Source: Okamejei kenojei (taxonomy: Eukaryota). Taken from it: DNA of 64,000 nt. The position numbers and the translations under genes are program-made. The DNA lies in contig CM069156.1 in assembly GCA_035221665.1 (NCBI GenBank), positions 39,928,001 to 39,992,000 on the forward strand. The letters run 5' to 3'. The notes beneath the pieces are model-generated. The model saw nothing but the letters and a program-made list of their open reading frames with translations. It was not told where the DNA came from and searched no databases. Positions 1-64,000 of this stretch are shown here, one piece after another. Position 1 is the stretch's first letter; each line of letters opens with the position of its first letter.

Positions 1-480
1 GGGCTTACTGCCTACATATAGAGCGCTTATTATATTATTATACACATGGAGCAGATATCTCTCCTATGCTTCATATCCTTACAATTAGCATTACTACACA
101 TTATTGCATCTTTAGGTAGATGAATATTGCTTCAGGATTTATCTGTATGGGCATAATGGGCTAAGATGTCTTCCTTTGTGAGCGTTGACCAGTCCAGTTT
201 TTCTGCGATAAAGCTATTTCTATCTCTGGATACCACAGGTGTGTGTTCAACATTTATTCTCATAGCAACAGGTATATGTTCAGTCATTGTCGCCCCATAC
301 AAAATGCTCATACACCCCAATGAGGCATGTGCATCAGCTGTACTAATACAGTGGCCCAGCCATGACGTAGTGTGCCAGGCCTCACTAACATAAGTATAAC
401 TGTCTGTAGGTAAAAGCACTTTGCTTGACAATATTAAATTATCTTGACAGTAGACTACAAGGAGAATTACATTTACAGTG
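1..480 (-). mobile_element. RTEX-like non-LTR retrotransposon fragment (C-terminal part of APE endonuclease)
   Basis: ORF 132..431 reads YTYVSEAWHTTSWLGHCIST...TEHIP, resembling the APE TY..S.LDH..SDH.P motifs. Probably the same clade as 7463-9403. Confidence 0.6.
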
Positions 481-1239
481 CTAAATGCTTCACCATAAGG
501 ATACAGGCCTATAAAACTCTCAGCACTGCAGTGAGCACAGACCTGTAGATACGTGGCACATTAAACAACAGTACAATTCCAGCACTTCAAGGACAGAGAA
601 CAGTACAATCCTTACACTATGTTGCAATTCATGGAGTTGATTATGAAAGAGTAATGAATCGAGAGCCAGCTGCGCAATGGAGATGCCAGGAAGTCTTCGC
701 CTTCAATTGTGTCAGTCCTGTGGATGGTGTCTCATTTGGAACTCACTACTTGCAGAGGTGGTGGAAACAACCTTTCAGAACTGTCAAATGGGAATTGAAC
801 CAGCCCTTCAGGAGAAATAACTTGCAGAGCAGTGGGGAGAGAGTTGAGGATTGGACTGCTGGGAGCTGATACAGACCCAAAGGGTAGAATGGCTCCCTCC
901 AGTCCCAGAATTATCCTCTAACCACTAAATGACCTGAGAAATCCCAACCATTCTCCAGCGAACCTTCTAATGTCAAGGGTGGATGAGGTCAGTTTATGCA
1001 ACAATGGCACACTTCTGTACAAACACTAGCATTGTGTTCTAAGCACGCTGAGCTGCCAGAGTATGGCACTGGCCACTGAGGACCCAAACCTGTACCACAC
1101 CAAGCTCTCTAATAGGCCTAGGAATGGACACAACACTGATGGCCGGGAGTTGGATAATGCCAGCATTGCACTAAGACCTTCGAAACAGCCGGCACTGTAC
1201 TGCAAGGGCACAAAAAATGAGAGCCAGTCAGAACTGTGG

Positions 1240-1301
1240 GTAGACAAAAGTGCTGGAGAAACTCAGCGGGTGCAGCAGCATCTATGGAGCAAAGGAAATA
1301 G
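1240..1301 (-). repeat. Penelope-derived terminal repeat fragment, interrupted by the hAT-like element and resuming at 5519-5533
   Basis: gctggagaaactcagcgggtgcagcagcatctatggagc..aaatag|gcaacgtttc matches the repeat seen at 25853-25940 and 61000-61085. Confidence 0.7.
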
Positions 1302-2508
1302 CATGGCCGTCCGAAGGGGGGGTGCGTTGGGTGCGACTGCACCCCCCTTTTTTTCCTGAGGAAAAAAAAATCAGAGGAAAAAAGTAAACAATATATTTGC
1401 GACCATCCGCTCCTGCGCAGTGGGGGGAAGCTGGTGACAAGCCAGAACCGATGCAAACTGACGTCGTCTCTCTGCGCGTGCGCGGGATCAGATCACCACC
1501 ATTTTCAATGCATCGCCTCGATGTTCCGGGCCTAGTTTGGGTGAGTGGGGCCGTGAAATATTGCGTTGCATTACAGGGAGGAGGAATCTGTCTGTTTTAT
1601 ATCGGGGGTATTAAACTACCCGAGAGGGTCCAATCCGACCCACGGGATGGTTTGGAAAAAAAAGGAGTTCCCTTTTCTCGGGAGGGGGGGGGGGGGGGGG
1701 GTGGGTGGGAGCGGTGTTCGCCCGCCCAGTCCGTGGGCTCCATCTGCGGCGTCGGAGCATAACAAGCGGGTCCCGTCCGCTGCGGGCTGTCAGTCCGGGG
1801 AGACCGTCCTCCCGTCGCCGGGCGGGAAGCGGGAAGGGCTGAATCTGAACCCAGTCGTGGCAGCGGCCGTGACACCAAGAGCTGCTCAGGCCGGGTCCAC
1901 ATCACCTCCACCCCCCCTCCCGGGCCCTCGCACCCCCCCCCCCCCATCGTTTCTGGTGGGGGCGGCGACAGCTGTAGTGCGGGGTGACGGAGGGTCGGAG
2001 TGAATGACGGGCCCCGCACTGCAGCAACAGTGGCGACGGTGGATACATCTCCTCATGCTTCCTGCAACCCTGACAGCGGCCATTGCTTGCCACTCCGCCA
2101 ACGATGATAACCGATTTCAAAACAACCCCTCCCGCACGCCGAGGCTGGGAGGAGGAAGCGAGGAAAGAAGGGGAGGCCCCTTCCGCCATCTGAAGCACCT
2201 GCACCGCTCGGCCCCACACCTTCCTGTTGGCTGGCTACCAAGTGGACTTGGTAGTGGACAGGGACAGCCATGGCTGCAGGGCGATAATGCCGTCCCTGTC
2301 CGAGGAGCGCTGACCTTCCTTCCTCACCACCTCCTCTGCCCCTTCCCCTCTCTCTCTCTCTTTTATGCCCCCCTCCACCCCCCCTTATCCTGGGACCTCT
2401 ACTCTCCACCCCACACTGATCCCCATTCCCCCCTCTATTCAGTCCTCACAACCAACACACACTAATTCCCCTGCCTCAATTCATCCATTCTTCACCGATT
2501 GCCTTCTC

Positions 2509-2546
<38 letters not shown>

Positions 2547-2930
2547 ACCATCTATCCATCCCGCACTGATTCACCCAGCCCCCCCCGAAAGAAATAATAG
2601 AATAAGGGAAGTGGGGGGTGGAGGGGAGAGGGGAGTTCAGTCTACACTCGCTGAATCCATCACTGTGAAAAGTTAGATATGGTAATTGGATCTGGAAGCG
2701 GACCAATACATCTGTAAATAAAATTGGACATACATCTTTTCATTTGCACAATTGATTTTATTGTATTAATTTTAATATATTAATGTTTAAACTCCATGCA
2801 TTGAACGAAGACTATTTTACAGCCCATCTGTGGTCCTTAACCCCAACCCTAACCCTAACCGGTCGTCGCCCGCAGGGCAGCATACGTCAGCGTATGACAG
2901 GGTGCACGACATGATGAGACACCCAGATGT

Positions 2931-3380
2931 CATAGAAACATAGAAACATAGAAAATAGGTGCAGGAGCAGGCCATTCGGCCCTTCGAGCCTGCACCGCCA
3001 TTCAATATGATCATGGCTGATCATCCAACTCAGTATCCTGTAACTGCCTTCTCTCCATACCCCCTGATCCCTTCAGCCATAAGGGCCACATCCAACTCCC
3101 TCTTAAATATGGCCAACGAACTGGCTTCAACTACCTTCTGTGGCAGAGAATTCCACAGATTCACCCCTCTCTGTGTGAAAACAATTTTCTCATCTCGGTC
3201 CTAAAAGACTTCCCCCTTATCCTTAAACTGTGATCCCTTGTCCTGGACTTCCCCAACATCGGGAACAATCTTCCTGCATCTAGCCTGTCCAACCCCTTAA
3301 GAATTTTGTAAGTCTCTATGAGATCCCCCCTCAATCTTCTAAATTCCAGCGTGTACAAGCCGAGTTTATCCAGTCTCTCT
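2931..3380 (-). mobile_element. CR1 LINE 3' fragment
   Basis: LEFRRLRGDLIETYKILKGLDRLDAGRLFP..RTRDHS; (catagaaa)n tail. Confidence 0.9.
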
Positions 3381-3749
3381 GGATTTTGAACATTCCAACA
3401 TCTAGAGGTGACAGGGTGTCACCACCCGTCACTACATACGTCACCACGCATCAGGCCACGTCACGACCCGACCACGACGCGACAACCTTTTTTCAGGCTG
3501 TCGCCGAAAATGTCAGACAAGTGGGACAGCCCCTTCACGCTGCGAAACTTGAGGGCAAGGCTTTCGAAGGCGGCATCGGCGGCAAACTTATCCCTGGCCA
3601 GGTTTTCGATCACCTCAGGCTCGAGTCCGCAGTGCTCGAAGAAACTGTCCAAGTCCGAGCAGGCTCGGAGAACCGGCAGCTGAGGTCGGAGTGCGAATGC
3701 AATAATCCGCCTTCACCAACCTGCCGCTTGAGCGGCTCCTTGGGGCGAC

Positions 3750-4040
3750 GTGCTGCTGCGTCTCTTGGCGCTGCTGGCGTGGTTACTTGTGCACCCTGGG
3801 ATGCTGCTGGCGCGGCGACTGGTGCTACCTGGGGCGCTGCTGGAGTGGTTACTTGTGCACCCTTGGGTGCTGCTGGTGTAGTTACTTGTGAACCCTGGGG
3901 TGTTGCTGGCTAGGCTGCTGTTTCTCCCGGGAGTGCTGTTGGCGTGTTACTTGTGAACCCTGGAGTGCTGCTCGTGTGGTTACTTGTGCACCCTGGAGTG
4001 CTGCTGGTGTGGTTACTTGTGCATCCTGGGGTGCTGCAGC
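3750..4040. repeat. ~30-bp minisatellite (gctgctggtgtggttacttgtgcaccctgg-like), about 9 degenerate units
   Basis: Visible tandem units; the minus strand reads PAAxQGAQVTT repeats. Confidence 0.85.
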
Positions 4041-4659
4041 CTCTGTACCCTCTGCTAATTCTCCCCCTTCCGACGTTGCTGCTCCCGTTGCCAGTCCTTG
4101 TTGTTTGTCGCCCTGGCTGCTAGAGCCGGGCAGCAGCCAATGGACCAGGCTGCCAGTGCCCTTGAAACTGCGGGCGCTGCTGGTGGCTGTCGCTCCTAGC
4201 ACAAACTCACACTTCTGCCGGTACATGACCAGCGAATCGGGCCTGAGCTGCCTCTTGGAGCTGGAGCGACGCACAATGTTAGGCGGGAGCCCCAGCTGGG
4301 ATTGCCGGAGGCCAGGTAAGTCTTCATGCTGCTGCTGGCCCCGCTGCCGCTGCCTTCCTCGGGGGCAGAGGTGCCCAAACCATTGGGCTCCACTTTGCAA
4401 CCCCTCGCCGTCTGGCTCTTCAAGTTCTTGGCCTTGTCGGCAGCCAGTCTCTCCACAGCGCTCTGCCGACCCCGCCTGTCCCCCTCCATTGGAATGCGGA
4501 GGTAGCCGGGGCCCTTGGACATGAGCCTGAGCGGCAGAGAAATGCACGCCTCAGGTGGCATGCTTGTAGTGGGCGCGATCTCAATCGGCATCTTACTTTG
4601 ATCCCACCAACGAGGACAAACATGTGTTCACATCCGCAAAGAAGGAAAGACCAGGACTT

Positions 4660-4980
4660 CCATGAGCAATGACGGGCTGTCTGCAATTGCCTTAATCCAC
4701 ATTCACTATGATTTGGCCCATAACTTGGACAAAGCCGTGACTAGGTTTGCGCAGTTACATTCTTGGAAAATGGAACTGGAAAACATGATTTATGGCCAAA
4801 TGGCAATATATGCAGTGTACACGAGTGTCCATCGCCTGCATCACTACGCCAGGACTACCTTGAGTAATGGCAGGCTGTCTGCAGTCGCCTTAATGCACAT
4901 TCACTATGACTTTGCCCATGAATTGGACAAAGTGGTGAGTAGGCTTGCACAGTTGCATTCTCAGAAAACTGAACTATTTC
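4660..4980 (+). pseudogene. hAT transposase C-terminal dimerisation-domain remnant, tandemly duplicated
   Basis: MSNDGLSAIALIHIHYD..LDKAVTRFAQLHSWKMEL and RTTLSNGRLSAVALMHIHYD..LDKVVSRLAQLHSQK match the hATC R.TM...RL..LAL..IH motif. Confidence 0.75.
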
Positions 4981-6442
4981 ATGTTGAGGTTGATGTGATG
5001 TGAAGTTGTTAGGTCAGGAGGACCATTAAAGGTGCACTGCACACATTAACACATTCTAACAGTAACATGCAATCAAATCAACACACAAAACATTTTCTAA
5101 AAAAAGGTTTTCTTTTCTGCAAAAACTTACAGAATTTTATTTGCAGTTTTTGCATGCTCCTTTATAACATTTTAGAACAGTACAACTTGATTATTAATAC
5201 AAAGACAACAATTCTTAATTTAAAAAAAGTATACAACAATGATCCCAATCATCCCATTCCACCCATTCATTACTCTTGACAACCAAAATTATTTCTGAAA
5301 TATTGGTCATACATTTGGTGCAAAAAGCTCCAAAATAAGGCTCAGAATGCATCAGAGCTTCTAAAACCCTAGAGCTGTCTGGGCCCTTAAGCGGGCCCTG
5401 GAACCCGGATGTGAGGGGTTTCCCGCTTGTGATGTGCGCTGCGTGCACATTATTTCACAAAACATTTTTGGAAACCTGTCATGCCACTCCCCTTTTTGAA
5501 AAGCTTCGTACGGGCCTGAATAGGCAACGTTTCAAAATTCATAAACACTAAGTGAACTATGGGTCTGGTCCTGATCTCCCGCCCGAGGATGCAGGGCCAT
5601 GGGATTTATTCCACACCCTGGGACCAGCCCCATGAGCTGGGAAGGGGATGCGTTGTCTCGACTGCAGCTAAAGTGACAAGTTTAGGTTTATTATTATCAC
5701 ATCCCGAGACGGCTGCGGCCGGACCCATGTTTGACCCCCCGACTCCCATCCCCTCGCTGCTCTTCTCTGCCCCGCTAATAAAGACGGGGTTCCGACTGCC
5801 TTCTTCCCCACCCTGTATCGCTGCCGTGTGGCCCCGGGACCGGGGACCGGCCACTGAACACACCGGGCCTCCACCGCTCCACATTGGGGGGGAAACCTCA
5901 CCTCCACGCCCGAGACCAGGCCCGTTGTCAAGGCAACGTCGCGAAGCAACGGTGGCCGGCCGGCCGCCATGATGTCATCCTGCAAGTCGCTCGCTGAAGT
6001 CACGTGATGGGGGCAATTGTAACCCGGAAGGCAGGGTGAGGTGAGCTGTCCATCAGAGGAACAGTCAGTGCCAAAGATACTGGAGCTGTGTGATCTTTGG
6101 TGCACACAGTCTCCACACAGACAGCTCGGTGCAAAATCCGCAACCGGATCTGCGAGACAGTGAAGGTGATTCATCAATTAATGAACACAATCGGAATCTG
6201 GACTGAATGGACTTCATTGCCACAGAAGGATGTGGGGGCCAAATCAATGGATATTTTTAAGGCGAATGTTCACAGATTCTTGATTTGTAAGGGTGTCGGG
6301 TTATGTGGAAAAGGCAGGAGAGGGAAAGACAGATTAGCCATGATTGAGCCTGAAGCTGGGTATTGCTGTGTCACTTAGTGGTGGGCAGGGAAGTCAGAAC
6401 CCTCGTCATTGATCGACACGGTCACGTCACCGCGGGGGTTAT

Positions 6443-7060
6443 CGTAAAGATAATCCATACATTTATCTCCTCCCGCCTAGATTACTGCAACTCCCTTTAC
6501 ACTGGCATCAGCCAATCTTCCCTGTCCCACCTGCAACTGGTCCAAAATGGCACAGCGAGACTCCTGACGGGCACCCGAAAAAGGGACCACATCACCCCGA
6601 TCCTGGCCTCTCTCCACTGGCTCCCTGTGCGGTTCCGAATAAATTTCAAGATCCTCCTTCATGTCTACAAAGCCCTGAATGGGCTTGCCCCCACCTACAT
6701 TAAAAGCCTTCTCACCCACCACACCACTTCCAGGTCCCTCAGATCGGCCGACTTGGGTTTGCTGAACATCCCGCGGTCTAGGCATAAGCTCAGTGGCGGT
6801 TGCTGCTCCTGGACTGTGGAACAGCATCCGTCTTCCCATCAGAACTGCCCCCTCCATCGACACCTTTAAGTCGAGATTAAAAACTCATCTCTACTCCCAA
6901 ACCTTGACGTCCTCTGAGCGAGGGCTATATGTATGTAGTGATGTTTGTATTTAATCTATGAACCACTGTTGTTTGTTATACTATTCTTATTCCAATGTAA
7001 AGCACTTTGGCCAACGGAAGTTGTTTTTTAAATGTGCTATATAAATAAAGTGATTTGACT
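6443..7060 (+). mobile_element. L2 LINE 3' fragment
   Basis: IHTFISSRLDYCNSL..LQLVQN..ARLLTGTRKRDHITPILASLHWLPV..RINFKILL is the classic L2 C-terminus. Confidence 0.9.
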
Positions 7061-7171
7061 TTTACGAGTTTCTGTTTTCTTTTTCGTGTATAAAACCTTT
7101 TTCACTCAACGTGCCTGGTCTTGCTTCAGTGATGACCCGGACGATCCGAACGTTTTTCGGGTCTCAACATG

Positions 7172-7458
7172 AGATGACATGAGAATTAAGGGACAGAGGT
7201 TTCGGGGTAACGTGAGGGGGAACTTCTTTACTCAGAGGGTGGTGGCTGTGTGGAATCAGCTTCCAGCAGAAGTGGTGGAGGCAGGATCGATTTTAACATT
7301 TAAAAGTAAAGTGGATAGGTATATGGACGTGAAGGGAATGGAGGGGTATGGTCTGAGTGCAGGTAGATGGGACTAGGGGAAAACAAATGGTCGGCACGGA
7401 CTGGAAGGGCCGAGAGGGCCTGTTTCCGTGCTGTAATTGTTATATGGTTATATGGTTA
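7172..7458 (+). mobile_element. CR1 LINE 3' end
   Basis: FFTQRVVAVWNQLP motif; (tatatggt)n tail. Confidence 0.9.
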
Positions 7459-7462
7459 CTGT

Positions 7463-9352
7463 AGATGGAATCTCCGGAACAGCTAATATCGCGGAGTTAT
7501 GGCGACAACATTATAGCACTTTATTCAACTGTGTCCAAGGTGAAGTATAGGGTGGACAATATTGAGAGTATTGACTCGATTGTGATTATGTCACATGAGG
7601 TGTATCATGCCATGAACAAGCTGTCCAACAACAGAACATTGGCTTGGATCATATCTCTGCTGAACATCTTCAGTATGCGAGTATGAGGATAGCTCCTTTC
7701 TGTAGATGATATGTGTATACACCTTTAATTGATAGTAACAATGTCCATGCTAACCACTCCCCCACCAGTTAGTATAATTGTAACCTACACGCCCCTAGCT
7801 CTCTCTCTGGTGATCGTGACAGACCACGTACAGCTAGGGCAATAATGTGTGATTAATAAAGTAGTGAAGATCTAATGGTGTCCGTGAATCTACTTTACAC
7901 TCTCCTAGCTATTTGTTTTACTGGCTTTATGATTCATGGCTTGTTACCAGACTCAATGTTGTCTGTCCTGTTAGTGCCGGTTATTAAGGACAAAGCTGGT
8001 AAAGTAGGCAGCCTAAATAATTACAGGCCCATAGCTTTAGCCAGCATATTGTCAAAAGTCTTAGAAAGAGTTCTGCTGGATAGAATAAATGAGTTTGTTA
8101 ACTCCACAGATAACCAGTTCGGCTTTAAAGCTAAACATGGCACTGACCTATGCATATATGCCCTAAGGGAGATTGTGAACGAATGTAGAGGCAAAAACTC
8201 TTCAATCCTTATGTGCTTTATTGATGCTTCCAAAGCCTTTGACCGTGTTAATCACAGAAAGCTGTTTGGTAAAATGAGTCAAAGTGGGGTGCCTAAATAC
8301 ACTGTTAGAATTCTGGCCTACTGGTATGCCCACCAGACTATGCAAATAAAATGGGGCAATAGTCTCAGCCCCATTTGGGGTTAGCAATGGTGTTAGACAA
8401 GGGGGAATTTTGTCCCCAGTCCTTTTTAATCTATATATTGATGATCTGTCTAAACAATTGAAAGCCTGTAACACTGGGTGCGTGATTGGTAATATTTTAG
8501 TGAACCATATTATGTATGCAGATGATCTTGTGGTCTTTAGTCCATCTAGCGCTGGTCTCCAGCAGCGCCTTACTACATGTTCCATGTACAGTGTGGAACA
8601 TGACATTAAATATAATGCTAGTAAGAGTGCTGTTATGGTCTGTAGAACCAAAGAGGATAAAAGCCTAAAATATCCTGATTTTAAATTGTCTGAGAACAAT
8701 CTTAGTGTCTGTAATAAGATAAAATATCTAGGGCATATTATTACAGAACAAATGACAGATGATGAGGATATTTATAGGCAACGACACATGCTGTATATAC
8801 AGGCGACTATCCTCTTGCGTAAATTTGGTGCGTGTGCAGATGTGGTGAAGATGTCGCTATTTAGAGCATACTGCACACCCCTCTACAATGCGTTCCTGTT
8901 GTCGAACTATTTAAAGACAAGTATGCAGAGACTAAAGGTGGCATATAACGATGCCATGAGAACACTGCTAAGGCAAGATGGTGTAGTGCCAGTAATATGT
9001 TTGTTGCTGCAGGAGTCAGTACTTTAGAAGCTATCCTAAGACACCACATGTATAAATTCATTTGCAGGATAAATGACTCTAGAAATGTGCTTATTGTGGC
9101 CTTGACAAACATAAGGGTTAGCACTACATGCTATGAATCCCAGCTGTGGAGACACTGGTATAGTTGTCTCGTTGTACGACATTGATCATCTTTTACTCTA
9201 GATTTTTAACTTAAGTATTGTGGGTTTTAAAATATATAAATTATGATGTTTTATGTGATTTACCATGATTTTATATATATTTATGATATTTGATATGCAA
9301 TCCATTTTTAATGTAATGTTGCCCCTTGTCTGGACCTTGAGTCCGTAATAAA

Positions 9353-9403
<51 letters not shown>
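7463..9403 (+). mobile_element. RTEX-like non-LTR retrotransposon, 5'-truncated, frameshifted RT, (TTA)n tail
   Basis: NYRPIALAS, QFGFK, FIDASKAFDRVNH, GVRQGG, MYADDL, KYLGH and LFRAYCTPLY motifs; AATAAA followed by (tta)n at ~9354-9403. Confidence 0.8.
7701..7899 (+). mobile_element. Solo LTR (199 bp) inserted in the RTEX RT
   Basis: TGTAGA...TTTACA termini; 5-bp TSD ctttc/ctctc (1 mismatch); internal TATA-like motif and AATAAA. Removal restores the frame IAPLLAICF. Confidence 0.75.
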
Positions 9404-12152
9404 GGGTTTTCCCCGTAAGTTTTTTTTGTACTTCACTTGGAGCAAAAAGAATCGAACTTATATCAAACGGTAAACAGTCTTCCATTTTCATCTTTAGCCA
9501 AGCTGGTTCCTGATCCATTTTTACCAGCCAAAAATTCATATTCTTAATCTGACCCGTCCAAAAATAATATAAAACATTAGGTAACGCTAATCCATTTATC
9601 TTGGATTTACATAAATGTTTTTTACTTATTCTGTGATTTTTATAATCCCAAATAAAGCTGTTAATAATAGAATCGATTTAAAAATAAAATAAAGGGATAG
9701 CTTGAAATAAATATAATAATTGTGGTAAGAAGACCGTTTTTATAGCATTTATTCTGCCAATCATTGATACTGGTAGTGTTTTCCAGTATAAAATATTATT
9801 TTTTAGTTTATCCAATAACTGAGGGTAATTTAATTTGATTAATAGATTATAAGATTTGGATACATTAATTCCTAGATATTTAAATTTATCCGTAACTATT
9901 TTAAACGGAAATTGTTGTAATATGTTTAATTTTATTCCAGTTATAGGCATAATTTCACTTTTATTGCAATTCTATATCCTGAAAATGTACCGAACTTAGT
10001 TATAATGTTATGTAAGTTAGGAATACTGATCTCCGGTTTTGTGATATATATTAAAACATCGTCTGCATATAAAGATATTTTATTCATTGTGGTATTAGTA
10101 TTGTATCCATATATTTCTGGATTTGATCTAATCCTTTTGGCTAATGCCTCGATTGCGAGAGCAAATAATAAAGGTGATAACGGGCATCCTTGTCTACAAC
10201 CCTTAGAAAGATTAAATTTAGCTGATAACATTTGGTTTGTTAGTATTCTTGCTGTAGGGTTGGAGTACAAAATTTTAACCCATTTACAAAATCTATCGCC
10301 CAGTTGAAATTTCTGCACTATCTTAAATAAGTAAGGCCATTCAACCTGGTTGAATGCTTTTTCCGCATCTAGTGAAATGACAGCTAATTCAATATCATTA
10401 ATTCTTTTTGAATATATGATATTGAATAGTCGTCTCAGGTTATAAGTGGAGTAACGTTTGGGAATAAAGCCTGTTTGATCATGATGTATTAGTTTATTAA
10501 TCATTAAACTTAACCTTTGGGATAAAGTTTTAGTTAATATTTTTTGATCAGTATTTAGAAGAGCAATTGCTCTATATGATCCAGGATCTTCCAGATCCTT
10601 ATCTACTTTAGGAATTAGTGTAATTGTAGACTCGTTTAGAGTTTCTGGTAACTTTCCTTGTTCATAAGCGTATTTTTATATCGCTTGTAAACATGGGGAA
10701 ATCAAGTCGTGAAACTGCTTATAAAATTCAGCACTTAGGCCATCAGGGCCAGCAGCTTTTCCATTTTTCAACGATCTGATTGATTCCTCAATGTCTTTTA
10801 CTGATATTTCAGCATCTAACAAGTCTTTGCCTTCCTGATCTAAACCTTTGATATGACATTCATGTAGGAATGTTTCCATTCCATCCGATTGCCCCGTCAG
10901 TTTGGTTGAATAAAGTTTATGATAGTAATGCAGAAATCTGTCATTAATATCTTTTGGCAAAGTTAATATTTCACCTTGTTTTGATCTGATTTTATATATC
11001 ATTTTTTCCTCATCTGATTTTCTAAGCTGGCGTGACAATAATTTTTGTGGTTTATCACCAAATTCAAAATGTACTTGTTTAGTCTGTTGAAAAGGTTTCA
11101 TAACATGATATGAATATATTTTATTTTGCTTATATTTTAATATTGCAATTTTATTATGTATCACCTTAGATGGAGATATTGCATTTTCAATATCTAATTG
11201 CTTTATTTCATTTTCTAAAGTTTGTTGCATCTTTCGGTTTTCCTTATTAAGGTATGCTTGCGCAGATATTATAGCACCACACATAAAGGCTTTAAATGGG
11301 TCCCAAAGAAGTGACGCTGAAATTCCGGGTTTGTCATTAGTCTCAAAAAACAATTTAATCTGTTTTACCAGATAATCATAACAAGCCTTTTCATTTAAAA
11401 TTTGAGGGTTGAGTCTCCATTGAGAGTGTTTATTAGTTATTGCATTTAATTTTATCTTAAATGTTAATGGTGCGTGATCCGAAATAATAATATTATGGTA
11501 TTTTGAGTCATACGTAAATGGAATTAATTTTGAATCTATTAAAAAATAATCTATCCTTGAATAGGTTCCGAATACAGGTCAGTAAAATGAATATTCCCAA
11601 CCAGAAGGGTTATCAGTTCTCCAGACATCCTTAACATTTGTAGTAGTAATAACAAAAATTATAAATTCGCTTGATTTAGATGTAACTTTTCTTTTAGTAG
11701 ATGATCTATCTAGATAATTATCTAAAGTACAGTTTTAATCACCCCTAATTATTAGATTATGTTGTGTAGATACCGGAATAGTATTAAATATTTTCTTAAA
11801 AAACAACGGATTATCGAAATTAGGTCCATATACGTTCATAAGGACAACTTTCTTTGAATATAATTCACCCGTAATTATTATATATCTACCCTAAATATCT
11901 TCTATTATTGAGGTATGTTTAAATGGTATACCTTTACGTATAAGAATTGCAACCCCTCTAGACTTTTGCGTAAATGAAGAATGATGCACTTTAGAAATCC
12001 ATTTTGCTGTTAGTCTATATTGCGCATCCTTTTTGAGGTGTGTCTCTTGAAGAAAAATTATGTCTGTTTTAAATCTATTTAAGTGAGCTAAAACCTTACC
12101 TCTTTTAATTGGTTCATTAATTCCCTTTACATTCCAGCTCGCTATGATTTTA
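9404..12152 (-). mobile_element. L1-clade LINE ORF2 remnant (endonuclease + RT)
   Basis: SWNVKGIN..DIIFLQETHL, KAAGPDG, DQTGFIP.R, SLDAEKAF, GCRQGCPLSPLLF, LYADDVL and FKYLGI motifs; many stops and frameshifts. Confidence 0.9.
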
Positions 12153-12578
12153 CCCATGACTTGGACAAAGTGGTGACTAGGTTTGCACAATTACATTCTC
12201 GGAACATGGAACTGGAAAATGTGGTATATGGCTAAATGGCAATATATGCTAGTCTGCCAAGAATGTTGTCAAAGTCTGGGAGAGGATCCCTGAACTGTCT
12301 ACTAATCCCCTCACACTTTGGGAGCCCAAACAGGACACTGCAAGAAGAGGTAGAAGTAGGGCCACCTACATCAGTGTACTGTGGAATGACACATAATTTG
12401 ACAACATTAACAATCCGAGGACTGCCATGCTAGATAAACTGGTCTGAGGTGCTATATTCATGGAACCAGGGATGGCATATAGGCTAAGGCCAACGAATGC
12501 CCTTGCATTAGTAGATTGTTTGGTAAGCTATATGATGAAATGTGAGTTTTATGTTATGCTATATATTTTAATGTTATG

Positions 12579-13446
12579 AAATAGTAAGATTAAATGAGAA
12601 CTTACCAGTTTGAAGTTTGATCTTTATTTTATGAGATGTCGAGTTGAGGGACTACGTGAAGAACCCCGTACAGCCGTTGGTGCGTCAATCTTCAAAGCAG
12701 CGGAGTGAACTCACAGATAACAATGACTGAAGTATAATGGTAAGATAACAAAGAGTAGAACTACCAGATGAAATCTATGAGGGCTGGGAGCGGAGGGCAC
12801 GTAGTACCTCAACTCGACTCCTCATAAAATAAAGATCAAACTTCAAACTTCAAACTGGTAAGTTCTCGTTTAATCTTACTATTTTACTTCAGAGTCACAT
12901 GAGTGACTACGTGAAGACTTCAAAGCACTGTGATTTCACGCCGCAGACCCAAATCCGGCGTTCACACTGCATCGATTAACTCAAAAGTTGTTAACAATCA
13001 ATAATGCGAGGCACTCCGGAGGGAGGAAGGTTGATGACCAGGAGAGTGTTGTTGGTGGAGGCCCATCTTGTGCACCTGGTCCGATGCTGGCTATGGAGCC
13101 AACGATTGCGGACCCACTGCCTGTCAATGGGCCTATCTGACTTGCCAGTGGCCTTCCACCCTAGTGGCAAACCTACACTGCTCACAGGCACTGGGTCCGC
13201 AATCTCCGGAGCGCCTCGCCACCACCTTTTTCACTTTCTGCAACATTTCCAAAAGGACCTCTCCAACCGTCACAGAAAATGAACTGTGAAAATTTTTTTT
13301 TAACTTACCTCGAGTTTTTAAACTTACCGCTTGGAGGAGCGCTGCTGCTCCAACCGGCCGACTGCACCAATGCGTCTGACGTCATGACGCACCAACGGCT
13401 GTATGGGGTTCTTCACGTAGTCACTCACGTGACTCCGAAGTAAAAT
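12579..13446 (-). mobile_element. Non-autonomous mini-DIRS1 element (~870 bp) with both ITRs and ICR
   Basis: Left end (rc) at 13385-13446 and right end with extension at 12579-12690. ICR at ~12795-12920 contains the junction cttactattttacttc. Same terminal motifs as the long DIRS elements; no RT or YR. Confidence 0.85.
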
Positions 13447-13684
13447 CAAAATCAAGAATTATAAATTCTCATTTCATAAATGATTTCACAATTCAGTTCT
13501 GATAATACTGATTTTCAGTATTCCATACTGATATTTGAGAATATATGAGGTTGCATGCAAAATACTGAAAATGTCCGTGAAGTACGCTCTATTGCATTTA
13601 TGTGAGAAATACCAATTTCCCCAACAAAATACTGATTTTCAGCCATCAAAATACAGAAATGCTTGGTCAAACTTGGCAGCTCTG
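13447..13684. mobile_element. MITE end (TIR ttggcagctctg) with aaatactgattttc subterminal repeats; a related end lies at 27987-28075
   Basis: TIR resembles the cagagatgccaa TIR of the 21398 MITE; cagagctgccaag at 27987 carries the same subterminal repeats. Confidence 0.55.
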
Positions 13685-14372
13685 CAATTATTCACAATCA
13701 CATTTTGTTTGAGAATTCAAAATGTGATTTGTGATCTCGTTTATGCGACATGATGGAACTAGAATTTGTTAAAATAGTATGACAGTAAAATAGGTTAGTT
13801 TGAAAGTGATCATAGTAATGTAAATGTATCATTTAGTTTGACTTCAATTTTCATGATGGAAATTAAAGTCGGACTAAATGTTCTATTCACATCACTATTC
13901 CATGTTGAACTTGATGTGATGTAGAGTTGTTCGGTCAGGAGGACCATTAAAGGAGCACTGCACACACTAATACAGTCTAACAGTAACAGGCAATCAAATC
14001 AACACACAAAACATTTTCTAAAAAAAGGTTTTCTTTACTGCAAAAACTTACAGTATCTTTTTTGCAGTTTTTGTATGCTCCTTTATAACATTTTACAACA
14101 GTACAACTTGATTATTAAAAAAAGGACAACAATCCTTGATTTCAAAACAATGAATACAACAATGACACCAATCATCCCATTCCACCCACTCATTACTCTT
14201 GACTCAACCAAAATTATTTCTGAAATATTGGTCATAAATTTGGTACAAAAATGCTCCAAAATAAGGCTCAGAATGCATGAGAGCATCTAAAACCCCAGAG
14301 CTTATTATTTCCCATAAATGTTTTGTTATCCAGTCATTCCACCCCCCTTTTTGAAAAGCTTTATACGAGTCT

Positions 14373-15560
14373 GCTGTACTTGGCACAGGTGTGGCCTGTC
14401 CCTCCCTCCTATGCCACAGGGATCACCCGGGCTGTCTTCCAGTTCATCTGGGGGTCGAGGATGGACTGGGTGCAACAGGCCACAATGCACAACTCAGCAG
14501 GCAATGGGGGTAAAGGTGTGCCCAACATTGCCTTCACCCCGATTGCCACCTCCATGTGTGGCTGCATCAGGCAGAGCATAGAGCCAAGGCAAGTGGGCAC
14601 CAAGTGTCACTACCTGCTGAGGTTCTACCTGTCCCTGGTGTTGCAAAGGATGGGCCTGGCGCAAATGGCACGCAATGCACCAGTCAGCTGGACATTGCCG
14701 CACCATCTGTCATTCGTGGAAAATTCCTTCCAGACCAACACCTTTGACCACAAGTCCACCGGGCCGGGTTAGCTCGGAATGTCCTGCAGGCACTGCAGGG
14801 AAATGACTCCATGGATCCTGTGGCGTGGTTCCCAGAGTATATGGCACAGCTTGAATGGTGAAATGCCTCATCACCAGAACTCACCAACAAGCACCAACAG
14901 CTTGGCTGGTGGTGACAGGTGCCCTCCCAGTCAGATCCTTCCTGCACCGTTGGAACCTCACTACCAGTGCACGCTGCCCTCAGGACGTCTGCTAAGGAGA
15001 GGGAGACAGTTGCCCGCCTCTTTGCAGAGTGTGGATTTGCAAAGAGAGTCTGGTGATGTCTGCAAGAGACCCTGTCATGTTTTATTCCGAACAGCTCCGT
15101 CACAGAGGACTCTGTGATTTACGGACTGTTTCCAGGGACGCATTCAGAGATTGACATCGAGTGCTGCTGGAAGGTCATCAACTCGGTGAAAGACGCTCTT
15201 TGGTTTGCCCGAGCTTTGTTCACCTCCCAGCGGAGCGGGATGTCTGTCGGGGAATGTTTCCGACTGGCCCGCTGCAGACTGCAGGAGTATTTGCTGAGGG
15301 ACGCACTGAAGCTCGGTGCAGCCAATACCAAGGCTCTGTGGGGGAAGAAAAGGGTCAAGGGTCGTTCCGCTGGACATTGGGGGGCAGGGTGTGGTGTGGA
15401 TGCCCCTCAAAAATAAGGGAAGGGATTCCATGCCAATGGGCCTCATGAGTGGCAAGGGTGGGGGATAAATGTGTGAAATTTGTGTAAACAGTTTTGAATG
15501 TTTGTATAGCCTCTGAAATTGTCAGATGAAGATCAAAAAGTCCATTTTGAAATAATTTAA
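14373..15560 (+). mobile_element. Tx1-clade LINE 3' fragment
   Basis: RAVFQFIWGSRMDWV..NGGKGVPN; zinc-knuckle remnant (ETVARLFAECGFAKRVW); WKVINSVKDALW. Confidence 0.75.
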
Positions 15561-16287
15561 AAAACGTTCTCCAGGACGAGGCTATCCCATTGAACTCCGG
15601 GTATGCTGACGCCTGTGATGTCCCCAAATGCGGGATACTTAACTGCAAAATTTGTGATAGCGGGGGGCTGCGTTTGCGCTCTCCCCTGATATTCTAACTG
15701 AAACCAGAATAAAATGCTTTCGTGGCTACAATCTCCAAAATTTAGAAACATAGAAACATAGAAAATAGATGCAGGAGGAGGCCATTCGGCTCTTCGAACC
15801 AGCACCGGCATTCATTGTGATCATAGCTGATCATCCCAAATCAATAACCCGTGCCTGCCTTCTCCCCATATCCCTTCATTCCACTTCATTCCAGCTCTAT
15901 CTAAACTCTCTCTTAAATCCATCCAGTGATTGGTCCTCCACTGTCCTCTGTGGCAGGGAATTCCACAAATTCACAACTCTCTGGGTGAAAAAGTATTTTC
16001 TCACCTCAGTCTTAGATGGCTTCCCCTTTATTCTAAGACTGCAGCCCCTGGTTCTGGACTTGCCCAACATTGGGAGCATTATTCCTGCATCTAGCTTGTC
16101 CAGTCCTTTTATAATTTTACTTCGGAGTCACGTGAGTGACTTCGTGAAGACCCCGCCAGCACGCATGCGCGACATATCGTCGCGCGCATCAGCCTCGGGG
16201 GGGGGGGGGGGGGGAGGGGGGAGTGCGCTCTCTCCACCAGCTCCTTCATAAGGACCGTCAGGTAAGTGCTTACCTTACTCCCACAGG

Positions 16288-18095
16288 ATGGACAAAGGCA
16301 AGACGAAGGCGACACTTGCCAGGAGCCGTGGTGCATTGACCAGCCAGCGGCCTTTGTCCCCGGAGTTGCAAGCACCACCAGCAGCTTCGGGACATGTGGG
16401 GGCAAGAATGCGGAAGTCGGGCGCTCCCGTTACTCTAGCGCCCGACTCATCACCTGAATGGTTTACCGCACCGGAGCTGGAGACTGCTGATCCAGACTTC
16501 GAGCCCCCTTCCCCAAAAAAAGAGGGGGAAAACAGGTACGTGGGAAGGAGCCTCGCTCATCACCAGCGACCTCACCCCGAGTTCCAGCAGACCCAAGGGG
16601 ACTGGGCCGGGGGACAGGTGCACTGCAGGGGAGCCCTGCAGCTGCGCACCACCACATACAACTGCCAGGGAGATCTGCCGTAGAGCAGTCTGGCAGAGCT
16701 ACTGCTGCGTTGAGCAGGCCTGTAGGAGCAGGTGCTGCCGGCAAAACACCTCGTTAGGCTGCGGTCAAGGGCGGTGGTGGCAGCAGTAGACGGTCGGTCA
16801 GCTTAGCTCTGGGAGCGGCCGACCATGCGCCTCCACGCCGAATATTGGGCGACAATGGAGGTAAGCCTGCACGCCCTCCGGGGAGCCAGGTTCCGGGGGC
16901 CGGCGCCGATCCAACTCACCTGCCTTCATATCAGACAGGTGGGCCGCCACAGTCTGTAAGAAGACAGACTAGCGGAGAGTCCGTGCGGGAGTCGTATGAG
17001 CCTACTCTGGCGGTAGGCCACGACGACCTGCCATTGGACCCTAGTCAGCACCTTACGGAGGTGTGGTCCAATGGTGGAAGCCCCAGTGATATCGCAGGGC
17101 CTGGGGAAGTCGGCTTGTCCGCTGCACATAGCAGGGACGGTCGCATAGAGCGGTTGGAGCTCTTAGTGGAGCAACTCCTCCAGCGGGACAGGGACCGGGA
17201 AGAACGGGACTCGCGGGGATCCACAAGCCGCGCAAGGAGTCCTCTCAGTATCTCGTCCTCACCAGCCAGAAGTGCCAGCAGTTGCCCAGCCGTTGTATTT
17301 GAAGACGACCCGGGACAGCCAGTGACCACTGAGCCAGAGCATGAGGAGGAAATGCTGGACATGGTGAGCAAGTTTGCCGCAACTATACAAACAGGGGAAC
17401 CCCTGCACCACAAACTGGCGGGCACCATTGATTACCTGACTACTCACCAACTCCAGAGTCAGGTACTCAATGACACTATGGAGAAAATAAAGCCACCTGA
17501 GAACTGCATTAACCTCAGTGTTCCCCTGGTTAATGCTCAAATCTGGGGACACTTGAGCACGGCCACCAGGATGCAGGATGTCCGCCTCCAGCGTATCTTA
17601 ACGGTCCTCTCCATGGGTATAACGGCGTTTGCTAGGACCCTTGACGGGGATAATGTGTCCAGTGAACAACAAGTTGCCCTGGCACTCGTATGCAACGCCC
17701 AGTATGAGATCAACTGCCTGCGTAAGAGCTCCATAAAGCCCACACTCAACCCCAAATTCGCGGGGTTGTGCCGTCCTTCAACCACTCCACCACATCATCA
17801 ACTGTTTGGAGATCTCTCCAAACAAGTGAAGGAACTAGACGAGGAGGCCAAAACAGCTGGCCTAATGAAACCTCCTACGACTAGACTTCACCCATACCAC
17901 CGGCAACAACCACACACAAACTGGAAACCGCGGCAGCCGGACAGGACACCAAGGGCTTATCCCCCTCCACTTCCTCAAACACAGCAGCCTTTTTTAGGAC
18001 AAGGCGAACAGCGGCCTGCGTGGAATATGCGGCCGCCATCCCGACAATCTCCACAACGTCCACCCAAAGCGACATACGCCAGGAACCGTCGTTAA
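16288..18095 (+). pseudogene. DIRS-A gag-like ORF1 (5' part disrupted; main ORF 16845..18095)
   Basis: 416-aa ORF with PENC..L.VP.VN..IW..L..R.QD.RLQ and LFG..PFLG, typical of DIRS gag; homologous to 29822..30133. Confidence 0.75.
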
Positions 18096-18097
18096 CC

Positions 18098-20030
18098 ATG
18101 GAGGTAAGGGGGCCTGGTTCCTCTCAGACCGTAGCATCCCTTCCTGCACAAATTGGTGGGCGATTGGGGGCCTTTTTGGGAATATGGAACACTATCACCA
18201 CAGATGAGTTTATTTTATAAAGTGTTCAAGGTTATGTTATAGAATTCATTGGTGGTAAAAATCCCCCTACCCAGCATTCGCCTCATCGGAAATTTACACT
18301 CTCCCAAAAAGAGGTGGAAGCAGGACAGGCTGAAATTGTATGGCTAGCAGCAAAAGGGGTGATTGGGAAAACAATGCACGAACCCCTTGAGTTTGTGTCC
18401 AACATTTTCACCAGAATTAAAAAAGATTGGGGGTGTCGAATTATAATAGACCTAACTGAGCTGAACACCTTTGTACAATATACTCACTTTAAAATGGATA
18501 ACTTTGAAACAGCCAAGCAGATGCTTTACCCGGGGTACTTTATGGCATGCATCGATTTAAAAGATGCATACTATACAGTGCCCATCACTGTATACAGTGC
18601 CCATCTCACAGAAAATTTTTGAAATTTGTCTGGAAGGAACAATTATGGGAATACAAAGCATTGCCCAATGGAATCACCACAGCCCCTAGACTATTTACAA
18701 AATTAGTAAAACCTATATTGGCTCTTCTCCATCAACAAAATTACATGGTCATGGCATATTTAGATGATATCCTAATAGTGGGTCAGACCCTCCAATTGGC
18801 TACACGGGTAGTGGCAGCAACTAAGGCTTTATTCGAGAAGCTGGGATTTGTAATCCATCCAGACAAGTCAAAATTGCACCCGTCACGGGTTATGGATTAT
18901 TTGGGGTTCACCCTAGACACCAGCTTAATGATGATCACCATCCCAACCAATAAAGCTACCGCTATAAAAGAAGAGTGCCACAGTCTTGCTTGCGCCAGGG
19001 TACCGACCATCCAGCAAACGGCAAAAGTAATAGGGAAATTGGTAGCTACATTCTCAGCTGCACAATTCGGACCACTACATTACCAAAACTTACAAAGAAC
19101 AAAGATCGCAGCATTAAAAGCAAATGCTGGGCACTTTGATCGACCAATCCGGTTACCACCAAAAGCTAGAGCCGAGCTACAATGGTGGATTGACAATATT
19201 AGCGAGTGGCGCAGACCCATCATAGTAAGCAACCCATCCGTCGTGCTACAGACTGACGCAAGCGCACAAGGCTGGGGAGCAACTGATACTATGTCCAGTT
19301 GTGGTGGCAGATGGGACTCTCATGAGTCTACCTTCCTTCAGTCACACGGGATAAATTATATAGAAATGTTAGGGGCGTTTCATGGACTGCGGGCTTACTG
19401 TACTAATTCACGGGACTTACATGTCCGCCTCCAAATAGATAACACAACAGTGGTGGCTTACATCAATCATATGGGTGGTATCAGGTCGCTATCTTGTGAT
19501 GAATTGGCAAACACAATTTGGCACTGGTGCATCGAGAGGAATATTTGGATTACAGCGACCTATTTGCCAGGAAAGCTTAATACAGTGGCGGACACCAGGT
19601 CACGAGTATTCAATGACAACTTCGAGTGGATGTTGAACCCCCAAATTTTTGGAGACATTATAGCTCACTACGGGACACCAGATATTGACCTTTTTGCGTC
19701 CAGGTTGAACCATCAGATACCAACGTATGTGGCTTGGGAACCAGACCCTGGGGCAATAGCAATTTTATCCATTGGGGGAAATGGTTTTGCTACGCATTTC
19801 CCCCATTTTGCCTCATCAGTCGGGTATTGAAGAAAATTAAACTGGACTCTGCAACTGGCATATTGATCATTCCCGACTGGCCTACACAACCATGGTACCC
19901 GATGGTCCTTAAAATTTTGAAACGACCATGGGTTTTGATTGGGAAACATCCCAAATTGATTACTCACCCCATTACGGTGGATAGTCATCCATGCCATGGT
20001 CACCTAAACTTGTTGGCCTGCAGGTTCTGA
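18098..20030 (+). pseudogene. DIRS-A pol: RT + RNase H + Dam-like methyltransferase (MT) domain; one stop and about two frameshifts
   Basis: IDLKDAYY, LPNGITTAPRLFTK, AYLDD, YLG; RH motifs TDAS..GWG, INYIE, IDN; MT motifs DLFASRLNHQ and YAFPPF..IPDWPTQPWYP. Confidence 0.9.
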
Positions 20031-21058
20031 AAAGACCACTCATCAAGGTGGGCATCTCACCACGAGCCATGGAACTCATCTCAGCATCATGTCGAGAATC
20101 AACTCGGAGGCAGTACCTCACACAGATCAGGAAGTGGGAGGCATTCTGCTCTCGTACCAACACGACTTTCAACACGGCAACTATCCCTGATGTCCTGGAA
20201 TTCCTAGCTGGTCTTCATTTCGATGCTGGCCTTAGCTACAGTGCCATCAACAGCGCCAGGAGTGCACTATCCTCATACCTGGACATAGGTATAGGCTCAA
20301 ACCACCTGGTGTCTAAACTCATGAGGGGAGTGTTTAACACCAACCCTCCACGACCCAGATACACCTTCACCTGGATCGTTCTGACCCTAGTGAGGAGCTG
20401 GACTCCAATGAACGAGTTACCACTCAAACAGCTCACCCTCAAAGTGGTGATGCTGATGGCACTGATTACAGCCCAACGAGTCCAGACATTACAAAAGCTG
20501 CGGCTGGATAGCATGGTTTCCACCCCTAATCAAATAAACTTCTTTGTCCAGGACTTATTGAAGCAGCACAGGCCAGGGGCTCATGGGCTGCAGTTGGAGA
20601 TTTGGACATACTCTGTAGATGCCACCCTCTGCATGGTCACCCATCTACACTACTATATCCGAATTACAAGAACCATCAGGAAGAAGGAGCAGGGGCTCCT
20701 CATCGGCCAAAACCCTCTACATCATCGGGTGACTGTACAGACTATCGCCATGTGGCTCAGGGTAGTGTTAGATGCAGCCGGAGTTGCTACTAACATTTTT
20801 AAATCTAATTCCATTAGGGCTGCATCCACATCAGCGGCGACGGCCATGGAGGTGCCCATGGACCACATCCTCGCCACCGCGGGCTGGGCCAGTGAAGAAA
20901 CCTTCCAAAGGTTCTACAATAAGCCACTGGTCGCCCCGCGACATTCGCAGAAGCTGTGCTGGGAGCCGCTCAGTGCATGTCTGTCCCCGAATCACGGGTT
21001 ATTTGTTTGTTATTATTTGATTAATAAATTGTATCATTTTTCAGCCAGTTTTGACTGA
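20024..21058 (+). CDS. DIRS-A tyrosine recombinase (probably inactive: HxxR reads NSIR)
   Basis: YSAINSARSALS, AQRVQTLQKL, LLKQHRP, NSIRAASTS, ILATAGWASEETFQRFY. Confidence 0.85.
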   Translation, partial: VLKRPLIKVGISPRAMELISASCRESTRRQYLTQIRKWEAFCSRTNTTFNTATIPDVLEFLAGLHFDAGLSYSAINSARSALSSYLDIGIGSNHLVSKLMRGVFNTNPPRPRYTFTWIVLTLVRSWTPMNELPLKQLTLKVVMLMALITAQRVQTLQKLRLDSMVSTPNQINFFVQDLLKQHRPGAHGLQLEIWTYSVDATLCMVTHLHYYIRITRTIRKKEQGLLIGQNPLHHRVTVQTIAMWLRVVLDAAGVATNIFKSNSIRAASTSAATAMEVPMDHILATAGWASEETFQRFYNKPLVAPRHSQKLCWEPLSACLSPNHGLFVCYYLINKLYHFSASFD

Positions 21059-21145
21059 ACTGCATTAACAGCCTTCCTCCATCAGAATTGCGGCAGTGTG
21101 ATAGCATGGACGTTGTCCAGGGCGTGAAATCACAGAGCTTTGAAA

Positions 21146-21259
21146 TCTTCACAAAGTCACTCACGTGACTCCGAAGTAAAATAGTAAGATTAAATGAGAA
21201 CTTACCAAGTTTGAAGGTTGATCTTTATTTTACGAGGAGTCACGGTGAGGGATTTCGTG
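21146..21259 (+). repeat. DIRS-A internal complementary region (ICR)
   Basis: Reverse complement of the left terminus joined through aaaat to the reverse complement of the right extension. Confidence 0.85.
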
Positions 21260-21397
21260 CCCCCCGCTCCCACCCTCTATCATAAGGTCAACTCGGAAGT
21301 TCTACGTTCTTCATCTTACTATTTTCAGTTATGGTGCATTCTGTGATTCCACACCGCTGCTTTGAAGGATGTCGCGCATGCGTGCTGGCGGGGTCTT

Positions 21398-22041
21398 CAG
21401 AGATGCCAAGTGTCCCGGATTCGCCGTATTTTATCCCGGCGAAATAACTTTTTTACGGTGTTCCGGCAGCCAAGCATGCTGTTACGGAACACCGCCGCGC
21501 CGGTGTTCCTCCCGTGAGAACGCCGGCGCCATGTGTCCCCGGTTTGCCAGCCCGCGCGATCAGCGGCATTTTGCCGGGCCCTAGTGACCGCGCCTGCGCA
21601 GTGGGGGAGGGTTGCCGGGCCCTAGTGACCGCGCCTGCGCAGTGGGGGAGGGTTGCCGGGCCACAGTGGCCGCGCGTGCGCAGTGGGGGAGGGTTGCCGG
21701 GCCTGGCGCGATTTCGAGCCACGCCACGCCCGGCCCAGAGCCCGGGTGGCGCCGGCCCGCGCGATCAGCGGCACTTTCTTGCCGCTAGCCGGCCGCTCGC
21801 GGCAGCCCCATCACCGGGCCTCCCACCCAGTGCGCAGGCGCAGACCCGCCGGCAACCATGCCAAGTGCGCATGTGCCGCACCCGCCCGCCGGCAGCCCGC
21901 TGATCTGCACCAGTGCGCAGGCGCATAGCCGCCGGCAACAACCCCAGGTGAGTGTTACGGAGAGAAATGCATTTAACCCCATTTGTTACGGACAAATGGG
22001 TTAAATGTTACTGTGAACTAAATTTAGGGTTGGCATCTCTG
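21398..22041. mobile_element. MITE (644 bp) with 12-bp TIRs and 6-bp TSD, inserted in the DIRS-A right ITR
   Basis: cagagatgccaa / ttggcatctctg; ggtctt at 21392-21397 and 22042-22047; three internal ~41-bp GC-rich repeats at 21572-21700. Confidence 0.9.
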
Positions 22042-23764
22042 GGTCTTCACGAAATCCCTCACCGCGACTTTTACTATTTTATATGATTCTATAAGATCCC
22101 CCTCATCCTTCTAAACTCCAGTGAATACAAGCCTAGTCTTTTCAATCTTTCCTCATATGACAGTCCCGCCATTCCAGGGATCAAACTCGTGAACCTACGC
22201 TGCACTGCCTCAATCACAAGGATGTCCTTCCTCAAATTAGGAGACCAAAACTGTACACAAATCATTCATATATATGGTAAACAATTGCAGCCCCAACTAC
22301 ACTCGCCACTGCTGCCATTCTGAAAAGGTCCCGTTCACTCCTAACTCTTTGCTTCCTGTCTGCCAACCAATTTTCTATTCATCTCAACACCCTACCCCCA
22401 ATACCATGTGCTCTAATTTTAGTCACCAGTTTGCCGTGCAGGACCATATCAAAGGCTTTCTGAAAGTCTAGATACACTACATCCACTGGCTCCCCTTCAT
22501 CCATTTTACTTGTCACATCTTCAAAAAATTCCAGAAGATTAGTCAAGCATGATTTCCCTTTCATAAATCCATGTTGACTTGGACTAATCGTTTTACTGCT
22601 ATCCAAATACCCCATTATTACCTCTTTAATAATTGTCTCCAGCATCTCCCCCTGAAATGACCCTGCGTCTTCCGGATTATGCCCAGAAATTCCTGCCATT
22701 GCTGTTCCACCGTCATTCCTGCTAGGATCCCTTTCCAGTCTTCCTTGGCCAGCTCCTCTCTCATGCCTTCATAGTCCCCTTTCTTAACTGCATCACTGCC
22801 ACTTCCGACTCAACCTTCTCCTTCTCAAATTGCAGATTAAAACTAATCATATTATGATCACTACTTCACCTTCACCTCAAGTTCTCTTATCAAATCTGGT
22901 TCATTAGACAACACTAAATCCAGAATTACCTTTTCTCTGGTCGATTCCATTAAAAGCTGCTCTGAGAATCCATCTCGCACTCTACAAACTCTCTTTCTTG
23001 GGGTCCTGAACCAACCTGACTTTCCCAGTCTACCTGCATATTGAAATCCCCCATCACCACAGCGGCATTACCTTTGTTACATGCCAGTTTTAACTCCTGC
23101 TGTAACATACACCATGCATCAGGACTACTATTTGGGGGTCTGTTGATTACACCAATTAGTGTCTTCTTGTCTTTACAATTCCTCAACTTAATCCACAGTG
23201 ACTCTACCTCATCAGTCCCTATGTCTTCCCTCGCAAGGGACTGAATTCCATCCCTCACCAGAAGTGCTATCCCCCACCTGCCTGCCCTTTCTATAGGATG
23301 TATAACCCTGAATATTAAGTTCCAAGGCCCGATCCTCCTGCAGCCACGTCTCAGTAATCCTCACAATGTCATATCTACCAATCTCTAACTGAGCCTCAAG
23401 CTCATCTAATTTACTTCTTACACTTCGCGCATTCATATACAATACTTTTAATTCCTTACGCATCTCACCTTTCACATCGATCCCGACTACACTTGGCCAC
23501 ACTCTCCTATCCATTTGTGAGCTTCCTTTCCTGCTAATTCTGGGGTCATTAACTATCGCTTTACTCTCTTTCCCTTTAACTCCGTCCTTGACTATCCCAT
23601 TTGACACCCCCCTCCCCTTATTTAGTTTAAAACCACCCGTGTAGCAGTGGCAAACCTGCCTGTCTGGTTTTATTTTAAGGCGACTATCTTAGAACTTTTT
23701 TTCTCCTCAACATCATTAAAATCTATTTCTCGTCATCCTCATATTTTTCATCAGCCATGACAGT

Positions 23765-24960
23765 TATAGACAATAGACAATAGGTGCAGGAGTAGGCCAT
23801 TTGTCCCTTCGAGCCAGCACCGCCATTCAATGTGATCATGACTGATCATCCCCAATCAGTACCTCTAGCGTGTCCAAGTCCTTAACAATCTTATATGTTT
23901 CAATGAGATTCCCTCTCATCCTTCTAAACTCCAGAGTGTACAAGCCCAGCTGCTCCATTCACTCAGCATATGACAGTCCAGCCATCCCGGGAATTAACTT
24001 TGTAAACCTATGCTGCACTCCCTCAATAGCAAGAATGTCCTTCCTCAAATTAGGGGACCACAACTGCACACAATACTCCAGCTGTGGTCTCACTAGGGCT
24101 CTGTACAACTGCAGAAGGACCTCTTTGCTCCTATATTCGATTCCTCTTGTTATAAAGGCCAACATGCCATTTGCTTTCTTCACTGCCTGCTGTACCTGCA
24201 TGCTTACTTTCATAGACTAATGTACAAAGACCACCCGATCCTGTTGTACTTCCCCTTTTCCCAACTTAATGCCATTTAGATAGTAATCTGCCTCCCTCTT
24301 TTTACCAAAGTGGATAACCTCACATTTATCCGCATCAAACTTCATCTGCCATGCATCTGCCCACTCCCCCAACCTGTCCAAGTCACCCTGCACTCTCATA
24401 GCATCCTCCTCACAGTTCACACTGCCACCCAGCTTTGTGTCATCTGCAAATTTGCTAATGTTACTTTGAATCCCTTCATCCAAATCATTGATGTATATTG
24501 TAAATAGCTACGGTCCCAGCACCGAGCCTTGCGGTAACCCACTAGTCACTGCCTGTCATTCTGAAAGGGACCCGTTAATCCCTACTCTTTGTTTCCTGTC
24601 TGACAACCACTTCTCTATCCATGTCAGCACTCTACCCCCAATACCATGTGCCCTACTTTTGCCCACTAATCTCCTATGTGAGACCTTATCAAATGCTTTC
24701 TGAAAGTCCAGGTACACTACATCCACGGCTCTCCCTTGTCCATTTTCCTAGTTACACCTCCAAAACATTCCAGAAGTTTAGTCAAGCATGATTTCCCCTT
24801 CCCATGCTGACTCGGACCGATCCTGTTACTGCTATCCAAATGTGCGGCTATCACATCTTTTATAATTGACTCTAGCATCTTCCCCACCACCGATGTCAGG
24901 CTAACTGGTCTATAATTCCCCGTTTTCTCTCTGCCGCCTTTCTTAAAAAGTGGTCTCTTA
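23765..24960 (-). mobile_element. CR1 LINE RT fragment
   Basis: KFADDTKLGG, LYRALVRPQLEYC, NYRPVSLTS. Confidence 0.9.
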
Positions 24961-25119
24961 CTAAAACCAAGCTTCCACCAGGAAATTTGCCTGAGAGACA
25001 CAGCAGCGAGATGAGTCGCAAAATATCACGGTTCAGCTGAGTTTAGTGTCATGTGTTTTCAAACTATAGGTACAGTGAAAAGATTTTATTGCATGCTAAC
25101 CGGTCAGTGGAAAGACAAT

Positions 25120-25650
25120 GCAAACTGCAGTGGGTCAAGGCCACTAGGAGAATTGATTTTATACGTTCCATAACTAGCCTCTCAAAACATTCCATGATGG
25201 TGGTTGTCAGGGTCACTGGATGGTAGTCGTTTAGGCATGGGGTCTTGTTTTTCTTCGGCACCAGCATGATGGTGGTGTTCTTGCAGCATGTGGGTACCTC
25301 AGAACAGAGTAAAGAGAGACTGAAGATGTCTGTGAATACTCCCATTCGCTGGTCTGCACAGCTACTAAAGGCATGGCCAAGGACTTTATGTCACATTCAG
25401 TGGGTTTACGCTCAGGAAGGCCTATTTAACTTCTGCATTAATCGCCCTTGCATCAATAGGGCCAGGTGTCATTGGCCTTCTGTTCGAAGCAAGCATAGAA
25501 AGCATTCAGTAAATCGGGTAGGGTCGTACCCAATGATGTTGCATAACCTTGCCTTGCAGCCAGTTATGTTATTCAGATCTTGCCACATTCTCCGTGCATT
25601 GAAGGGATCAAGTTTGTTCCGCCATTGTCTCTCAAGGAGGAAGTGATGCA
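25120..25650 (-). mobile_element. Rex1/Babar-like LINE RT fragment
   Basis: GVFTDIFSLSL..VPTC.K.TTI..VPKK..CLNDY.PV.LT..MECFERLV. Confidence 0.7.
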
Positions 25651-25852
25651 TTTTGAGAAGTTAAACAAATGCAAATCATAAACAGGTTTGACACTGGAGA
25701 GTTCTGTTAAACCGGGATACCTGGGGCTGTAAGTACAGTTACTAGCAAGTGGCTACACAGGTGAACAGTATGGTGAGAACATTGCTTGCCAATCTATTCT
25801 TACTGACCGACATTGACCAGCAGATGGTGCATGCAACAGACAAATTGTGATA

Positions 25853-26063
25853 CACAAAAAGCTGGAGAAACTCAGCGGGTGCAGCAGCATCTAAGGAGCG
25901 AAGGAGATAGGCGACGTTTCGGGTCGAGACCCTTCTTCAGGGAAGAAGGGTCTCGACCCGAAACGTCGCTATCTCCTTCGCTCCTTAGATGCTGCTGCAC
26001 CCGCTGAGTTTCTCCAGCTTTTTGTGTACCCTCGATTCTCCAGCATCTGCAGTTCCTTCTTTA
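25853..26063. mobile_element. Penelope-derived non-autonomous foldback element with 15-bp TSD
   Basis: ~88-bp near-perfect inverted arms; agacaaattgtgata at 25838-25852 and 26064-26078. Confidence 0.8.
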
Positions 26064-26374
26064 AGACAAATTGTGATAATTGCGTTGCCCTGAGACAAAA
26101 TGCACAGGGAACTTCTTTATTCCATTTAAACATATCTTTATGCAATGTAGAAAGCTACGTTTACAGTATACAGGGAATCTATGGAGTGCAATGAACATTT
26201 TATGCAACAGAATATATTTGTATTGCGCACAGCTCTTGCTTACAGCTCGGAAAATTTTCATTGAATATTCAACATCTCTCGGCATTGTTAACATATATTC
26301 AGTGCAGAACACTTCATTCATGAAAAAATACTGGTATAGCCACCAGGAATTTTTTTTTTCGTAACTCACTCCAC

Positions 26375-26655
26375 ATGACATGAGAATTGAGGGACAGAAG
26401 TTTAGGGGTAACGTGAGGGGGAACTTCTTTACTCAGAGGGTGGTGGCTGTGTGGAATCAGCTTCCAGCAGAAGTGGTGGAGGCAGGATCGATTTTAACAT
26501 TTAAGAGGAAAGTGGATAGGTATATGGACGTGAAGGGAATGGAGGGGTATGGTCTGAGTGCAGGTAGATGGGACTAGGGGAAAACAAATGGTCGGCACGG
26601 ACTGGAAGGGCCGAGAGGGCCTGTTTCCGTGCTGTAATTGTTATATGGTTATATG
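26375..26655 (+). mobile_element. CR1 LINE 3' end
   Basis: Near-identical to 7172-7458. Confidence 0.9.
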
Positions 26656-26949
26656 ATGTTAAATTTGACATGGCGAACAATATCTCAGCAATCAGCCGGC
26701 CATGTTTCCGTTGCAGCGGTGAAGGAGTTGTGGGTGTGCGCCTCACTTGAATGGGGACAAACCATATCAAATCCACAAAGCCAACAAAAGACAGGTTTAG
26801 CCAAGGCTCTTTCAAGTGTCCGTGAAACCCCGTTTGTTCAGCAGAAAGTGGAAGCAATCGTAGGCAAAGTTGTTCAGTTTAAAGATAATTCCTCTCAGGA
26901 CTGTCGATGAGATCCAAAAGGGTTGGCATAAAGAAATGGGACGAATAGT

Positions 26950-27795
26950 AGTCAAGTCACTTTTATTTCTATAGCACATTTAAAAACCAACTCTCGTTGA
27001 CCAAAATGCTTTACATTGGTGGAGGTACTAAAGTTATACAACAGTGGATCATAGATTAAGTACATACATAAATACATACATATAGCCCTCCCTCAGAGAA
27101 CGTCAAGAAAGGCTTGAGAGTATAGATGAGTTTTAAGTTGAGATTTAAAAGAATCGATGGAGGGGACAGTTCTGATGGGAAGAGGGATGCTGTTCCACGG
27201 TCTAGGAGCTGCAACCGCAAAGGCTCGGTCGCCCCCTGAGCTTATGCCTAGATCGCGAGTAACCCCAAGTCTGCTGATCTGAGGGACCTGGAGGTAGTGT
27301 GGTGGGTAGGCAGACTTTTGATGTAGGTGGGGTCAAGCCCGTTAAGGGTTTTGTAAACATAAAGAAGGATCTTGAAATTTATTCGGAACCACACAGTGAG
27401 CCAGTGGATAGAGGCCAGAATCGGGGTGATGCGGTCCCTTTTTCGGGTGCCCGTCAGGAGTCTCACCGCGGTGTTTTGGACCAGTTGCAGGTGGGACAGG
27501 GAAGATTGACTGATTCCAGTGTAAAGGGAGTTGCAGTAATCGAGGCGGGAGGAGATAAATGTGTGGATGATCTTTTCGCGATCATCAAACTGGAGGAATT
27601 GTTTTATTTTAGCTATCGTCTGAAGCTGGAAGAAGCAAGCTTTTACCACGGCATTGACTTGTTTGTCAAATTTCAACGCTGAGTCAAATACCATGCCAAG
27701 GTTTTTGACGTGAGGTTTGAGTAATGGGGCAAGGCTTCCAAGGCTGCCTGCTATCGTTTTGATTGAGTCCAAGGGGCCGAGAAGGATGACCTCAG
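26950..27795 (-). mobile_element. L2 LINE 3' fragment
   Basis: KNLGMVFDS..IHTFISSRLDYCNSL. Confidence 0.9.
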
Positions 27796-28111
27796 TAAAC
27801 CCAGGGACTCCAAAGGCAACAACAGGGAGGACTGTGAGTTATTGTCGTGAAGCCATTACCATACCAGTCAATATTTGAAAATGAAAAATCTTACTCAGAG
27901 TGCACTCGCCATTACGGGTGGGGTCCAAGCCTTAGCTCCTGGATTTTAAGTTTTTTTTTAGTAGTTTGCCGATATCATGATATATTCAGAGCTGCCAAGT
28001 TTTGTCAGAGCATTTCAGCATCCTAGAACATGAAAATCAGTATTTTGCTGAGGAAATCAGTATTTTCACGCGGTGCCATTTTGCTTAATTTTTTTTAATT
28101 TTTATGTGCGG

Positions 28112-28925
28112 TCATATAATCATATAACCATATAACAATTACAGCACGGAAACAGGCCGTCTCGGCCCTTCCAGTCCGTGCCAAACACTTACTCTCACCT
28201 AGTCCCATCTACCAGCACTCAGACGATAACCCTCCATCCCTTCCCGTCCACATACCTATCCAATTTATTTTTAAATGATAAAATTGAACCTGCCTCCACC
28301 ACTTCCACTGGAAGCTCATTCCACACAGCTACCACTCCCTGAGTAAAGAAGTTCCCCCTCATGTGATCCCTAAACATTTGTCCCTTAATTCTCAAATCAT
28401 GTCCTCTTGTTTGAATTTTCCCTACTCTCAATGGAAAAAGCTTATCCACGTCAACTCTGTCTATCCCTCTCATAATTTTAATGACCTCTATCAAGTCCCC
28501 CCTTAACCTTCTGCGCTCCAAAGAATAAAGACCTAACTTGTTCAACCTTTCTCTGTAACTGAAACCCACGCTACATTCCAGTATATCTCCTCTGTACTCT
28601 CTCTATTTTGTTGACATCTTTCCTATAATTTGGCAACCAAAATTGTACACCATACTTCAGAATTGGCCTCACCAATGCCTTGTACAATTTTAACATTACA
28701 TCCCAATTTCTATACTCAATGCTCTGATTTATAAAGGCCAGCACACCAAAGGCTTTCTTTACCACCCCATCTACATGAGATTCCACCTTCAGGGAACTAT
28801 GAACAGTTGTTCATAGATCCCTCTGTTCAACTGCATTCCTCAATTTGCTACCATTTACCATATACGTCCTATTTTGATTTGTCCTGCCAAGATTTAGCAC
28901 CTCACACTTATCAGCATTAAACTGA
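28112..28925 (-). mobile_element. CR1 LINE 3' fragment
   Basis: LYKALVRPIL, LERRRLRGDL; (ccatataa)n tail. Confidence 0.9.
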
Positions 28926-30412
28926 TGCCCATTTAAGAGTACAAGAATGCATAACTTGTTTATTGTGTATTTGTAATATGGTTTACTGTGAATTTTACTT
29001 CTGAGTCACGTGAGTGACTATGAAGAAGCCCCGCCTGGCGCATGACCGGCATTACGTCGACGCTGTTGGTAGGCAAAGAGCTGCAGAGCGCAGCTCCACC
29101 AGCGGTAAGGAACAGGCCCACAGGTAAGTGCATTTAATTTACTTCCAGGGCAGTTCAAACTCCATTGCGCTGGCGTGCAGAGCCAGGAGGAGTTAAAAAT
29201 TAAAATGGAAAAAGTCCAGAAAAAATCACCGCGGGTTAAACGAGTGTCCCGGGGAGAAGAAAAACAGTCGGGACATGAGATTAGTGCAGAGCCGGTTCCG
29301 ATACCGGTGGCCGTGGAAATACCCGTTAGTGAACCTGTAATTGCTCCACAAACAGAAGCCACAGAGGAAATTCCTGTGCCAAAGAAAAGTAACAGGAAAT
29401 CCGTGAGGCCCGTGGTTTCTGATTACTCTGATAGTGAAAGTCCTCTGGATAGAAAAGCCATGTGGCTAAGAATGGAACACATGGAGAACGTTCTCCAGAC
29501 TATTATCAACCAAGGGTCCAAGAACCCAGAATATTCCCAAGCAGGCCCTGAGGGGTTTGCATATCAAGAATACGGCATTATGCCAAATTGGGAATTTGAA
29601 ACTCCAGAGCCTGGAATTGGGTTGGAGGAAGTCTCCTTTGACGAAGTCTCAGGAGTACCAGGGCTGCAAGAGACAGACCCTGAAGGTGGTGATGTTGGTC
29701 ATGAGTACCCACCACAATATAAAAAGATGAAACCAGGTGTGCCTGATGTGGCACAAAGCTTTGCTATATCTGAAGGAAGTGGTGAGGCCATGGAAGAAAA
29801 CCTGGCAGCCAACATTATTACTTGGTTTCTCACCAACTTCAAGAGGCTGTTATGGTTGAAACAGCAGAATTATATAAAACACCTGTGAATTGTGCTTCAC
29901 TAAGGGTACCTACGGTGAATCCGACTATTTGGACGCCCATGTCGTCAGTTATGCGGGCACAGGAAATACGTTTTCAAAGAGTCCTCAAACTTATTTCAGC
30001 TGGCATCACTGCTTTTGGGAAGCAAGTGGAAGGTTCTGCAATGACCAAAATTCAAAAAGATATGTTGGCTTTATTCTGCAATTCATTTTTTGAGCTCAAT
30101 TGTATGAGGAAAATTGCGATTCGGCCCATTTAGCACCCTAGATTTGCAGGCCTGTGCAGAACAAGTAATGTTCAAACTCCTGGTTATTTGTTCGGAGAAA
30201 ACCTGCCCAAGCAAATCAAAGATATGGATGAAGAGGCAAAATCTATTAGCCTCATGAGACCCTTCATCTTTGGCCAAAGAAGGTCTGGTGCAATAAGAAG
30301 GGGATTTGATTTTGGAGCTGGAACAAGCAGAGGCAGGAGTATGGAATTACCATCCAGCACAGCCTAATGTTCACCCATATGTGTGAGAAGGAGACCATCA
30401 CGTACGTTTGGA

Positions 30413-32333
30413 GAGGTACAAAAACTTTATTCTATCACAGTGGAATCTTTGGATGAACCTCCAATTGGTGGTAGATTACAATTGTTTTATGATGAATGGG
30501 ACTGTATAACATCTGACCGGTTTATATTAGATACTGTGTCTGGAGCTACAATAAAATTTGTAGAAGGTACTGATCCACCGGTACAGAATAAACCTAATCG
30601 TGTTTTGATGTTTTCTGCACTAGATAAAGCTGAAATAAAAGAAGAGGTAAACAATTTGTTTAAAAAAAGGAGTTATTGAGAAAACTGTTAAGCATCCACA
30701 GCAATTTGTATCAAATATTTTCCCAAGACCTAAAAAAGATGGTGGTTGTAGAATCATTCTGGACCTTACACACTTTAATACATTTGTCCAGTATAAACAT
30801 TTCAAGACGGATACCTTCAACACTGCAAGACAATTGTTATCAGCAGGTTGTTACATGGCTACTATAGAGTTCAAGGATGCATATTATTCAGTACCAATTC
30901 ATCGTCATTTTCGAAGGTACTTAAAGTTTAGTGGGATGGGACAGCTGTGGCAATATAAAGCATTACCTAATAGATTAAACTCAGCTCCTAGGCTATTCAC
31001 AAAGTTGTTGAAACCAGAACTTGCACAGCTAAGGGCACAAAAACACATTGTTATGGCTTATCTGGATGACATTTTAATTGTCAGTCAGCTGAAAAATCAG
31101 TTTCAGCAACTACAAACCTGTTTGAAAGGCTAGGGTTCCTGATCCATCCAACAAAATGTAAGCTACAGCCATCCCAAACAATTGACTATTTGGGGTTTGT
31201 GATTAATTCAGTTACCATGTTAGTGACTTTACCAATAGACAAAATTGTTGATATTACAAATGTATGTTGTTGCCTTATTCACAAACCTTATCCCTCCATC
31301 CGAGAAGTAGCAAAGATTATTGGTAAGTTAGTAGCAGCATTTCCTGCAGTGGAATTTGGTCCACTACATTACCAAAATCTCCATAGGACAAAAGCACAAG
31401 CATTAAAAAAGCGAGCAGGCCATTTTGATAGGCCCATGCAATTACCGAAGGAGGCTTTATCAGAGTTACAGTGGTGGATTGAGAATGTTCCACAAGCTGC
31501 TAAAAACATTTTAGTACAGCAGCCTATAGTGTTTTTACAAACTGATGCAAGTGCTCTCGGATGGGGGGGGCTACGGATAATTTCACCAGCTGTGGGGGCA
31601 GATGGACTGTCCCAGAGGAATTGTTTCTCCAAACATATGGTATCAATTATTTGGAGTTATTGGGGGCATTTTATGGATTAAAAGCTTATTGTTCTACTAT
31701 GACGGATTTGCATGTCCAATTACAAGTAGACAATACCACAGCTGTTGCATATATTAATCACATGGGTGGCGTAAGATCATTATCATGTGATTGTCTGGTT
31801 AATCAGATATATGGCATTGGGGTATTGATAATAATATTTGGCTTTCAGCAATTTGTCTACCAGGGAAAGATAATGTTGTGGCAGACAACAGATCAAGGAA
31901 ATTTAAAGACAATACGGAATGGATGTTAAATCCACAAGTTTTCAATAATATTGTCAATCGGTATGGATTACCAGACATTGATCCGTTTGCGTCTAGATTA
32001 AATCACCAATTGCCCAAATACGTGTCCTGGGAACCCGATCCAGGAGCAGTAGCGGTGGATGCATTCTTGCTACATTGGGGGAATATGTTATTTTATGCTT
32101 TTCCCCCATTTTGCCTGGTTAGGCAATGTCTTACGAAAATAGAGCAAGACTCTGCCATAGGTTTATTGGTGGTTCCAAATTGGCCTACACAGGCATGGTT
32201 CCCATTGATGCTTAAAATGATTATGGAACCATTTATGACGATTCCTAGCTGCAGTGATTTGTTGGTGCAACCAGTAGCAAAAGAAATTCATCCATTGCAT
32301 GATCATATGAATTTGTTAATCTGCAGGTTCTGA
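30413..32333 (+). pseudogene. DIRS-B pol (RT/RH/MT), multiply frameshifted
   Basis: ORFs 30383, 30834, 31190, 31561 and 31878 align collinearly with DIRS-A pol. Confidence 0.85.
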
Positions 32334-33130
32334 CCAGACCACCGCAAGGGCTTGGACTGTCGGATAGGACCTTGGATGTTATAGCTTCGGCTTGGCGAAA
32401 TAGCACTAAAAAACAATATATGTCACATATAAAGAAATGGGAAGTCTTTTGTAGACAGTCAAAGATATCTTATCATACTGCAAACACATCAAATGTATTG
32501 GAGTTCCTTGCTGGGTTGCATTTTGATCAGCACTTAAGCTATAGTGCCATTAATAGTGCTCGTAGTGCTTTATCGTCCAATTTAGGACAAATTTCTGACT
32601 GTAAATCAATCGGGTCTCATCCATTAAGATCCTGGTTTATGAAAGGGATTTTTAATAGAAATCCTCCCAAACCAAGATATACAGAAATTTGGGATGTCAG
32701 CATTGTGCTTACTTTGCTTAGGCAATGACTCCAATCACGTCAATGTCTTTGCAAAAATTAACATTTAAAGTGGTAATGTTAATGGCATTAGTGTCAGCAC
32801 AAAGAGTACAAACATTGCAAATGTTACGTTTAGATTGTATGCATGTGGCTTCAGATAACATTGTGTTTTATGTTTATGATTTAATCAAACAAAGCAGACC
32901 AGGGAAAACTGGAACTAAGGTAATGTTTAAAGCTTACTCTGTGGATCAAACACTGAGTGTAGTTAGACATTTGACTCAATATATTGAAGTAACCAAGAGT
33001 CTCCGGGGTAGTGAGACAGTGTTACTGATTACGCACAAAAAAACACATACAAAAATATCAGTACAAACCATTTCTAGATGGTTAAAACAGGTTTTGGATT
33101 TAGCAGGATTAGACACTGATACGATAAACC
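32327..33130 (+). pseudogene. DIRS-B tyrosine recombinase, truncated
   Basis: YSAINSARSALS, AQRVQTLQML, QTISRWLKQVL; in-frame stop at 32728; HxxR and catalytic Tyr absent. Confidence 0.85.
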
Positions 33131-33856
33131 TGTTCTCACGGTGCCAGGCTTTGGACACGCAGTGTTGGGTTCACTGTGATTGTTTGCTTTGCTTTTTACT
33201 ATCGATTTATATTATCGATTTATGTTATGACTTTATACCTTTATCACTTTATTGTAAACTTTCCCCTGGGGTAAAGGGGTTATCACTTTTGTTCTTTTAT
33301 AATTAAAAGATTTATTACATAACTGAAGCAATGTTTTAAATGATATATTATTTACTCACTACTGTGTTGACTGAGCCAGAGTGTCGTATGGAATGAATCT
33401 ACGACATAAAAAACACAGAGCTACAAAATCTTCACGTAGTCGCTCACGTGACTCCGAAGTAAAATAGTAAGATTAAACGAGAACTTACCAAGTTTGAAGT
33501 TTGATCGTTATTTTATGAGGAGTTACGATGAGGGATTATGTGCCCTCCACTCCCAACCCTCATAAAATAAATGATCATCTGGTAGTTCTAGTCTATGTTA
33601 GCCTTACTATCTTACTCCGGCTATTGGTTCTGTGTTTTTCATGCCGCTGCTTTGAAGTATGCCGATCATGCACCAGGCGGGACTTCTTCACATAATCCCT
33701 CATCGTTACTCCTCATAAAATAACGATCAAACTTCAAACTTGGTAAGTTCTCGTTTAATCTTACTATATGTGTCATAGCTGCTTTCTTGCATTTTTCCAG
33801 AAGTTTATAATTGAAAGTCATTTGTCGCAAAGTCATTTGGTATCAAGAGAAAGAAT

Positions 33857-34337
33857 CTCTCTCTCTCTCTAACTTTCTTCTCTCTCTCCTCTCTCTCTCC
33901 CCCGCTCTCTCTCTCTCTCCCTACCTACCTCTCAAATCTCTCCCACACTCCCTCTCCTCTTNNNNNNNNNNNNNNNNNNNNNNNNNNNNNNNNNNNNNNN
34001 NNNNNNNNNNNNNNNNNNNNNNNNNNNNNNNNNNNNNNNNNNNNNNNNNNNNNNNNNNNNNNNNNNNNNNNNNNNNNNNNNNNNNNNNNNNNNNNNNNNN
34101 NNNNNNNNNCCCCCTCTCTCCCTACCTCCCTCTCTATTTCCCCTCTTTCTCCCCCTCGCTCTCCCCCTCTCTCACCACTCTCGCTCTCCCCCACTCTCCC
34201 TCGCCCCCTCTCTCGCTCCCTCTCGCTCTCTCTCCACCCCTCTTTCTCTCTCTCCCTCCCCCCCTCTCCCTCCCCTCTCTCCCTCCCCCCTCTCTCTCCC
34301 TCCCCCCTTCTCCATCCCTCCCTCCCCCTCTCTCCAT

Positions 34338-34391
<54 letters not shown>

Positions 34392-34470
34392 CCTCTCTCT
34401 CCATCCACCCCTCTCCCTCCCCCTCTCTGCCTCGCCCCCTCAACCCCTCTCTCTATCCCTCCCCCATCTT
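33857..34470. repeat. CT-rich/(CT)n low-complexity tract containing an assembly gap (N 33962-34109)
   Basis: Directly visible. Confidence 0.95.
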
Positions 34471-35869
34471 CTTGGACCATGCTGACTATCTGGAGGTGTC
34501 TATTCGCACGAGGCTGAAGGGCGTGGATGAATAGAGAGAAGGATCGCACCCACGGTGTTGGTTAGGCATCGTATAGGAAGTGTTTTTGTGTTTGAGAAGT
34601 GAAGATGTTATTTGATCCAGAGCTTGACTCAGTGTTTTACTGAACCAGACTAACTGTGAGATTAGGGGCAAAATTACATAATGACGTGAAAGGTGCAGTG
34701 GAGGTTCAGTGGGGCAAGCTTAGAACTGAGAGTCAAGGCAGCCAAACCACTGTGGGTGGTTGAAGAGTGCAGAGATATGTAGTTGGCAAAATGTTATAGT
34801 CCTTTATAAAGGAGTCAATCTGCATTCGCCATTCCTCAGCCCACTAGCCCAACTGATCAAGAGCCTGTTGTAATGTTTGACAAAAATCTGACATTGACCG
34901 CAGTCTCTGGACCAGCACGGCAAGCGGCTGTGGCAGTACAGATTCCACCGATGCTTCTGCACTGAGGGATTCGGGTGCCTGGGGATTATGCAAGACAGCG
35001 ACGTGGAGAGAGTCACCCGTGTTTGTAGCAAGTAAAGGAACAGGCCCATTGTAGCTCTTCTCTGATGTGACCTGGAATGAAGTATTGACTGAATTCCTTG
35101 GATCACCGTTATGTCCATCGGTGACCGTGGAGTGTGCGAGTGAGGTGTCCGTGGATAGAGGCCACGAGCCCCTAATTCCCCCCCCCCCCCCCCCCGAGTC
35201 GTTTTGATATCCTAATATTTCCCTGCTGCTGATCCCAGTCCCCGCTCCTCCCGAATATTAGATATTTATCACAGCTGGAAACCTCGGCGATTTCTCTCTC
35301 CCGCAGCGAGCTCTTTCGCAATTATTATCAAATCAACTTTTTACTATCAATTCAAATATTGAAGTTCATCGCTTGAAGGAACAATGAACTGCAATTTATG
35401 AAAATATTTTTTAAAGACTACATTTCAGGTTCATCGTCTTCCGGAGATTGCAGTTTCTTAATGTTAAATCATTTTTGAAAATGCTCCCCCACGTCTCCCT
35501 CCTCCCTCATAGGGTCCCAGCGACCGCGACACCTGCACCGCTTCACAAACAAACAAAAACAGCATCGATTTGTATAACGGCAGCTAAATAAAGACCGCGC
35601 CAACACCGGCCGGGTCCCCGTGGGGAAATGACGAGAACGCAGCTGCATCAGCGCCGATCAAACACACGGGCTGGCGCCTCGGCTGCTCGGCCCATGAACC
35701 GTGGGCAACGTGGTGGTGTCTGGACGCAATGAGACTGATGGAGAGAGACATTTTCCAGTTCATCATTGAACAGAGTTATCGATTTCAAGTCCCAGCCCAT
35801 CAGGTTCCACATAAATGTAATCCTTTCCTTAACCTATGCTCTCTAACACCTTATTTTGCTACCCCGGAA

Positions 35870-36555
35870 TAAAGAATAAAACTCTGCACTCACAGTATCT
35901 ATCCGCCTCGTGATTTTATAACTCTCCATAGGGTCACCCCTGAGCCTTTTGTGTTCCAAGGAATTAGGCCCTAACCTGCTCAACCTCTCCCTGTAAATCA
36001 GCCACTCCCGTTCTTGCAACACCCTTGTGACTCTCGATGCACGTTTTCCAGCTTAATTAACATGTTTCCTACATTAGAGTGACCAAATCTGAACACGATA
36101 CACCTATTGCGGTCTCATCAACGTTTCTTGCAAATGTCAGATAATAACTTCTATACTTGACTGATGCAGGACAATGTTTCGAAAGCTTTCTTGACACCCA
36201 GTCTACATGTGACAACACTTTTATGGAACTATGGAACTGTACTCTTAATCCCTCTGCTCTACAACACTTCCTATTTACCGCTGACGCCACTTTTAAGGAA
36301 TTGTGCTTTGCAACCCCCTCCCCCCCCCCCACCCCCCCCCGGCCTTCATTGTGAAGCTCCCGCCCTTGATTGTCTTCCCAAAATGCAACGCATTGCAGTT
36401 ATCTACATTGCACTCCATTTGAAGTTCTTCAGAGCATTTGACAAGCTGATCAAGATCCTGTTTTAACCCCTGATAACCCCCTCAATGTCAGCATTACCCG
36501 CTATTTTGCGGCATCTGCAATCTGACTAATCATGCCTTGTACATTCCTATGCATA
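35870..36555 (-). mobile_element. Old, degraded CR1 fragment
   Basis: Recognisable decayed CR1 RT 3' sequence. Confidence 0.6.
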
Positions 36556-37089
36556 TTTGACAACTCCGACTGAGGCACACTAGACAACATAGAATGTATA
36601 GGACAAGCTTCTAACATACCATAAACTGCAATAGGTTAAGAAAGACTATTTAATCAATCAAGACGACCCAAGCTGCTTTGTTGTTATCGGGAAATGCTGG
36701 TGCCAGGACACACGGGAAGGCACCCGAACAGATTACCAAACGCTCCAGTCGAAATGTGGTCTCAAAGAGTATGTTACTGGATCACAGGGAGGCGCAGAGG
36801 TTAAGAAAACTCAAGAGCTCACGACTATGTCAGCTGAAGGCAGGAACGCTCATGGCGGCCGCGGTTAGATTTGGGACCCAATATTTGTGAATGAGGCGAA
36901 GCGGAGGTGTTGGTGCTTGTGGGGCTGCAGGAGGGAGGTTCCTGGGTTTAGGTCGGGGGTTCTGTGGTGGGCTGAGGACAATGGGTGCTCTGCTCCCGAT
37001 AATTAACTGCAGGAAACTTCACTCATGATGATCGCACTGTTCATCCATCGGTATAGAAAAGTAATGCAGGTCACGGGGAGAACATACAA

Positions 37090-38525
37090 TGCGCATGTTG
37101 TTCCATTGTTTAAAAAGGGTTCAAAGAATAAACCTAGCAATTATAGACCTGTTAGTTTGACGTCAGTGGTGGGCAAATTAATGGAAAGGATACTTAGAGA
37201 TAATATATATAAGCATCTGGAGAAACAGGGTCTGATCAGGAACAGTCAACATGGATTTGTGCCTGGAAGGTCATGTTTGACAAACCTTCTTGAATTTTTT
37301 GAAGTTACTAGGGAAATTGATGAGGGTAAAGCAGTGGATGTTGTCTATATGGATTTCAGTAAGGCCTTTGACAAGGTTCCCCAAGGTTAAGAAGGTTCAA
37401 TCTTTGGGTGTTAATGGCGGAGTAGCAAGATGGATTGAACAGTGGCTGAATGGGAGATGCCAGAGAGTAATGGTGGATGGCTGTTTGTCAGGTTGGAAGC
37501 TGGTGACCAGTGGGGTGCCTCAGGGATCTGTGTTGGGTCCACTGTTATTTGTCATGTACATCAATAATCTGGATGATGGGGTGGAAAATTGGAAAAGTAA
37601 GTATGCAGATGATACTAAGATAGGTGGTGTTGTGGATAATGAAGTCGATTTTCAAAGTCTACAGAAAGATTTGGGCCATTTGGAAGTGGGCTGAAAGATG
37701 GCAGATGGAGTTTAATGCTGATAAGTGTGAGGTGCTACACCTTGGCAGGACAAATCAAAATAGGACGTACATGGTAAATGGTAGGGAATTGAGGAATGCT
37801 GTGGAACAGAGGGATCTAGGAATAACTGTGCATAGTTCCCTGAAGGTGGAATCGCATGTAGATAGGGTGGTAAAGAAAGCTTTTGGTGTGCTGGCCTTTA
37901 TAAATCAGAGCATTGAATATAGGAGTGGGGAAGTAATGTTAAAATTGTACAAGGCATTGGTGAGACCAATTCTGGAGTATGGTGTACAATTTTGGTCGCC
38001 TAATTATGGGAAGGATGTCAACAAAATAGAGAGAGTACAGAGGAGATTTACTAGAATGTTGCCTGGGTTCCAGCAACTAAGTTACAGAGAAAGGTTGAAC
38101 AAGTTAGGTCTGTATTCTTTGGAGCGCAGAAGGTTAAGGGGGGACTTGATTGTGGTCTTTAAAATGATGAAAGGAATAGACAGAGTTGACGTGGATAAGC
38201 TTTTCCCATTGAGGGTAGGGAAGATTCAAACAAGAGGGCATGACATGAGAATAAAGGGACAGAAGTTTAGCGGTAACATGAGGGGGAACTTCTTTACTCA
38301 GAGAGTGGTGGCTGTGTGGAATGAGCTTCCAGCAGAAGTGGTGGAGGCAGGATCGATTTTAACATTTAAAAGTAAAGTGGATAGGTATATGGACAGAAAG
38401 GGAATGGAGGGGTATGGTCTGAGTGCAGGTAGATGGGACTAGCAGAAAATAAATGTTCGGCACGGACTTGAAGGGCCGAGAGGGCCTGTTTCCGTGCTGT
38501 AATTGTTATGTGGTTATATGGTTAT
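37090..38525 (+). mobile_element. Young CR1 LINE, 5'-truncated RT region with 3' tail
   Basis: NYRPVSLTS, QHGF, DFSKAFDKVP, GVPQGSVLGP, YADDTK; 272-aa ORF; (tatatggt)n tail. Confidence 0.93.
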
Positions 38526-38574
38526 ACAAACTCAGTACAGACAGAACCCGTAGTCGGGATCGAACCCAGGTCTC

Positions 38575-39100
38575 CGGCTGATCATCCAACTCAGTATCCT
38601 GTACCTGCCTTGTCTCCATAGCCACTGATCCCTTTAGCCACAAGGGCCACATCTAACTCCCTCTTAAATATAGCCAATGAACTGGCCTCAACTACCTTCT
38701 GTGGCAGAGAATTCCAGAGACTCACCACTCTCAGTGTGAAAAATGTTTTCCCACATCTCGGTCTTAAAGGAATTCCCCCTTATCCTTAGACTGTGACCCC
38801 TTGTTCTGGACCTCCCCAACATTGGGAACAATCTTCCTGCATCTAGCTTATCCAACCCCTTAAGAATTTTGTAAGTTTCTATAAGATCCCCCCTCAGTCT
38901 TCTAAATTCTAGTGAGTACAAGCCAAGTCTATCCAGTCTTTCCTCATATGAAAGTCCTGACAGCACAGGAATCAGTCTGGTGAACCTTCTCTGTACCCCC
39001 TCTATGGCAAGAATGTCTTTCCTCAGATTTGGAGACCAAAACTGTACGTAATACACCAGGTGTGGTCTCACCAAAACCCTGTACAACTGCAGTAGAACCT
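38575..39100 (-). mobile_element. CR1 LINE 3' fragment
   Basis: LYRVLVRPHL, LEFRRLRGDL. Confidence 0.9.
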
Positions 39101-39434
39101 CAGAAGCAAAGGAAGCTCCCATATACCTCAGAGAACGAAAGGCCAGGGAGGCGCCGAAAGAAGCCGTGGTGAGTGGCCGCAAAAGGATTGAGAATGAATG
39201 ACATTGGGAGCAACTTCCCAGCTTCCGTAGATCATAGAACCGATTCCACAGATGTCAGGAAGTAAAGTTACATCATGTAAGGAAGGATTGCGAGTGGCTG
39301 AGTGTGTGAGAGAGAGTGGGGGGGAGATGGAGAGAGGGGTAGACAAGGGACTTGTTGTTTCAATCCCTGTAATAAGTTGGCACTCTTGTTATTTTGCAGT
39401 GGGATTGGAGTGGTGAAAGGTAGGGTAGGTACGT

Positions 39435-39506
39435 CATCGGGGTCATCAGGTGGGCACCCTCCTTCTTTGATGTTTCATTGATAAGCCCACAACATCTCCA
39501 GAGGGC
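39435..39506 (-). ncRNA. Candidate non-circularly permuted hammerhead ribozyme in Hero 3' UTR (second copy ~43685-43755)
   Basis: Minus strand reads GAUGUU|GUGGGC ... GAAACAUC ... GCCCAC-CUGAUGA. Stem I has 6 perfect bp, stem III has 5 bp, stem II is weak. Confidence 0.55.
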
Positions 39507-42216
39507 TCAACGGTGATACCTGGCTTCCCAGTTACACCCCCCTCAATTCCATACCCTCCTGTATTCATCTTGCAGCCCAATTGCTGTCTCTCCTTTTGAT
39601 CCAGATCCAATTGCTGCTTTTTTCCGCAGAATTTGATAATGACTTAATTGCTTGTTGGAGGCAGCGACCCCTCACCCCCATTTTCTTTAATAGCCTGATC
39701 ATAGATGTAGCAACAAATCCCCTGCATCCCACTTCGACAGGGAAAATCTTGGTCTTCCAGCCATTCTGGGAAGCTTCAGTTGCCAGTTCAGTTGCCAGTT
39801 CAGAGTACTTGGTATGCCAACTTGGCTGTTGTGGACCACAGGACCATGTCTGGTCGGAGTGTTGTAACCACAATGTCTGGGGGAAACACAAACCTTTTTC
39901 CTAAGTCCACTTCCATTTTCCAATCCCGAGCAGGCAGCAGAATGCTTGCACCCATTGATGTTATCTGGTGCTCTGGAGGTTGGCCTGCTGGTACAAATGT
40001 TGTGAAGTGGACATTTCCTGCCGATGTTGGTGGGGAAGCATTTGTGATCGTTCGCCTCTGTTCAAGGATTGATGACAGCTGTCTGAGAACTTGGTTATGC
40101 CGCCAAGTGTAACGCCCTTGGCCGAGGCTCATAGTGCATCCTGTTAAAATGTGCCTTAGTGATCCAGGTGCTTGGCAAAGAGAGCAAGTGGGGTCTTCTC
40201 CGAACCACTGCTTCAGGTTCTGCGGTGATGGTACAACATTATAAGTGGCTCTGATGACAAAACTTAGTCGAGATCCTTCCATTTGCCAGATTTCACGCCA
40301 GCTGAGTTTCCTCTTTTCCAGGCTCTCCCAGTTAGTCCATTGGCCCTGCTTAGCCATTGAGACGGCCTTGGCGTGTCGCTCTGCCTCCTCCCGTCTTCTC
40401 ACCTCCTCCACCACGAGCCGTCTTTTCTGCACTGATGTTGCCTTGTGCCATTGAGGAGCTTTTGGGACAAGCCTGAGCCCGGCTCTCCCGTGTTGGACTT
40501 GGCCAACCATATCCCGGAAATGAAGAGCAGACATAGCACTCTGAACGGCTTCAGATGGGGTCCACTTCCTCCCCGTTGCCACACGGGGGGCTGCTGTTTG
40601 AATAACAGTATCTTCAGATTCAGTGAGGGTCATGACCAACCTTGCTTTAGTGCATTTGAACTCTTCCATAAGTCCTGTAATGGGTAATTCCAATTTGCCA
40701 CTCCCATACAGTCCGACAGCACTTAAGCATCGTGGAAGTCCAAGCCACTGTTTCACATGTGTGCTGATCATTCTTTCCAGCTTTTTCACTTTGTTGATGG
40801 GGATTTCATACATAGTTAAAGGCCACATGATTCTTGGTAGTATGCCAAATTGAAAGCACCACAGCTTGAGTTTTCCTAGTAGCAAGGTCTTGTTGATGCG
40901 AGCCATGTGCATGATGGTATCATTTTTCAGTTGTTCAAATTGCTCGGTGTCCTTGAGCTTTGCATCATACCATCGGCCCAAACTCTTCACTGGCATTTCT
41001 GAAACAGTTGGAACAGGTATTCCGTCAATATGAAATCTTTGATCCCTAACTTGACCTTTGACAATGGAGATGCTTCTGCACTTGCTGGGTTTAATCTTCA
41101 TCCTTGCCCATGTGATGTTTTGATGAAGTTTTTCCAGAGTCTCTTGGTGCAGGGGATAGTTGTTGTTAGTGTTGTTATATCGTCCATATAGGCTCGTACC
41201 GGTGGCAATCGCTGACCACATTGTAACCGTTTTCCTCCCACAACCCATTTTGATGCTCTGATAATGAGCTCCATTGCCATAGTGAAGGTCAATGGGGAGA
41301 TGGTGCACCCCGCCATGATGCCTACTTCCAGTGGTTGCCGCGCTGTGCTAAATTCTGATGTTGTGAGACAAAATTGCAGATCCTGGAAGTAGTTTTTTAT
41401 CAGATTTGTTACTATTGTCGGCACCTGAAAGAATTCAAAAGCAATCCACAGTAGCGAATGAGGAACTGATCCATAGGCGCTGGCCAGATCGAGGAACAAG
41501 ACATGCAGATTCTTTAGTTCTTTCTTAGCAGCCTGGATTTGATGCCATATGATGCTGGTGTGTTCAAGGCATCCCGAGAAGCCTGCTATGCCAACCTTTT
41601 GGATTGACGTATCAATGAAATGGTTTTGTTTCAGATACTTCGTAAGTCTTTTTGCCACCACACTGAAAATGATCTTGCCCTCTATGTTAAGAAGGTTTAT
41701 TTGCCGAAACTGTTCGATGGTGGAAGAATGTTTTTCTTTTGGGATCAGGACTCCCCCTGCTCTTCGCCAGGCTTTGGGGATAACTTCCTTTTCCCACGCA
41801 ACCCTCATGTTCCTCCAGAGGAATTTCAGAATATCTGGGGCATTCTTGTAGACACAATATGGAACACCATTAGGGCCTGGTGCAGAGGCCGTTCTTGCCT
41901 TCCTCACTACTTATATTACCTCACTCAGCTTGGGAGGGCTGATGTCAAATTGATGTTGTGGGGGTGAGATTGGTGGGATGTCAGCGGGGACAAAAATCGG
42001 TTCATCTTTTAACTCATCAGTGTGGGTGGTTCTGATGTGTCCTTCCACCTGCTTTTTTGATGCTTTCAGGGATCCGCTTTTTTCTTTTGTGAAAATGCCT
42101 TTCACAAACTTAAAGGGATATTCGTAGAAGTCTGTTCTTGCTTTTTCCTTCTTTTTGCATTGTTTCCTTAAATTCTCCGCTCTGCACAGCTTCGAGAGCC
42201 TCTGTTTTAGGTCGTT

Positions 42217-42660
42217 TTAGAAACATAGACATAGAAATTAGGTGCAGGAGCAGGCCATTCGGCCCTTCGAGCCTGCACCGCCATTCAATATGATCATGGC
42301 TGATCATCCAACTCAATATCCTGTAACTGCCTTCTCTCCATACCCTCTGATCCCTTCAGCCACAAGGGCCACATCCAACTCCCTCTTAAATATGGCCAAA
42401 GAACTGGCCTCAACTACCTTCTGTGGCAGAGAATTCCACAGATTCACCACTCTCTGTGTGAAAAACGATTTTCTCATCTCAGTCCTAAAAGACTTCCCCC
42501 TTATCCTTAAACTGTGACCCCTTGTCCTGGACTTCCCCAACATCGGGAACAATCTTCCTGCATCTAGCCTGTCCAACCCCTTAAGAATTTTGTAAGTCTC
42601 TATGAGATCACCCCATCTTCTAAATTCCAGCGAGTACAAGCCGAGTCTATCCAGTCTTTT
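42217..42660 (-). mobile_element. CR1 3' fragment inserted in the Hero element
   Basis: Near-identical to 2931-3380. Confidence 0.9.
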
Positions 42661-43597
42661 GAAGGAGATTGATGCCCTCCCTTTCTTCTGCTGTTGCTTT
42701 TTTTCCACACCTTCCTCAGACCTCTTCTTTCTTTAACAAGTCATTGGATTTCCTGGAGACGACGGGACTTGGGGGGGAGGAGGCCTATCTTTCCTGCTGA
42801 GTTGTTCCTTTTCACCAAATTTCTCCTTTCCACAGCTGAAGACTAGATCACCCATCTTCTCCAACTTCTTTTCTGCTGATCCCTTGATTCCACTTAAGAT
42901 TAAGCTCACATCTGCATTGATGATTTCCCACTCCTAGCTGTTAGGCTTTGGCCGTTTCACCAACGGCTTACATCCTTGCATGTTCTCCACTTTACGATGT
43001 GCCTGGTTGCGTCTTGGACTGTTGCCTGAAACTTCTGCCATATCCCTTAGGGTGCTGATGCTCTGTGGACTGTGGATTTCTTCCTGCCGCTGAGTTTCAT
43101 CCGACTGATTTGACCTTCCTCTTAACAGAATCTGGTCAATGCGGGGCCCTGGGTTGGGGATTTTCAAGCATTTTTTCCGTCCCTGATGAATTTTGAGACC
43201 ACGAGTTGATGTTACTTTAGTCCAGCCACACCAACAGGTCTGAAGAACATGTCCAGCTGCTCGTTTTTCAAGAGTTTTGCCACTTACTTGATTCAATGTC
43301 GTGTCCGTTCCAAGGTTTGTTACTGGGTGGTCAGTCGATGAGTCATCTTGCTGTGACTCTCGCAGACTCTGGGGGTATTTTTCTCTTTGAACTTTTTGTA
43401 GCCAAGTAAGGGTGGCTCTTGTGCCCTAACAAGGTGACGGAGCCAGCTGTTATGGGTAGCTAGCCCATAACAGCCCCGTTGGGGTCTATTTCCTCCTGTC
43501 AGCTGTCTCTCCAAGCTGTCGCACGGTCTTTCCCATGTCGTCAGCTGCACTTTCACAACTGTCACTGGTTTTTCCTCCAGAAGGTCAGTAGAGCTAA

Positions 43598-44342
43598 TGG
43601 GACTTGTTTCAATCCCTGTAATAAGTCGGCACTCTTGTTATATGCAGTGGGATCGGAGTGGTGAAAGGTAGGGTAGGTACGTCATAGGGGTCATCAGGTG
43701 GGCACCCTCCTTCTTTGACTTTTCATTGATAAGCCCACAACTTCTCCAGAGGGCCCAACGGTGATACCTGGCATCCCAGTTACACCCCCCTCAATTCCAT
43801 ACCCTCCTGTATTCATCTTGCAGCCCAATTGCTGTCTCTCCTTTTGATCCAGATCCAATTACTGCTTTTTTCTGCAGAATTTGATAATGATTTGATTGCT
43901 TGTTGGAGGCAGCGACCCCTCACCCCTATTTTCTTTAATAGCCTGGTCATAGATGTAGCAACAAATCCCCTGCATCCCACTTCGACAGGGAAAATCTTGG
44001 TCTTCCAGCCATTCTGGGAAGCTTCAGTTGCCAGTTCAGAGTACTTGTTTTTTTTTCTCTCATAAGCTTCTTCAACACCATCTTCCCATGGAACTGTCAA
44101 TTCCACAACATATGCCAACTTGGCTGTTGTGGACCACAGGACCATGTCTGGCTGGAGTGTTGTACCCACAATGTCTGGAGGAAACACAAGCCTTTTTTCT
44201 AAGTCCACTTCCATTTTCCAATCCCAAGCAGGCTGCAAAATGCTTGCATCCATTGATGTCATCTGGTGCTCTGGAGGTTGGCCTGCTGGTACAAATGTTG
44301 TGAAGTGGACATATCCTGCCGATGTTGGTGGGGAAGCATTTT
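43598..44342 (-). mobile_element. Second Hero 3' end (RLE C-terminus + 3' UTR), head-to-tail upstream of the long copy
   Basis: ORF 43813..44421 PDMVLWS..VELTVPWE..K..KY..PVEVGCRG; highly similar to 39348-40040. Confidence 0.88.
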
Positions 44343-44399
44343 TGACAAGTACAAATGTTATACAGAGTTTATACGGGGTACTGGTGGGAACGCAATTGT

Positions 44400-47100
44400 A
44401 ATGTCCAGGTGGATAAGTCACCTGGACTGGATGGATTGCACCTGGATTCAGAAGGAGGTGGCTTCAGAGATTGTCAAAGCATTAGTTGTGATATTTCAAG
44501 AATCATTAGAGTTGGGGGTGGTTTTTGAAGATTGGAATATCACGAATATCACCCCGCTGAACAAGAAGGGAGCAAACTAGAAGAGCACAAATTAGAGGCT
44601 GGTTAGCCTGACTTCGGTGGTTGGTAAGATTTTAGAGACAATTATAAAGGATGAGGTCATACAGTACTTAGAAGTTCATGATAAAATAGGCCGAAGTCAG
44701 CATGGTTTTGTGAAGGGACGATCTTGACACACAGAAGGGAAGCTGTAGAAATGGTGTACCTAGATTTTCAGAAGGCTTTCGATAAGGTGCCGCACGTTAG
44801 TCTGTTAGGGAAGATGAGATCCCATTGTATTACAGGATATACTAGCATGGATATCGGGTTGGCAGGATGGGAGAAGGCAAGGAGTTGCAATAAAAGGTGC
44901 TTTTTGAAGTTGGCTGCCAGTGACTGGTGGAGTTCCGCGAGGGTCGGTGCTGGAGCCGCTTCTCGTTGTATATTAATGATTTCGATAAGGGGATTGAGGG
45001 CTTTGTGGCCAAATATGCAGATGATGCAAAGATAGGTGGAGGGGCAGGCATTGTAGAGGAAGCAATGACGCTGCAGAAGGACTTGGACAGGTTAGGAGAG
45101 TGGGCAGAGATGTAGCAGAGGAAATTCAGGAAAGCAAAGTGCGGAATCATGCATTTTGGTGTGAGAATAAAGGCATAGATTATTTTGTAAATGGAGAGAG
45201 AATGCAGAAATCGGAGGTGCAAAGGAACTTGTGAGCGCTGCTGCAGGGCTCCCACAAAGTTACTTTGCAAATCGAATCGGTAGTAAGGAGGGAGGACCTC
45301 TTTGAAACTTACAGAATAATGAAAGGCATAGATAGAGTGGATGTGGAAAGAATGTTTCCACAGGTGGGAGAGTCTAGGACCAGAGGCCATAGCCGTAAAA
45401 TTAAAGGGGGCTCTTTTAGTGAGGAGGAACTTATTTCGTCATTTGTGGAACTCCTTGCTGTGGAGTCCATGTCCAGTGGGCATTTTTAAGGCAGATGTTG
45501 ACAAATTTTGATTAGAATGGGTGTCAAGGGTTATGGGGAAAAGGCAGGAAAATTGGATTAGTAGGCAGAAATCAGACTTGATTAAATGGCGGATTAGACT
45601 CGATGGGCCGAATGCCCTAATTTTATTCCGATAATTAATATCCTTAAGCCCACGGGTGTGTAACATGAAGATATACCAAGGTCTCTGCACCTGTGATTGG
45701 AGGATAACTACTGTCATCCCACTTTTTAAGAAAGGAGGGAGAGAGAAAATAGGACATTATAGACCAGTTAGCCTGGCACCAGTGGTGGGGAAGATGCTGG
45801 AGTCAATTAATAAAGATGTAATAGCGGCGCATTTGGATAGCAGTAACAGAATCAGTCCAAGTCACCATGGATTTATGAAGGGGAAATCTTGCTTGGGTAA
45901 TTTTCTGGAATTTTTTAAGGATGTATCAAGAAATATGGATAAGGGAGAGCCAGTGGATGTAGTGTATTTAGACTTTCGGAAAGCCTTTGACAGGGTCCTA
46001 CACAGGAGATTAGTGGGCACAATTAGAACATATGGTTTTGGGGGTAGGGTATTGACATGGAAAGAAAATTGGTTGGCAGACAGGAAACAAAGAGTATGAA
46101 TTAACGTGTCCCTTTCAGAATGACACGCAGTGACTGGTGGGGTGCCGCAAGGCTCGGAGCTGGGACCGCAGCTATTTGCAATATATATAAATGAGTTAGA
46201 TGAAGGAATTAAAAGTAACAATTAGCAAATTTGCAGATGTCGCAAAGCTGGGTGGCAGTGTGAACTGTGAAGAGGATGCTATGGGGGATGCAGGGTGACT
46301 TGGATAGGTCGGGTGAGTGGGCAGATGCAGTATAATGTGGATAAATGTGAGTTTATCCATTTTGGTGGCAAGAACAAGAAGGCAGATTACCATCTGAATG
46401 AAGTCAGAATGTTGCAGGATAAGGGGAAGTGCAAAGAGACCTGGGTGTCCTTGTACACCAGTCACTGAAAGTAAGCATGCAGGCACATGAGGCAGTGAAG
46501 AACGCTAATGGCATGTTGGCCCACATAACGAGAGGATTTGAGTATAGAAGCAAAGAGGTCCTTCTGCAGTTGTACAGGGCCCCTGTGAGACCACCCCTGG
46601 AGTATTGCGCGCAGTTTTGGTCTCCTAATTTGAGGAAGGCCATTCTTCCTATTGAGTGCAGCGTAGGTTCACGAGGTTAATTCCCGGGATGGCGGGACTG
46701 TCATATGATGAAAGAATGGGACAGCTGGGCTTGTATTTACTGGAGTTTAGAAGGATGAGAGAGGATCTTATAAAAACATATACAATTATTAAGGGATTGG
46801 ACAAGCTGGATGCAGAGAACATGTTCCCGATGTTGGGGGAGTCGAGAACCAGGGGCCACATTTTAAGAATATGGGGTAGGCCACTTAGAACGGAGATGAG
46901 GAAAAATGTGTTGCGAATTTGTGGAATTCTCTGCCTCAAAAGGCAGTGGAGGCCGATTCACTGGATACATTGAAAAGAGATTTATATAGGGCTCTTAGGA
47001 TTAGCGGAATCAAGGGATATGGGGAGAAGGCAGGAACGGGATACTGAATATGGATGATCAGCCTTCAATGATCACATTGAATGGCGGTGCTGGCTCGAAT
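44400..47100 (+). mobile_element. Two tandem degraded CR1 RT fragments (44400-45620, 45690-47100)
   Basis: YLDFQKAFDKVPH, KYADDAKIGG, YRPVSL, LYRAPVRP. Confidence 0.85.
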
Positions 47101-47139
47101 TGCTTGGTTTATACAATACATATTTTAGTCAGGTTTCTT

Positions 47140-47390
47140 TAGAGACACGTCCCATCGGCCCAGCGAGTCCGCACCGACCAGCGACCCCCGCACACTTACA
47201 CTATCCTACACAAACTGGGGACAATTTACATTTTAACCAAGCCAATTAACCTACAAATCTCTATGCTTTTGGAGTGTGGGGGGAAACAAAAGATCGCGAG
47301 GAAAACCTACGCAGCTTTTGGGGAGAACGTACTAATTCCGTACAGACAAGTATCCGTAGTCAGGATCGAACCCAGGTCTTTGGCAGTAGC
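47140..47390 (-). mobile_element. V-SINE/HE1-like tRNA-derived SINE (further copy ~49380-49605)
   Basis: Reverse complement contains a ggttcgatcc B box and the V-domain-like cccacactccaaa..gttaattggc. Confidence 0.7.
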
Positions 47391-47423
47391 TCAAACCCCT
47401 GGATTGAATAGATTTTAGATATA

Positions 47424-49005
47424 CAGTGGCTTTGAAAAGTTTTCATACCCCTTAAACTTTTCCACATTTTGTCACGTTACAACCACAAACGTAAATGTAT
47501 TTAATTGGGATTTTATGTGATAGACCAACATAAAGTGGTGCATAATTGTGAAGTGGAAGGAAAATGATACATGGTTTCCAAATTTTATTACAAATAAAAA
47601 ACTGAAAAGTGTGGCGTGCAAAAGTATTCTGCCCCCCGAGTCAATACTTTGTAGAACCACCTATCGCTGCAATTACAGTTGCAAGTCTTTTGGGGGTATG
47701 TCTCTACCAGCTTTGCACATCTAGAGACTGAAATTTGTGCCCATTCTTCTTTGCAAAATAGCTCAAGCTCAGTCAGATTGGATGGAGAGCGTCTGTGAAC
47801 AGCAATTTTCAAGTCTTGCCAGAGATTCTCAATTGGATTTAGGTCTGGACTTTGACTGGGCCATTCTAACACATTAATATGCTTTGATCTAAACCATTCC
47901 ATTGTAGCTCTGGCTGTATGTTTAGGGTCGTTGTCCTGCTGGAAGGTGAACCTCCGCCCCAGTCTCAGGTCTTTTGCAGACTCTAACAGGTTTTCTTCCA
48001 AGATTGCCCTGTATTTGGCTCCATCCATCTTCCCATCAACTCTGAGCAGCTTCCTTGTCCTTGCTGAAGAAAAGCATCCCCACAGTGAGGATGGTGTGTT
48101 CAGGGTGATGTGCATTGTTAGTTTTCTGCCACACTTAGCATTTTGCATTTAGGCCAAAAACTTCATGTTGGTCTCATCAGACCAGAGCACCTTCCTCCAC
48201 ATGTTTGCTGTGTCCCCCATATGGCTTGTGGCAAACAGCAAACGGGACTTCTTATGGCTTTGTTTCAACAATGGCTTTCTTCTTGCCACTCTTCGATAAA
48301 GGCCCGATTTGTGGAGTGTACAACTAATAATTGTCCTGTGGACAGATTCTCCCACCTGAGCTGTGGATATCTGCAGCTCCTCCAGAGTTACCATGGGCCT
48401 CTTGGTTGCTTCTCTGATCAATGCTCTCCATGCCCGGCCTGTCAATTTATGTGGACGGCCATGTCTTGGTAGATTTGCAGTTGTGCCATACTCTTTCCAT
48501 TTTCGGATGATGGATTGAACAGTGCTCCGTGAGATGTTCAAAGCTTGGGATATTTTATAACCTAACCCTGCTTTAAACTTCTCCACAACTTTATCCCTGA
48601 CCTGTCTGGTATGTTCCTTGGGATTCATGATGCTGTTTGTTCACTAATGTTCTCTAACAAACCTCTGAGGCCTTCACAGAACAATTGTATTTATAGTGAG
48701 ATTAGATTACACACATGTGGACTCTATTTACTAATTAGGTGACTTCTGAAGACAATTGGTTGGATTGGATTTTATTTAGGGGTATCAGAGTAAAGGGGGC
48801 TGAATACCTTTGCACACCACACTTTTCAGTTTTTTATTTGTAAAAAAATTGAAAACCATGTATAATTGTCCTTCCACTTCACAATTATGCACCACTTTGT
48901 GTTGATCTATCACATAAAATCCCAATAAAATATATTTACGTTTGTGGTTGTAACATGAAAAAATGTGGAAAATTTCAAGAGGTATGAAACTTTTGCAAGC
49001 CACTG
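47424..49005 (-). mobile_element. Tc1-like DNA transposon with ~200-bp TIRs, TA TSD and disrupted DD34E-type transposase (48628-~47640)
   Basis: TA|CAGTGG...CCACTG|TA; HTH region ISRSTVQSIIRKW, GRP, WSDET, FQQDNDPKH, WPSQSPDLNPIENLW. Confidence 0.95.
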
Positions 49006-51563
49006 TATTGTTGGACGTGAAGGGAATTGATGCTATGGGTTTCGTGCGGGAGGGTAGCACTCGGGTAAATGATCAGCCACCTTCACGTTGAACAAGGACG
49101 AGCAGAGGCGCGAGGAACCCCGTACCCTAATAGTATTTAATGCTCAAATGCATAGGGGAAGGAACATTGATATTCTCACTTTTGATACCTTGATAGATCC
49201 ATTGACGTATTAACGCGGAGAAAATATACAGTAATCAATAATACAATCAATTAGTAAACAGTTAAAGAAGGTAACCACAAAAGTAGAAAACCGAAGCCCG
49301 TTGTGCAACCAAAATCAGAGAATATCACAGTTGCTGCGGTAGTGGTTTGTGTTGTGCGCTTTTTAGTTTAAAGGTACAGTATGGAAACAGGCTGACCAAA
49401 GATCACTCACACACATGTTCCATGTTATCCTACCTTTGCATTATCTGAAGACCAGCATTTTGGGGGGGATGTGGGAGGAAACTGGAACACCGAGAGAAAA
49501 CTAGTGCGGACACAGGGAGAAACAATTCCTCACAGACAGCACCCGAGATCAGAAACCTGGGTCTCTGGCGCTGTGAGGCAGCAGCTCTACCCGCTGCTCC
49601 ACTGCGGCAGTGTGTCAAAGAGCCTGGTGATTGCTTGGAAGAGTAATGAACTATCATACCCATGTGTTTATTTCTGATGTAACACCTCACGCTGAATGCC
49701 CATGCGCGAGTGACGAAGGGAATGGATTCTCAGGTTGGTGGCGCAGACCCAACCCGTTGGTCAGGATGGGGCCAAGTTGTCCAGGAGCGCGGGGGAGTTG
49801 ACCCCTCACCCACGTGGTTGCATCCCAACACACTGCTGATTCCTGGATCATCTTCGGCCTAACCCAAAACAAATCTCTCGACATATCACCCGAGACCTTT
49901 GGCCCTGGGATCGGATAACATTAGTCATAGAGTCACACAGCACAGTAAACAGGTGCCTCGACCTAGCTGTGCCGACCACGATGCCCCTTCTCCATTCGTT
50001 CCACCTGCCTGCGTTGGGCCCAAATCTATCCAAAACTTTCCTACCCAAGTACCTGTACAAATATATTTGAAATTCTACTCTCGTTCTGCCTCAACTATTT
50101 CCTCTAACAGCACGTTCCATAAACCCACCAATCTCTGTGTGAAATATTATTTGCACATCTTGATTTAATGAATCCGGTTTAATTTATGGCCAATGGTCAG
50201 CTCTGGATGTTGATGGCGGTGGATTCTGCAGTGCTGTGTCATTGGATATCACAGCTTGGTGGACAGACTCTTTGTTGAAAGAGGCGATTAATGGCACATG
50301 AACTGTAAATGGATGTTCAGCGATACTGCCCCACACTCCATTATAAGGGAAGAATCGGATACAATTGTGACTTTCGAAATATATTTGAAGAGCTATGTGG
50401 ATTGAAAGGATTTAGAAAGATGAGGGCTAAATGCATGCACTGGGACTCGCGTTGACAAGGTGGGCCAAAGGGCAAGGGTTTCGCTGCTCTACGACTTGAT
50501 ATGGAAAGTACAATGAATACAACTGCCATGTGATCCCAGAATGGGCCGGTGGGATGGGAATGGTGAAAGTGCTGTAGATGTTGGGCTCTGCTCGCTATTT
50601 TGAGGAACTCCTGCAGTGATGTACTGGGGCTGTGTGGATTAGCTTCCTATAAAACATTCAACAGGCCGATGCCTGCATTGTCAACTACAGTAAGAAATTT
50701 GAGCTACGTGGTTGCATTCTCTGGAACGCTGGAAGTTGCGGGGACACCTAATAGACATATATAAAGTTAAGGGGCACAAATAGGATCAACAATCATAACC
50801 TATAACATAGAAACATAGAAAATAGATGCAGGAGGAGGCCATTCAGCCCCTCGAGCCAGAACCGCCATTCATTGTGATCATGGCTGATCTTCCCCAATCA
50901 ATAACCCGTGCCTGCCTTCTCCCCATGTCCCTTGATTCCACTAGTCCCTAGAGCTCTATCTAACTCTCTCTTAAATCCATCCAGTGAATTGGCCTCCACT
51001 GCCCTCTGTGGCAGGGAATTCCATAAATTCACAACTCTCTGGGTGAAAACGTTTTTTCTTATCTCAGTCTTAAATTACCTCCCCTTTATTTTAAGACTGT
51101 GGCCCCAGGTTCTGGACTCTCCCAACATTGGGAACATTTTTCCTGCATCTAGCTTGTTCAGTCCTTTTATAATTTGATTTGTTTCTATAAGATCTCCCCT
51201 CATTCTTCTAAACTCCAGTGAATACAAGCTTAGTCTTGTTAATCTTTCCTCATATGACAGTCCCGCTATCCCAGGGATCAATCTCGTGAACCTACGATGC
51301 ACTGCCTCAATCACAAGGATGTCCTTCCTCAAATTAGGAGACCAAAACTGTACACTCCAGATGTGGTATCACCAGAGCCCTATACAACTGCAGAATAACC
51401 TCTTTACTCCTACACTGAAATCCTCTTGTTATGAAGGCCAACATTCCATTAGCTTTCTTCACTGCCTGCTGTACCTGTAAGCCAACTTTCAGTGACCGGT
51501 GTACAAGGACACCCAGGTCTCGCTGTACCTCCCCCTTACCTAACCTAACCCCATTGAGATAAT

Positions 51564-52818
51564 CAATGGAGTTAATTGCAGGTGATACACTCCTGACCGA
51601 CATCCACTACAAACCAACTGACTCCCACAGCTACCTGGACTACTCTTCCTCCCACCCTGCTTCCTGTAAGGACTGCATCCCCTATTCCCAATTCCTCTGT
51701 CTACGCCGCATCTGCTCCCAGGATGAGGTGTTCCACACCGGGTCATCACAAATGGGCTCATTCTTCAGAGAACGGGGATTCCCCTCCCCCACTATAGATG
51801 AGGCTCGCACCAGGGTCTCCTCCATATGCCGCAACACTGCCCTCTCTCCCCATTCCCCCATTCGCAAACAGGGCAGAGTCCCCCTGGCCCTCACCTTTCA
51901 CCCCACCAGCCGGCAAATACAACACATAGTCCTCCGCCAGTTTCGCCACCTCCAACGTGACCCCTCCACTCGCCACATCTTCCCATCTCCCCCCCTGTCT
52001 GCCTTCTGCAAAGACCGCTCCCTCCGCAACTCCCTTGTCAATTCTTCCCTTCCCTCCCGCTCTACCCCTTCCCCGGGCACTTTCCCTTGCAACCGCAAGA
52101 GATGCTACACATGTCCTTTCACCTCCCCCCTTCACTCCTTTCAGGGACCCAAGCAGTCCTTCCAGGTCCGACAGAGGTTCACCTGCACCTCCTCCAACCT
52201 CATCTACTGCATCCGCTGCTCCAGATGCCAGATGATCTATATCGGAGAGACCAAGCGGAGGCTTGGCGATCGTTTCGCCGAACACCTCCGCTCGGTCCGC
52301 ATTAACCAACCCGACCTCCCGGTGGCTCAGCACTTCAACTCCCCCTCCCATTCCATATCCGATCTCTCGGTCCTGGGCCTCCTCCACGGCCAGAGTGAGC
52401 AACACCGCAAGTTGGTGGAACAGCACCTCATATTCCGCTTGGGGAGTCTGCATCCTCTGGGCTTGAACATTGAATGTTCTCAATTCTGTCTCCTCCCCTT
52501 CTGTCTCCTCCCCTTCCCACCTCTCCCTCAGCCCTAGGGCACTGGCATTCCCTCTCTCTCTATCTCTCCCCCACCCTAGTCACACTAGCTTCTAATTTTC
52601 ACACTACAAACAGCTTACAGTGGCTTGTTCCCTTTATCATCGATACTTTTTTGCATATCTTTCATTCATTGTTCTTTATCTCTCCACATCACCGTCTATA
52701 TCTCTCGTTCCCCTGATCCCTGACCAGTCTGAAGAAGGGTCTCGACCCGAAACGTCGCCTATCTCCTTCGCTCCTTAGATGCTGCTGCACCCGCTGAGTT
52801 TCTCCAGCCTTTTGTGTA
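51564..52818 (+). mobile_element. Penelope-like element, 5'-truncated, with open RT-thumb/GIY-YIG endonuclease ORF and 14-bp TSD
   Basis: TDIHYKPTDSHSYL..S.HP; NLIYCIRCSRCQMIYIGET.R.L..RF.EH; GLN. cccattgagataat at 51550-51563 and 52819-52832. Confidence 0.92.
52724..52762 (+). ncRNA. Minimal Penelope-type hammerhead motif (CUGAAGA variant); other copies ~62232-62262 and 25912-25970
   Basis: CTGAAGA-a-GGGTC-tc-GACCC-GAAACGTC: core boxes, stem II hairpin and a short palindromic stem III. Confidence 0.6.
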
Positions 52819-53859
52819 CCCATTGAGATAATAATCTGCCCCCTTGTTTTTGCCGCCAAAGTGGATAACCTCACATTTATCAATATTATACTGTATTGTA
52901 CCCAAGTCAAATTGTATTATACTGTATTGTACCCAAGTCAAATACTAGAGGGTACAGTTTTAAACGAGAGAGTGGCATAGTATGAATCAAATGTGTGGGG
53001 CAGGGGGTTTACACAGAGGTTGGTGGATGCCTGGATTACGCTGCCGGGAGCGGTGGTTGAGACAGTGGCGTTTAAGAGACATCTGCATATCCAAGGAAAT
53101 GTGGGATATGAATTATGTGCATGGAGAGGAGCTTTTGCCTTCGCGACTGGTCTGGCAGGCCGAAGGGTCTGTTCATGTGCTGTACTGATGTATCTTCAAT
53201 GTCCTAATAATGTTAGTTTGCGCAAAGCCTGAACCAACTGTTTGAGGCGAATCGCGATTCTCCAGGCTCGCGTTCCGGCTGCTCTTGGGAAACGGTCGCC
53301 AGTCAATAGGTGTTATGCATTTTGGGGATTAGTTTTATTTTAAATTTTAAACAGGCAAAGTACAGATGCGTCATGTTTCCTGCAAGGTTTTACCAATCCC
53401 AGATCTGAACCTGTTCATTGATGAGACAGTTTCGCTGCGGGCAGAGAGTGTTTGCGCGGGGTTGATCAATATGATGCGGAGCGACTTTGATCTGATTGAC
53501 CGGTGGGATAGAAGCGATGGGCAGAATGGCCTGCCGGCTCAGACCACAATACTCGATCCGAATGTCTGAAACCAGTTTACCCTGATATTAATCAAATCTT
53601 CACAAGCCTGAAGCTTTTACACAACCGAAGATTAAACCTGTAGTTGAAGATTCCGAATTTGACCATTGGTATATAGTTAATCGAGGATACGGAATTTAGC
53701 GGTAAGTGACTTGTGCATTGCGGGCCGAAGGGCCTGTTCCTGTGCTGCACTGTGCTATGTTCTATGTCCAACCAAAGATGAAACATTTTCAGGTTAGAGG
53801 TTGCTGTTTTGGTTTGTGTTTACTTGTATGTTTTTAGTGTACATACATTTTGTATTATG

Positions 53860-53914
<55 letters not shown>

Positions 53915-54489
53915 AGCCTTCTTTTAACTCTTTCCTCGACGGAGATGCGACTTTTTCAACGTATCTCGTCTGCACAACGGCTTTAACATCGTGGAGCTGG
54001 GAGAAAAGGAGGAAATTAGGGATAAGTTATTTGACTTCCATCACAGTGGGGAATGTGAGGTCGCCGAAAAAACGAGATGGACGTGCTGCCTGCACTGGTG
54101 AGGACTCGGAGGCAGTGGCGTGAGTGCAGTGATCTCGGTGTTGTGCAGGGACATGGCTCCGTGAGGACATCCCGGAGTCTGCGAGTGTGGACGGGACGGT
54201 TCGGGCTACAGGGACTGCAGAGAGAGTGACTGCGGTCGGTACAACTCTGGTCACATCACGGTGAGGCAGCGTGTGTGGCCCGGACATTGAACTGATGGCT
54301 TTGGGTCTCCGCTTATGCTGTGGCCCTGGGGATTCTCACACGCCGCTGTGGTGGCTGATTAAGTCTATGTGTAATTTGTATGTGGTTATGTATCTTGTTG
54401 TTTTTGAATGACTGTTGGCAAATCAAATTCCTGGTATGTTTACATACTTGGTTAATAAATTAATTTCAATAAGAATTAAACGACATTTA

Positions 54490-54680
54490 ATTTGGCGTCA
54501 GCAGATTCTAAAGCGCCGGAAATCAGTCCACAGGTTTCATGGCCCCTCCCACTCATTACATTCCGGTTAATAAAGACAACCAGAGGCTCTGGTTTCCAGT
54601 CACTGGAACCCGAGCGGCTCCCGGACTTTGCAGTACAACACGAGTGGGTCTGAAGATTGGCTGCTCGCCTGTCCGGAAGA
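54490..54680 (+). promoter_or_regulatory. Putative Ig light-chain promoter region
   Basis: CRE-like TGGCGTCA at 54493-54500, TATA-like ttaataaa at ~54567 and an imperfect octamer-like ctttgcag at ~54626. No perfect ATTTGCAT seen. Confidence 0.35.
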
Positions 54681-54729
54681 ATGGCCCCAGCGCTGCACCT
54701 CCTGTGGCCTCTGCTGCTGCTCCCAGCAG
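54681..54729 (+). CDS. Ig light-chain leader exon (MAPALHLLWPLLLLPA-G)
   Basis: Hydrophobic signal peptide; phase-1 donor G|gtgaga at 54730; joins in frame to the acceptor at 55129. Confidence 0.9.
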
Positions 54730-55129
54730 GTGAGACTCGGGTTGGTTCACGACTTATTATCTGCAACGAGGTTCGTTAAAATCGCCACCATCATCGGTGC
54801 TCTACGCGTGTTTAGCCTTCTGTGGGCTCCAGATCACCCAGCCGTTTCATCCGTTCATAAGTGATAGGCCATTCAATCTCTATCTCTTTCTCCTAATCTA
54901 TCTGATCTATCTCTTTCTCCTACCCCCATTCTCCTGCCTTCTCCCCATAACCCCCGTCACCCGTACAAAACACGGATCGATCTATCTCTGCCTTAGCTTG
55001 GCCTAAACCGCCGTCCGTGGCAATTAATTCACCTCCCTTGTACTAAAGAAACTCTTCATCAGCTCATTCTGAAGGAATGTCCATTATTTCTGAGGCTTTG
55101 TTTAAGGTTTTCATTGTGTTTTGTTGAAG

Positions 55130-55489
55130 GTCTCCTGGCGATCCCAGTCCTGAATCAGACCCCAACGTCCGGACCTGTCTCCGCGGCACAAACCGTCCGC
55201 TTAGAGTGTCGGATGCAAAACGGAAAGGTTGCAAGTTACAGAGTAATTTGGTATCGACAGCGTCCCGGGGAGAGACCAGAGAGGGTGATAAGGCATGACA
55301 CGGATAATGATATATTCCGTGGCAGTGGGATCACAGACCGGTTCCAACCGTCCAGAGATACCTCCGCCAACAGCTACATCCTGACCATCGGCACCCTGGT
55401 GCCCGGAGACGCCGCCGTCTACTACTGTGCCGTGTGGGAAAACGGTGTGGGATACACCTTCAGCCCTGGTACTATCCTGGATATAAATA
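55130..55489 (+). CDS. Germline-joined VJ exon of Ig light chain, type I (NS5/sigma-cart)-like
   Basis: IPVLNQTP..LECRMQNG..WYRQRPG..DRF..DAAVYYCAVWENGVGYTFSPGTILDIN runs contiguously with no RSS; donor A|gtaagt at 55490. Confidence 0.93.
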
Positions 55490-56029
55490 GTAAGTGACTT
55501 CCTCGTTCTGTTCCCATTAATTTCCTTTGCAGTCGTCCTCATTCCCCAGTCCGGGAACGCCGGACTTGTACCTGCGCTCCGGAAAAACTTGCTCTGTCTC
55601 TACGCGGGAGGCCATTCTGCCCATCGGCGCGTACGTCAGCGGTCGGGAGAGTATTCGCGCCTGCGGGGAACGCTAGCCCGCGGGGATTCCTGCATCGTTA
55701 ACACAAGTCGCAGTTTGCGACAATCAAACGCGTTAATGTTGGGAAACAAGGAAGACAATTTGCAGGCATTCTGATGAAAGACATTGAGGAAAATACTGTG
55801 CAGCGGGTTGGGCGAGTCGGTTAGAGGGTGTAGCGGGAAAGGACGTTTTGGTGCGGGCTCGGGGTGTAATCCGGGATGAACCGGTCGCTTCCTCGTCTCT
55901 TCAGCTCTCAATGGTTTGCGGAGCCGCGCTGCGTCCCACCGCTCCCCTTGCGTCACTTGACAGGGAGTGTTGCATATCCGGACGCCTCTCCGGTACCGGT
56001 AATTCCCGCCATAACTCCTTAAAGTGGGT

Positions 56030-56330
56030 GCGGCACATTGGCTCAATGGTAGATACGTTACCTCACTACGCCAGATTCCCCAGTTCGAGCCTGAGCTCGG
56101 GTGCTGTCTGTGGGGTTTGCAAGTTCTCCCTGGGATTCTTCCGGCTGCTCCGGTTTCCCTCCACATCCCAAAGACCTGTGGGTTTGGAGGTTAATTGCCC
56201 GTCGGTGAATTGCCCCGAGTGTACGGGGAGTGGGTGAGAAGCGGGATATCATAGAACTAATGTGAACGGGTGATAAATGGTTAGTGTGGACTCGGTGGGC
56301 CGAAGGGCCATTTTCCATGCTTTATCTCCT
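56030..56330 (+). mobile_element. V-SINE/HE1-like SINE in the J-C intron; an inverted copy lies at ~56640-56940
   Basis: tRNA-like A/B boxes (tggctcaatggt; gttcgagcc) and V-domain-like gctccggtttccctccacatcccaaagac. Confidence 0.75.
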
Positions 56331-57064
56331 AAAATAGCTACATTCGCAAATTCACGTTCAAGCGAATTCCAGAGTTGGGGAATTATTGAGCCCTGCAAAG
56401 AAGTCGTCTAGACAGAGCGACGTAAAACCAAGCGACGCCAGGTGGGAGGGACGGGGCCGGGGCCGGAGCCGGCGCAATGTTTCTCAAGTGGGTCTAGAGC
56501 AATCGGCCTGGTGTTGGCTGCAAGGCGACAGCTGCGATTAACCTGGGCCAGTCTTCATTCGCCGGCTCAGACCTGCTGGGTTGAATAGCCGCGTCCTTTT
56601 CCTCGACTTTCACGAATTGTTCGCGTCATCGACGGTCTTTTAGTTTTAGTTCTAGTTTTAGAGATACAGCGCGAAAACCGGTCCACACCGACCAAAGATC
56701 CCCGAAAACGAACATTACGCTACAAACACTAGGGACAATTTTACATTGAAACCAAGTCAATTAACCTACACAACTGTACGTCTTAGGAGTGCTGGAGGAA
56801 ACCGAGGATCTCGTAGAAACCCCACACGCGTCACGGTGATAAACATACAAACTCCGTACAGACATGCACCTATATTTAGGATCCGACCCGGCTCTCTGGC
56901 GCTGTAAGACAGTTGCACTGCCGCTGCACCACCGCGCCGCCCAGTCAGTGACACTTTCCGTGGCCGAGTTCGTTTCTCTCGCGTTGGGGTCAGTGTGTGG
57001 CGCTGCCGTCGGTCTCCATCAACTAATAATGCCTCTCTTCTCCTCCGCCTCTCTCCCCACACAG

Positions 57065-57393
57065 GTAGCGAGTCTCGGAAGCCTTCGCTTCTCCTGCTCC
57101 CTCCGTCTCCGGATGAAACTGGCACGGGCTCGGCCACACTCAGCTGCCTGGTGAGCGGCTTTAAGCCGGGCTTCGTGGCGCTGCGCTGGGCCGTGGACGG
57201 CGTGGAGACGGAGAGCGGGGTGACGTCGGGCGCCGTGTCCCCGGACACCGATCAGACGTACAGGCTGAGCAGTTACCTGCGGGTCCCCGCCGCCGCATGG
57301 GCCAAGGGCTCGAGCTATTCCTGCAGCGTCGGACATAGCTCGCTGAGCTCGCCTCTGCGCCACACCGTCTCGTCGTCCGCCTGCGCGAACTGA
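57065..57393 (+). CDS. Ig light-chain constant exon
   Basis: Polypyrimidine tract and cag|GT acceptor; KPSLLLLPPS..ATLSCLVSGFKPG..W..YRLSSYL..W..YSCSVGH..SACAN. The spliced CDS is 738 nt (245 aa) and open. Confidence 0.95.
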
Positions 57394-57593
57394 GTTCGTG
57401 CCATTGGCATCGGCCGCCAATTCTCTGCTATGTTTAACACAGAGAGAGCTTCACTGTGGTCTACCGCCACCTTGTGCAACGTAACCTATCGCAATGTCCA
57501 TTTCTGGGAACAACACGAATATGTAATTATCTCAGATCAGTGCGAATTTCTTTGTAGATTGTTCCCTGTGTCTCACTGCCTCTGTCTGTAGAG

Positions 57594-57636
<43 letters not shown>

Positions 57637-57693
57637 AGATTCCCTTGTAGACAGTAACCGTGTTGTGATTGGATCTGGTGTATCTCAGCTCTC

Positions 57694-57699
57694 AATAAA
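57694..57699 (+). terminator. Putative polyadenylation signal of the IgL gene
   Basis: AATAAA ~300 bp after the stop codon. Confidence 0.6.
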
Positions 57700-59482
57700 G
57701 AGGAAAAACTGCGGTGTGATTCCATTGGTCTATTTTCACGCGGTTCCTCGCAGTACATTGAGGGGTTTGGCGCAAAGACGTGGCGCAGGAAGCCGCCTTA
57801 TACAGAAAAACTACAAGCAGATCTGCTCAAACGGCTCATTCTGCTCCTCTTGATCAATCACTCTGTATCCGCACGACTTTCTTCCCCCCTCTGCCGCCGT
57901 CAGCCGGTCCCTCTATTCAACGTCCGTCTCCCCTACTTCCATCGCAATCTCAAGTGTTTATTCCAATTCCCATTTTCCACCTACCCCCCACCCCGCCACG
58001 CTCTCTCTGGATGTTAGATGTACAATCTCGCCGCTCTTTGGTCAAATTTGGGGGGGTGGGGGGGGTGGGGGGCTGGGATGGGGACACACACACACATGAA
58101 ACACGGAGCTGGACTCTTCCGCTACTGATCCATCCGTCAATATTGTCCGTTCCGTTTGTTTTCAGATGCACTCCAGGCACGTTGTTCGATTCCGAGGCTA
58201 CCAACGCTGCAATATTCAACATGTCAGAGGGAGGGAAAACATAATGAAGTTTTAGCCGAAGTCGATCCATCGGATCCGTTGCGCTCATTGGACCATTCAA
58301 CGTGATCATGGTTCACCTCTCAACCTCCTACTGATTTCGCCAATGAACTCCCAGCCGTGAGCTATAATTGTAAGGGAAAGACACGCCAATGCCGGAAAAG
58401 TAAACGGGTAGTGTAACGTATACAGAGTAACATCCGCTGCTCAGCGCATCTCTGGAGCACGTGGGTAGGTGAAAACTCGGTTAGAGACCTTCTTCAGATT
58501 TAGCTCCGAACCAAAAACGTCACCTATCCATGTTCTCCATGGATGCTATCCGGCCCATTACCAATGTCTTTCCACGGTAAACCAGCATCTGCAGTTGCTT
58601 GTTTGCAGTTGCCGCTATAAATGCACGAAGTTCTCAGAACTCAGTAAGTGTGACGCTATCTCTCCGGAAGCATTCGCTCTGAGGGCAGAATGGGTGAACA
58701 ACTAAAGTACACAAGAGTGATCACCGGGTTGTGAATGTTTTAAGAATGAACTACAGTGCTGGAAAATCGAAGGTAGAATAAAAATGCTGGGGCAGAAAGA
58801 AGAAAGAAGAAGAAGAAGGAGAAACTCAGCGGGTGAGGCAGGCATCTATGGAGCGAAGTAAATAGGCAACGTTTCGGGTCCAGATCCTTCTTCAGATGAT
58901 GTGAAGTGGTAAGAGAAAGGAAGAGGGGGGAAATAAGGGGGGGGGGGGGGGGCGGTGGAAAAAAAGAAAGAAGAGAAGAGGAAAGAAGAAAGGAAGAGCG
59001 AAGACAGTGAGCTGAGAAGGAGAAAGCAGGGACTACCTGGAAATTGGAAGAAGTGTAGTCTCGATAGCCATGGGAGTCAGTGGGTGTCTACTATAAAGTA
59101 TAAACTATAACATCTACTATAAACCCACTGACTCCCTTTGCTTTCTGGACTACACTCCTTCCCACCCTACTTTCTGTAAGGACTCCATCCCCACTCCCAA
59201 TTCCTCTGTCTACGCCGCATCTGCACCCAGGATGAGGCGTTCCACACCAGGGCATCGGAGATGTCCTCATTCATCAGGGAACGGGGTTCCCCTCTTCTAC
59301 TATAGATGAGGCTCTCATCAGGGTTTTCTGCTATACCCCTAACTCTGCTCTCATTCCAAAATCCCCCCCACTCGTAACAAGGACAGAGCTCCCCTTATCC
59401 TCACCTTCCACCCTTCCGGCCATCACATACAAAAAAATAATTCTCCAACATTTTCACAACCTATCATTATCCGTGTCATAGG

Positions 59483-61600
59483 GAGCGGGGTGACGTCGGG
59501 CGCCGTGTCCCGGACACCGATCAGACGTACAGGCTGAGCAGTTACCTGCGGGTCCCCGCCGCCGCATGGGCCAAGGGCTCGAGCTATTCCTGCAGCGTCG
59601 GACATAGCTCGCTGAGCTCGCCTCTGCGCCACACCGTCTCGTCGTCCGCCTGCGCGAACTGAGTTCGTGCCATTGGCATCGGCCGCCAATTCTCTGCTAT
59701 GTTTAAACAGAGAGAGCTTCACTGTGGTCTACCGCCACCTTGTGAACGTAACCTATCGCAATGTCCATTTCTGGGAACAACACGAATATGTAATTATCTC
59801 AGATCAGTGCGAATTTCTTTGTAGATTGTTCCCTGTGTCTCACTGCCTCTGTCTGTAGAGTTGGGGGGGGGGGGGGGGGGGGGGGGGGGAAGATTCCCTT
59901 GTAGACAGTAACCGTGTTGTGATTGGATCTGGTGTATCTCAGCTCTCAATAAAGAGGAAAAACTGCGGTGTGATTCCATTGGTCTATTTTCACGCGGTTC
60001 CTCGCAGTACATTGAGGGGTTTGGCGCAAAGACGTGGCGATCAGGAGCCGCCTTATACAGAACTACAAGCAGATCTGCTCAAACGGCTCATTCTGCTCCT
60101 CTTGATCAATACCACTCTGTATCCCGCACCGACTTCTTCCCCCCTCTGCCGCCGTCAGCCGGTCCCTCTATTCAACGTCCCGTCTCCCCTACTTCCATCG
60201 CAATCTCAAGTGTTTATTCCAATTCCCATTTTCCACCTACCCCCCACCCCGCCACCGCTCTCTCTGGATGTTAGATGCACAATCTCGCCGCTCTTTGGTC
60301 AAATTTGGGGGTGGGGGTGGGGCTGGGATGGGGACACACACACACATGAAACACGGAGCTGGACTCTTCCGCTCTGATCCATCCGTCAAATATTGTCCGT
60401 TCCGTTTGTAATCAGATGCACTCCAGGCACGTTGTTCGATTCCGAGGCTACCAACGCTGCAATATTCAACATGTCAGAGGGAGGGAAACATAATGACATT
60501 AGAAGCCGAAGTCGATCCATCGGATCCGTGCGCTCATTGGACCATTCAACGTGATCATGGTTCACCTTTCAACCTCCTACTGATTTCGCCAATGAACTCC
60601 CAGCCGTGATCTATAATTGTAAGGAAAGACACGCAATGCCGGAGTAACATCGCTGCTCAGGCAGCATCCCTGGAGCACGTGGGTAGGTGAAAACTCGGTT
60701 AGAGACCCTTCTTCAGATTTAGCTCCGAACCAAAACGTCACCTATCCATGTTCTCCATGGATGCTATCCGACCCATTACCAATGTCTTTCCACGGTAAAC
60801 CAGCATCTGCAGTTGCTTGTTTGCAGTTGCCGCTATAAATGCACGAAGTTCTCAGAACTCAGTAAGTGTGACGCTATCTCTTGGGAAGCATTCGCTACTG
60901 AGGGCAGAATGGGTGAACACTAAAGTACACAAGAGCTGATCACCGGGTTGTGAATGTTTAAGAATGAACTACAGATGCTGGAAAATCGAAGGTAGAATAA
61001 AATGCTGGAGAAACTCAGCGGGTGAGGCAGCATCTATGGAGCGAAGTAAATAGGCAACGTTTCGGGTCCAGATCCTTCTTCAGACTGATGTGAAGTGGGG
61101 GGGGGGGGGGGGGGGGCGGTAAGAAGAAAGGAAGAGGCGAAGACAGTGAGCTGAGAAGGAGAAAGCAGGGACTACCTGAAATTGGAGAAGTGTAGTCTCG
61201 ATAGCCATGGGAGTCAGTGGGTGTCTACTATAAAGTATAAACTATAACATCTACTATAAACCCACTGACTCCCATTGCTTTCTGGACTACACTCCTTCCC
61301 ACCCTACTTTCTGTAAGGACTCCATCCCCCACTCCCAATTCCTCTGTCTACGCCGCATCTGCACCCAGGATGAGGCGTTCCACACCAGGGCATCGGAGAT
61401 GTCCTCATTCATCAGGGAACGGGGGTTCCCCTCTTCTACTATAGATGAGGCTCTCATCAGGGTTTCTGCTATACCCCATAACTCTGCTCTCATTCCAAAT
61501 CCCCCCCCACTCGTAACAAGGGCAGAGCTCCCCTTATCCTCACCTTCCACCCTTCCGGCCATCACATACAAAAAATAATTCTCCAACATTTTCACAACCT
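59483..61600 (+). repeat. Tandem duplicate of 57213-~59460 (3' half of the C exon at 59483-59662, 3' UTR and flank)
   Basis: Near-identical sequence differing mostly by small indels. Confidence 0.9.
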
Positions 61601-62320
61601 CCAACGGGATCCCACCACCGGCCACATCTTCCCATCTCCTCCCCGTCTGCTTTCCGCAGAAACCGCACCCTCCATAACTCCCTGGTCAATTCATCCCTTC
61701 CCACCCAAACCACCCCCTCTCCGGGCACTTTTCCTTGCAACTGCAGGAAATGCTACACTTGTCGCTTTACCTCCCCCCTCGACTCCATTCAAGGACCCAA
61801 AAAGTATTTCCAGGTGTGGCAGAGGTTCACCTGCACCTCCTCCAACCTCATCTATTGCATCTGTTGCTCTATGTATCAGCTGCTCTACATCGGTGAGACC
61901 AAGCGTAGGCTTGGCGATAGCTTCGCCCAACACCTCCGCTCGGTTCGCAATAACCAACCTTATCTCCCGGTGGATCAACACTTCAACTCGCCCTCCAATT
62001 CCAAATCTGACCTTTCTGTCCTGGGCCTCCTCCATGGCCAGAGTAAGGCCCACTGTAAATTGGAGGAACAGCACCTCATATTTCGGTTGGGCAGTTTACA
62101 CCCCAGTGGTATGAACATTTACTTCTCCAATTTCAGGTAGTCCCTGCTTTCTCCTCCCCTTCCCAGCTCTCCCTCAGCCCACTGTCTCCGCCTCTTCATT
62201 TCTTCTTCCCACCCCCCACCCTCACATCAACCTGAAGAAGGGTCTCGACCCGAAATGTTGCCTATTTCCTTTGCTCCATAGATGCTGCCTCACCCGCGGA
62301 GTTTCTCTAGCATTTTTGGC
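60960..62320 (+). mobile_element. Penelope-like element with inverted 5' terminal segment (partial copy at 58740-59460)
   Basis: GIY-YIG NLIYCICCSMYQLLYIGETKRRL; terminal repeat in inverted orientation at 60960-61235. Confidence 0.85.
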
Positions 62321-63124
62321 TAGCACCAGGTTGTGAATGGTCCTATTAAAGACAGGGCTCTATTTCGTTAATACATGAGCATTTATTGATCGGTTAATTA
62401 ATTAGATACACTTGATGTGAGTTACAACCACAGACTCTCACAAATAATTCAATAAATCCCCACACAAAAGATCATGAGGTGAAATGGGTGTCTGAGGGGT
62501 TGGGTGAAGTCATTTCATTGGGGTTGATGATTGAGGAGAAGGTGGGAGCTGGAGATTGGGTGTAACTAATAAGGAAAGACAGGATGCCGAGTTTAATGCT
62601 GCATACTGATATTATGTGTGCCGTAAGTCTCAATGAATGGTGAGAGAAGTGTAAATAAAAATATGTATATGGTCAGGGTGCAAAGACTTGTGTAGTGAAG
62701 TAAGTAATTCCAACGGGATAAACAGCGTTTTTCATTGAGACCAGTCATTAAATTATAGAGCAGAACATCACAGAAACAGGGCCTTCTGGTCACCTTACCC
62801 CTCCGACCAAATTGGCATACCGGTCTAGTCATATTTGGTTGTAAGCTGTGGGCCGAGCATCGAAAATGTGTCTAGAATTTAACGTTTGTCACCCATGTCT
62901 GGGAACTACTTGAAATTTTGCACAGATTTAGATATAATATAATTGAGAAGGAAGTCATAACTCGTCAGTGCCATAAGTTGCACATTAATTAATTAAGCCA
63001 ATTAGAATATGATATTGAAAAAGTAGGCACCATCTAGTGTCCAATGCCCATATTACTCCATGGGGAGCCTAATTCTGTGCTGCTGTTTGTTTAAACCATA
63101 TATATACTTGTGACTATGAGTGTA

Positions 63125-63495
63125 ATTATAACCATATAACATATAACCATATAACAATTACAGAACGGAAACAGGCCCTCTAGGCCCTTCCAGTCCGTGC
63201 CGACCATTTGTTTTCCCCTAGTCCCATCTACCTGCACTCAGACCATACCCCTCCATTCCCTTCACGTCCATATACCTATCCACTTTACTTTTAAATGTCA
63301 AAATCGATCCTGCCTCCACCACTTCTGCTAGAAGCTCATTCCACACAACCACCACCCTCTGAGTAAAGAAGTTCCCCTTCATGTTACCCCTAAACTTCTG
63401 TCCCTTAATTCTCATGTCATGCCCTCTTGTTTGAATCTTCCCTACCCTCAATGGGAAAAGCTTATCCACGTCAACTCTGTCAATCCCTTTCATCA
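63125..63495 (-). mobile_element. CR1 LINE 3' end
   Basis: FFTQRVV.VWN.L; (ccatataa)n tail. Confidence 0.9.
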
Positions 63496-63789
63496 CCTCG
63501 GCCAGCATGTCCTTCTGGATCATCATGTTGATGACGGTGTGGAGCAGCACCACCCTGCATGCCGCCCGGGCCACCTATAGCACCCCCATAACGCCGGCTC
63601 AGTCAGTTGGCCCGCTCGTTCATTGCAACACCGGTCGTCCGACGGCCCGAGCGACCCCGCGCAACACCCACCGGCGGCCCGGCAGCCCGGCAGCCAGACA
63701 GCCTGACCGACCCTTCACAGCATCCACCGGCCTACTATCAGCCCGACCGACCCTTCACAGCATCCACCGGCAGCCCAACCAACAAACTT

Positions 63790-64000
63790 ATCGACTGATC
63801 GACTGACCGACTGACTGCCCGACCGACGGACTGACTGACTGACTGACCGACTGACCGACCAACTGACTGACCGACTGACTGACTTCTGACTGACTGACCG
63901 ACTGACCGACTAACTGACTTCTGACTGACCGACCGAGTGACCGACTGACTGATTGACTTCTCTGATCAACTGACTGACCGACTGATTAACTGACTGACCA
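63790..64000. repeat. (GACT/GACC)n tetranucleotide microsatellite
   Basis: Directly visible. Confidence 0.95.

Follow-up and report, generated by a model that had tools for sequence, protein, structure and literature searches.

DIRS1-like retrotransposons carry gag, an RT-RNaseH-MT gene and a tyrosine recombinase (YR) gene in overlapping frames, together with inverted terminal repeats, an internal complementary region (ICR) and ATT ends, as laid out in the accessible sections of PMC3266345. The elements described here have the same architecture, with no structural difference from this order. The env genes of retroviruses and gypsy are expressed as a third gene by splicing over pol, and Gag-Pol is made by a -1 frameshift. 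Both features are predicted here for DIRS1-like elements; however, the DIRS donor lies after gag and not before it, and the product would be the integrating enzyme. Since this donor is downstream of gag, gag would stay in the spliced RNA, and a Gag fusion would be made through the same frameshift. Ngaro resembles the DIRS1-like elements in that its YR is in the -1 frame and overlaps the end of pol. Expression of the Ngaro YR was proposed to involve frameshifting (quoted in the part of PMC13003380 at hand), whereas the overlaps of the DIRS1-like elements, to which this comparison applies, carry no such signal. In the plant Ty1/Copia element EVD, which has a subgenomic gag RNA, protein ratios depend on a conserved alternative splice close to the border of gag and pol, according to the available text of PMC5580714. 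Copia splicing goes together with early termination and yields Gag only; the predicted DIRS splice, in contrast, would remove pol and bring in the downstream enzyme.

The window analysed here, a 64,000-nucleotide stretch of the 2.76-Gb genome of Okamejei kenojei, contained three DIRS1-like elements, namely A and B on the + strand and a short C on the minus strand (Table 1). Self-comparison revealed inverted terminal repeats (ITRs) and an internal complementary region matching both ends in all three. The ends of DIRS-A are of the NTT type, with ATT at 16114 and 22076-22078, and the flanks, which were checked for A only, are not duplicated. DIRS-A carries a tyrosine recombinase in place of a DDE integrase, as is typical of DIRS1-like elements; membership of Ngaro or PAT was rejected because the repeats are inverted and not split direct, and because a methyltransferase region, which Ngaro lacks, is present. 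The DIRS-A family is large (2836 first-look candidates, and 6040 for DIRS-B), and 20 copies of A, 20 of B, 12 of a further family D and three full-length relatives of DIRS-C (L053-L055) were examined. DIRS-A was approximately 96% identical to 20 other copies. Its gag-like ORF1 had no Pfam match and resembled the N-terminal part of the proteins P0118 and P0119. Its pol contained an RT domain (PF00078, E 1.5e-14) and was 41% identical over 422 columns to P0184, the matched part of which has RT, RNase H and Dam matches; RNase H and Dam were assigned to DIRS-A solely via this alignment, as the direct RNase H-like match was weak (E 0.2). The YR matched PF13495, PF02899 and, weakly, PF00589, and the best fold match of its model (pLDDT 83.8) was Cre, with a TM of ~0.7. 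These are ordinary DIRS1-like retrotransposons that would follow a conserved and probably undescribed expression route.

Table 1. Features of the DIRS1-like elements in the window (positions are those of the window).
Feature	Position	Strand	Remarks
DIRS-A, DIRS1-like	16114..22078	+	ATT at both ends; copy broken in gag, pol and YR tail
DIRS-A left terminus / ITR	16114..16175	+	inverse to 21146-21182 (left ICR) and 21369-21399 (right ITR)
DIRS-A leader element, 25 nt	16262..16286	+	perfect donor, pyrimidine tract, CAG just 5' of gag ATG
DIRS-A gag-like ORF1	16288..18095	+	interrupted in window copy; stop 18093-18095
Probable slippery heptamer for -1 ribosomal frameshifting, T TTT TTA	17990..17996	+	read earlier as an acceptor
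Transframe stretch in pol frame	17990..18103	+	predicted common to Gag-Pol and Gag-YR
DIRS-A pol (RT, RNase H-like, methyltransferase regions)	18098..20030	+	frameshifted copy; stop two codons past acceptor
Predicted optional intron in DIRS-A	18104..20023	+	1920 nt, multiple of 3, phase 0, almost all of pol
DIRS-A YR frame (pol -1) from acceptor	20024..20953	+	Met16 at 20069
DIRS-A ICR	21146..21259	+	
644-bp insertion in DIRS-A	21398..22041	.	12-bp terminal inverted repeats, 6-bp duplication; inside right ITR
DIRS-B	28992..33767 (approximate bounds)	+	family: gag and pol in one frame
DIRS-B leader element	29124-29148	+	
DIRS-B candidate donors	after 30343; at 30416	+	30343 in family only; 30416 weak
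DIRS-B YR acceptor AG	32325-32326	+	
DIRS-C, internally deleted copy	12579..13446	-	~0.9 kb; leader donors 13327, 13308; acceptor 13284

The explanation that we consider probable is that pol serves as one optional intron for YR, in combination with a -1 frameshift between gag and pol and with a Gag-YR fusion. Unspliced RNA would be the genome and would give Gag and, via the frameshift at 17990-17996, Gag-Pol. A single splice (18103>20024 in DIRS-A) would cut out pol and keep gag and the frameshift site, so that translation of the spliced RNA would yield Gag together with a Gag-transframe-YR fusion. Where gag and pol share one frame, as in families B and C and in L081 and L118, the splice alone would lead to Gag-YR. 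We infer this splicing and frameshifting, the fusion protein and an escape from RNA decay. In DIRS-A, the donor GAG/gtaagg (the slash marks the predicted cut) lies 8 nt past the gag stop, and the acceptor is tgcag/G. An earlier sequence-only reading of the window had proposed that pol is an intron for YR, and comparison with 57 diverged families strongly supports this proposal. The motifs it named are all in place, with GTAAGT at 16262, ATG at 18098 with GT at 18104, AG at 20022-20023 and 32325-32326, GT at 29105, 29124 and 30416, and GTAAGT on the minus strand at 13327 and 13308. Its interpretation as a whole was partly supported.

Pol lies in the -1 frame of gag, and its leader has no Met in most relatives. 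In 26 of 30 rows, the gag/pol overlap contained an in-register slippery heptamer, compared with 7 and 2 off-register. These 26 heptamers were TTTTTTA (14), AAAAAAC (9) and TTTTTTG (3), and U UUU UUA and A AAA AAC are the -1 frameshift motifs of HIV-1 and MMTV. Of 19 family-A copies, 16 had an open transframe stretch in the right register. Hairpins downstream of the slip sites were not significant (mean z -1.1 vs -0.7 and -0.1, p 0.066). The earlier reading had placed an acceptor at 17997. The tract TTTTTTAG does end there, but the heptamer is conserved in register and is followed by AG in only 11 of the 26 rows; therefore, 17990-17996 is more likely a -1 frameshift site than an acceptor. The scheme built on that acceptor, in which splicing of the leader donor to 17998 would let pol start at an ATG of its own and a further splice would yield YR from that ATG, without frameshift or Gag fusion, draws on features of families A and D, which retain TTTTTTAG, in-frame ATGs before the donor and a perfect leader donor, and ATG 18098 is well placed. 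Apart from the scarcity of the AG and of a Met in the pol leader, it is at odds with the single gag-pol frame in B and C and with the strong leader donor 5' of gag, which was found in only 2 of the 16 foreign families with a left end in the contig. We regard it as unlikely; it did not hold as a general programme, and the double-splice route is formally possible at most as a local addition in families A and D.

The leader donors were confirmed at their positions in A, B and C, but they are mostly absent in relatives. The sequence-only reading missed an acceptor exactly 25 nt after each leader donor in A, B and C. The same spacing was found in the foreign L061, and it was 56 nt in D. This leader element was kept in all copies examined, none without it being found, and at 25 nt it is probably too short for splicing. 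For TMPO and ZNF451, which captured gag sequences of DIRS1, it was inferred that these sequences brought their own acceptor (PMC4495291, in the portion available), and the leader element could supply it.

The positions and phases of the motifs at the two ends of the predicted intron, the open frames and their conservation were observed directly. A strong phase-0 donor was present in the pol leader of 25 of 32 families and was weak or absent in seven, with donor phases of 26/7/1. Shuffling of synonymous codons, a null that takes no account of the overlapping gag frame, gave 7.1 +/- 2.1, with a maximum of 15 in 2000 (three loci with a wrong or cut pol anchor were dropped). Across families, the predicted donor and acceptor motifs exceed chance and are conserved beyond coding constraint, in matching phase. 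In 25 of 27 rows, against 8.2 expected, the best donor was 2-41 nt downstream of the gag stop, and its position tracked this stop rather than the RT start (Spearman 0.82); four rows had ties that were settled in favour of phase 0, and 2 of 29 rows without an open slip site were dropped. Junction-dependent (nonsense-mediated) decay is escaped when the donor is within ~50 nt of the stop. The spliced RNA would thus stay clear of this decay at the gag end. Good phase-0 donors lie 27-28 codons ahead of the first conserved Trp of pol in A (GAG/gtaagg), D (GAG/gtaag(t/g)) and C (CAG/gtaagg, as in L053-L055, which also have tttgcag/ATT at the YR start and no Met16). In family B, the donor at the corresponding site is weak. 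The GAG/gtacaa noticed earlier at 30416 is present in the window copy, and the family has ATG/gtragg ~27 codons farther upstream in 15 of the 17 copies that cover this site, where the window copy is missing 9 nt.

At the other end of the predicted intron, pol of families A, B, C and D ends in Cys-Arg-Phe-stop, with a phase-0 tgcag/ at the same YR residue. A search with 35 aligned YR proteins led to 86 foreign loci (~34-48% identity) in metagenome and MAG contigs, and annotated relatives were found in molluscs, corals and echinoderms. Together with A, B and D, 80 of the 86 loci formed 57 families at 70% YR identity, 55 of which could be scored; six loci without an anchor and two families without an in-frame PPF motif were left out. 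An AG at the site of 20022 was not universal. Most foreign loci lacked the window-type AG, and their YR frame was open ~72 codons further upstream, where the candidate acceptor lies instead. The upstream limit of this frame is the serine codon of the pol PPF-S motif, with a pyrimidine tract and YAG in phase 0. Among families with the PPF-S AG, 35 of 38 had a YR frame that was open for ~70 codons, vs 3 of 17 among those without it (Fisher 8.5e-8 with families treated as independent, a value that overstates the case because well-supported branches of a quick tree, in which the AG state changes 10 times, give only three independent pairs, sign test p 0.25, and phylogenetic independence is not established). 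The long branches of L138 and window B in this tree are due to broken copies. Stops numbered 208 in 2248 codons upstream of the PPF-S AG vs 13 in 2657 downstream, and the bounding stop was the acceptor TAG itself in 14 of the 38 families. Furthermore, where the PPF-S AG is lost, a new candidate acceptor takes its place. In 16 of the 17 families with a closed frame, a YAG and its pyrimidine tract stood in phase 0 no further upstream than the last stop, compared with 3 and 4 in the other phases and 3.8 expected, at a cut-off (8 of 12 pyrimidines) that was chosen after inspecting the data. These replacement acceptors occurred at -68, ~-26, -17, -14 or 0, and the window elements are of the '0' type (DIRS-A at 20023). 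Splice strength was scored as matches to a splice-site consensus. Retention of the site in the 20 A and 20 B copies is no evidence of selection, because similarity to the acceptor region was the basis on which these copies were chosen. The proposal that the LSG codons themselves are the acceptor was abandoned, since they are often written TCC GG.

The start of YR bears on how it would be reached. Codons 3-15 are located past the pol stop and before Met16, and among the four families they differed 33:21:50 at codon positions 1:2:3, compared with 65:41:117 in the coding stretch behind. The YR similarity upstream of the first Met, which had been noticed in the sequence-only reading, thus varies like coding sequence. 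Met16 is present, well placed and in good context in families A, B and D, and it is absent in family C. The lack of Met16 in DIRS-B is private to the window copy, as ACCATGG was found in 18 of 20 family-B copies, with one ACCATGA and one gap. YR lacked any in-frame ATG through residue 20 in 17 of 57 families, one of them only via the private change in window B. Because codons 3-15 are coding-like and family C has no Met16, YR translation probably begins upstream of Met16. Translation from an ATG of its own, either Met16 or one two codons before the acceptor, on a subgenomic or a leader-to-acceptor spliced RNA, would fit the context of Met16 and the ATG at -2 in 16 of 57 families. We hold this to be improbable, as it conflicts with the coding-like codons 3-15, places the start within a predicted helix (13-21), fails in family C and in the 16 foreign families without any such ATG, and leaves the phase 0 of donors and acceptors unexplained.

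A -1 ribosomal frameshift from pol within the pol/YR overlap would suit the -1 frame of YR, and Poulter and Butler 2015 took this view of Ngaro, as quoted in the available part of PMC13003380. However, heptamers in this overlap were not enriched in register (17, 16 and 5 of 52), unlike those between gag and pol, a difference that argues against a frameshift into YR; ribosomes slipping at the entry point would run into the TAG in 14 of 38 families, and no heptamer was listed for A or B, so that we consider this route very unlikely. It is just as doubtful that the motifs are never spliced and are by-products of protein constraint on Cys-Arg, Phe-Ser and Val-Ser codons, for although TGCAG is the pol Cys-Arg codon pair, serine codon classes change slowly and no processed copies were found, most relatives encode the same residues without an AG there, the stop-free stretch starts at the AG, and Val-Ser/Val-Arg pairs in the pol leader, the sequence of which is unconserved, were coded GTRAG in 21 of 34 cases vs 6 of 29 in the RT body.

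Optional splicing of pol was also sought in contig runs, genomic copies and gene models. Four contig runs of one study, probably of DNA (flagged as such for two), gave no joint at the predicted sites among the joints listed for A and B, a result that weighs neither for nor against the splice. A paired-motif search of the genome for processed (spliced) copies returned 0 vs 2465 unspliced donor sites. Processed leader-to-YR junctions (one variant), as well as leader-to-gag or leader-to-17998 junctions, likewise numbered 0 in searches that had no positive control. The DIRS-1 reverse transcriptase is able to act in trans (accessible text of PMC7192593), and no processed copy was found despite this trans mobilisation; therefore, the spliced RNA would be rare or excluded from copying. 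No relative was found in viral contigs. Of 39 NCBI-labelled YR proteins, five, all from invertebrates, read as the predicted join: P0118, P0119, P0194 and P0213 have gag-like sequence fused to YR and do not match pol, and P0183 has a transframe-like start as judged by eye. The sea-urchin models XP_071483612.1 and XP_071502116.1 have an E/V join at the same YR residue as the window elements, and mussel and clam models enter YR at the PPF-S position, with the motifs aligned by eye. On the other hand, 25 of the 39 proteins fuse pol parts to YR instead; thus, the Gag-YR models may be software chimeras, and they lend modest support.

No description of pol splicing for YR was found in the literature searched, although the original DIRS papers or their supplements may mention spliced ESTs. 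The available parts of PMC7192593, PMC3266345, PMC8547959, PMC4495291, PMC13003380, PMC9940879, PMC9210276, PMC5633606 and PMC5580714 do not describe it, and the word "splic" is absent from those of PMC3266345 and PMC9210276. This route for YR is probably, but not provenly, new to the literature.

For animal DIRS1-like elements in general, we lean towards a shared, conserved code, in which a single frameshift combined with a single optional intron would lead to either Gag-Pol or Gag-recombinase as alternative fusions. The long YR/pol overlap of this group would then be a linker that starts at the acceptor, the acceptor would have moved several times (in the window elements, to the end of pol), and a donor within 50 nt of the gag stop would escape decay. 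The expression of the recombinase in the DIRS order has so far been a matter of conjecture, such as the frameshifting quoted for Ngaro. Exact junctions are now predicted for a superfamily that has thousands of copies in this genome and is also represented by relatives in molluscs, corals and echinoderms. If the prediction is true, the annotated starts of YR in gene models and repeat libraries would need correction, the puzzling overlap of the ORFs would be explained, the recombinase would enter particles as a Gag fusion, and host splicing could switch the element between copying and integrating.

The leader donor and acceptor are separated by exactly 25 nt in the three diverged families represented by DIRS-A, DIRS-B and DIRS-C, as well as in a foreign relative (L061), and the distance is 56 nt in family D, a further DIRS1-like family of the Okamejei kenojei genome. 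An extra leader donor is located 19-20 nt upstream of the first in B, C, and L061. The 25-nt spacing is probably below the length needed for usual splicing; the leader element could instead be a binding site for U1 or serve to capture exons of the host. Some 5' ends of family C (L056-L060 and further matches) formed a multi-copy group, the members of which share a small internal inversion.

Coordinates of features in the window
Feature	Position	Strand	Remarks
Leader donor-acceptor element, DIRS-A	16262-16286	+	
Leader donor-acceptor element, DIRS-B	29124-29148	+	
Leader donor-acceptor element, DIRS-C	13308-13284	-	
GTAAGT donor-like motif or its complement	33743 (+), 12605 (-), 21205 (-)		right extension or ICR
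GC-rich insertion	21398-22041		inside DIRS-A right ITR
Broken AT-rich LINE	9560-12150	-	looks L1-like on inspection by eye, with frames for an endonuclease and an RT
148 N	33962-34109		inside simple repeat, away from DIRS splice finding

The LINE lies immediately past DIRS-C. The insertion in DIRS-A (644 bp) is likely a non-autonomous DNA transposon, with terminal inverted repeats of 12 bp and a target duplication of 6 bp. DIRS1-like elements also occurred within records titled as bacterial MAGs (L141-L146), which probably represent contamination from an animal host.

The right extensions of DIRS-A, DIRS-B, and DIRS-C contained a GTAAGT donor-like motif, the complement of which is within the ICR. 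This motif could allow read-through transcripts to be spliced into host genes, or could merely be part of a replication signal. Two elements with gag and pol in the same frame (L081 and L118) each harbored a phase-1 and a phase-0 donor at a distance of 2 codons; one might yield free Gag and the other Gag-YR.

Follow-up and report, generated by a model that had tools for sequence, protein, structure and literature searches.

A hammerhead-like RNA domain with a rearranged strand order in the 3′ UTR of a HERO-like retrotransposon

Just downstream of the stop codon of a HERO-like, restriction-like-endonuclease (RLE) non-LTR retrotransposon of Okamejei kenojei lies a 128-nt RNA domain that carries every catalytic nucleotide and all three helices of the hammerhead self-cleaving ribozyme, joined in a strand order that was found described nowhere in the literature searched. 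A covariance model finds the domain in 72 of 80 loci encoding distant relatives of the element's endonuclease domain, with many compensatory base-pair changes, and it is this comparative evidence, rather than the motif match itself, that supports the assignment. Self-cleavage of the RNA is inferred by analogy with the hammerhead. The window analyzed is a 64,000-nt stretch of contig CM069156.1 (assembly GCA_035221665.1, positions 39,928,001 to 39,992,000), and all coordinates below are positions within it.

An initial annotation, made from the sequence alone, had described a hammerhead core on the minus strand at 39506-39435, and that observation is confirmed, since the letters read exactly as described. 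GUGGGC (39490-39485) pairs with GCCCAC (39455-39450) directly 5′ of CUGAUGA (39449-39443), GAUGU (39496-39492) pairs with ACAUC (39473-39469) after GAA (39476-39474), CCCUC (39505-39501) pairs with GAGGG (39461-39457), and U39491 sits at position 17. Two corrections apply. The feature is larger than annotated, spanning 39555-39428, and the perfect stem III is private to this copy. About 90% of the family's depth in three sequencing runs reads C at plus-strand position 39471, giving a U.G wobble in the family majority, so that the window's perfect stem comes from a CpG-type change in this copy.

The motif match alone could not settle the matter. A scan for CUGANGA, a 6-bp Watson-Crick stem I, GAAA and a 5-bp stem III, in any block order and with no stem II demanded, hits once in the real window, at this site, and 0.0025 times per Markov-shuffled 64-kb window (1 of 400). 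That is rare for one window, but such hits would be expected many times over a large scan. A search with Rfam 15 models returned no hammerhead hit at E<=10 within window positions 30000-50000, with no other family matching this region either, and no family at all at E<=1 in five strong loci. Minimum-free-energy folding showed that the 3′ UTR as a whole folds no better than shuffles (z = +0.17), although nested folding cannot see a pseudoknotted structure and the result is therefore uninformative.

The element lies on the minus strand and is accompanied by a second, 5′-truncated copy (copy B, at about 44330-43588), the element bearing the annotated site being copy A. Its architecture includes a reverse transcriptase followed by a CCHC motif and a C-terminal PD-(D/E)xK-like endonuclease in one reading direction, as in RLE-type elements of the R2 superfamily. 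The reverse transcriptase (41907-41098) matches Pfam RVT_1 at E=1.3e-18, and the endonuclease domain aligns with 27 homologues, in which D, E and K columns are invariant and a C..C..H..C motif lies upstream. The HERO assignment is provisional, resting on the spread of homologues (teleosts, sturgeon, amphioxus and a scallop) and on microsatellite-like flanks, both of which agree with what is written about HERO (PMC4640811). No relatives were found among viral contigs. The larger features of the locus, all on the minus strand, are as follows.

42934-43296: N-terminal zinc-finger region of copy A.
39565-41907: reverse transcriptase, CCHC and restriction-like endonuclease coding region of copy A, frameshifted near 39800-39891, with the stop codon at 39567-39565.
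39428-39555: the whole ribozyme-like domain of copy A (128 nt), starting 9 nt after the stop codon; the covariance model hits 39431-39552 at 32.2 bits (E=1.4e-5).
39339-39427: 3′ tail of the element after the domain; the element ends at about 39339 (..UCUAC), followed by a CT-rich flank.
43676-43803: the same domain in copy B, with an intact core but with 2 of 5 pairs broken in stem III (GAAGU/AAGUC); 19.5 bits, E=0.028.
43583-43594: head-to-tail junction, where the 3′ end of copy B (..GCUCUAC) abuts what appears to be the 5′ end of copy A (UGACC..).

The 3′ end of the element was placed by the point up to which the two copies align and by assembled contigs (Logan) from public runs of several organisms, which hold near-identical sequence at very high summed depth. 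Read depth collapses below about 39352, and loose contig ends start at 39348. A minority subset of the loose contig ends showed no excess at the predicted cleavage site.

To test for conservation and covariation, the endonuclease alignment was used to fetch 80 loci from metagenome contigs of unknown organisms, encoding relatives at 40-72% amino-acid identity. In most of their 3′ UTRs a CUGANGA lies 70-130 nt after the stop codon, where N varies and the neighboring sequences differ but stay complementary. Reading these relatives showed that the strand before GAAA does not pair with the bases after CUGANGA, but with a strand upstream of the cleavage-site block. In copy A the domain reads as follows, 5′ to 3′ on the minus strand, every helix having been checked base by base.

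39555-39550: outer 5′ strand of the closing helix, GGUAUG, pairing with CGUACC at 39433-39428 (six of six positions pair in both window copies).
39542-39539: inner 5′ strand of the closing helix, GGGG, pairing with CCCC at 39442-39439.
39538-39512: extra hairpin P0 (GGUG..CUGG gaag CCAG..CACC), folding at -10.6 kcal/mol and flush against both the inner closing helix and G10.1.
39511-39507: stem II 5′ strand, GUUGA (G10.1 = 39511), pairing with 39481-39477.
39506: linker, G.
39505-39501: P4 5′ strand, CCCUC; P4 ties the far ends of stems I and II together and connects to stem III.
39500-39497: 5′ side of a kink-turn-like internal loop, UGGA, with GA next to stem III.
39496-39492: stem III 5′ strand, GAUGU (U16.1 = 39492).
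39491-39490: predicted cleavage site, between U17 (39491) and G1.1 (39490).
39490-39485: stem I 5′ strand, GUGGGC.
39484-39482: linker, UUA.
39481-39477: stem II 3′ strand, UCAAU (U11.1 = 39477).
39476-39474: G12 A13 A14.
39473-39469: stem III 3′ strand, ACAUC (A15.1 = 39473); the family majority has G at 39471.
39468-39462: 3′ side of the kink-turn-like loop, AAAGAAG (3-nt bulge, GA, then 2 nt).
39461-39457: P4 3′ strand, GAGGG.
39456: linker, U.
39455-39450: stem I 3′ strand, GCCCAC.
39449-39443: C3 U4 G5 A6 U7 G8 A9 (CUGAUGA).
39442-39428: 3′ strand of the closing helix, with CCCC directly after A9, then the loop GAUGA, then CGUACC.

The usual A9-G10.1 backbone link is thus replaced by a linker-free four-way junction made of the core, the closing helix, P0 and stem II. 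Linkers are 0 nt at A9/closing helix, closing helix/P0 and P0/G10.1 in 67-69 of 69 rows, and the step from 11.1 to G12 is direct.

Conservation of the core is close to complete. In an alignment of 42 sequences made by MAFFT alone, the invariant columns are exactly U16.1, G12 A13 A14 A15.1 and C3 U4 G5 A6 G8 A9, with A15.1-U16.1 present in 42 of 42 rows. In a 74-row alignment based on the covariance model, position 17 is U in 32, C in 21, A in 21 and G in none, as the H17 rule of the hammerhead requires, while N7 is U in 32, C in 17, A in 14 and G in 6. U16.1 and G10.1 are each present in 73 of 74 rows, position 12 is G in 63 and A in 5, and positions 13 and 14 are each A in 68. The 10.1-11.1 pair is G-C in 57 rows and G.U in 8, the window having G.U. 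The core is fully canonical in 54 of 67 complete rows; the others carry one or two core changes, as expected of decaying copies, several of them CpG-type, such as CG to CA at C11.1-G12. The motif sequences fall into 43 clusters at 85% identity.

The helices, by contrast, vary freely while remaining paired. On the MAFFT alignment, which was fitted to no structure, stems I, II, III and P4 give 93.8% paired cells against 35-46% when partners are slid, 221 cells with changes on both sides against 27-49, and a covariation score of 0.704 against 0.147 or less. The covariance model was then built from 18 seeds with only the nested helices in its structure. Besides the 72 loci it finds both window copies; all hits are on the sense strand, every locus hit but one weak second hit (in one locus, L011, E=0.14) lies at or just after the ORF end, and E-values go down to 1e-29. 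On the resulting 74 rows, 38 pairs in seven helices are 93.0% paired against 35-42% in slid controls, 36 of 38 pairs show double changes, and no shuffle in 500 reaches the observed values. Stems I and II were not part of the model's structure and both still hold, with double changes in 6 of 6 stem I pairs. Each of stems I, II and III has 4-6 pairs with compensatory changes and is 92-97% paired. P0 extends to 8 bp, including three pairs outside the model, is 92% paired, and shows double changes in 8 of 8 pairs.

Column-wise pair counting of the closing helix on a MAFFT alignment was uninformative, because the helix was out of register between subfamilies, and duplex energies and the model-based alignment were used in its place. 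The 12 nt after A9 bind the sequence's own upstream region at -16.6 kcal/mol on average, against -9.0 (sd 2.9) for upstream regions of other sequences. In most loci this is a perfect 10-12 bp helix beginning at +1 after A9, and 11 of 11 of its model pairs show double changes. As for the loop between P4 and stem III, judged on sequence pattern alone, the pattern fits that of a kink-turn (helix, 3-nt bulge, tandem G.A/A.G pairs, then a non-canonical helix): GA lies next to stem III in 49 of 70 relatives and a 7-nt opposite strand occurs in 53 of 70, mostly reading NNNGANN; a subgroup has a 7-nt/1-nt bulge instead.

The interpretation offered in the initial annotation is therefore partly supported. 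A hammerhead core in a non-circularly permuted, pseudoknotted strand order in the 3′ UTR of an RLE-type element is supported, and stems I and III, the CCCUC/GAGGG extension and the GUU site were all read correctly, being conserved and covarying in relatives. The statement that non-circular hammerhead permutations have been reported is also right (PMC10085705). The caveat that stem II is weak and lacks a G10.1-C11.1 pair is not supported, since stem II is a good 5-bp helix whose 5′ strand lies upstream of the cleavage-site block. Nor is the strand order simply A-C-B (cleavage-site block, GAAA block, CUGAUGA block), because the CUGAUGA block is itself split between A9 and G10.1. The suggestion that cleavage might define the ends of the transcript does not fit this copy, where the site lies 152 nt inside the element's 3′ end; as genomic copies keep the tail, the cut cannot define the 3′ end.

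The closest known systems are the type-SGC (HRIMA-1) hammerheads of Eckert, Friedrich, Weinberg and Weinberg 2023 (PMC10085705), natural ribozymes from viroid-like metatranscriptome RNAs that cleave in vitro. That work divided the hammerhead into blocks S (cleavage site), G (GAAA) and C (CUGANGA with the stem II 5′ strand), which were assumed to be uninterruptible. The present domain shares their core consensus, their pseudoknotted core, their cyclic order (cleavage-site block, GAAA block, then stem I 3′ strand with CUGANGA), a short linker from stem I to stem II and a helix tying the other sides of these stems together. That linker is roughly 3 nt in type SGC, mostly 4-5 nt beyond a 6-bp stem I in the relatives, and 3 nt in the window; P4, the tying helix here, is flanked by 1-nt linkers. 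In type SGC, however, the stem II 5′ strand follows A9 directly, and the RNA ends lie before stem III and after the tying helix. Here those two ends are joined through the kink-turn-like loop and the chain is opened instead inside block C, so the domain fails the letter of the type-SGC definition as well as the backbone continuity of the hammerhead class, while having each feature of core and helices. It is accordingly filed as a hammerhead variant and not as a new class. Some natural hammerheads tolerate an extra nucleotide between A9 and G10.1, which makes a junction there plausible.

Canonical hammerheads of types I, II and III share C3-A9, G12-A14, H17, A15.1-U16.1, G10.1-C11.1 and three helices around the core, but form an unknotted three-way junction with the ends in one stem. 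The hammerheads of Penelope-like elements and retrozymes (PMC4209133, PMC7229834, PMC11167929) are likewise carried by retroelements occurring as tandem or partly tandem copies, with an unsettled role in mobility; those are ordinary type I motifs, often minimal ones, in pseudo-LTRs of elements with GIY-YIG endonucleases or in non-autonomous elements, whereas this one is permuted and sits in an autonomous RLE-type element. HDV-like ribozymes at the 5′ end of R2 and other non-LTR elements are built into the same superfamily and process co-transcripts, but belong to a different ribozyme class and a different place. The discontinuous hammerhead of rodent Clec2 3′ UTRs (Martick et al. 2008, cited in PMC3088659) also lies in a vertebrate 3′ UTR with an unusual strand arrangement, yet is an ordinary topology split by a long insertion and is not reordered. 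Literature searches, in which most subscription journals were not covered, found no description of a hammerhead in the 3′ UTRs of HERO or other RLE elements, nor of one with the A9-G10.1 backbone interrupted.

The best explanation, held with reasonable though not full confidence, is that this is a genuine hammerhead-type ribozyme domain with a new strand connectivity, forming the first 128 nt of the 3′ UTR. [quoted passage not shown] Cleavage between U39491 and G39490 would leave a 2′,3′-cyclic phosphate on the ORF-bearing fragment and a 5′-OH on the 152-nt 3′ fragment. The two products would stay clamped by about 20 or more base pairs of the closing helix, stem II, P4 and stem III, so the cut should be readily reversible. 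The least certain inference concerns function: in head-to-tail arrays a ribozyme in the upstream copy would trim read-through transcripts ahead of the downstream copy, much as the HDV-like ribozyme does for R2, and the folded domain may double as the 3′ UTR structure that the reverse transcriptase binds.

Several facts weigh against this explanation. A cut at this site would separate the ORF from the tail used for target-primed reverse transcription, and most genomic copies keep that tail, so that a selective benefit of cleavage is not evident. Contigs from a run that may be RNA bridge the site, so uncut molecules exist. In Penelope-like elements, hammerhead mutants did not affect insertion in vitro, and cleavage needed protein (PMC11167929).

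The main rival, considered unlikely but possible, is that the domain adopts a hammerhead-like fold without being catalytic in vivo, serving as the structured, pseudoknotted 3′ UTR recognized by the reverse transcriptase to start target-primed reverse transcription, with the core bases retained for folding and protein contact. In many families the domain ends only about 40 nt before the element's 3′ end, which is where R2-type proteins bind a pseudoknotted RNA (PMC12222951); cleavage would cut the template, genomic copies retain sequence on both sides of the site, and the break at A9/G10.1 has no tested precedent. Yet every base needed for hammerhead chemistry is kept across 43 lineages while the helices vary freely, including the absence of G at position 17 and a free N7. 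A protein-binding scaffold would not be expected to match the full catalytic consensus, and the related type-SGC topology does cleave. The two roles do not exclude each other.

A plain type-SGC hammerhead, with a weak stem II formed by the bases after CUGAUGA (ccccGAU with AUCaau), has in its favor only that the three blocks occur in that order. It is very unlikely, being contradicted by the covariation: the bases after A9 pair with a strand upstream of P0, the strand before GAAA pairs with GUUGA at 39511-39507, and the GAU/AUC pairing would be offset from the core by 4 and 3 unpaired bases. Chance co-occurrence of CUGAUGA, GAAA and two short complementary stretches, multiplied within a high-copy repeat, could be entertained given the expected number of matches over a large scan, the unremarkable folding energy and the absence of an Rfam match, but it is refuted by the 72 of 80 distant relatives that carry the domain at the same place with compensatory changes in all seven helices. 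A GUGAAAG..CUGACGA stretch in the presumed 5′ UTR of copy A (about 43555-43535) is not matched by the covariance model.

Until 2023 the hammerhead was thought to exist only as three circular permutations, and the non-circular ones reported since come from viroid-like environmental RNAs. The present domain shows a further connectivity, in which the CUGANGA block is split by a four-way junction, and it occurs in the nuclear genomes of animals, within an autonomous retrotransposon family present at very high copy number in at least one vertebrate genome. It offers a natural test of how much backbone rewiring the hammerhead active site tolerates, adds a third case of ribozymes built into retroelements beside the HDV-like ribozymes of R2 and the hammerheads of Penelope-like elements, and shows why model-based annotation with Rfam misses such RNAs.

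Head-to-tail arrays are common among the relatives. Of 41 loci with enough downstream sequence, 16 have a same-strand N-terminal zinc-finger region after the motif, beginning 323-417 nt downstream in 14 of them and 581 and 703 nt in the other two, with no opposite-strand hits, and the window shows the same arrangement. In the shark-like genome, however, most copies have heterogeneous 3′ flanks, so arrays are not the rule there. It is conceivable, though unlikely on present evidence, that ribozyme and arrays belong together: cleavage at two successive ribozymes in an array transcript would give a unit-length RNA whose ends re-form the ribozyme (closing helix, II, P4, III) and would be ligated into a circle, and reverse transcription around that circle would make new arrays. 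That would be a retrozyme-like, rolling-circle life cycle in an autonomous RLE-type LINE, with the reordered topology selected because it keeps the cleavage products clamped together. Finally, the stop codon lies inside the closing helix or P0 in 43 of 70 loci, and within 30 nt upstream in 16 more, such that terminating ribosomes must then unfold the junction and translation and ribozyme folding may be coupled.

The window contains a junction at 43583-43594 on the minus strand, at which the 3' end of one copy of the element is followed directly by the 5' region of another copy on the same strand, although the upstream copy in this case is 5'-truncated. Similar head-to-tail arrays were seen among the metagenome loci that encode relatives of the element's endonuclease domain (L001-L080), where they occurred in 16 of the 41 loci with enough downstream sequence (L004, L005, L012, L013, L022, L026, L028, L029, L030, L037, L038, L054, L058, L064, L068 and L074). 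In most of these loci, the zinc-finger region starts about 330 nt after the predicted ribozyme domain. This arrangement could arise by template jumping or by rolling-circle copying.

The ends of the ORFs also lie close to the predicted ribozyme. In 43 of 70 relatives, the stop codon is found inside the domain, in either the closing helix or the P0 hairpin, and in 16 more it lies within 30 nt upstream. In the window, the stop codon (39565-39567) ends 9 nt before the domain. Considering these positions, translation termination and folding of the predicted ribozyme may be coupled.

On the other side of the domain, loci such as L028, L037, L045, L053 and L067 possess a conserved small hairpin of the form GCAGU..ACUGUAU, located after the closing helix and 15-40 nt after A9, the last base of the CUGANGA core, and followed by a short tail. 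Related copies (L044, L053, L055 and L060) diverge about 37 nt after CUGACGA, and the predicted ribozyme is therefore almost at the 3' terminus in these families, while the window's family has a longer tail of 89 nt. The 3' flank (window 39300-39338, minus strand) of copy A, the window copy with the intact domain, is CT-rich on the element's strand, and contigs of one sequencing run continue into (GA)n-like sequence at the element's end. This is in keeping with the microsatellite targeting reported for some HERO families.

Several of the deviations found in the core or stems of the domain are CpG-type changes. Examples include G12 to A, which occurs in the C11.1-G12 dinucleotide in five loci (L044, L055, L060, L068 and L080), and G to A at 39471 in the window copy. 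Such changes would be expected for methylated, decaying genomic copies. The family itself is very abundant and is shared among related species, as summed word depth over the element (window 39250-40250, sequencing runs X1 and X5) is about 2e4 to 3e5 in DNA-like runs of two organisms, and near-identical sequence occurs in runs labelled as eight organisms.

Copy A also appears to have been interrupted by another kind of LINE, since a fragment encoding the C-terminal part of a different, CR1/L2-like LINE protein sits between its zinc-finger and RT regions, and similar LINE fragments lie elsewhere in the window:
42242-42720, the apparent insertion in copy A, with its ORF at 42313-42708 on the minus strand
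37025-38442, plus strand, a similar LINE fragment
38688-39182, minus strand, a similar LINE fragment
44266-46099, plus strand, a similar LINE fragment

Finally, the presumed 5' UTR of copy A (about 43535-43555, minus strand) contains GUGAAAG followed 6 nt later by CUGACGA, but this stretch was not matched by the covariance model of the ribozyme domain, nor was any Rfam family found there.
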